In this document: piece by piece, positions 1 to 64,000 of the stretch | How the letters are laid out: each line of letters starts with the position of its first letter | Numbering within the stretch: position 1 is the first letter of the stretch | DNA from: Ascoidea asiatica JCM 7603 | Lineage: Eukaryota; Fungi; Ascomycota | DNA length: 64,000 nt | Assembly: GCA_001600695.1 (NCBI GenBank) | Contig: BCKQ01000003.1 | Location: 590,003-654,002, forward strand | Reading direction: 5' to 3' | Program-made: the position numbers and the translations under genes | Notes under the pieces: model-generated | The model's database searches: none | What the model saw: only the letters and a program-made list of their open reading frames with translations | Told to the model about the DNA's origin: nothing

Positions 1-2873
1 AAAGAAGTAAATTTGTTCCTAAAATCTATTTCGGCTAATTTATCTAAGAGATCAGAGTAATATTGATATTGAATGAAAATTATAAAATTTTTCACTTCAA
101 TCAAATAGTTTGTGGTTACCGAATTTGTTTGGTTTCATACAAATGTTAGAGGCTTTTTGGTGTGGCAAGTGAGGGTCAGAAATTCTTTTTAAAAGAGAAA
201 GAACTTATTATCGGGAACGGATATTAATCAATGGGAACGGAAATAAAATATGGACACAAAATATATTTTGGGAATAAAACACAAATTCCCGATAATTTTT
301 TTTTTTCATGAAAGAACTGATTATGTAATTAGAAGGGGTTCAAGAAAAAAAAAAAGTTTGGTAACGTAACAGTGCTGCAGTATACTGTACATACTTTTTC
401 ATTGAATGTTTAGGCTTTCTACAACCGAGTGTTTAGTACTGTTATTGAAAAAGAGAGCCCTAATATTAAAGGCGTTTATTTAAGGCATCTATCTTACTTT
501 ATTGAAAAATTAAACCAAACCTTTTTTTTCAATAAAGGTATAATCATTTTATAAATAACTACCTTATTGTAAAAATAATGTTTTAATAATGTTTGTAAAA
601 AGTTTTATTTGAATTAAATCATAATTCTAAAAGGAATTTTTTTTGCTTTCCGATGTGAAAATTTAATATACAAGTGATAATATGGAATTTTACCTAATTT
701 CTTCAGTTTACAGTCTTTTAAAAGGCTTTAATATACACTAAGATAGGATATATATAATCAAATAGAATTTATGAGCCCAATGTTTCATTTTTTTCATTAT
801 TACTACAAAATTCATTATTCATTGCTTTTACAAGTATCAATTGATAGATAATATTATAATAAAGATTTTCTGAATCACAAATTTGAATTTCCCTGAATAA
901 GTGATATGTTTTGAATATTCTATAAACTCGTAAATAACGCGATTCCTTACCATGTAGTTATCCATAATCAACCGGGGTGACAGCTTTTCATATTCTCTAG
1001 AGCTCTAGTAATAAAAATTTTACACCCCTGAACAAAAAATACCATTTAAGAGGGTCATTGCAAAAAGTATGCCGCCACCCGCAGCTGTTGCTTTGGTTTA
1101 ATGAGATGCGTGGGTGTATGTGGGTAGCAGCATACAGGTATATTTGGCATTCCATTCCCAGCAAGGTATCTGCAGCCTTGGCAGATCTCTCGTGCTGCTG
1201 AAATTATGAGCCAATCAAAACTTGTAGATAGCCAAATGCAGCCTGAGGAAGCCTGGGTCCGTTACTAGACTTCCGCTAAACCGCCTATTTTCCCTTTATA
1301 AAAAGAACATTTAATGATGAAAAAGTCTTTACCGTTTTAGTTAAGCTTATTAGTTACTCACGTGTACCTTTAACACTGGGCTTATATTTTACATTTTGAT
1401 TACGTTTCCGTGGCGGAATAGACTGTACATTGTTGAGAGATATGCTCTTTGGAGTTTTGAGCGTACTTTGCGAGTTTGGCGTGTTTTTCCTGAATTATTG
1501 TACATTTTAGGTGCTGTTACCAGGTATTTCTGCAGATTCACCTACTTTTCTCAGCGCTATCTTTTTCATTTTCTTTGTTATTTACTGAGATATTGAGTTA
1601 ACTATGAGAAAAAAACAATTTAAAAATTTCCTAAACAAATTCCCAAGAACACCTGTTACTATTTTCTACAACTTCAAAATTACATTCATTGTATTCTATT
1701 ATTTAATCTTTTTTTTTTTCTTAAGTTATTATTTTAAATTGTATTATCCTATTGTATTTAATTCATCATTTCATTGTAAAGTTCCAGAATTCAAAAACTA
1801 GTCAAAGATAATTGTAATAATAAATGAATTATTCTCATACTTCCGAGAAAATATAATTAAGTCTTAGATCTGTTTCAAAACAAGTATTAAAAATACTATC
1901 GGTAGCACTCCATTTTATATCAAAAAAAAATAAAGAAAAAACAAGCTAAATTTTGTACAATTTACCGAATCGAGACAATTTAAACAATTTCAAACATAAT
2001 TCATTCCAAAAAAGATATTATTTTAGTATTATTATATTATTTTTTATTTGTTTATTCATTTAATTACTGGAATTAGATTTCATATCATATCATTTTTTCT
2101 TACTCAATTTCAGATTTATCTTAACTGCAGTCCTTGTACAACTTCAAGTAGCTTTTGTGCATTATTTTAGACTGAAAATATTTCAACAATCAAGACTTAA
2201 ATTGTAATTATTATTATTATTATTATTATTATCCTACTATTTATCATATTATTTTCATACTATTACTCCTAATCATCATTCCTATTCTTGTATTTTTATT
2301 ATTATCTCTATTATTATCTTTACTATTATTCAAATCACAGGTAATTCCCACATATTTTAATTTTTCTTCAAGTAACTCAAACATCAATTTGAATCAAGAT
2401 TAGTTGTCTTTTTACTTTCTTGCATATCTCTCTCATAAAAAGTCTTACTTCTTAATTAAAACTAAAACAAAATCTAAACTAATTTATTCATTTTCCTTCA
2501 AAATCATAATAATCCTTACTAACGTTATTGCTACCCGTATTTTAGTTTCTTTCTTTAAGATACGTATCAAAATAATTATCCAATTAAATTATCATATCTT
2601 ACAATCTCCTTCTTTTTTCTTACTCTTAACTTCTGCTAATACCACTTCTAGAATTAGAATTACAAATAAAATTATCTGTAACTGTAACTGCAATCTCAAT
2701 TGTAATTGTAACTGTAACTATAGTTATACCTAAAACTTATTATTTATTTCTTTATATACTCTTACTCTCCCTTATTTCAATTTTATTTTAAAACCCTTTT
2801 TAAAAATTCCCTTTTTTTATTTCTTTTCTTTTCTTTTCTTTTCTTTTCTCTTTTCTCTTTTCTCCTTTTTTAA

Positions 2874-5765
2874 ATGAAAGACCCAACAATGGATTATAAA
2901 AATTTTGCTGCGGCAAATTCCCATTATATGGAATTGATGAAAGAACAACAAAAGCAACAGCAAGAAAAAAGAAGAAAAATTAAAGAACAAAAAGAATTAG
3001 AAAAAAAATTAAAGAAACAGTCAAAGAAAGATGGTAAAAAATCTCATAAATTATTACCTTCTCCTTCAAATGCCCCTTCAACTGGTTCTTCATCTTCAGG
3101 TTCTTCAAATACATCTGCAATTAATAAATTATCTGCAAATAATAATAATATTACTACTAGTCATAATGTCAATAATAACAACAATAATAATATAATTAAT
3201 TCAAATATTCATTCAAATATCAATAATAATAATATTAATAATATTCACGGTAATATCAATACTAATAATAATAACAATAATTATTCAAATGATCATTCAA
3301 ATTCTTCTCATATAAATAATCAATCAACTCGTATTCAAAATGAAAGAACTTCTTTATTTTCAAGAAATACTAATCAACCAAATAGAAATAATATCAATAA
3401 TCAAAATCAAAATGATTTTTCAAAATATTCTAATCAATCTAGTTTGCAAAATAAAAATTTTTCAAATCAACAACATTTTCAACAACAATCTCAAGCACCT
3501 CAACAAGCACTTCCACATCATCATCAACAACAGCAACAACAACAATCATCTTACCAATCTCAACCTCAACCTTCAAATTTAAATAAAGTAGTTAAAAATG
3601 ATTTTAATGATGTTAATAATCCTTTAAACAATAATACTTCAAGTATGAATCCATTTAGTGATGCAAATTCAACTTCAAATATTCATCATTCAAAGCTAAA
3701 ATTCTTTCATTTCAATCCAAATTCAAATTTAGATTCTGATAGCTCAACAATTGGTTCAAATTCAACTTCTGGTACAAATTCAAATTTAAGATCTTCTTCA
3801 AAAATTTTAAATCAAAGAAAAAATCAAATTAATTCAAGTAATATGTCTTCAAATAATAATTCCAGTTACTCTCAATCAATTAAAAGATCTGATAGTTCAA
3901 ATTCTATTCACAGTACTTTAAATTCCAATAATACTTACCCAACTGATTTATCTTCACTTAAATCAAGTGGGTCTTCTCAAAAAACTAATTTAAATGCAAA
4001 TATGAATTTAAATAATTTAAATACTTCAATTAATAGTAAATCTTATAGAAATTCAAGTATTAACTTCAAAAATATTTTACCATTTGGTTTATCTTCCAAT
4101 GGTGTAACTCCACTTTCAAATAATTCTAATAACTCCAAACATTCTTATTCAAATTCAAGTTTATTAGATAGTATTGAACAAGTTGATCCTCAAGTTAAAA
4201 TTCCAAATTATGATTTAACTGCAAATTTATCAACTGAATTTTTAAGTGATAATAATAATAAAACTTTAACAAAATATGATTTTTTCTTAAAATATAATGA
4301 AAACGTATCTCAATTAAATTTAGTTAATAATAATAATTTCTATGATCATTTTTTAAATAATTCTTCAAAAAGATTTGATTTTTTCTTAAATAATTATTTT
4401 ACTGTTGAAAATTTTTTCAATATTAATAATGCAAGTAAAAAATATAACTTAAGTTTGAATTTAATTGAGTTATGGTTTATTAATTCTCATAAATTTTTAT
4501 TTAATCATAATATAATTTTAAATCAAAATGCAAGAAATTTAATTAGTCAAAAGATTTTAGAAAATTCAAATAGTAAAAAAAATCAAAATGTTAAACTTTT
4601 ACATTTATCAAATGATTTAGATGTTTATTGGTCCTGGCAATTATGTTTAGATGAAGATAAAAATTGTATGGTTTATAATTATAGATTAATTAGTCCAGGG
4701 CATGATTTAAGTGGTAGTTCAAGTGAAAAGAAACCAAAAAATTATTTAATTAATTCTGGTAAATCTTTTGATCTCTTACCATATCAATCAAATTATTTTG
4801 ATATTATTTATACAAATGAATTAAATTTTTACTTCAATGATAAGAAATCAATTAGAATTTTAAAAGAACTTTATAGAACATTAAGTAATGGTGGATATTT
4901 AGAATTATTATTAACAGATTTAACGGTATTAAACTCTCAAAACATCAATAATAGTATTGGTAACTCTAATAATAAAAATGTAAGTGAAGACATTCAAGAA
5001 GAAGATGTGAATGAAAACAAAGATGATCTTAATAAAGATGAAGCTAATAAAGATAATAATAATAACAACAATAAAAATTATACAATTGAAGATTTGAAAT
5101 ATTATTGGGATAAATGTCTTAAAAATATTCAAGAGAGTAAACTACCTGAAGAAGTTTCAATAAATGGAAGAAAAGGTAGTGCAAGTTCCATTAGGAAAGA
5201 AGATTTTGATGTTGAGCCATATCCATCATTTCAAATTTTAAATAAATTAGAAGAAGCTGGATTTAAAAATATAAACTATTCAATCATTGGATTACCTAGA
5301 TTCAATGTACCAGTTGGTAGAACTAGAAATAATATAAGTAAAGAACAATCTAATAATAGTAATAACAACAATAACGATAATGATGGTTCCAATAATAATA
5401 ATAACAATAATGGAGAAGAAATGAACGAGGAGGATTATGAAGATCCAGCATTAGAAAAAATGATTAATTTGAATAGTTTAATTGAATTTTATTCATCATA
5501 TTGGGAATTTAAATTTTTTCAAAAGTTTGGACAATTTACTAATGAAGATTTTGATAATTATGTTGATTTAAAGAGAATGAAAAATCATAATTCTGGTAAT
5601 AATAATAATAATAGTAATAGCAATGTAAATAATGGAAATAATAATGGCAACAATAATAATAATAATAACAGTAACAATAATAGTAATAATTCATTGAGTG
5701 GAGATTGCTCATTTAATGGTGGATTTAATTATTTTATTGTTGTGAATGCACAAAAAATTCTATGA
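2874..5765 (+). CDS. Fungal protein with long N/S/Q low-complexity N-terminus and C-terminal class I SAM-methyltransferase-like fold (degenerate motif I)
   Basis: 963-aa ORF. C-terminal part has LPYQSNYFDIIY and LKELYRTLSNGGYLELL, typical Methyltransf_11-like post-motif-II elements. The expected Gly-rich motif I region reads VKLLHLSNDLD. Confidence 0.6.
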   Translation: MKDPTMDYKNFAAANSHYMELMKEQQKQQQEKRRKIKEQKELEKKLKKQSKKDGKKSHKLLPSPSNAPSTGSSSSGSSNTSAINKLSANNNNITTSHNVNNNNNNNIINSNIHSNINNNNINNIHGNINTNNNNNNYSNDHSNSSHINNQSTRIQNERTSLFSRNTNQPNRNNINNQNQNDFSKYSNQSSLQNKNFSNQQHFQQQSQAPQQALPHHHQQQQQQQSSYQSQPQPSNLNKVVKNDFNDVNNPLNNNTSSMNPFSDANSTSNIHHSKLKFFHFNPNSNLDSDSSTIGSNSTSGTNSNLRSSSKILNQRKNQINSSNMSSNNNSSYSQSIKRSDSSNSIHSTLNSNNTYPTDLSSLKSSGSSQKTNLNANMNLNNLNTSINSKSYRNSSINFKNILPFGLSSNGVTPLSNNSNNSKHSYSNSSLLDSIEQVDPQVKIPNYDLTANLSTEFLSDNNNKTLTKYDFFLKYNENVSQLNLVNNNNFYDHFLNNSSKRFDFFLNNYFTVENFFNINNASKKYNLSLNLIELWFINSHKFLFNHNIILNQNARNLISQKILENSNSKKNQNVKLLHLSNDLDVYWSWQLCLDEDKNCMVYNYRLISPGHDLSGSSSEKKPKNYLINSGKSFDLLPYQSNYFDIIYTNELNFYFNDKKSIRILKELYRTLSNGGYLELLLTDLTVLNSQNINNSIGNSNNKNVSEDIQEEDVNENKDDLNKDEANKDNNNNNNKNYTIEDLKYYWDKCLKNIQESKLPEEVSINGRKGSASSIRKEDFDVEPYPSFQILNKLEEAGFKNINYSIIGLPRFNVPVGRTRNNISKEQSNNSNNNNNDNDGSNNNNNNNGEEMNEEDYEDPALEKMINLNSLIEFYSSYWEFKFFQKFGQFTNEDFDNYVDLKRMKNHNSGNNNNNSNSNVNNGNNNGNNNNNNNSNNNSNNSLSGDCSFNGGFNYFIVVNAQKIL

Positions 5766-7690
5766 GTTTAATTGAATAACTTTTTATTTTTTGTCAAGGA
5801 ACTTTCTGTTTTCTGTTCCTTAGTTTTTTTTATTTATTGATTTGCTTTTAAAAATTTTTTAGATTATCTGAATTTTTTGTTACTTCTTAATAAATCAATT
5901 ATTTAGTCAATTGATTGATTTAATCTCTACTTACGTTTCTACTTTTGTTTCTATTTCTATTTTTACTTATGTTTATGTTTCTGTTTCTGTTATTGATTTT
6001 ATTTCATTATCTTCAGTTAGTTTTTCAAAAGAATTCATCAGTTTCATTAGTTTATTTTTATTTAGATTTTACCTTATGAAATTATTTTATCTCAACTTAT
6101 CTTGGATTATCTCATTTTGATTGAGTCAGCTTTTTTTCATGATTTATCATATTTTCAATATTGAGCTATTTCAGTATAAAGACTTTAAATTATGAATTTT
6201 TAAAATTATTTGTTTTTCTTATTTAGTTTTCCAGTTTTCATATTTTCACATTTTTATTTTTTTTAAAAATTACAAATAATACAATTACCAAATTTTTTTC
6301 TGTAAGTATCTCATTTTATCAATGTTCAGTTTCTTGAATATCTTTGAAAAGTATTTTAAAGTAAAAGAACAATAAAAAAAAAAAGGAGTATAGAATTTAA
6401 GGTTTAGGGCGTTTCTAGATTCTGCATTTAGATGTTAATAGTACATAATTACACCTCATTAAACAATGCTTTGAGGGCTCTAAAAACATAGCCCTAGTGC
6501 CTACTTTACAATATTGCAGGACAAACAGCAGCTTCCCGGAGCAATACTTAGTCCTAGATATGGGTGCCCGTTTCATAAGGGAAGCGTGGCGCCGGTGGCG
6601 TACCATAGCTATCCGTGGCGGGCTGTGGCGGGCTGGCTGTGATTGGCGGCGCGTAAGGGCATAACTGATCGCTTCGGTGGTGACAGCTTTCGAGGTGCGC
6701 TGTCGCCGGCGCTGGAGCTGCTGGGAGATAATGCACTAAGCGCCCTCGCTGGGGTTTTGGTCGTGTTCTCGTTGCTGGTTCTGTTGCTTTTGCTGCTTTT
6801 GCTGCTTTTGCTACCCTTTTGCCTCTTCCTTTTTTATTCTCTTTCTGGTTTACCATTGAAATCCACCTGTTTTTTCAGATTCTTTTCATTTTAATTCTTC
6901 ATCCTTTTTCGAATAATTCAAACAGTGTGATATTTTATTAATTTATTCCTTTTAATATTATTTCTAATAATATTTTCAATCATCAAATTTTCATTATCAT
7001 TTATCTCCATAATTTGAATATAATTTCTAAAATAGCTTAAGTGAATTTAGCTTTTTTTTATTACTCCTATCGTTTTTTTCTCTCAAAGAATTCAATTTTT
7101 CTTAAAATTTTTGTTTTAATTATAATTGTTCTTATTCTGTTTAATTGTCTTTTTTTCTATTGTCAAATAAGATTAAATCAAATAAAATTAAACTAATCAA
7201 TAACAAAAGGGAATCAGGGAATCTAATAAAAGATTTCATTAAAAGAATATTCAATTTTATTCAAATTTTATTCAAATTTTATTCAGGTTTTATTCAAATT
7301 TTAAATCACTTAACTGTAACATTTTTTAAAATTTTATTCTTTTAAACGAATAATTAATCAATAATTTTATGTAACTTAAGTAAAATTCTATTCAATTTTT
7401 TTCAAATTTAATTTATACTTATTATATTTAACGAATATTAATCCAATTGAAAATTCACCATTTTATTATTACTAAAATTTATTCAATTATATACATAACT
7501 ACTGATATTGATATTCTCTTTTATTCACCTAAATATTTCTTTATTCTTTATTACTTTTTAGAAAATATCAAATAATATATCATCATAATATATTACTATA
7601 TTATACTATAATATAATATTTTATATTAATTTATCTTATTTTCCTATAATAGTATCAAATATTAGTATATTAATATTCTATTTTTTTAAA

Positions 7691-9355
7691 ATGTCAGAAA
7701 ATCAAAAACCTACTGAAATTGATCAAATGAATCAAGATAACCAAAATAATCAAATACCATCAAATCCTCCATTACAACAAGTTTTAAGATCTGTTGTAAT
7801 AATCGGTGCAGGTATAGCTGGTTTAAAAGCTGCGGCAGATTTATATAATAATGGAGTTAAAGATATAATCATTTTAGAAGCAAGAAATAGAATTGGTGGT
7901 AGATTATTGACAATGAGTTCAAATAAACTAATTGACCCAATTACAAAAAAACCATTAACTTATGATTTAGGTGCTTCTTGGTTTCATGAAACTTTACAAA
8001 ATCCATTATTTGATGAATATGTTTTAAAAAAAAAAAAAATTAATATTTATTATGATGATTCTTTTATAAAAGTTTTTAATAAAAATGGTTTAATTCCAAT
8101 TAATTGGAAATTACCACAAGTTAAAAATGAAATTGAAAAATTTATTGAAATTGAAAATTTTAATGATATTGATTATGAAGATAAATCTTTATTTAATTCT
8201 TGTATAGATTATTTATATAAACAAAATTCAATTTTATCAAAAGATCAAATTTTACATACTCCAGAATTATTAAGATATTTAGAGTTATGGCATGGTTTAG
8301 ATTGGAAAAGATTATCTTCAAAATTTGCAATAATCTCAAGTGAAGGTAGAAATGCTTTTAATTTAAATGGTTATCAAGATATTGTTATAGATATTACAAA
8401 TTCATTTCCTTCAAATGAAATTATTCAAACAAATATTATTGTAAAAGAAATTAAAAAATTTGATCAACAAAGAAAAGTTAAAGTTTTAACAAATAATAAT
8501 ATAGAAATTATAACTGATCATGTAATTGTTACAATTCCACAATCTTTATTATCTTTACCAAGTAATGAAATTGGTGCAATAAATTTTCAACCTCCTTTAC
8601 CAAATTATATTTCTGGTCCATTATCAAGAATGCATTTTGGTTCTTTAGGTAAAGTATTCATAGAATTTAATTCAATTGATGATATATTTTGGGATAAAGA
8701 AAGTGATAGATTTTTGGTTTTAGCAGATCCTGATAAAACTTTTGTAAATTTTGCAAATCATATTGATCAAATTAATTCTTCCAATCAAAATATTAAATTT
8801 AATAATGAAAAAAATAATTCAAATTTACCTTTTATAAAAGCTCAAAAACCTGATTATGAAATTGAAGATTATGAATTATATAAAAATAAAGTTCCAAAAC
8901 AATGGGAATATCCAATTCAATTTGTTAATGGTTATTCAACTAAAAAGTCTCCATTTTTATTATGTTTAACACAATCTCCATTAACTGAATTTATTGAAAC
9001 TTCTTCTGTTGAAGTTGTTTGGGAATATTTAAAACCAATGATTTTTAAATTAGCTGAAAATAATCCAAAATATAGTTCAATTGATCAATTACCAAATCCA
9101 ACTCAAATTCGTAAAACTTTTTGGTCTCAAGATCCTTTTGCAAGAGGTTCTTATGCTGGTTGTTTTGCTGGTGATGATCCAACTGATCTTGTCATTGGTT
9201 TAACAAGAGGTTTTGGCTCTGTAAGATTTGCTGGAGAACATTCAATTATGGAAGGTGCTGGTTGTGCTCATGGTGCTTGGCTTAGTGGTAAAAGAGAAGC
9301 AAATCATATCCTTAATGAATTAGGTTTACTTACTGACGAAAATATTTATTTATGA
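7691..9355 (+). CDS. FMS1: Flavin-dependent polyamine oxidase (Fms1/Cbp1 family)
   Basis: VVIIGAGIAGLKAA FAD motif, LEARNRIGGRL, DLGASWFH, WSQDPFARGSY, RFAGEH...GCAHGAWLSGKREA. Confidence 0.9.
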   Translation: MSENQKPTEIDQMNQDNQNNQIPSNPPLQQVLRSVVIIGAGIAGLKAAADLYNNGVKDIIILEARNRIGGRLLTMSSNKLIDPITKKPLTYDLGASWFHETLQNPLFDEYVLKKKKINIYYDDSFIKVFNKNGLIPINWKLPQVKNEIEKFIEIENFNDIDYEDKSLFNSCIDYLYKQNSILSKDQILHTPELLRYLELWHGLDWKRLSSKFAIISSEGRNAFNLNGYQDIVIDITNSFPSNEIIQTNIIVKEIKKFDQQRKVKVLTNNNIEIITDHVIVTIPQSLLSLPSNEIGAINFQPPLPNYISGPLSRMHFGSLGKVFIEFNSIDDIFWDKESDRFLVLADPDKTFVNFANHIDQINSSNQNIKFNNEKNNSNLPFIKAQKPDYEIEDYELYKNKVPKQWEYPIQFVNGYSTKKSPFLLCLTQSPLTEFIETSSVEVVWEYLKPMIFKLAENNPKYSSIDQLPNPTQIRKTFWSQDPFARGSYAGCFAGDDPTDLVIGLTRGFGSVRFAGEHSIMEGAGCAHGAWLSGKREANHILNELGLLTDENIYL

Positions 9356-10058
9356 TTTAACTTTCATTTAATATTCAATCAAAAATTTGATTATTTCATT
9401 ACTCAATTATTCATTATTCATTACTTTGAGATTTGTATTTATTTTATTATAATTTGTATTTGTTTATTATCACTTTACAAAATTTTTATTTTTGATTTAT
9501 GGTTTTCCCTTTAAAATTGTCCACTTAATTTGTTATTTTTTTTTTCCTTTTATGATTATCTTCCCTTACTCTCTTTTATTTACTTTTTTTAATTTTTGTT
9601 TTAACAGTTGATGAAATCTGTTTTCAGTTTTTTACTAAGTTGTTCCCTTATAGTTTTGTTTGTTTATTTTGTTTCGATCTTTTTATATTTTTTATCCTTT
9701 TTTTTACTATTTGTTGTAAAATTATTTTTGCTTAAAAATTAATAATTATGAAATATATATTCAACATTTTACTGAGAATAATCTATTATACATTATCATG
9801 TCTATTAAACAAAGAGGAAAAAACTGACGTAATAAAAAAATAAAAAAAATTATGAAATTACAAATAAAACAATATAAAAATGAAATAAAAATAGTATAAC
9901 TGATAGAGAAATGATTAAAAACTTATTATATATAATCTAATTGACCCATCCATTCAAAAAAATAATACAAAAAATGAATTCAAAATCGAAATCAAAAAAT
10001 GAAATTACTGAATTTGGAATATAAAATTTTCTTTGTTAGGAAGATTCTTTTATTATAT

Positions 10059-13000
10059 TTATAAATCATAGAATTTGATGAATTCATTCTGGTTAACAAT
10101 AAGGATAAGTTCTCCAATTTCAATTTTGAAAGCTTCAATTCTCGTCCTAGCATTCGAATTTAATAAACTTGAATCACTTTCCATTTTAAATGATGACACA
10201 ACAGTTGAGCTTTTTTCTAAATTAATACATTCAATAGATTTTTCACCTTTAAAGTTTAACAATAATAGTAAATCACCGTTGTTAAATTTTTTCTCATCAT
10301 TAGAACTTAGTTTTTTATTTGCAGTTCTAATTGCTGTTAGTTCATTGATAGCCTTTTTGTTGTGAAAACTAGTTAATGTCAAAACATCATCCATAGTATT
10401 GAATAATGAAATTTCTTCGTAATCATTACTACTCAGAATACCACGAAGCAAAATTTGATTTTGTTCCGGTTCAACAACTGGCTCAGTAGAAGAAAAATCA
10501 TCTGTCAAGTTGTAATTTTGAATTGTCAAGATATCCTTAATAGAGTAGCCATTTGGTAAAGAACATGGTTGAATAAATTTATCTTTCTTACAATTTTGGT
10601 CTAAGAAATATATTGAAATTTTCCACAATTGATTATTTGATAATAGCAAAACAAAATTATCTTTATCTCTTGCCACAGATATGATTTCAGTTTCATTGAT
10701 TGGCTTCTCTTCTTCTTCTTTAGAACTTTCAATTTTCTTAGGTAGTATGAAATCTTTAGAAGAAATGATCACCTCTGTAATTTTTGTTTGTTTGAAAGTA
10801 AGGTTCAAAGTATATACAACAATGCATGTACTAAAAGTTATGAAAAATTGATTTGAAGATCGATCAAAATCCAATCCTATTAAAGTACCGTCTAAGATTT
10901 GAATATCAAAAGCAGTTTCACTCTTATTATTATTATTATTCTCATTATCATTATCAATATTTTCAATAGACTTTGAGTTATAAAAAACTTCTATATCATT
11001 AACTAAGTTAAATTCAGCCACAGAGGTAATTTTATCATATTCCCAAATACTCAATAATTTTGAATCAATATTATAGGTTGTGAAATTATTTTTGAATGAG
11101 CCTGATAGCCAGTTAATTTTAAGTATATTATTATTTTCAATAGCATAATTTGTTACATTATTTGATAACCCTTTTAAAACAGAAGACTTATCAGTTTCAT
11201 TGAATAGAAGATTTAAATTTGGTATTGCAGAAAGAGTTTCTAAATCAAAATTTTTTAATTGAAAAGTTCCATCAGTTGATTGAGAATAAACTAAAAATTG
11301 ACTATTTTCATTATTTATTGAAATTTCAATAACATTTGAATTATTCTTTAAGTTTATTACTGAATTTTTATTAAATAATAAATTTTTATTTGAATCTAAA
11401 TTTATATTCAAATCATTCAATTTTTTTGATTCAATAACTTTATTTGACTCGTTTTCAAAATTAGTATAATCTTCAGCTTCATCAATGATTGTTTCTAAAT
11501 CTGTTTCATAATCAAATTGATCATTATCAATATTATTAATTGGAAATTTGAAATTATCATTATCATTATCAAATTCTGAAGAATTTGAAGAATTAATTGT
11601 AGATCTATCATGTAATTCACTTAAAGATATCGAAGGAGCTAAACTTTGTGGTGCTTCTTTTAGAATAATTTTTTCATCTGATAAAGAATTATTCATTGGA
11701 ATTGACATTGGAGAACCAATAATTTTTTGATTTATGTCTGAATTATTATTTATATTATGTGAGTTGTCTTTATTTAATTCAATTGAATCAGATTGAGAAT
11801 GATTATGAATTTCCTCAAGAGTAAAAGGCTCTTGTAATTTATGTAATTTTTCATCAAAATCTGAATCAACTGTTAAAATTGAATGTTGTTCAGCTTCTGA
11901 ATAATCATAATTATCAAAAGAATTTAAATTACTATTATTTTCAATTTTGATATTTTGATTCTGATTATCCCCATTAATATTATTATCTTTATTAACTTGA
12001 TTATTATTATTATTATCTAATTGATGATTTTGATTATCCTGATTTTCTTGAATGTTCTGACTTTCTTGATTATCATGATTATCTTGATTAACTTGAGTTT
12101 CTTGGTTATCTTGGTTATCTTGACTATCCTGATTATCTTGTTGATGATTTTGATTAATATTAGTATTTGTATTAATACCATTTTGAATTGCACCTGAACC
12201 ATTTTTTATTAAATAAAAAATTTCTTTCATACAATTTTGTAAGAAATTTCTTGATTGTATTAATGGAGTTAAATCAATTGTATTTAAATCATTTTTAAGT
12301 GAATCTGAATCTAGAATAAATAAATCTTTTAATAATAAATCACTTGATTTCAAATTATTCAACAGTAATTCATTATCATCATCTTCATTTTCATCATCAT
12401 CATCATCATCAACATCATCATCAGTTTCATTATCCTTATTATTACTATTATTTGATTTCATTTTTTTTTTTGATATTGAGAATTTTGATTTTTTTTTATT
12501 ATCATTTAAACCTAATTGATTAATTTGAGATATCTGAAAATTAATATCATCTTCAGAAGCCTGTAAAGATGGGTTAACTTCTTTTTTGATTTGTTTGAAT
12601 TTTATTTGATTAGAAATATCTTTTTCAGATTTCAAATTATTTTTGGAATTTGAATTTGAATTTGATTTTTTTTCATTATTGGAAAGATTTTCTTGTAAAT
12701 TATTTTTCTTATTATTGTTGTTATTATCATTTTCAATTTTATCTTTGTTTTCATTATCGTTTTCGTTATCATTACTATTATTTTCTTTTTGATTAAGAGA
12801 CTGATTATTACTGTTATTATTAATATGATTAAGAATTCCATTCCTATTTCCATTTTCATTTGAAGTTTCATTTTCATTATCAAGATCAACATCAATATCA
12901 TTATAATGATCAATATTATTATCAATTGAAGAAGAAGGAGAATGACCATGTAAAAAATCATGTATAAATTTATCATTTTCAGAATTATCAATATTATTAA

Positions 13001-35747: not shown

Positions 35748-38336
35748 ATGGGTATTTCTGGATTATTACCATGTTTAAAACCAATTCAAGAAAATACATC
35801 TTTAAGAAAATATTCTGGTAAAACTTTAGCAATTGATGGTTATTCATGGTTACATAAATCAATTTTAACATGTATTTTTGAATTAAGTCAAAATAAACCA
35901 ACTTTAAAATATCTTAATTATTTTATAAAAAAATTAAATTTACTTTATCATTTTAATATAACTCCATATATTGTATTTGATGGAGATTATTTAAATTCAA
36001 AAAAAAAAACTGAAATTAAAAGAGATTTATTAAGATTACAAAATCTTGAAAAAGGTAATTATTATTATAATAATTTAAAAGATTATAAAAATGCAATGAA
36101 TTTTTATCAAAAATCAATTGATATTTCTCCAAATTTTGCAAAAACTATAATTGATTATTTAAAATTGAATAATATTAAATATATTGTTGCTCCATATGAA
36201 GCTGATTCTCAATTAGTTTATCTTGAAAAAAAAAATATTGTTCATGGTATAATTTCTGAAGATTCAGATTTATTAATATTTGGTTGTAAAAAATTATTAA
36301 CAAAATTAAATGATTTTGGTGATTTAATTGAAATAAATTCAGAAAATTTTAATAAAATTTCTTTATTTTCAAATTTGAATTATAATCAATTAATTATTGC
36401 TGTAACTTTATCAGGTTGTGATTATTCAAAAGGTTTAAATAAAATTGGTATAAAAACTTCATTAAAATTAATTCAAAATTATAAACATTTTAATAAATTA
36501 ATTTTATTTTTAAGATTCAATAATAAATATCAAATTCCAAAAGATATAAATTTAGAATTTTTAAAAGTTTTTTATTCTTTTAAATATCAATATATTTTTG
36601 ATCCAATTGAAAAAAAATTAAAAAATTTAAATGATATTTCAAATTTAATTAATAATATGAAAATTGAAAATGATATAATTCATGATGAAAGTATTTTTAA
36701 AGAAGCAATTGGTAATAAATATGATGATGAAAATTTACATTATTTAATTTCAATTGGTGAAATTGATCCAATTTCAAAAAAACCTTTAATTTCAAGAGAA
36801 TTATTATTAGATCCAAATTTTGATATTTCAAAAAAATCAAATCCAATTATAAATAAAAATTATTTATCTCCATTAAATAAAACTGATTGTAAAACTCCTT
36901 CAATTGATAATTTTTTCACTCCAATTTCAAAATCCATAACTAAATCCTTTACTGATATAAAACCTTCTAATAATATTAATCCAAATTTAAATATATCTCG
37001 TCTGAGATCTTTTCAAAATAATTTTAATGTTAAAAGACTTGATGAATATTCAACTCCTTTAAAAAAAAGATTAAGATTATTTAATTTAGAATCTAAAGTC
37101 ATTCCATCAATTAACAATTCAAAGACAACTCCTCCCTCAGTAGAAAATTCATTAGTTAATTCCAATCCACTTAATAATACTAAATTATCAACAAAAAGTA
37201 AATTTTTTGCTTTTAAGAATTCTAATTCAGAAAATATAAGTGAAAAAGTAGATAGTTGTAATGAAAAAGAAAATATTAGTGAAAAGGAAAATGATATAAG
37301 TGATATTGATAATGAAAGTAGTGATATTGATGAAAATAACCTTGATCAAGATGAAGTTGATACTATCAATTATGATAACATAAATCAGGATAATAGTATC
37401 AGTGATATTGATAGAGATATAAGTGATGAAGATAATGATAGAAGTATGAAAGTAAAAGAGCATAAAACAACTAGTTTAATATGTAATTCAAGATTGATGG
37501 AGTCTAATGAATTATCTCAATCGAATATTCTTGTAAACTCAATAGAAAAGGAAAAAGAAAAAGAAACTATAAATATAAATATGAATATTAATAATCATGA
37601 ATCAGTGCCTATCAAGTCTCAGAATTTTCAAGAATTGAAAGAGTCAAAAGAGTCAAAAAAGATTAAGAATTATGAAAATTATGTAAATTATGAAAATTTT
37701 ATTAAAACTAAAGTTTCTAAGAAACTTATAAATTTCAATCAATCAAAAGAAGATAAGTTGCCATTACCTAAAAAAGTTCATACAACTTCTAAGTCAAATA
37801 ATGATTCTCCACAGATATTAGAATCATCGGATATTTGGGATGAAGATGAATTAATTGATAGTGAAGAAGATTTTTATTCTCATGATGAAACTCCTTCAAA
37901 ATGCAATAATTCAAATAAAATAATAAATAATTCCAAATTACCAAGAAGAAATTTAAATGAAACTTGTTTAACACCAAAATTATCAGTTTTCAATATAAGA
38001 GAGAAATTTTCATATAAATCAGAAAATGAAATTAAAGATGAAAAACAAATGATTAAGTTGTTAGAAAAACGAAAACCATTACAAGTATTGATAAATGAAA
38101 ATACAAATCAAAGAATATCAATTTCTAATAGATCTTCAACTAATTTAAGAAAACTTCCAAATAATAATAATAAAAGAACCATAAGTGGAGCATTATCAAT
38201 TTCAATTAATGAAGAACCAATGAAAAAATTCAAAACCGGTTCTAAACTTCCTGAGTCTCGTAAAGCCCAAAGAAATATAAGTGGGGCCTCTAGAGATAAT
38301 TTTTTTCAAAGATTTGCTTATAAAGCGAATTCTTAG
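35748..38336 (+). CDS. EXO1: Exonuclease 1 (XPG/Rad2 family)
   Basis: True start is MGISGLLPCLK at 35748 (the ORF track's TTG extension runs through poly-T leader). AIDGYSWLHK, VFDG, APYEADSQL, SEDSDLL, SGCDY; SIDNFF and SKFF Mlh1-interaction-like motifs. Confidence 0.95.
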   Translation: MGISGLLPCLKPIQENTSLRKYSGKTLAIDGYSWLHKSILTCIFELSQNKPTLKYLNYFIKKLNLLYHFNITPYIVFDGDYLNSKKKTEIKRDLLRLQNLEKGNYYYNNLKDYKNAMNFYQKSIDISPNFAKTIIDYLKLNNIKYIVAPYEADSQLVYLEKKNIVHGIISEDSDLLIFGCKKLLTKLNDFGDLIEINSENFNKISLFSNLNYNQLIIAVTLSGCDYSKGLNKIGIKTSLKLIQNYKHFNKLILFLRFNNKYQIPKDINLEFLKVFYSFKYQYIFDPIEKKLKNLNDISNLINNMKIENDIIHDESIFKEAIGNKYDDENLHYLISIGEIDPISKKPLISRELLLDPNFDISKKSNPIINKNYLSPLNKTDCKTPSIDNFFTPISKSITKSFTDIKPSNNINPNLNISRLRSFQNNFNVKRLDEYSTPLKKRLRLFNLESKVIPSINNSKTTPPSVENSLVNSNPLNNTKLSTKSKFFAFKNSNSENISEKVDSCNEKENISEKENDISDIDNESSDIDENNLDQDEVDTINYDNINQDNSISDIDRDISDEDNDRSMKVKEHKTTSLICNSRLMESNELSQSNILVNSIEKEKEKETININMNINNHESVPIKSQNFQELKESKESKKIKNYENYVNYENFIKTKVSKKLINFNQSKEDKLPLPKKVHTTSKSNNDSPQILESSDIWDEDELIDSEEDFYSHDETPSKCNNSNKIINNSKLPRRNLNETCLTPKLSVFNIREKFSYKSENEIKDEKQMIKLLEKRKPLQVLINENTNQRISISNRSSTNLRKLPNNNNKRTISGALSISINEEPMKKFKTGSKLPESRKAQRNISGASRDNFFQRFAYKANS

Positions 38337-38986
38337 CTGTATTATAATATAACATTATTGCTCTTCAATTCATATCTTCATAGTATTTTAGATTTTTATC
38401 CTCTTTTTTTGTCCTTTTTTTTAGATATTTTTGTTCTATTCTATTTTTTTATCAGATAATCAACGAAACAAACCCAATTAGATATGGTTTAACTTTAGAA
38501 TTTATCAAAAAAGAATTCGCAAAGCTAGAAAACAGGAGGCAAAGTTCCGTTTTTGTAGTATAGACACGGGACTGGATAGTACCAAATAGCACCAGATAGA
38601 CTGCGTTAGCGCATTTATGTTTAGAGAAGTGTACTATTTGCTCAGGTTTGAACGCTGTGCGATATAATGAATGTGAAAAAAAGAATAAAAACAAAACAAA
38701 AGCAGGAAGAAAAGCTTTTTGGGCTCAAGCAGACAAAAAACAAAAAACATCAAAGCACAGGAATTGCCAACGTAGAAAGTGAGTGTTCTGGAATATTGCT
38801 ATCTGATACAAGCTAACACTTTCAATACATTTGATACGTATACTATTCAAAAGAAGTGTAGAATCTAGTAAAATTATGGCAAAAACAAGGTTTCTTTAAA
38901 TAAATACTGGAGATTAAATATTTAAAAGCTAGAAAATACAAATTTCAAACTATTCATAAAATATAATAACTGATACTCCTTTTCTG

Positions 38987-40822
38987 ATGTCTAAAAATCC
39001 TTTATCTATAAATTCATTAATCAACAATGATGATTCAGATATTAATTACAAAGAAATCTCAGAGGATTCAAATGGTTATAGGCAAAAAGAAGAATATCCT
39101 GAAAGAGTTTTAATGAATAATTTCAATAATAAGAATAAGAATAACAATAACAATAAGAGCAATGATAATTATAGTAACTATGATAAAAATGATACTATTG
39201 TCAATAGAAAAAGTTTAAGTCCATTGATATGTGAATGGGATGAATGCTATGAAACTTTTAAAAATTTGGATAGTTTAGTATATCATATAACTGAAAATCA
39301 TCTTCATGCTAAATGTTGTTATTGGAAAGGATGTCAAAGATATGGAGTAAATCAACCAAGTAGATTTGCTTTAATTTCTCATATTAGATCACATACTGGT
39401 GAAAAACCTTTTTTTTGTATAGTACCAGAATGTTGTAGACATTTTACAAGAAGTGATGGTTTAGCTAAACATATAAGAAATGTTCATAATCAAGTGAACT
39501 ATTATGCAATCACCACCAATAATAATAATAGTAATAATAATAATAATATTAATAATAATGATAAAATGAATATAATATCTCGTCGATCTAGCAACGGAAG
39601 TCATAATAGTAATGGTAATGGAACTACCACTGGAAAGCTTTCTGAAGATAATAAAGATTGTAAAGATTCAATTAATAATTCAAATAATGAAATGATGGAA
39701 AATACATTTCCTTGGTGGTTTGAAAATAAAAACTTATTTCCCAATAGAAAACATAAAGTGGATTATAATATTCCTATTGATAATGATAGTACTGAAAGTG
39801 AAGATCAAAATGAACAAAATGAACAAGAAGAAGAAGAAGAAGAAAAACAAGAAGAGAAAATAGAACAAAAACAGGAAAATGGTTCAATACTGGCAAATGA
39901 ATTATCAGAAGATAATATTGAATATCAATTAGATTTATTAAATGATAAAAGATTTCAAAATGTAAGAAATGCAAGAATGAGATATTTAAAATTAATAGAA
40001 TATTTAAATAAAGAAAATTTTAAAAATGATATTGATAAAAGAAATGAATTAATTCATGAAAATTTTTTTAAAAATTCAAATAATGATATAGAAGAGATTG
40101 AAAAAAATTTAAAAAATTTTGAAAAATCAGAAAAACTAAAATTTAATGAATCACTTGAAGGTGAAAAAGAATTATTGAATTCAAATTTTAAAAAAAGAAA
40201 ATTTTTAAATAAAACTAAAAATAAATTTAGTCTGGAAAAGGGTAATGATAAGTTTAGAAATTCAAATAATTATAATATTGTAGATGATATTGAAAATAAT
40301 AATAATAATCATAATAATAATATTAATAATGATAATAATATAAAAAATGAAAATAATAGCTTGAATACTATTGAAAGTAATACATCTACAAAAGTTAATA
40401 GTACTATTAAACCTAGAAAGAAGTATAAAAAAAAGAATGCTAATATTATTGTAAATAAACCTAGTTCATTATATAATTCATTTGAAAGACAAATAATGAA
40501 TGAAATTGCATTGATATGTGAATCAGAAGATTCAGATAATGAAAAAAAAATTATTGAAGATAAAAATAAAGATAAAGATAAAGATAAGGAAAAAGATAAT
40601 ATAGATGAAATTAATAATTTAGAAGAATTGAAAAATTTATATAATAAATTGGAAAGAGAATTAAGTTGGAGTTTAGAAGTTAAAAATTTATTAGAAAAAG
40701 ATTTAATAAAAACAATGAAAGAGAAAAAAGAAATTTGGATTAAAAAGGAAATAATGTTAGATGCAACTTTTAAATTAGATTTAAATCCTAAAATTGAAAA
40801 AAATATAACAAGAGATGATTAA
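38987..40822 (+). CDS. C2H2 zinc-finger protein, S. pombe Iec1-like (INO80-associated)
   Basis: CEWDEC...H, CYWKGC...SRFALISHIRSHTGEKPFFCIVPEC...FTRSDGLAKHIRNVH, plus a C-terminal coiled coil ending KKEIMLDA. Confidence 0.7.
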   Translation: MSKNPLSINSLINNDDSDINYKEISEDSNGYRQKEEYPERVLMNNFNNKNKNNNNNKSNDNYSNYDKNDTIVNRKSLSPLICEWDECYETFKNLDSLVYHITENHLHAKCCYWKGCQRYGVNQPSRFALISHIRSHTGEKPFFCIVPECCRHFTRSDGLAKHIRNVHNQVNYYAITTNNNNSNNNNNINNNDKMNIISRRSSNGSHNSNGNGTTTGKLSEDNKDCKDSINNSNNEMMENTFPWWFENKNLFPNRKHKVDYNIPIDNDSTESEDQNEQNEQEEEEEEKQEEKIEQKQENGSILANELSEDNIEYQLDLLNDKRFQNVRNARMRYLKLIEYLNKENFKNDIDKRNELIHENFFKNSNNDIEEIEKNLKNFEKSEKLKFNESLEGEKELLNSNFKKRKFLNKTKNKFSLEKGNDKFRNSNNYNIVDDIENNNNNHNNNINNDNNIKNENNSLNTIESNTSTKVNSTIKPRKKYKKKNANIIVNKPSSLYNSFERQIMNEIALICESEDSDNEKKIIEDKNKDKDKDKEKDNIDEINNLEELKNLYNKLERELSWSLEVKNLLEKDLIKTMKEKKEIWIKKEIMLDATFKLDLNPKIEKNITRDD

Positions 40823-40989
40823 GTTGTTTTTCTCCCCCCCCTCTTATAAAAATACTGTAATATATAAAAATTGTATAACTTTATTCTTAGATAGATAAAC
40901 TTAGTGTATTTTTAATGTAAAATAATAAGATAAATAAGATAAATAAAATAAGTTAACAAAATGTAATAAGTAAAATTGTAAAAACTTGA

Positions 40990-41403
40990 TCATTCAATTT
41001 TACCTAAAAGACCATTAGTTACTTCAATAATCAAATCATTACATTGATCTAATAATTTATCCTTTTCTTGAATTTTTTCTTTTCGTTTTTTTTCAATTTC
41101 AATTAATTGATTTTGTAATGAATTTATTTTTTTAAATTGATATTCAGATGAAACTCCAGCACCTGGTAAAGATTCAACCAATGTAAAAATTTGTCTAGTT
41201 TTTAAAATTATATCAGTTGATAATTCATTAATTGTAGAATTAAAAATTTTTGGATCAAGTACATTATTTTGTGGATCTGACATTTTTTCTTCATCTTCTG
41301 CAGGTATAAAATCATGATTAGAACTAACATAAAATAAAGAAGCACAAAATTGTTCTAAAAGCTGATCCAAGCATACTTGTAATTGGGTGATTCTATCTGA
41401 CAT
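40990..41403 (-). CDS. SRB7: Mediator subunit Med21
   Basis: MSDRITQLQVCLDQL...ELSTDIILKTRQI...SLPG. Confidence 0.95.
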   Translation of the reverse strand: MSDRITQLQVCLDQLLEQFCASLFYVSSNHDFIPAEDEEKMSDPQNNVLDPKIFNSTINELSTDIILKTRQIFTLVESLPGAGVSSEYQFKKINSLQNQLIEIEKKRKEKIQEKDKLLDQCNDLIIEVTNGLLGKIE

Positions 41404-42508
41404 TCTTCCTTTTCATATAGCTTGTTCAAAGTAGTATTTTCCATATAAATCATGAGTTATATTTATGAATCAATATATATCATTTTGATAATTCCATCAA
41501 TAAAATTCATTATTCTCGATGGTTTTGTTGCTGTTTGTTTTTAAATCTGTTTTTGGTTTTGGAGGCCGGGGGTTTCGCGGCGCTTCTGCGTTCAGGTTAG
41601 CGCGCAGAAGCAAACAGGCGGCGTGACCAATGACCGGAAATCAAATCATGACCGGAATCCCTTTTAGGTAAGTTTAAATATTCATCCGTTAACAATAGCC
41701 AATAAAGAAAATTGTTTGAAATTGAACACTTTGAACCTATTTGAAACAATAATCCTTTTTTATTTTAATGAAAGTTGAAGAATAATTGAAGATCATAATG
41801 GGTTCTACTATGTTGGTGAAGTATTAAAGAATAATGCTATTAATTATCAGGTTAATTAGATATCGACTTAGAGTACTCTTTGAGAAAATCTCAAGAAAAT
41901 CTCAATTTGAATATATCAATTTTTTATAATTATTTGTATGAAGTTTTATTAAGGGTCTTCAAATTAAAGCTAAAAAAAGCCCATTTTTTAAATTAATTTA
42001 TAATATAATAAGTCAAATCTTATAATTGAAACAAATCATGAATAAACAATGCTTATTTATTATAATATTAATTAAATAAAATAAATTTTAATCATTTCAT
42101 TCTTTTTTGATTCATTGTTTTATTATTTATTTTATTTTTCTTTCAAAATCGTATTCAAAAAAAATATTGAGTTGAAGATATGATTTCAGAAAAATTTATT
42201 AGTTGAAATTGAAGTGGTTGAAGTGTTTTTTAAAAAAAAGTTATGATATATAAATGGAGTTATTTCTAGTAATATTTTCTCATTTTTCACTATTAATTAT
42301 AAATTATAAATATTATAAATATTATTATAAATATTATAAGTTACTTACAGAATTATAAGTTTGAATTACAATCATATAATTAACGTATTTATCTTTACTC
42401 AGTCGTTCCTTACAACCAATTTATTTCTCTAAATCCCTTTTAAACTTTAACTTTATTACTATTATTATTATAGTTTCTTTTTTCCCTTAATTTTTTTTTA
42501 AAACAAAA

Positions 42509-43780
42509 ATGAAATTTTCAAAAACTTCTTTATTTTCTTTATTAGCATATGCTAAATATTCTTTATCTCATGGAATTGTGAGTGATTTAAAAGTTGAAGA
42601 TGTTTGGTATAAAGGATCAAGTCCAGGAACTGATCAATATATGACACCAGTTCCAGAAAGAATTGTTTGGTCTTTTTTTCCAGCAAGTAATGGACCTGTA
42701 ACAAATGTTTCATCAACAGATATTGTTTGTAATATGGGAGCAGAAGCTGCGGAATTAGTTGCACCAATTGATGGTGGATCACATATTACATTTTATTGGA
42801 CAACATGGCCAAGTAGTCATGTTGGACCAGTTATAACATATTTAGCAAATTGTAATGGAAATTGTTCAGAAGTTACACCTTCAGATTTATCATGGTTTAA
42901 AATTGATGAAGCAGGTTATGATGAATCAACTTCAACATGGGCAGCAACAGATTTAATTAATAATAATAATTCTTGGACAATTACTATACCATCAAAAATT
43001 ATTTCAGGTAATTATATTATGAGACATGAAATTTTAGCATTACATGGTGCAGGTGAAGAAAATGGTGGACAATTTTATCCAATGTGTACAAATTTAAAAA
43101 TTACAAGTAGTGGTACTGATGAACCTGAAGGTGTTAAATTTCCTGGTGCTTATTCTCCAACTGATCCAGGTATTTTAATTAATATTTATTATCCTGCAAT
43201 TACTAATTATACAATCCCAGGTCCTGCTTTATATTCAGGTAGTATTAAAACAAGTACAGATTCTAGTTTTAATGTAAGTTCAAGTTCTTCAAGTTCTTCA
43301 AGTTCATCTAATTCTACAGAAGATTCAACTTCTTCATCAATTAGTAGTGAGATTGAATCATCAAGTACAACTATTCTTACATCTTCTATTGCTGCATCTA
43401 CTTCAGATGCAATCACAATTGCTTATGATAATTCAACTTCAACAACTGAAGCTACTGAATCATATGGAACAATTGAAAATTCAGATTCTACCTCATACGC
43501 CAGTGTTATAGTATCATCAGTTATAACTTCATATCAAACTGCAACTGCTGCAGATACTACATTACAAACAGTCACACTTGCTACCTCAGCATCTGCTTCA
43601 TCATCAATTATCATTGCAGGATCATCAACAATGAGTATTGCTACTTCTTGTTATTCAAGTTCAGTTGATTATAATACATGTCTTGATGAAGTTAATGTTT
43701 GTATTGCATCATCTCAAAAAGCAGGAGGATATGATGGAAGTTCATGTGAAGCTAAAAGATCTTCTTGTCAAATGTGTTAG
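42509..43780 (+). CDS. Secreted AA9 (GH61) lytic polysaccharide monooxygenase with S/T linker and Cys-rich C-terminal module
   Basis: 20-aa signal then His1 (HGIV, codon at 42569); DIVCN, WPSSHVGPVITYLA, WFKIDEAG, GNYIMRHEILALH, QFYPMC (axial Tyr), FPGAYSPTDPGI, YTIPGP. Confidence 0.95.
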   Translation: MKFSKTSLFSLLAYAKYSLSHGIVSDLKVEDVWYKGSSPGTDQYMTPVPERIVWSFFPASNGPVTNVSSTDIVCNMGAEAAELVAPIDGGSHITFYWTTWPSSHVGPVITYLANCNGNCSEVTPSDLSWFKIDEAGYDESTSTWAATDLINNNNSWTITIPSKIISGNYIMRHEILALHGAGEENGGQFYPMCTNLKITSSGTDEPEGVKFPGAYSPTDPGILINIYYPAITNYTIPGPALYSGSIKTSTDSSFNVSSSSSSSSSSSNSTEDSTSSSISSEIESSSTTILTSSIAASTSDAITIAYDNSTSTTEATESYGTIENSDSTSYASVIVSSVITSYQTATAADTTLQTVTLATSASASSSIIIAGSSTMSIATSCYSSSVDYNTCLDEVNVCIASSQKAGGYDGSSCEAKRSSCQMC

Positions 43781-44100
43781 TTAATTTAATAATTTCTATT
43801 ATTAGTTATCTATATTTTTATGCCTAAATTCATTTCTACGATAATTTTCTGTTATATATTCTTACAATAGACAATAAACAACAAACAATAAACAATAAAT
43901 TTCTCTTTTTTTTAAAAAGATCCAGTAGAAACCACTCCAATAAAAACTAATAATACAAATCCACTCACTAAAAAGTACAAAAATGTTAATGAGGCCTCTT
44001 TTATGGTTTATTACAAATTGAATTTCCAGAATAGAAAATTGTTCCATATGAAATTAGCATTTACTGTATTTTCTTTTTTACACAATTCAACATCTTAACA

Positions 44101-44171
44101 GCGCAAGTGGTTTAGTGGTAAAATTCGACGTTGCCATCGTCGGGCCCCCGGTTCAATTCCGGGCTTGCGCA
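44101..44171 (+). tRNA. tRNA-Gly (GCC), intronless
   Basis: GCGCAAG/CTTGCGC acceptor stem, TGGTTTAGTGG A-box, anticodon arm CGACG-TTGCCAT-CGTCG, GGTTCAATTCC B-box, followed by a T-run terminator. Confidence 0.97.
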
Positions 44172-44575
44172 GTTTTCTTTTTGTTTGCTTATTTTTTTTT
44201 TTTTCATTTTTCAGGTGATGTCGGCATCACGTGTTATTGGTTAATCAGACCCTTTTTATTTCACCATCCTCAGAATTTGAACTGTTACGGCTATCAGCAA
44301 TATTTGTTTAATGTTTGTATTGATTTGTTTAAAATGCTACTGTATTTAGTATTAAATTATTAGATTATCATCATTATTTATTCAACCATTACTTTCACTT
44401 CAAGTTCAAATAACATATTCTAACAATATTCGGTTTATCATTATTCAACTTATTCCTCGATGAAATTCTAAATAAAATAATGTATAAATCATAAATCATA
44501 AATCATAAAGCGTAAAATTCAATTAAAGAATAAATATTTAAAATATTTGAAATATTTGAAATATAAAAAAAAATA

Positions 44576-45667
44576 ATGAATCTTTCTGAAGATAATGAAA
44601 TAATTGATAAAGTTTGGGAAGGAAAATTAAAAATTCAAATAACTTTACCACTTTTAGATTTAAATATTGATAATGAAACTTCTCCAATTTTTTTTCTTTT
44701 AGCAAATAGAAATTCATTTTTTCCATTTTATTTTGAAAAAATTTTTAAATTTTTTTTACCTTTTATAAACTATTCAATTGAAGATGATTATAATTCAAAT
44801 GATAAAGAAAATGAATTAATTTCAAAAGATTCAAAAGATTCAAAAGATTCAAAAGATTCAAAAGATTCAAAAGATTCAATAGATTCAAAAACTTCAATAA
44901 ATACTTCAAGTCAAAGTAAAAAACATTCAAATTCAATTGAATTAAATAATCCATTATATAAAAATTTATGGTTAGAATTTGAAGATATTCCAATTAAATG
45001 GAATTATCCAATTGGTTTACTTTATGATTATTTAGTTGGATTAAATTTAAACTCAAATTCAAAATACACCAATGAAAATCCATTAAATTCTTGGAATTTA
45101 AAAGTTCATTTCAATAATTATCCAAATAATTTTTTAATTCCAATAATTAATTCAAATTTCATGGAATCTTTTTGGTTAAATCAAATTAAAGAATCTTGTT
45201 TTATTTCAAATTCTTCTTCAAAACCATTAATGTCATTATCAAAAAAAGATTCTAAAAAACTTTGGAATTCAGTTAAATTTCATAATTCTTTAGAATTTAA
45301 AAATATTTTTTATAAAAATTTATTACCAAATAATTCAAATAATTTAAAACATATACCATTAAAATTATATTTACCATATTCTTCTTCAAATTTTATTTTA
45401 CAAGAACTTATAACTCCATATAATTTAAAAAATAAAAAATTAGTATCAATTTTTGATACTTTAAATTTAATATTACCTGATTTATTTCCAAAAAAGAAAA
45501 GTAATGAAAATAATGATAATGATAACCAATCAAATATATATTCTAATGCTTTACCTTTAATTCATGGTATTATAATACCTTCTGATTTTCCAATTTGTGA
45601 ATTATATTATTTAATGACTTATCTAGATGGTTTCTTACATATTTGTATTATACTAAATAAAAAATAA
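44576..45667 (+). CDS. ATG5: Autophagy protein Atg5
   Basis: VWEGKL, WLEFEDIPIKWNYPIGLLYD, NQIKESCFI (conjugation Lys), HIPLKLY, LDGFLHI. Confidence 0.93.
   Translation: MNLSEDNEIIDKVWEGKLKIQITLPLLDLNIDNETSPIFFLLANRNSFFPFYFEKIFKFFLPFINYSIEDDYNSNDKENELISKDSKDSKDSKDSKDSKDSIDSKTSINTSSQSKKHSNSIELNNPLYKNLWLEFEDIPIKWNYPIGLLYDYLVGLNLNSNSKYTNENPLNSWNLKVHFNNYPNNFLIPIINSNFMESFWLNQIKESCFISNSSSKPLMSLSKKDSKKLWNSVKFHNSLEFKNIFYKNLLPNNSNNLKHIPLKLYLPYSSSNFILQELITPYNLKNKKLVSIFDTLNLILPDLFPKKKSNENNDNDNQSNIYSNALPLIHGIIIPSDFPICELYYLMTYLDGFLHICIILNKK
44822..44884 (+). repeat. 9-bp coding minisatellite (TCAAAAGAT)x6 plus one variant, encoding SKD repeats in Atg5
   Basis: Read directly from the sequence. Confidence 0.9.
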
Positions 45668-45713
45668 ATAATTAAATAATTAATCGGGTGTATATTTTGT
45701 AATGTTATTTTTT

Positions 45714-46646
45714 TTAATTGGCTTGAAATACTGCTTGAAGCCAAACTCTATACATCTTTAATTTTCTTTTTCTATTTACAATTAATCTTCTATCTGTTGC
45801 TATTTTTTCTTCAATAAATCCACCTTCTTTAACAAAAATATCTCTTAATTCATCTTCTGTGAAAAAATAAACTCTTGTTCCATCTCCTCTTAAATAAAAA
45901 TTTTCTTCAAGATATCTATTAGATTTTGCACGAACTTGAGCTAAATCATATCTACCATAATCTCTAAATAAAATTTTACCTTTTGGTTTTAATAATTTTT
46001 TTAAATTTTTAATTGCAAATGACCATTCATTTGGTGATAATGCACTAAATACAAATATCATTATAATAATATCAATTGAATTTTCTTTTATAGTTTCTGG
46101 TATTCCTTCTGAACTTGATAAATCCCATTGTAATGCTGTGGAATATTTTTCATTAAAATCTTCATGTTCTTTAATTAATTTAACTGCATTTTTACTATAA
46201 TCAACACCAAAAATATGAAATTTTGAATTTTTATTTTGTCTTAATATTGGAAAAAGTGTATTTCCAGCTCCACAACCAACTTCTAAAATTTTAACTTCTT
46301 CATTACAATCTTCTTTAGTTTTTTCATATATTTGAGGAAATTCAATTTCTAACCATCTTCTATCTTTGAAAAAATTTGTTTGATTATTTCTATAAAATAT
46401 ATCCCAAAATTTTGCTGGAGTTTGATTTATTACTCTTTTTTGAAATTCATCAACTGGATGTTCTTTTTGTTTCTGTATTTTAATTTCAGCTTCTTTAACT
46501 TCTTCTTCTCCCCATTCAACATGATCCCAGGCATTATGATCCCAGACTGAATCTTCATCGACTAAAATCCTTTGACCAAATGTAAATGGAGTTTCTTCAG
46601 TTCTTCCAGTTTTTTCAACTATCTGAGGTTCTTCTGTAGTTGCCAT
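45714..46646 (-). CDS. TRM140: tRNA m3C32 methyltransferase (Trm140/METTL2), compact form
   Basis: FGQRIL...HNAWDHVEW, FFKDRRWL, LEVGCGAGN, FRDYGRYDLAQ, RGDGTRVYFF, MYRVWLQ. Confidence 0.93.
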   Translation of the reverse strand: MATTEEPQIVEKTGRTEETPFTFGQRILVDEDSVWDHNAWDHVEWGEEEVKEAEIKIQKQKEHPVDEFQKRVINQTPAKFWDIFYRNNQTNFFKDRRWLEIEFPQIYEKTKEDCNEEVKILEVGCGAGNTLFPILRQNKNSKFHIFGVDYSKNAVKLIKEHEDFNEKYSTALQWDLSSSEGIPETIKENSIDIIIMIFVFSALSPNEWSFAIKNLKKLLKPKGKILFRDYGRYDLAQVRAKSNRYLEENFYLRGDGTRVYFFTEDELRDIFVKEGGFIEEKIATDRRLIVNRKRKLKMYRVWLQAVFQAN

Positions 46647-46898
46647 ACTGAAATCGGAATATATTTATAATAATAACAAAATTTAAAAAGCTATTTACTA
46701 ATATACAATATTTACAAAGTCTAGGAATATAATCAATTATCACTTTCTATTACTTATCTCTCTATCTTCTTTTACTTTTCTTCAATCTTTTTCAATCTTT
46801 TTTAATCTTTTTCAATCTTTTTTATTTATTTTCTTTTTATTTTTTTCATTTCTCGTATTTCTTTTTTCTTTTTTTTCATTAAAGCGGCTTTAGCCATT

Positions 46899-46912
46899 TG
46901 AAAAATTACCCG
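46899..46912. promoter_or_regulatory. RRPE-like and Reb1 sites in the TRM140/Ecd divergent promoter
   Basis: TGAAAAATT at 46899 overlapping TTACCCG at 46906-46912. Confidence 0.45.
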
Positions 46913-47192
46913 TGAAAACTCCGATCAGCAAACTTGAAAATCGCAGCAATATTTTTATTTTGATTTTAACCACTTTCAGCTATTTAAAAGATTATCCAGA
47001 AAGAATTCATTGGAATTGATTATCATAAATGTTTATTATCAACAATCAATATAAATGTTTTCTTATTCATAGAGCATTCAATCAAACAATTCATTCCTCC
47101 AACAAGTTAAATAATTCATTTGGTAATTGATCAGAAATCGAATAAATTGAATTTATCAATAAATTCTTCTTACTTTTTATATATTCAAGACA

Positions 47193-48845
47193 ATGTTTAA
47201 TCCTGTTGATCCTTCACATTTTATTCCTTGGACAAAACCAAATTTCTTGTTCAATTCAACTTACAACTTTGAAAGAGAATCATTATTAGGTACATTATTT
47301 TTAATAGATCCAGTTTCAACAAAATTATCATTAAATCAAAAACTTAAAACAATTAATGAAAATTTAAAAGATTATTTTGATCCATGGATAAAATTTTTTC
47401 CTTGGTATTATTCTCCATTAAAATTTTCACTTCAAGAAAATTATAATAATAAATCAAGTAATAATGAATCTTATGATTTTATTTATTTTGAATTAACTTA
47501 TGATCAAAGTTTAATGGATGAATGGTTAGTTGTTTATTTATTATTCAATTTTTCCAAATTAAAAGAAAATAAAGATGTTTATATTAATTTATTTGATTCT
47601 GATGGAAATTTTCTTTTAATAGAGGCAGCTGATTTTGTTCCAGAATGGTTAAGTCCTTCAACTTCATTGAATAGAGTATGGATAAATAATGGTTCAATAA
47701 AAATTATTCCAAAAGAATATTTACCTGAAAAAAACTTATTACTTTTTGAAAGTTTGAAATTTCTTGAGAAATTAAGTTATAAATTATTTCAAATAATTGA
47801 AGTTACTGAAAAAATTGAAAAAAGATTAAATCAATATCCTGAATATGCTTTAGAAAATATAGTTACAATGGATATAAAAATTCATAAAAAATTTGTACCT
47901 ATTTTTTTACAAAATCAACGTTTATTTATTAATTCATCAAATGAATTTATTAAGGAGAACTTGTCTTTGAAAACTAATTTAAAAAATTTTCAAATTCCTT
48001 TATTTGATAGCAATGATTATAGATTAATGAAAGTCAGATTACCGAATTTATTACTTACAATGCTTCAATTTCATTTTGCAAAAAAAAATAATACTTTAGA
48101 TAGTATTAAACTTTTAGAAGAATTATTAGGTATGTGTATGACTATTGGGCTTGATAATATGTATTCAAAAAAATTAGAACCAAAAAATATTATAAACTTA
48201 GAAGAAAAAATTAAAGAATATAATGAGTATATAGAACTAGATCCTTTACAGACGGAACTTTTAAAATCCAAAAGAATAAATCATTGGGTAAAACCAAACC
48301 CAGAAAAACCAGAAAACATTTCAAAAGATGAAAATTTTGATGGTAATAATGATCAAAATGCTGAATTTGAAAAATTGGCTAATTTTTTTAAAGATTCTAA
48401 AGCAGATATAGATGGTGTCCAAAATTTAGATGATTATGAAGATGAAGAAGAAAGTGATGATGATGATGATTATGATAGGAATAGGAAAGAATTAGATGAA
48501 CAAAGAAATTATTTCAAAAATGAGAAAATTGATATTGATGAAGATGATTTTTTTGAATTTTTTTTAACTAATGCTTTAGAATTAGATAAAGAAAAATTAG
48601 AAAATTTTAAATCAAATGAAAATGATATTAATCCTAAAAAAAAAAGAAAACTTAATGTTAATTATGATAAATATAATGATGATTCAGATTATTGTTCTGA
48701 AAGTGATAATAATTCAGAAATTTTAAATTTAAATGATTTAAAATCAAATAAAATTGATGAAGTTTCAGTATTAAAGAATTTAGTTTCATCAATGAAATTA
48801 TCAGGAGAAATTGGTCCTTCTTCAACATTTTTAAATAATTTATAA
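47193..48845 (+). CDS. Ecdysoneless/hSGT1-family protein (not the Hsp90 co-chaperone Sgt1)
   Basis: DEWLVVYLL, DSDGNFLLIEAADFVPEWLSP...NRVWINNG, IDIDEDDFFEFF, and C-terminal NLVSS...GPSST match the SGT1/Ecd family. Confidence 0.85.
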   Translation: MFNPVDPSHFIPWTKPNFLFNSTYNFERESLLGTLFLIDPVSTKLSLNQKLKTINENLKDYFDPWIKFFPWYYSPLKFSLQENYNNKSSNNESYDFIYFELTYDQSLMDEWLVVYLLFNFSKLKENKDVYINLFDSDGNFLLIEAADFVPEWLSPSTSLNRVWINNGSIKIIPKEYLPEKNLLLFESLKFLEKLSYKLFQIIEVTEKIEKRLNQYPEYALENIVTMDIKIHKKFVPIFLQNQRLFINSSNEFIKENLSLKTNLKNFQIPLFDSNDYRLMKVRLPNLLLTMLQFHFAKKNNTLDSIKLLEELLGMCMTIGLDNMYSKKLEPKNIINLEEKIKEYNEYIELDPLQTELLKSKRINHWVKPNPEKPENISKDENFDGNNDQNAEFEKLANFFKDSKADIDGVQNLDDYEDEEESDDDDDYDRNRKELDEQRNYFKNEKIDIDEDDFFEFFLTNALELDKEKLENFKSNENDINPKKKRKLNVNYDKYNDDSDYCSESDNNSEILNLNDLKSNKIDEVSVLKNLVSSMKLSGEIGPSSTFLNNL

Positions 48846-48884
48846 AGGTAAATATTATTATTATTATTATTATTAAGATTAATT

Positions 48885-49575
48885 TTAAGTTAAGATATTT
48901 TGATTATTATTTTCTTCATTATTTTCATATTCTTCATTTTCATTATTTTCATTATTTTCATTTTCTATATTTTCATCATTTAAATCCATATCTTCTTCAT
49001 CATCATCAATCATCATTTCAATTTCAGTTTCATGAAAATCAGAAAAATTAGATCTTCTTTGATCATTTAATGTAGAAACTCTTGCAATATTTGAATTAAA
49101 ATCAATAAATTGACTATTATTTAAATCATTTTCAAAACTTTCTTCAGATTCTATAGTATTGGTATTATTATTTGTATTATTATTATTATTTGTATTGGTA
49201 TTATTAGTATTATTAGTATTATTAGTATTATTAGTATTAATTGAAGGAAATCTTGATCTATAATTTTGATTTGAAGTATTGATTGAAGAAATTCTATTAG
49301 AAGAAATTCTACTAGATGGAAATCCATGATTTGAATTAGAAGTAATATTAGATCTTTCATCAACTTCATCATATTCTTCTTCATAAGCCATAAAATCCGA
49401 ATCATCATTATCATCAGTAACTTGATAATTATCTTGAAAATCAAATTGATAATTATCATTATCATGATTTACACCATAACTACTACCATGATAAAGTTCA
49501 TCAATTTCATCATCATTTAAACTATCATCATCATCATAATCATTATCATTATCATTATCATTATCATTATCATAA

Positions 49576-49616
<41 letters not shown>

Positions 49617-50234
49617 ATTATCATTATCAGGAATAGCAGCATCAAGATCAATATCATCCAGTCTTTCATTACCAACATTGGTTGTATTAGTAGTATTATT
49701 ATGATTATTACCAGTTATATCATTATTTGTTACAGTTCCTTCAGCTTGAATACCATCATGATCAGTTAAAATATTTTCAGCGGTACCCATTAAAGATTCA
49801 TTATATTCTTCATCCATTCTACTTTCAGATTGTTTTTCTTCTAATAAAGTTTTCATTGTTTTTCCAATACCTAAAGGTTTTAAATAATTATAACCTAAAG
49901 TTTTCATACAATTTAAATAAGAAATTTTAGATTGAATTTCTTGATCAAACATTGTTGAAGATGATGAAGAAGGTAAAGATAATGGATTTGAAGAAAGCAT
50001 TGCACCAACTTGAGCAGAAGAATATGATGATAAAGGTGGAGTAAATTGAGAATTTGATGGTAATAATGATTGTTGTTGTCTTGAACTATTACGATTATTA
50101 TGTTGAAATACTTCTAAACGATCATTAGCTTGATCTCTTGCTTTTCTTAAATAACCATAATGATTACTTGTTGAAGTATTATCATTAAGCCATAAATGAT
50201 GAGCATCTCTTGGAACTAAATCAGGAAGAAACAT
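48885..50234 (-). CDS. MND2: APC/C subunit Apc15/Mnd2-like
   Basis: ATG at 50234 (MFLPDLVPRDAHHLW); LGYNYLKPLGIGKTM; DIDLDAAIPD; long acidic tail. Confidence 0.75.
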
Positions 50235-50454
50235 TTTCAAATATATTAACTGTTTAATAATTACTTTGTACTTTGTACTTTATACTTTATATAATCAAAT
50301 AAATATAGAAATAAGCATTGATAATTCATATGAATATTTATATAAATTATATTTATTTCATTTTCTTTTATTGCTTTGAATAGAAAATAATTCTATTTTA
50401 TTTATTGTCTTTGATGTTTACTCTTCACCATTTTGGGGGGTTTAACAAGTATAT

Positions 50455-50463
50455 GTCACGTGA
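50455..50463. promoter_or_regulatory. Cbf1-type E-box GTCACGTGA
   Basis: Perfect RTCACGTGA about 220 bp upstream of the MND2-like ATG. Confidence 0.55.
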
Positions 50464-50633
50464 ATACGCTTAAATTAATCATTTTTTAAAGAAATGAAGA
50501 AATAAAGAGATTGAAGACAAACACGAAAGTGAATCACGAAAGTGAATCAAATGAATAAACACAAAAAGATATTAAAGACAACAAAACTAATAATGATATG
50601 ATATTGGAATTTGGAATTTGGAATTTATTTTGT

Positions 50634-51113
50634 TTATGAAGATGCTTGAGGCGATAATAAAATTTTATCAACTTTAGAACTTTGAAGATGAATTGAAGGT
50701 ATTATCCATTTACCACAACTACATCTTGAACCTTTCCAACTATAACCACCAATTTTTGAATTACATTTAATATTTGGACAAATAAATTTACCTTCAATTT
50801 CACCTTTATTAATTAATTCATTTTTCATCCAATTTAAAGGTTCAATTAAAAAAAAATGAGAACAAGAATTTTGAGCAGGTGTTAAATTTACAATTCTTTT
50901 TGAATTTGGAGCAGTTTTAATAAATGATGATTGTTTTGAAGATTCATTTGGAATTTTATGAAAATTTAATTGATTTGATAATGCTAAAATTTGTCGACAT
51001 TTTTTACAACGTAATTTAAAATTTTCATTATTTGAGTTATTATTATCTAATTTATTTTCATTTAAAGCATTATTGAATTGATTTGATATATTATTATTTG
51101 ATATTTCTTCCAT
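50634..51113 (-). CDS. YVH1: Yvh1/DUSP12 zinc-binding domain only (no phosphatase domain)
   Basis: RCKKCRQILA...H...CSHFFLIEPLNWM...EGKFICP...CNSKIGGYSWKGSRCSCGKWIIPSIHLQSSKVD. In-frame TAA two codons upstream of the ATG. Confidence 0.8.
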   Translation of the reverse strand: MEEISNNNISNQFNNALNENKLDNNNSNNENFKLRCKKCRQILALSNQLNFHKIPNESSKQSSFIKTAPNSKRIVNLTPAQNSCSHFFLIEPLNWMKNELINKGEIEGKFICPNIKCNSKIGGYSWKGSRCSCGKWIIPSIHLQSSKVDKILLSPQASS

Positions 51114-51724
51114 TTTTTAAAAATTGTTTTTATTATTATTTACTTTTATTTCTTATTAATTATTTAATTAATTATTTATTTTAGTTACAGTTACTGTATT
51201 TAGTTTAATTTAAATTATTATAAAATTACTCATACATTAAAAAAATATAAAAAAAGAAAAATGGAAAATTAAAAGCCAAATTTGAGGTACTTCTTTCAAT
51301 TACCATTTTCATGGGTCCAATAATAATATTTCAATTTTATAAAACTTTTTCATTAAAATCATCAAGATCAGATAAAATTGGTGACTTTAAAGAAATAATA
51401 AGGATTGCAAAAAAAAGATATAATTTCTATCATTCGTAATTCATATGTACATTAGAATTATATATTTGTTTGTTTATATAGGCAATTGAAAGATTTAAAT
51501 AAGATAATTTGATTTCATTTTAACTTTTTTTTTAAAAGTTTTCTTTAAAAGTTTTCTTTAAAAGTTTTCTTTAAAAGTTTTTTTTTTTTTTTTTTTTGTA
51601 CAATATTAAAGATTTAAATAAAGTGAAAGATAATAATAATAAAAATAATGATAATAAATATGTATTTTATGATTAATAATTAAATTTTATTAAGTTATAA
51701 TTATAATTATAATTATAATTATAA

Positions 51725-52822
51725 TTAATCAACTTGTTTTTCAAAAGTTTCACCAGCAACTAAATCAGGAATATCAGCATCATCACCAGGAGATTCAATT
51801 ACATCAGAAGTTTTACCATTAGCAGCAGTTGCAGGATCTAAACCACCTTGTTTTTGAATATTTTCAGCTAATTGTCTTAAAATTTCTAAATTTTCAGAAC
51901 CTAATTGTGGTAAAATATTTGGTAATAAATCAGTTAATTGTTTTTCTTGTGGACGTCCATGAACTGCGAAAGTATTATTTTGAGTTGAAGCTTGAACTGA
52001 AGCACGATTAAAATGTAAAACATTACCATCTTCTTTAAAAAAATTAACTTCTTCAATACCATCTAAAGTTTGTGGAGATAATTTTTGTAAAGTTGTTTGT
52101 AATTTTGAATCATCTACATCATCTCTAAATACCTTCTTTGCTTTACGACGAGAACCACTAAATTAATAAATAAAAAATAAATAAAATTAGTTAGAATTTG
52201 TTAAAAATATATTTGTAATAAATATTTGTAATAAATATTTGTAATAATTTGTAATAATTTGAAATTGACTAGAATTGATTATACTTTGATTATAATTGAA
52301 ATTGAAATTGAATTGAAAATGGAATGTAATTAGATATCAAAGTTTTCATTATACTTATATTCCATTTAATTGGAATAATTGATTTGAATCTTTGTATGGA
52401 AATATCTGGATATAAATAATAAATTGAAATTAATTATGATGAGATTGATTAATATAGTATATTTTAGTCTATAATACTTTTTTATATTTCATAATTCCTA
52501 ATTATCTATACTTCTTTCAATGATCTTCAATAACATTTAATAATTTTTAATAATTTTTATAATTCTTAATAAATTTTTTGATAATTTTCAATAAATTCAA
52601 TAAATCTAGTATTGAATTAAATTCTTTCTTTCAATGAATTATAAATCTTTTTTTTATTTTTTAAAAGATGTTTAAACATACCCTATAAATAAAAGTAAAA
52701 TTAGTTAGTAAATTGAAATCTTTTTTTTTTCAATAAGAATATAATTATAATTATTAATACATACCAATTTTAGTAGTGCTTGCTTTCTTAAGTTTAGCTA
52801 ATTTTGCAGGATCGACAACCAT
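51725..52822 (-). CDS. EGD1: NAC beta subunit (BTF3); exons 52822-52765, 52682 (1 nt), 52157-51725; 163 aa
   Basis: Spliced product MVVDPAKLAKLKKASTTKIGGSRRKAKKVFRDDVDDSKLQTTLQKL...IEEVNFFKEDGNVLHF...NTFAVHG...LLPNILPQLG...DIPDLVAGETFEKQVD*; 58+1+433=492 nt. Absent from the ORF track. Confidence 0.93.
52158..52681 (-). other. EGD1 intron 2 (524 nt)
   Basis: GTATGT donor at 52681, TTCTAAC branch at 52196-52190, TAG acceptor ending at 52158. Confidence 0.9.
52683..52764 (-). other. EGD1 intron 1 (82 nt)
   Basis: GTATGT donor at 52764, TACTAAC at 52710-52704, TAG acceptor ending at 52683. Confidence 0.9.
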
Positions 52823-54083
52823 TTTTATATATTATTATATATTATTATATTATATTATATTATTTTTACAATTATATTTATATTTATTATATGAATTTAA
52901 TATATATATTAATATATTGAATTGTGTTTAATATTTTATTTTCAATTTCAATATAGTAAAAAGTAAGTATTACTAACAGTAGAAATCTTCAAGGCTCTGG
53001 TTGATTTGCAGTGCCTAAAATTTCACTATTCAAGCACTCGTTAAACAGCAGTGAAAGAACAGTGAAAGAGCTGGGGGCATGAGAATCGCGTGCTCGTCCA
53101 CCGCGCAGTTTCCAGCCAAAACCCAGCCAAGACCCAAAGCAAAACTCAGTGCTGGGGAAAAAGAAGAAGAAAAAGAAAACGAGAGGAAAACGAGAGGAAA
53201 ACGAAAAGACGGCAAAAGATGCGTGGGAGGGTAACAGCTAGGGATCTGGTGCAAGGATGTGAGTTAACAGAGACCAGGTTGGCGGGTCGGCTACTTTAAT
53301 TTTTTCATTTGGTTATTTTGTTCCGTGGCACGGATTCCTTTTTTTTGAAATTTTCACTTGACACCCGGATTATTTAAAAGGTATACGGATATTGCAATTT
53401 ATAAGCTCGGCTGAAAACATTAAAAGTAATATCCTCTTTAACATATTATATAATGATGAGGAATAAGAGAAAAAAAAGTTAAGAGAAAAGTAAATGAATA
53501 AAAAACAATTGAGAAGAATGCCAGAAGATGAAAAAAAAAATGAAAAAATTGAAAAAAAATTAAGATATAAATAAACATAAAATATACAATAAACATTTTG
53601 AATTTGAAATTAAGTTTATAATTCTTATTTCAAATATAATTATTATATTAAGTATTTGGTATTTCAACAACAAGAGAAAAAATAAAATAAAAATAAAAAA
53701 ATTTAAGTTCATTAGAATATATTCATAGAAATCTACCGGCTCAAGATAATTGACCAATCTAATCTAAAAGGAAATAAGAAAATAAGTAAATAAGTAAATA
53801 AGTAAATAAGTAAATAAGTAAATAAGAAAACAAATTTAAGAGAAAAAGATAATAAAAAAAAAGAAAAAAAGATCAAAACAAAATCCACACATTAACATAA
53901 ATAACAACAATGACAATATAAACATAAATAATAACAAAACCATGACAGAATAAAATAAACCAAAACAAAATAAAACGAAATAAAACAAAATAGAATGAAA
54001 CGTAATAAAATAAAATAAAACTTAGAATTTCAACTCAATTCAATAATACTTTAATAGTAATTCAATAATAATAATAAATTTGA

Positions 54084-56183
54084 TTATATAGATAATTTTA
54101 ACCAATCCCATTCACTTCCAAGAGTCTCATTATTAGAATTATCAATACCTATTCCTGTTTCATTTGAATTATTTCCAATCATATCAAAATTAACATATTC
54201 ACTTCCATTTTCACTCATACTATTACTATTCATTCCAGGCTTATTTATAATCTTATTACTACTATTATTACCATTAATATTACTATTACCATTATTATTA
54301 TTATTCTTAAAATTATTACCATTACCATTCATTCCATTCATATTATTCATATTATTCATATTATTCATATTTGAACGATTCATATTTCCATAATATGAAT
54401 TATTCATCATATTATTCATACCACCATTATTATTATTCATCATTGAAGGAATATTAATTTGAGATTGAGATAATGATTGAGATTGAATACCAAACGTTTG
54501 ATTACGATAATTAATATTTCCATTAGATCCAAATTGTTGCATTCTTGGTCTATCATATGGTGAAAAATTATTTGGTAATGATGTTGATGGTCCACTTGTT
54601 GTCATTGGTGTATTAGGTAATGAATCATTATTAGAATAAATTGATCCTCCATTTTTCGGTATTCTAATTGATCCATCTATACTACTAAGTCTATTATTAT
54701 TTCTATTATTATTATTACTATTATTATTCATACTCATTGAATTCATATTTGGTCCCATATTCATATTCATATTCATGTTCATATTATTATTATTATTATT
54801 ATTACTATTATTATTACTATTATTATTCATATTTGGCCCTATATTCATATTCATATTCATATTTGTCATATTATTTATATTATTCATTGGACCTCCATGA
54901 AATGATCCTGATTGCATTGGATTATCAAACCCAATTGGAGAAAATGGAGTTGCAGGTGTATGTTGACTTGAAGAAATTGGTATACTTAATGGATTTGAAT
55001 AAATTGTTGAAGAATTTTTATTTGAATTTGAATTTGTTTTTAAATTTAATGGTCTAACAACTCCATGTAATTTAAAAAATAATCCACATGCATTACAAAG
55101 TAATTTACCTTCTGCAGTTTTTCTCCATAATGGTGTTGTTCTTGTTTGACAATTTGCACAACAAACATGTTTTGGAGAATCATCTGAAATTGATTTACTT
55201 ATAATATTTTTAGAATTTTGTTTATTTATTGTTGAAATTCCAAGTGATATACTTTTATTACTTTTTATTCTTGATTTATTATTATTATTATTATTGTTGT
55301 TATTGTTATTGTTATTGTTATTGTTATTGTTATTCTGGTTACTATTATTTTTTTTATTTGAACTTATAGATGTTGATAAACTTAAAGTTTCATCAGATTG
55401 ACTAACAGTTTCAATTTTTGATTTATTTGAATTTGAATTTGAATTATTTTCATTTGCAGTCATTTCTAAAGTAGTTATATAATCAGTTAAAGAAGATTTA
55501 ATATTTGGATCATCATCTAAAAAGAAATCTGACTTTTGTTTCTTCAAAGATAATTTATTATTATTTGAATTATTATTTGAATTATTAATATCCATCATAC
55601 CAAATTCTAAAAATGAAGTATCTATATTACTTTTATTATTATTAGATTTATTTTTATTATCATTAGTTTCATTTAATTTATTTTCATTTGAATCAGGAAA
55701 ATAAGATGATAAATCAAGAAAATTATCAAAATTATTATTATCATTATCCATATTAAAATCAAAATGAAATGGATCATTAATATTCAAATCATTTGAATTT
55801 GTATTATTATTATTATTATTATTATTGACATTATCATTTTTATTATTTATTGAAAGTTTTGATTTAGAAATTATTGAATTATTTGTTAAAGTAGAAGTTG
55901 ATAAATTAATACTATTATTACTATTATTATTATTTATACTATTACCATTAAAATTTTTAGAATTATTATTATTATTATTATTACTATTGTTAATATTAAT
56001 ATTTTTAGAAGGTTTTATTGAAAAAACAGAAGTTGCATTTGATGTTAAAGAAGTAGCTTCAGGAGAAGAATGAGAATTTGGATCAGCAGGACTTGTAGAA
56101 AAAGATAAATTACTATTTTTTCTAACTATATTTGAAATTGGAATATTATTTTTTATATTATTATTATTATTATTATTATTATG

Positions 56184-56219
<36 letters not shown>

Positions 56220-57329
56220 TTTAATATTATTTTGAATAATTGAAGAATTTGTTGATTTTTCTTCTTGAGATATTTTTTTAATATGAGCAACATAATCAAA
56301 ATCATCAATAATTGCATCATCATTGTTATTATTGTTATTATTGTTAATGTTATTCATATCCATATCTATATTTAAATTCATATCCATATTCATATCCAAA
56401 TTTAAATCCATATTCATATCTATATTATTCATATTCATATTCATATTCATATCTAATGGAATATCTAAAGGAACATCAATAGAATGCATATCTAAAGACA
56501 TATTATCTAAATGAGAATTTGAAATTGAATTTGAAGGTAAATTCATATCAATATCTAAATCTAAAATATTTGAATTTAAATCCATATCCATATTCATATA
56601 TTTATTCATATTCATATCTAAATCTCTATTAATATCCAGAATTGAGTTATTATTATTATTATTATTATTTGATTTATTAATATTTGAAGATATTGAATTT
56701 GATAATATAGATTGTTTTGATTTTTGTTGTTGTTGATTAAAGAAACTATTTCTTCTTGATATTGGTTTTAATATTTTTCTATTATTATTATTATTATTAT
56801 TATTAGTGGTTGTTGTTGTCTTTATACTTTTATTATGAAAGGGGTGAATGAATGAATTATTAATATTATTAAGTGAAGTTGTAGAAGAAGAAGGAGAATA
56901 AATTGATTTTGAATATTTTAAAGAATTAATTCTCCAAGCTAAATTTGTAACTCTTGTTGCATCAGGTAATTTATGTCTTGCACTTGAATACATTTTATAA
57001 ATTTCATAAGAACTTTCATCTTGTAAAACATCTTTAATATTGAAAGATATTTTCTTATTTGAAGATATATTTATTGGTAATATGTTATTGGTGTTGTTAT
57101 TGGTATTGTTGTTATTGTTATTGTTTGATTTTGATTTTGAATTTTTAGAATTTTTTATAGGTTTATTTGATTTTACATATTTTGATTTTGATTTATATTT
57201 TGATTTATTATTATTTATATTATTATTATTATTAGTTATATCATTTGATATTATTAATTTATCCTTTTTATTAATACTTTCAACATTTGATAAAGGAGAT
57301 TTTGTTTTAAATTTATCTTTATTTGACAT
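54084..57329 (-). CDS. AreA/Gat1-like GATA transcription factor
   Basis: N-terminal IYKMYS...RVTNLAWR (DUF1752-type), [11 protein letters not shown], single finger [14 protein letters not shown]...[18 protein letters not shown]-terminal EWDWLKLSI. Confidence 0.85.
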
Positions 57330-59739
57330 ATTTATTTATTTATTAATTTATTAATTTATTAATTTATTTATATATTTATGTATATTGTAATTGAGTAAAT
57401 TATCAATGAGTTAATATTTCCAAAGAAGAAAACTTATGTAAGTAAGTAATGAGTAATGAGTAATGAGTAATAAGTAATAAGTTATAAGTCAATATATTTA
57501 TATGTCTAAGTATTTATATATTGATATATATATTGATATATATATTGATATATTAATTGATATATATATTTTGATATATAAGATATGAATATGATTAAAT
57601 ATTATAATATATATAATATATATAATATGTATAATAACCTGATAATGGATTGATAAATATGAGAATAATATAATATATCTAAAATTTAAATATATAAATA
57701 TTTGAATAAATGAATAAAATAAATAAGTTAATAAGTAAGTTATTATAAATAAATAAATAAATAAATAAAAGAATGGTATGAATGGTATTATTTAATCAAT
57801 ACTTTATTTTTTATTAAATATATTAATATATTATTGAATATATTACTTTTATTATTATATTATTTATTGTAATATATAATACTATAATAATACTATGGTA
57901 CTTTCAGTGATTTGAATAAATCAAAAGGGAAAATGAGGATGATTGGGCAGCTTTGGAGAGAAAGTTGTGGTAAAAGCAGAAGAAAGAGCAAAAGCAAAAG
58001 CAGAAGCGGCAGCAGTGCAAAGCGGGCTAAATGAAATACCGGGTCACCACCCGTAGTAGGTCGCTCGCAGCTGGCACAAGTGTGGAGGAGTAGGATGTTG
58101 TGCTCGGAGGTTGTTTAACGGCGCTCAGCCTGCGCTACTTAGCACTGCCATGCCTCCGAGAGTGAACCGCATTCCAAATCTGAGGTCGGATTTTAGAAAA
58201 CTCAGCGAATTCGCAGAACTTTTGACGGATTTGGCTGGAGCTTGGATTTTTCCTAAATGCTAATTCCAGTGATAAGCGGTTACATACCGTCTTGGACCGT
58301 TTAAGTCCGTTGTAACAAGTGCTGACCTGTTAAAAAAGACGTACCTCTTAACTCAAATTGATTTAAGGTTGTTTAGTGAAACCAGTAAGTACAAGAAAAC
58401 AGGCTGTGTTTAGCAGACCTGGAAGCTTGACAAACGGTGCAGATACAGTTCCTATTGGTGTGATCCATATTAGCGACTATCTACCAGACACCACGGGTCC
58501 AGACCCCTTTAGCTAGCCAGTCTGAAGTGCCCCTGGTTGTGTGCAGCAGTGTACAGTGCTGTCTGTACTCGAGCATTTAAGTTTTGGAGTTGCGCAAAAG
58601 CAAAAGCAAAAAGAAAAGAAAAGAAAAACTCAGCTCGATCTCACTTCGATCTCAACTCGTTCGTTTCGTTCGTCTTCAGACGTTTCTTTGACATTTTGTT
58701 TGAGATGGCGTTGCTATGCAAATATTGCTAACACTGCTAACATTACGGTTACTATTTTCGGTTAGCGTTACAGGGCTGGCCATTGGCTACTAAACGCTAC
58801 TTGGAATTCGCCGGTTACGCGCACCAGCCATAGAAACTCCCCGTATATCTGCTGACTCAGCGCAAACCTCGTTTCAGTGGCTGTATAGTGGCTGTTCAGT
58901 GGCTGTTTTTAGGCTGGTGTTGAATCTGCGCTCAGTTTCTCTTAGCGGTCTAACAGCACTTCAAATAATATTCTTTTTAAATATTCTTTTTAAATACTCT
59001 TTTTACTATTTATTCTTCTTCACTGGCATATGTCATTTTCTTAACTAATTATTATTATTTCCCATTCTCAATATTCACACTAACTTCAATTTTAGTAAAT
59101 AATATTCATTCATTTTTATTCAATTCATTCAATTCATTCAATTTATCCAATTTATCCAATTCATTCTCCCATCATAAATAATATTCTTATTAATTATTTG
59201 TAATATTCATAAATATAATATCTGTCATAAAAACATTACAATCTTCATTTCAAATCCCATAACATAACATCTTCAATATTCAATCAATTGAATTGCCACT
59301 GAACTCGAACTCCTAAACTTTTTTTATTGTGTCTTTCTTCTTCACAAAATTTTCGTACTCAAAACCAGTTATTCAAACTTTATTCTACTTTATTCAACTC
59401 CTATCAACATGAACTAACATCGCTATACATTAGATACCATATCAATGGATCCGTATTTTTTTTCTACATTTTTGTTACAGAACCGAAAATCTGGTCTCAC
59501 TTCCTCAACTTTAAAGTTTTAGTTATGGGGTAGTAACTCAAAATTGATAAAAATGATAAAAATGGATAAAATTATTATATAAAAATGATAATATTATTTC
59601 AAATAGCAATTTTATTTTAAAATTTTACTATAAATATTTCCCTTATTTTACTTCTTTTTATATTAAAATTTTCTTAAAAAATTCTATTATCAATTTCAAA
59701 AAAAAAAAAAAAAAAAAAAAAAGAAAAATTATATAAAAA

Positions 59740-61527
59740 ATGTCTTTACATCCAGTTAATTCAGATAAATTAATTGAAAAATTATTATCTGAAGATAGTA
59801 ATAATGAAGAAGATAATAATAATAATAATAAAGAAAATAATCAATTATTAAATAAATTTCAAAAGAATATACAATCAAAAACAAAAACAAATCTGAAAAT
59901 TAAAAATAAATATTCAATTAAAAATTCAAATAATGAATTTTTATCAATTTTAAAAAATAAATTACCAAATATTGGTTTAAATAATTCAAATTTAACTTAT
60001 AATTTAATTCATAATGATTTAAATTTAGATGGTAATCCAAATTTAAATTTAGCTAGTTTTGTTAATACTTCAACAAATTTAAATTCTTTAAATTTAATTA
60101 ATCAAAATATTCTTAAAAATTTAGCTGATAATGATGAATATCCAATTTTAATGGATATTCATAAAAGATGTATTTCAATTTTATCTTCTTTATGGAATGC
60201 CCCAATTGATAATGATGATGATGATGATAATGATAATAATGATGATAACAATAATGAAGAAAAAACTCCAATTGGTTCTGCAACAACAGGTTCTTCAGAA
60301 GCTATAATGCTTGCAGGTTTAGCTTTTAAAAAAAGATGGCAATTGAAAATGAAATTAAATGGTAAAGATTTTTCAAATCCAAATATTATTATGGGTGCAA
60401 ATGCTCAAGTTGCTTTAGAAAAATTTGCAAGATATTTTGATGTTGAATCAAGATTAATTCCAGTTTCTAAAAAAAGTAATTATATTATAGATTTAAATAA
60501 AATTGAAGAAAATATAAATGAAAATACAATTGGAATTTTTATAATTTTAGGTTCAACTTATACTGGAGCTTTTGAAAATGTTTATAAAATTTCAAAAATT
60601 TTAGATCAAATTCAAATTAATAAAGGTTTTGATATTCCAATTCATATTGATGGTGCTTCTGGTGCAATGATTTCACCATTTTTATATCCAAATTTAATTT
60701 GGGATTTTAAAATTAAAAGAGTTCATTCAATTAATACTTCTGGTCATAAATTTGGTTTAACAACAGTTGGTTTAGGTTGGATAATTTGGAGATCAAAATC
60801 TTTTTTACCAAAAGAATTAATTTTTAAATTAAATTATTTAGGTGGTATTGAAGAAAGTTTTACTTTAAATTTCTCAAGACCTGGTTTTCAAGTTATTCAT
60901 CAATATTTTAATTTTTTAAATTTAGGTTTTCAAGGTTATAAAAAAATTTTTTTAAATTCTTTATATTATTCAAGATTATTATCTAAATTTTTAGAAGAAT
61001 CAAATTATTATGAATGTATTTCAAATATTCATAGAAAAAATGGTATATTAAATTTAAATGATCAAATTAATAAAAATTTATCTTTTAATATTGATGAAGA
61101 TCCTGAATTTTATAATTTTGGTTTACCTGTTGTTTGTTTTAAATTTTCAAATCAATTTAAATTAAATTATCCTGAAATTCCTCAATGTATAATTTCAAAT
61201 TTATTAAGAAATAAAGGTTTTATTATTCCAAATTATCCATTACCAAAAAATGAAGAAAATATTGAAGTTTTAAGAATTGTTGTAAGAAATGATTTAAATA
61301 TTGAATTACTTGATAAATTAATGTCAGATATTATTCAAGTTACAGAAACTTTAATAAATGCTGCAGAAATTGTTAAAAATTCAACAAAATTTGAATCTGA
61401 TGAAGCAAAAAGTGATAATAAAGATGTAATTTATAATATGTTATTATCAATTGCTTCTGCTGGAAATGAAGATATAAATTCAAAAGAAATATTTAAAGAA
61501 AAAAATTCTTTTAGATCAACTTGTTGA
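59740..61527 (+). CDS. GAD1: Glutamate decarboxylase (PLP-dependent)
   Basis: LDGNPNLNLASFV, TTGSSEAIMLAGLA, IHIDGASG, SINTSGHKFG (PLP Lys), FTLNFSRPG, LRIVVR. Confidence 0.95.
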   Translation: MSLHPVNSDKLIEKLLSEDSNNEEDNNNNNKENNQLLNKFQKNIQSKTKTNLKIKNKYSIKNSNNEFLSILKNKLPNIGLNNSNLTYNLIHNDLNLDGNPNLNLASFVNTSTNLNSLNLINQNILKNLADNDEYPILMDIHKRCISILSSLWNAPIDNDDDDDNDNNDDNNNEEKTPIGSATTGSSEAIMLAGLAFKKRWQLKMKLNGKDFSNPNIIMGANAQVALEKFARYFDVESRLIPVSKKSNYIIDLNKIEENINENTIGIFIILGSTYTGAFENVYKISKILDQIQINKGFDIPIHIDGASGAMISPFLYPNLIWDFKIKRVHSINTSGHKFGLTTVGLGWIIWRSKSFLPKELIFKLNYLGGIEESFTLNFSRPGFQVIHQYFNFLNLGFQGYKKIFLNSLYYSRLLSKFLEESNYYECISNIHRKNGILNLNDQINKNLSFNIDEDPEFYNFGLPVVCFKFSNQFKLNYPEIPQCIISNLLRNKGFIIPNYPLPKNEENIEVLRIVVRNDLNIELLDKLMSDIIQVTETLINAAEIVKNSTKFESDEAKSDNKDVIYNMLLSIASAGNEDINSKEIFKEKNSFRSTC

Positions 61528-61824
61528 AATCTATTCAATTAAATTAAATTTTATAATATCTTTTTTTTCTTATTTATCCTATATTTCTTTTTTTTTTCAA
61601 CTAAATAAATTATCTATTATAAATATTATGAATTTATAAATTATACTACAAGTTTTATCTATGAAAGTAAAATTGTATTTATTAATTATTATTTAGCGAT
61701 TGAAAAAAAAAAAAAGAAAGTCAAAGTCAAAGTCAAAGTCATTTACAAAAATAACTTATAATATAGCTAAGTAAATAAATTTATTTTCTATTTCATAATC
61801 ATATTAATTTGTATTTTCAAATTT

Positions 61825-62400
61825 TCAACTTGAATCATCTCCACTATCAGTGATATAATATTTTAATCCATCATCTTTAGAATCTTCATCATAATACTCT
61901 TCTTCATTTTCAAAGTATTCTTCTTCAAAGTCATTTTTTTGATAATATTTGGCAGAAGCTTCTTTTTCTTTAGATTCAATTTCTTCAAACTTTTCCCCTT
62001 TAAGCTCATTAAAGATTCTATCTAATAATTTATTATTCATTTCAATTTGATAATTACTATTTGAATTTTTATTATCATTAAGAACAAAATCTTGAATAAG
62101 TTGTTCATTTACATTAATAACCATCACTTCAATCAATTTTTCAATCCCATTTTTATCTTGTTGTTTTAAAACATCTTTTAAATTTCCAATATATCTAGGA
62201 GTTTCTTCTTTTTTTTCTTGTAATGTATTATTATCTTCAATTGATTTGAAATAATTATTGATTTCAGACTTAGAAGTATAATTTCCACCTAAAATTCTTT
62301 CAATTTTCTTTGATTCATAATTTTCATTCAATAGGTTTTTTTTAACAGGATTTGAATCTTCAAATCCAATAAGTATATGTGTTTTAATATTTTCATTCAT
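61825..62400 (-). CDS. Hypothetical acidic protein (probable ATG start at 62400)
   Basis: About 190-codon ORF with host-like composition; Reb1-like CCGGGTAA at 62882-62889 upstream; no recognisable motif. Confidence 0.5.
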   Translation of the reverse strand: MNENIKTHILIGFEDSNPVKKNLLNENYESKKIERILGGNYTSKSEINNYFKSIEDNNTLQEKKEETPRYIGNLKDVLKQQDKNGIEKLIEVMVINVNEQLIQDFVLNDNKNSNSNYQIEMNNKLLDRIFNELKGEKFEEIESKEKEASAKYYQKNDFEEEYFENEEEYYDEDSKDDGLKYYITDSGDDSS

Positions 62401-63446
62401 TTTTACCACTATATTATTTTATTTTATATGTATATATTTTAATACAGTATGCAAAGATTACCAAACTATTTATTTTCTTGTACAGATTTAATTTTAAATA
62501 ACTCAAGCAAAATAATTTCCTTCTTCAAATATATGTTTATTAGTTCTTAGAGAAAATATATCACTTATATTACTTTAAATCTACCCATAAAAGAAATCAG
62601 CCATTTTCAAAATCGCAAGATTTCCAAAAACCACAAAAACAAATTGCTTTCAAAGTTGTTAAATAAAGTTTGCCTCCAACAGAGTAACTCAAAAATGTAA
62701 ATAAAGCCACCAAAGGACTAAAAAGTAAAGAAACCAGGTAGAAAGAGTTTGATTGTTTAGCTTATTATTGAATTTAAACAATAAAGACTTATATAATAAT
62801 TTCAGTAATGGTATTTCAATTAACTTCAAATTCAGCTCTAGAACTTCAATCGTTGAAAAAAGCAAATTTAAAACTGCCGAGCCGGGTAACTATTTTGGCT
62901 TTTTGTGGTTTCCAGACCTAAACCTTAATTAACTTTAAAAATTGCGGAAATAGCAGAAAGATTGTTAAGAAACTTCGATTCTTTATTTTGGTGACTTACA
63001 TTTTCACTGCAAATCCCTTGAGATCTTTATAAAGAGATTCATAAGTAAAAAAATAACTTGGTATACTTGCATATCCAGTTTTTACTTATATAAATTTGAT
63101 ATGAAAATTAGCTATTAACTGTTATTTAAAAATGAGAATAAAAACAAGATTAATCAAACACTAAGTTTTAAGGTAAAAAAGTTTAACAGAAATTAATTAT
63201 ACAGTTTAAAAAATTGGCCCCTCTTGTTATTAGCATTGATTGAAGCAAGTTTTGTTTTGACAGTTATGACTTTATACATCCTCGTTTAAGTTAGTGACCA
63301 AATGATAAAGAAAAATAGAAAATTCAGTATTCTGCTATAAATTATTGTAATTGATATAGTTTTATATATGTAACATTTCTTAAATCTGTCTCAAACTTTG
63401 TTCAATTGATAACCTTTCTGATAATTCATCTTGAATTGCAAGTTCT

Positions 63447-63998
63447 TCAAATATTTTCTGGAAGATTGAAATATATCAATAAGCTGTAACCTATTATAAA
63501 CATTATAAATAATACTATTATTGTTTGTTGTGATATTTCAATATTTATAGCCTGTATCATAAACATTACCTTATTATTATTACAATTATTATTAATAAAA
63601 TTATAATAATTGAAACTAATTTCCAATTTTTTAGCAAATATTAATATAGCAATTAATCCAATAAAATCTTTTTTACATTTTATAAGTTCTGAACCAAATA
63701 CAATTAAAATAAATATAAATCCAATAAATATATCAAATTCAATATTCAGTTGTTTATTGATATGTAAAGAAATATTATTAAAATTTTGATAAATTTTAGG
63801 ATTTAATAATGGAACCATTGGTGGAATTAATATAAAAAATATTGTCAAAGCAATAGGAATTGAATATATTTTTTTAATTCGATGATTTATTGATGATTTT
63901 GTTAAATACAGATATAAATAATTTAAAATTATATTTATATTTTCTTTTGGTGAATTATATATAAAATTATTTAAATATCTTGAATTATTGTCAATCAT
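63447..63998 (-). CDS. Hypothetical multi-pass membrane protein, possibly 5'-truncated by the window edge
   Basis: 183-aa ORF with about 4 hydrophobic segments; frame runs to the window end. Confidence 0.45.
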   Translation of the reverse strand: MIDNNSRYLNNFIYNSPKENINIILNYLYLYLTKSSINHRIKKIYSIPIALTIFFILIPPMVPLLNPKIYQNFNNISLHINKQLNIEFDIFIGFIFILIVFGSELIKCKKDFIGLIAILIFAKKLEISFNYYNFINNNCNNNKVMFMIQAINIEISQQTIIVLFIMFIIGYSLLIYFNLPENI

Positions 63999-64000
63999 AT

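What the first reader, a model, noticed from the sequence alone, without database searches (positions are those of the whole stretch)
52158..52765. Single-nucleotide exon required to build EGD1 (NAC-beta)
Seen: on the minus strand exon 1 ends ...AAA ATT G|GTATGT. Intron 1 has a perfect TACTAAC and ends TAG at 52683. One base (G, 52682) follows, then a second GTATGT donor opens a 524-nt intron with its own branch site and TAG acceptor. Only G+G+T (Gly) gives KIGGSRRK, matching the NAC-beta motif (S. cerevisiae KVGGTRRK) and an intact 163-aa protein. Direct exon1-exon3 joining frameshifts to a TAG at 52116-52114 (33-aa product). Inference: acceptor and donor are too close for simultaneous spliceosome assembly, so splicing must be sequential (recursive or twin-intron-like), and skipping could act as an NMD-coupled rheostat for NAC levels. 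One codon is assembled from three exons, which gene predictors and short-read aligners would generally miss.
Basis: partly seen in the sequence, partly recalled or inferred. Interest (0 to 1): 0.92.

Follow-up and report, generated by a model that had tools for sequence, protein, structure and literature searches.

The report
One-base exon in fungal NAC-beta gene
The gene for a ribosome-bound chaperone subunit (EGD1, NAC-beta) in this yeast needs an exon just one base long between two ordinary introns, and the same one-base exon is found across budding yeasts and filamentous sac fungi, where automatic gene models often get it wrong.

Summary
Confirmed, and much older than this genome. In this yeast (probably Ascoidea asiatica), EGD1 has exon 1 (52822-52765), an 82-nt intron, one exonic G (52682), a 524-nt intron and exon 3. 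The G is the middle base of a Gly codon split over three exons. The same AG|G|GT unit, between two complete introns, occurs in all 44 distinct ascomycete intron pairs recovered: Ascoidea, Saccharomycopsis, Dipodascopsis and 38 filamentous-ascomycete-like loci. The motif was found in 42/44 versus 6/8800 shuffles. Eleven basidiomycete loci have only the first intron; Pachysolen has neither. Two Saccharomycopsis assembly contigs lack exactly both introns and keep the G. Two transcript-like contigs keep only intron 1, hinting that intron 2 is often removed first. No reads were available for this species. This is neither a stwintron nor zero-length recursive splicing; both introns are canonical. 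The NMD rheostat is unsupported: no skipped form among 20 transcript-like contigs. One-base coding exons are known (plant APC11 and VPS55, Fusarium CYP621A, 13 Coprinopsis genes). I found no report of this one, or of any coding one in budding yeasts. New member of a known kind.

The parts
52765..52822 (-). Coding exon 1 of EGD1 (58 nt, 19 codons plus first base of a Gly codon)
   Evidence: matches N-termini of orthologs
52683..52764 (-). Intron 1 (82 nt, phase 1; donor GTATGT, acceptor TAG); position shared with Basidiomycota
52704..52710 (-). Branch site of intron 1 (TACTAAC)
52682..52682 (-). Single-nucleotide exon 2 (G), middle base of the Gly codon
52158..52681 (-). Intron 2 (524 nt, phase 2; donor GTATGT, acceptor TAG); seen only in Ascomycota; no Rfam RNA inside
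52190..52196 (-). Branch site of intron 2 (TTCTAAC)
51725..52157 (-). Exon 3 (third base of the Gly codon, then GSRRKAKK, NAC domain PF01849, stop)
52133..52150 (-). RRK-A-KK stretch matching the conserved ribosome-binding motif of beta-NAC, just downstream of the split codon
   Evidence: sequence; motif described in PMC4664479
52114..52116 (-). Premature TAG reached if the 1-nt exon is skipped (33-aa product)

Best explanation
EGD1 (NAC-beta/BTF3) carries an ancient, constitutively included 1-nt coding exon. Two complete canonical U2 introns, each with its own donor, branch site and acceptor, are separated by one G. Each is recognised across the intron (intron definition), so no exon-sized landing pad is needed. 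Steps: (1) shown in sequence: both introns are complete and the G is required for the frame. (2) Shown in an ortholog: the joined form keeps exactly this G. (3) Inferred: the introns are removed one after the other, because the last bases of intron 1 are also the 'exonic' -3/-2 positions that the intron 2 donor presents to U1/U5. (4) Weakly indicated: intron 2 often goes first; this removes the downstream branch/acceptor that could otherwise pair with donor 1 and so guards against skipping. History (inferred): intron 1 is shared by Dikarya. Intron 2 was gained one base downstream, at a G|G proto-splice site in a Gly codon, before budding yeasts and filamentous ascomycetes split. Because the two introns are one base apart, cDNA-mediated loss tends to remove both together, giving the both-or-neither pattern (44 both; Pachysolen neither). 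Persistence needs no regulatory role: any imprecise change destroys the ribosome-binding motif and NAC domain of a highly expressed chaperone.
For: (frame); 44 distinct intron pairs, micro-exon base always G, third codon base free (T 14, A 14, C 16), intron lengths 52-631 and 49-524 nt, no intronic sequence conservation; motif 42/44 versus 6/8800 shuffles; contigs L096/L097 are 97-99% identical to genomic L004 and lack exactly both introns, keeping the G; the annotated A. rubescens gene span minus its CDS is 521 nt, equal to intron 1 plus intron 2. L098 keeps only intron 1 and is 99.2% identical to fully spliced L099; L044 has the same form; 11 basidiomycete loci have a single phase-1 intron. 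Pachysolen is intronless; 17 of 20 transcript-like contigs are fully spliced and none is skipped.
Against: No RNA reads from this species (one search listed none). The run type of L096/L097 is unknown; they could be an intronless allele, though that too implies a G|G|T mRNA. L098 and L044 could come from genomes that lost intron 2 and the downstream intron. L021 retains the 3' part of intron 2, so the order is not strict. Assemblies drop rare isoforms, so low-level or conditional skipping is not excluded. Taphrinomycotina were not sampled with certainty, so the gain is only bracketed.
Confidence: 0.78

Rival explanations
1. The exon is real, but its skipping is regulated. Under some conditions donor 1 joins acceptor 2, the frameshifted mRNA is destroyed by NMD, and this tunes NAC-beta level, perhaps with ribosomal protein gene splicing. 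This would explain its retention in intron-poor yeasts.
For: Skipping gives an early stop in all 44 loci (8-108 codons after the junction, mostly 27-30). UPF1 is present in G000. Both introns are kept in intron-poor Ascoideales, and one is often long (381-631 nt), as in highly expressed yeast genes.
Against: An early stop is the default result of any frameshift. None of 20 transcript-like contigs is skipped. The introns hold no conserved element and no known RNA. Many yeasts lost both introns.
Confidence: 0.14
2. Obligate-order, recursive-like processing: intron 1 must be removed first, which regenerates the donor context (TTGG|GTATGT) so that the internal site acts as a ratchet point that keeps one base.
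For: The AG|G|GT geometry resembles a ratchet site; L021 shows intron 2 sequence still present after a downstream intron was removed.
Against: Donor 2 is complete in the pre-mRNA; L098 and L044 show the opposite intermediate.
Confidence: 0.06
3. A single intron is spliced from the +4 GT (GTATTA at 52760) to TAG 52158, giving KIGIGSRRK, or an assembly error hides a G; the internal motif is incidental.
For: It is in frame (164 aa); several public models use it (S. crataegensis KVGIGARRK, span arithmetic 484 = 488 - 4).
Against: 14 of 44 orthologs lack the +4 GT; spliced-form contigs read GG; the internal branch-AG-G-GT is conserved in independent assemblies across two subphyla.
Confidence: 0.02

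Closest known systems
Fusarium CYP621A one-nucleotide exon (PMC12940212, 2026)
   Same: Nuclear U2 introns in an ascomycete; identical AGGGT unit; the G is the middle base of a Gly codon; frame-essential; widely mis-annotated.
   Different: CYP621A is limited to about 20 Fusarium/Nectria orthologs and rarely expressed. The EGD1 exon is in a housekeeping gene, spans Saccharomycotina and Pezizomycotina, and has an outgroup state (one intron in Basidiomycota) that points to gain of a second intron rather than the cryptic-exon rescue proposed for CYP621A.
Plant 1-nt microexons of APC11 and VPS55 (PMC4674806, PMC8831610)
   Same: 1-nt coding exons, constitutive in APC11, conserved over a large clade (land plants), lost by removal of both introns together, missing from reference annotations.
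Coprinopsis cinerea 1-nt exons (13 genes, PMC12230235)
   Same: Fungal 1-nt internal exons supported by long reads.
   Different: A count in one basidiomycete with no conservation analysis seen; the basidiomycete NAC-beta loci read here lack this exon.
Single-base exons in Candida snoRNA host polycistrons (PMC5033589)
   Same: Budding yeast U2 introns separated by one base; shows that a yeast spliceosome can do this.
   Different: Non-coding hosts whose introns carry snoRNAs, with nested or recursive steps; the EGD1 exon is coding and no snoRNA was found.
Stwintrons, including [D1,2]/[A2,3] (PMC5587772)
   Same: Two consecutive U2 reactions at nearly adjacent sites under intron definition.
   Different: In a stwintron the internal intron interrupts a splice element and no base is exonic between them; here both introns are intact and the G stays in the mRNA.

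Membership tests
NAC-beta / BTF3 / EGD1 | NAC domain (PF01849) and best hits to beta subunits | tested here: met
   (E 4e-21; 75% to A. rubescens Egd1p); ortholog P0135 hits BTF3 structures
NAC-beta / BTF3 / EGD1 | N-terminal RRK-(X)n-KK ribosome-binding motif | tested here: met
   RRKAKK at 52150-52133; motif per PMC4664479, spacer one residue here
Single-nucleotide coding microexon | One base between a canonical acceptor and donor, each belonging to a complete intron | tested here: met
Single-nucleotide coding microexon | Base required for the reading frame and conserved protein motif | tested here: met
   intronless Pachysolen as length marker
Single-nucleotide coding microexon | Base present in mature mRNA | tested here: inconclusive
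   No reads for this species. Met in a Saccharomycopsis ortholog by joined-form contigs of unknown run type
Single-nucleotide coding microexon | Mutating the base changes the mRNA base | not testable with these tools
   bench test as done for APC11 (PMC4674806)
Stwintron | Internal intron interrupts the donor, branch or acceptor of an external intron | tested here: not met
   Both introns have intact elements in the pre-mRNA; definition from PMC5587772
Recursive splicing (zero-length exon) | AG/GT directly juxtaposed, no base retained | tested here: not met
   One G lies between them in 44/44 loci and is kept in the joined form
snoRNA-host single-base exons (Candida) | Flanking introns encode snoRNAs | tested here: not met
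   No Rfam match in the introns of the window or of 10 other loci
AS-NMD autoregulatory switch | Regulated unproductive isoform that accumulates when NMD is blocked | not testable with these tools
   Early stop on skipping and UPF1 are present; no skipped contig seen; needs reads

The most novel reading that the evidence does not exclude
The EGD1 one-base exon is a roughly 500-million-year-old splicing checkpoint of Ascomycota. It is kept because ordered removal of the two introns (intron 2 first), or a failure of that order, tunes NAC-beta output through retention or skipping and NMD. It would then be one of the oldest conserved 1-nt exons known and the first with a regulatory role in a core chaperone.
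Probability: 0.14. Interest if true: 0.85.

Novelty: new member of a known kind. Interest (0 to 1): 0.62.

Why it matters
It shows that a one-base coding exon is not a lineage curiosity in fungi. It has been kept across much of a phylum, even in intron-poor budding yeasts, in an abundant housekeeping mRNA. A 2026 paper called the Fusarium P450 case the first for a fungal gene; this one is far more widespread. It offers an abundant natural substrate in tractable organisms (Saccharomycopsis, and by inference model moulds) for asking how two spliceosomes take turns on sites one base apart and how skipping is avoided. It also gives a clean case of intron gain one base from an existing intron. Practically, it explains why many public ascomycete NAC-beta models have a corrupted N-terminus right beside the ribosome-binding motif.

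Tried and rejected
Paper searches for an EGD1/BTF3/NAC microexon, for 1-nt exons in budding yeasts and for the run accessions found nothing relevant; the library lacks most subscription papers. Rejected: snoRNA-host explanation; conserved intronic element; stwintron; the +4 donor single intron; a paralog supplying the function (single copy). The two other genome hits to branch..YAG-N-GTATGT show no coding context. The Mago (EJC) search was uninformative (no positive control). The protein tree is a quick tree on 109 columns, used only to sort unnamed loci into Ascomycota-like and Basidiomycota-like groups.

Full report
Observation. On the minus strand the window encodes a single-copy NAC-beta gene. 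Inclusion gives 163 aa with KIGGSRRK. Skipping gives 33 aa; retaining either intron gives 22 aa. Among canonical single-intron solutions only a weak +4 donor (GTATTA, 52760) keeps the RRK motif, giving KIGIGSRRK. The YAG-N-GTATGT unit is unique in the window. With an upstream branch site it occurs three times in the genome against one for the reversed control; the other two hits show no coding context.

Organism. The closest protein is Ascoidea rubescens Egd1p (75% over exon 3). The genome has 20.3 Mb in 71 contigs, and the A. asiatica NRRL Y-17576 assembly has 71 records (PMC6041473). A. asiatica is therefore likely, by inference.

Conservation in budding yeasts. The same unit (branch site, YAG, G, GT donor) is present in A. 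rubescens, Saccharomycopsis crataegensis, two further Saccharomycopsis-like loci and the early-branching Dipodascopsis uninucleata. Intron lengths vary freely, from 52/49 nt in L003 to 631/141 nt in L004. No intronic sequence is conserved beyond splice signals and simple repeats. Pachysolen is intronless and reads KVGGSRVK, which serves as a length marker. Full-length single-ORF calls on long Logan contigs suggest that many other yeasts also lost both introns (inferred, not read).

Conservation beyond yeasts. The lichen fungus Xanthoria parietina has the unit too, although its public protein is mis-joined (RIGTPRR). A metagenome scan returned 80 loci, sorted by nearest named protein and a quick tree. 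Every genomic locus of filamentous-ascomycete type with introns at this site carries the one-base exon. In total, 44 distinct intron pairs were scored; some are near-identical strains, so they represent roughly 30-37 lineages, mostly unnamed. The micro-exon base is G in all 44. The third codon base, supplied by exon 3, is T, A or C, as expected for a wobble position. A strict motif is found in 42 of 44 against 6 of 8800 shuffled introns, and 14 of 44 lack the +4 GT needed by the single-intron rival. Eleven basidiomycete loci (Kwoniella and ten Agaricomycete-like) have only the phase-1 intron. A chytrid locus and a small unnamed clade have no intron here. The simplest history is that intron 1 is shared by Dikarya and intron 2 was gained one base downstream before Saccharomycotina and Pezizomycotina split. 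That split is about 500 million years old (my own knowledge, not tested here).

Evidence for the spliced product. No RNA run was listed for this species. However, a 173-aa protein reading KVGGARRK clusters with the truncated call from genomic L004. Its two Logan contigs (L096, L097) are 97-99% identical to L004 on both sides and lack exactly the 631-nt and 141-nt introns while keeping the G. I could not establish the run type. Whether they are RNA or a processed allele, they imply a G|G|T mRNA. The annotated A. rubescens gene spans 1001 nt for a 480-nt CDS; the 521-nt difference equals intron 1 plus intron 2. That model already yields the right protein and may already list the 1-bp segment. 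Of 20 transcript-like ascomycete contigs, 17 are fully joined in frame and none is skipped. Two (L044, L098) keep only intron 1 and one (L021) keeps the 3' part of intron 2. L098 is 99.2% identical to the fully joined L099. These are consensus contigs from unnamed organisms, so they hint at order and cannot measure it.

Mechanism. Both introns are complete, so each can be defined across the intron, the mode reported for filamentous ascomycetes (PMC5587772). The acceptor AG of intron 1 doubles as the -3/-2 'exon' positions of donor 2. Simultaneous catalysis is therefore unlikely and removal should be sequential (inference from general spliceosome geometry). Removing intron 2 first eliminates the competing downstream acceptor and so prevents skipping, which fits the two intron-1-only contigs; the reverse order is not excluded. 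This is not a stwintron (no element is interrupted), not zero-length recursive splicing (a base is kept), and not a snoRNA host. The split Gly codon lies two residues before the RRK..KK ribosome-binding motif, whose mutation abolishes NAC function in S. cerevisiae (PMC4664479). Skipping is therefore a null. The NMD rheostat remains possible, since all 44 loci meet an early stop and UPF1 is present, but nothing positive supports it; I give it about 14%.

Annotation. Of 43 retrieved proteins with the filamentous-ascomycete-type core, 39 do not read RIGGKGTPRR at this junction. The sample is biased, because aberrant models tend to become cluster representatives, so this shows a common failure and not a rate.

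Comparison and novelty. One-base coding exons are established: plant APC11 and VPS55, conserved over land plants (PMC4674806, PMC8831610); Fusarium CYP621A, with the same AGGGT unit in a Gly codon and described in 2026 as the first for a fungal gene (PMC12940212); and 13 genes in Coprinopsis (PMC12230235). Non-coding single-base exons are known in Candida snoRNA hosts (PMC5033589). I found no paper on this exon in EGD1/BTF3 or on a coding 1-nt exon in budding yeasts, within the limits of the library. The scan's own notes had no EGD1 finding. They list other microexons in this genome, of which I checked the MPC1 2-nt exon at sequence level. Verdict: real, a new member of a known kind, unusual for its breadth and age; interest 0.62.

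The spliced model was searched exon by exon by reference. The joined search step was left out, and the join was only translated locally.

Noticed in passing
window 50634-51113 (-); L001 4726-5097: The gene downstream of EGD1 encodes only the C-terminal zinc-binding domain of Yvh1 (matches residues 203-347 of yeast Yvh1, E 5e-44). There is no phosphatase domain or splice signal upstream, it is the only copy in the genome, and A. rubescens has the same short form (124 aa). Ascoidea seems to have a phosphatase-less Yvh1; whether the phosphatase part survives as a separate gene was not checked.
   Followed up: partly
L103 (G000:C3:226300-227600), minus strand: MPC1 has a 2-nt exon (AG|AT|GTAAGC) between two introns with branch sites, as an earlier scan note said; seen at sequence level only.
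   Followed up: partly
window 48885-50240 (-): APC15-like ORF (PF05841, E 9e-9) with long Asn/Asp tracts.
   Followed up: no
window 54084-57329 (-): 1081-aa Asn-rich GATA zinc-finger protein, probably Gat1/AreA-like.
   Followed up: no
window 44101-44171 (+): tRNA gene (Rfam RF00005).
   Followed up: no
L075, L077, L078, L080, L081: An unnamed fungal clade from soil or peat metagenomes, outside the filamentous-ascomycete and basidiomycete groups in the quick tree, lacks both introns at this site but keeps a downstream intron; its identity would help date the gain of intron 2.
   Followed up: no
L002 3980-3991, L004 3200-3300 region: Saccharomycopsis NAC-beta proteins carry a His/Asp/Glu repeat tract near the C-terminus that is absent from Ascoidea.
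   Followed up: no
L015 521-540: The public Terramyces model uses a 20-nt intron at the downstream conserved position, unusually short.
   Followed up: no
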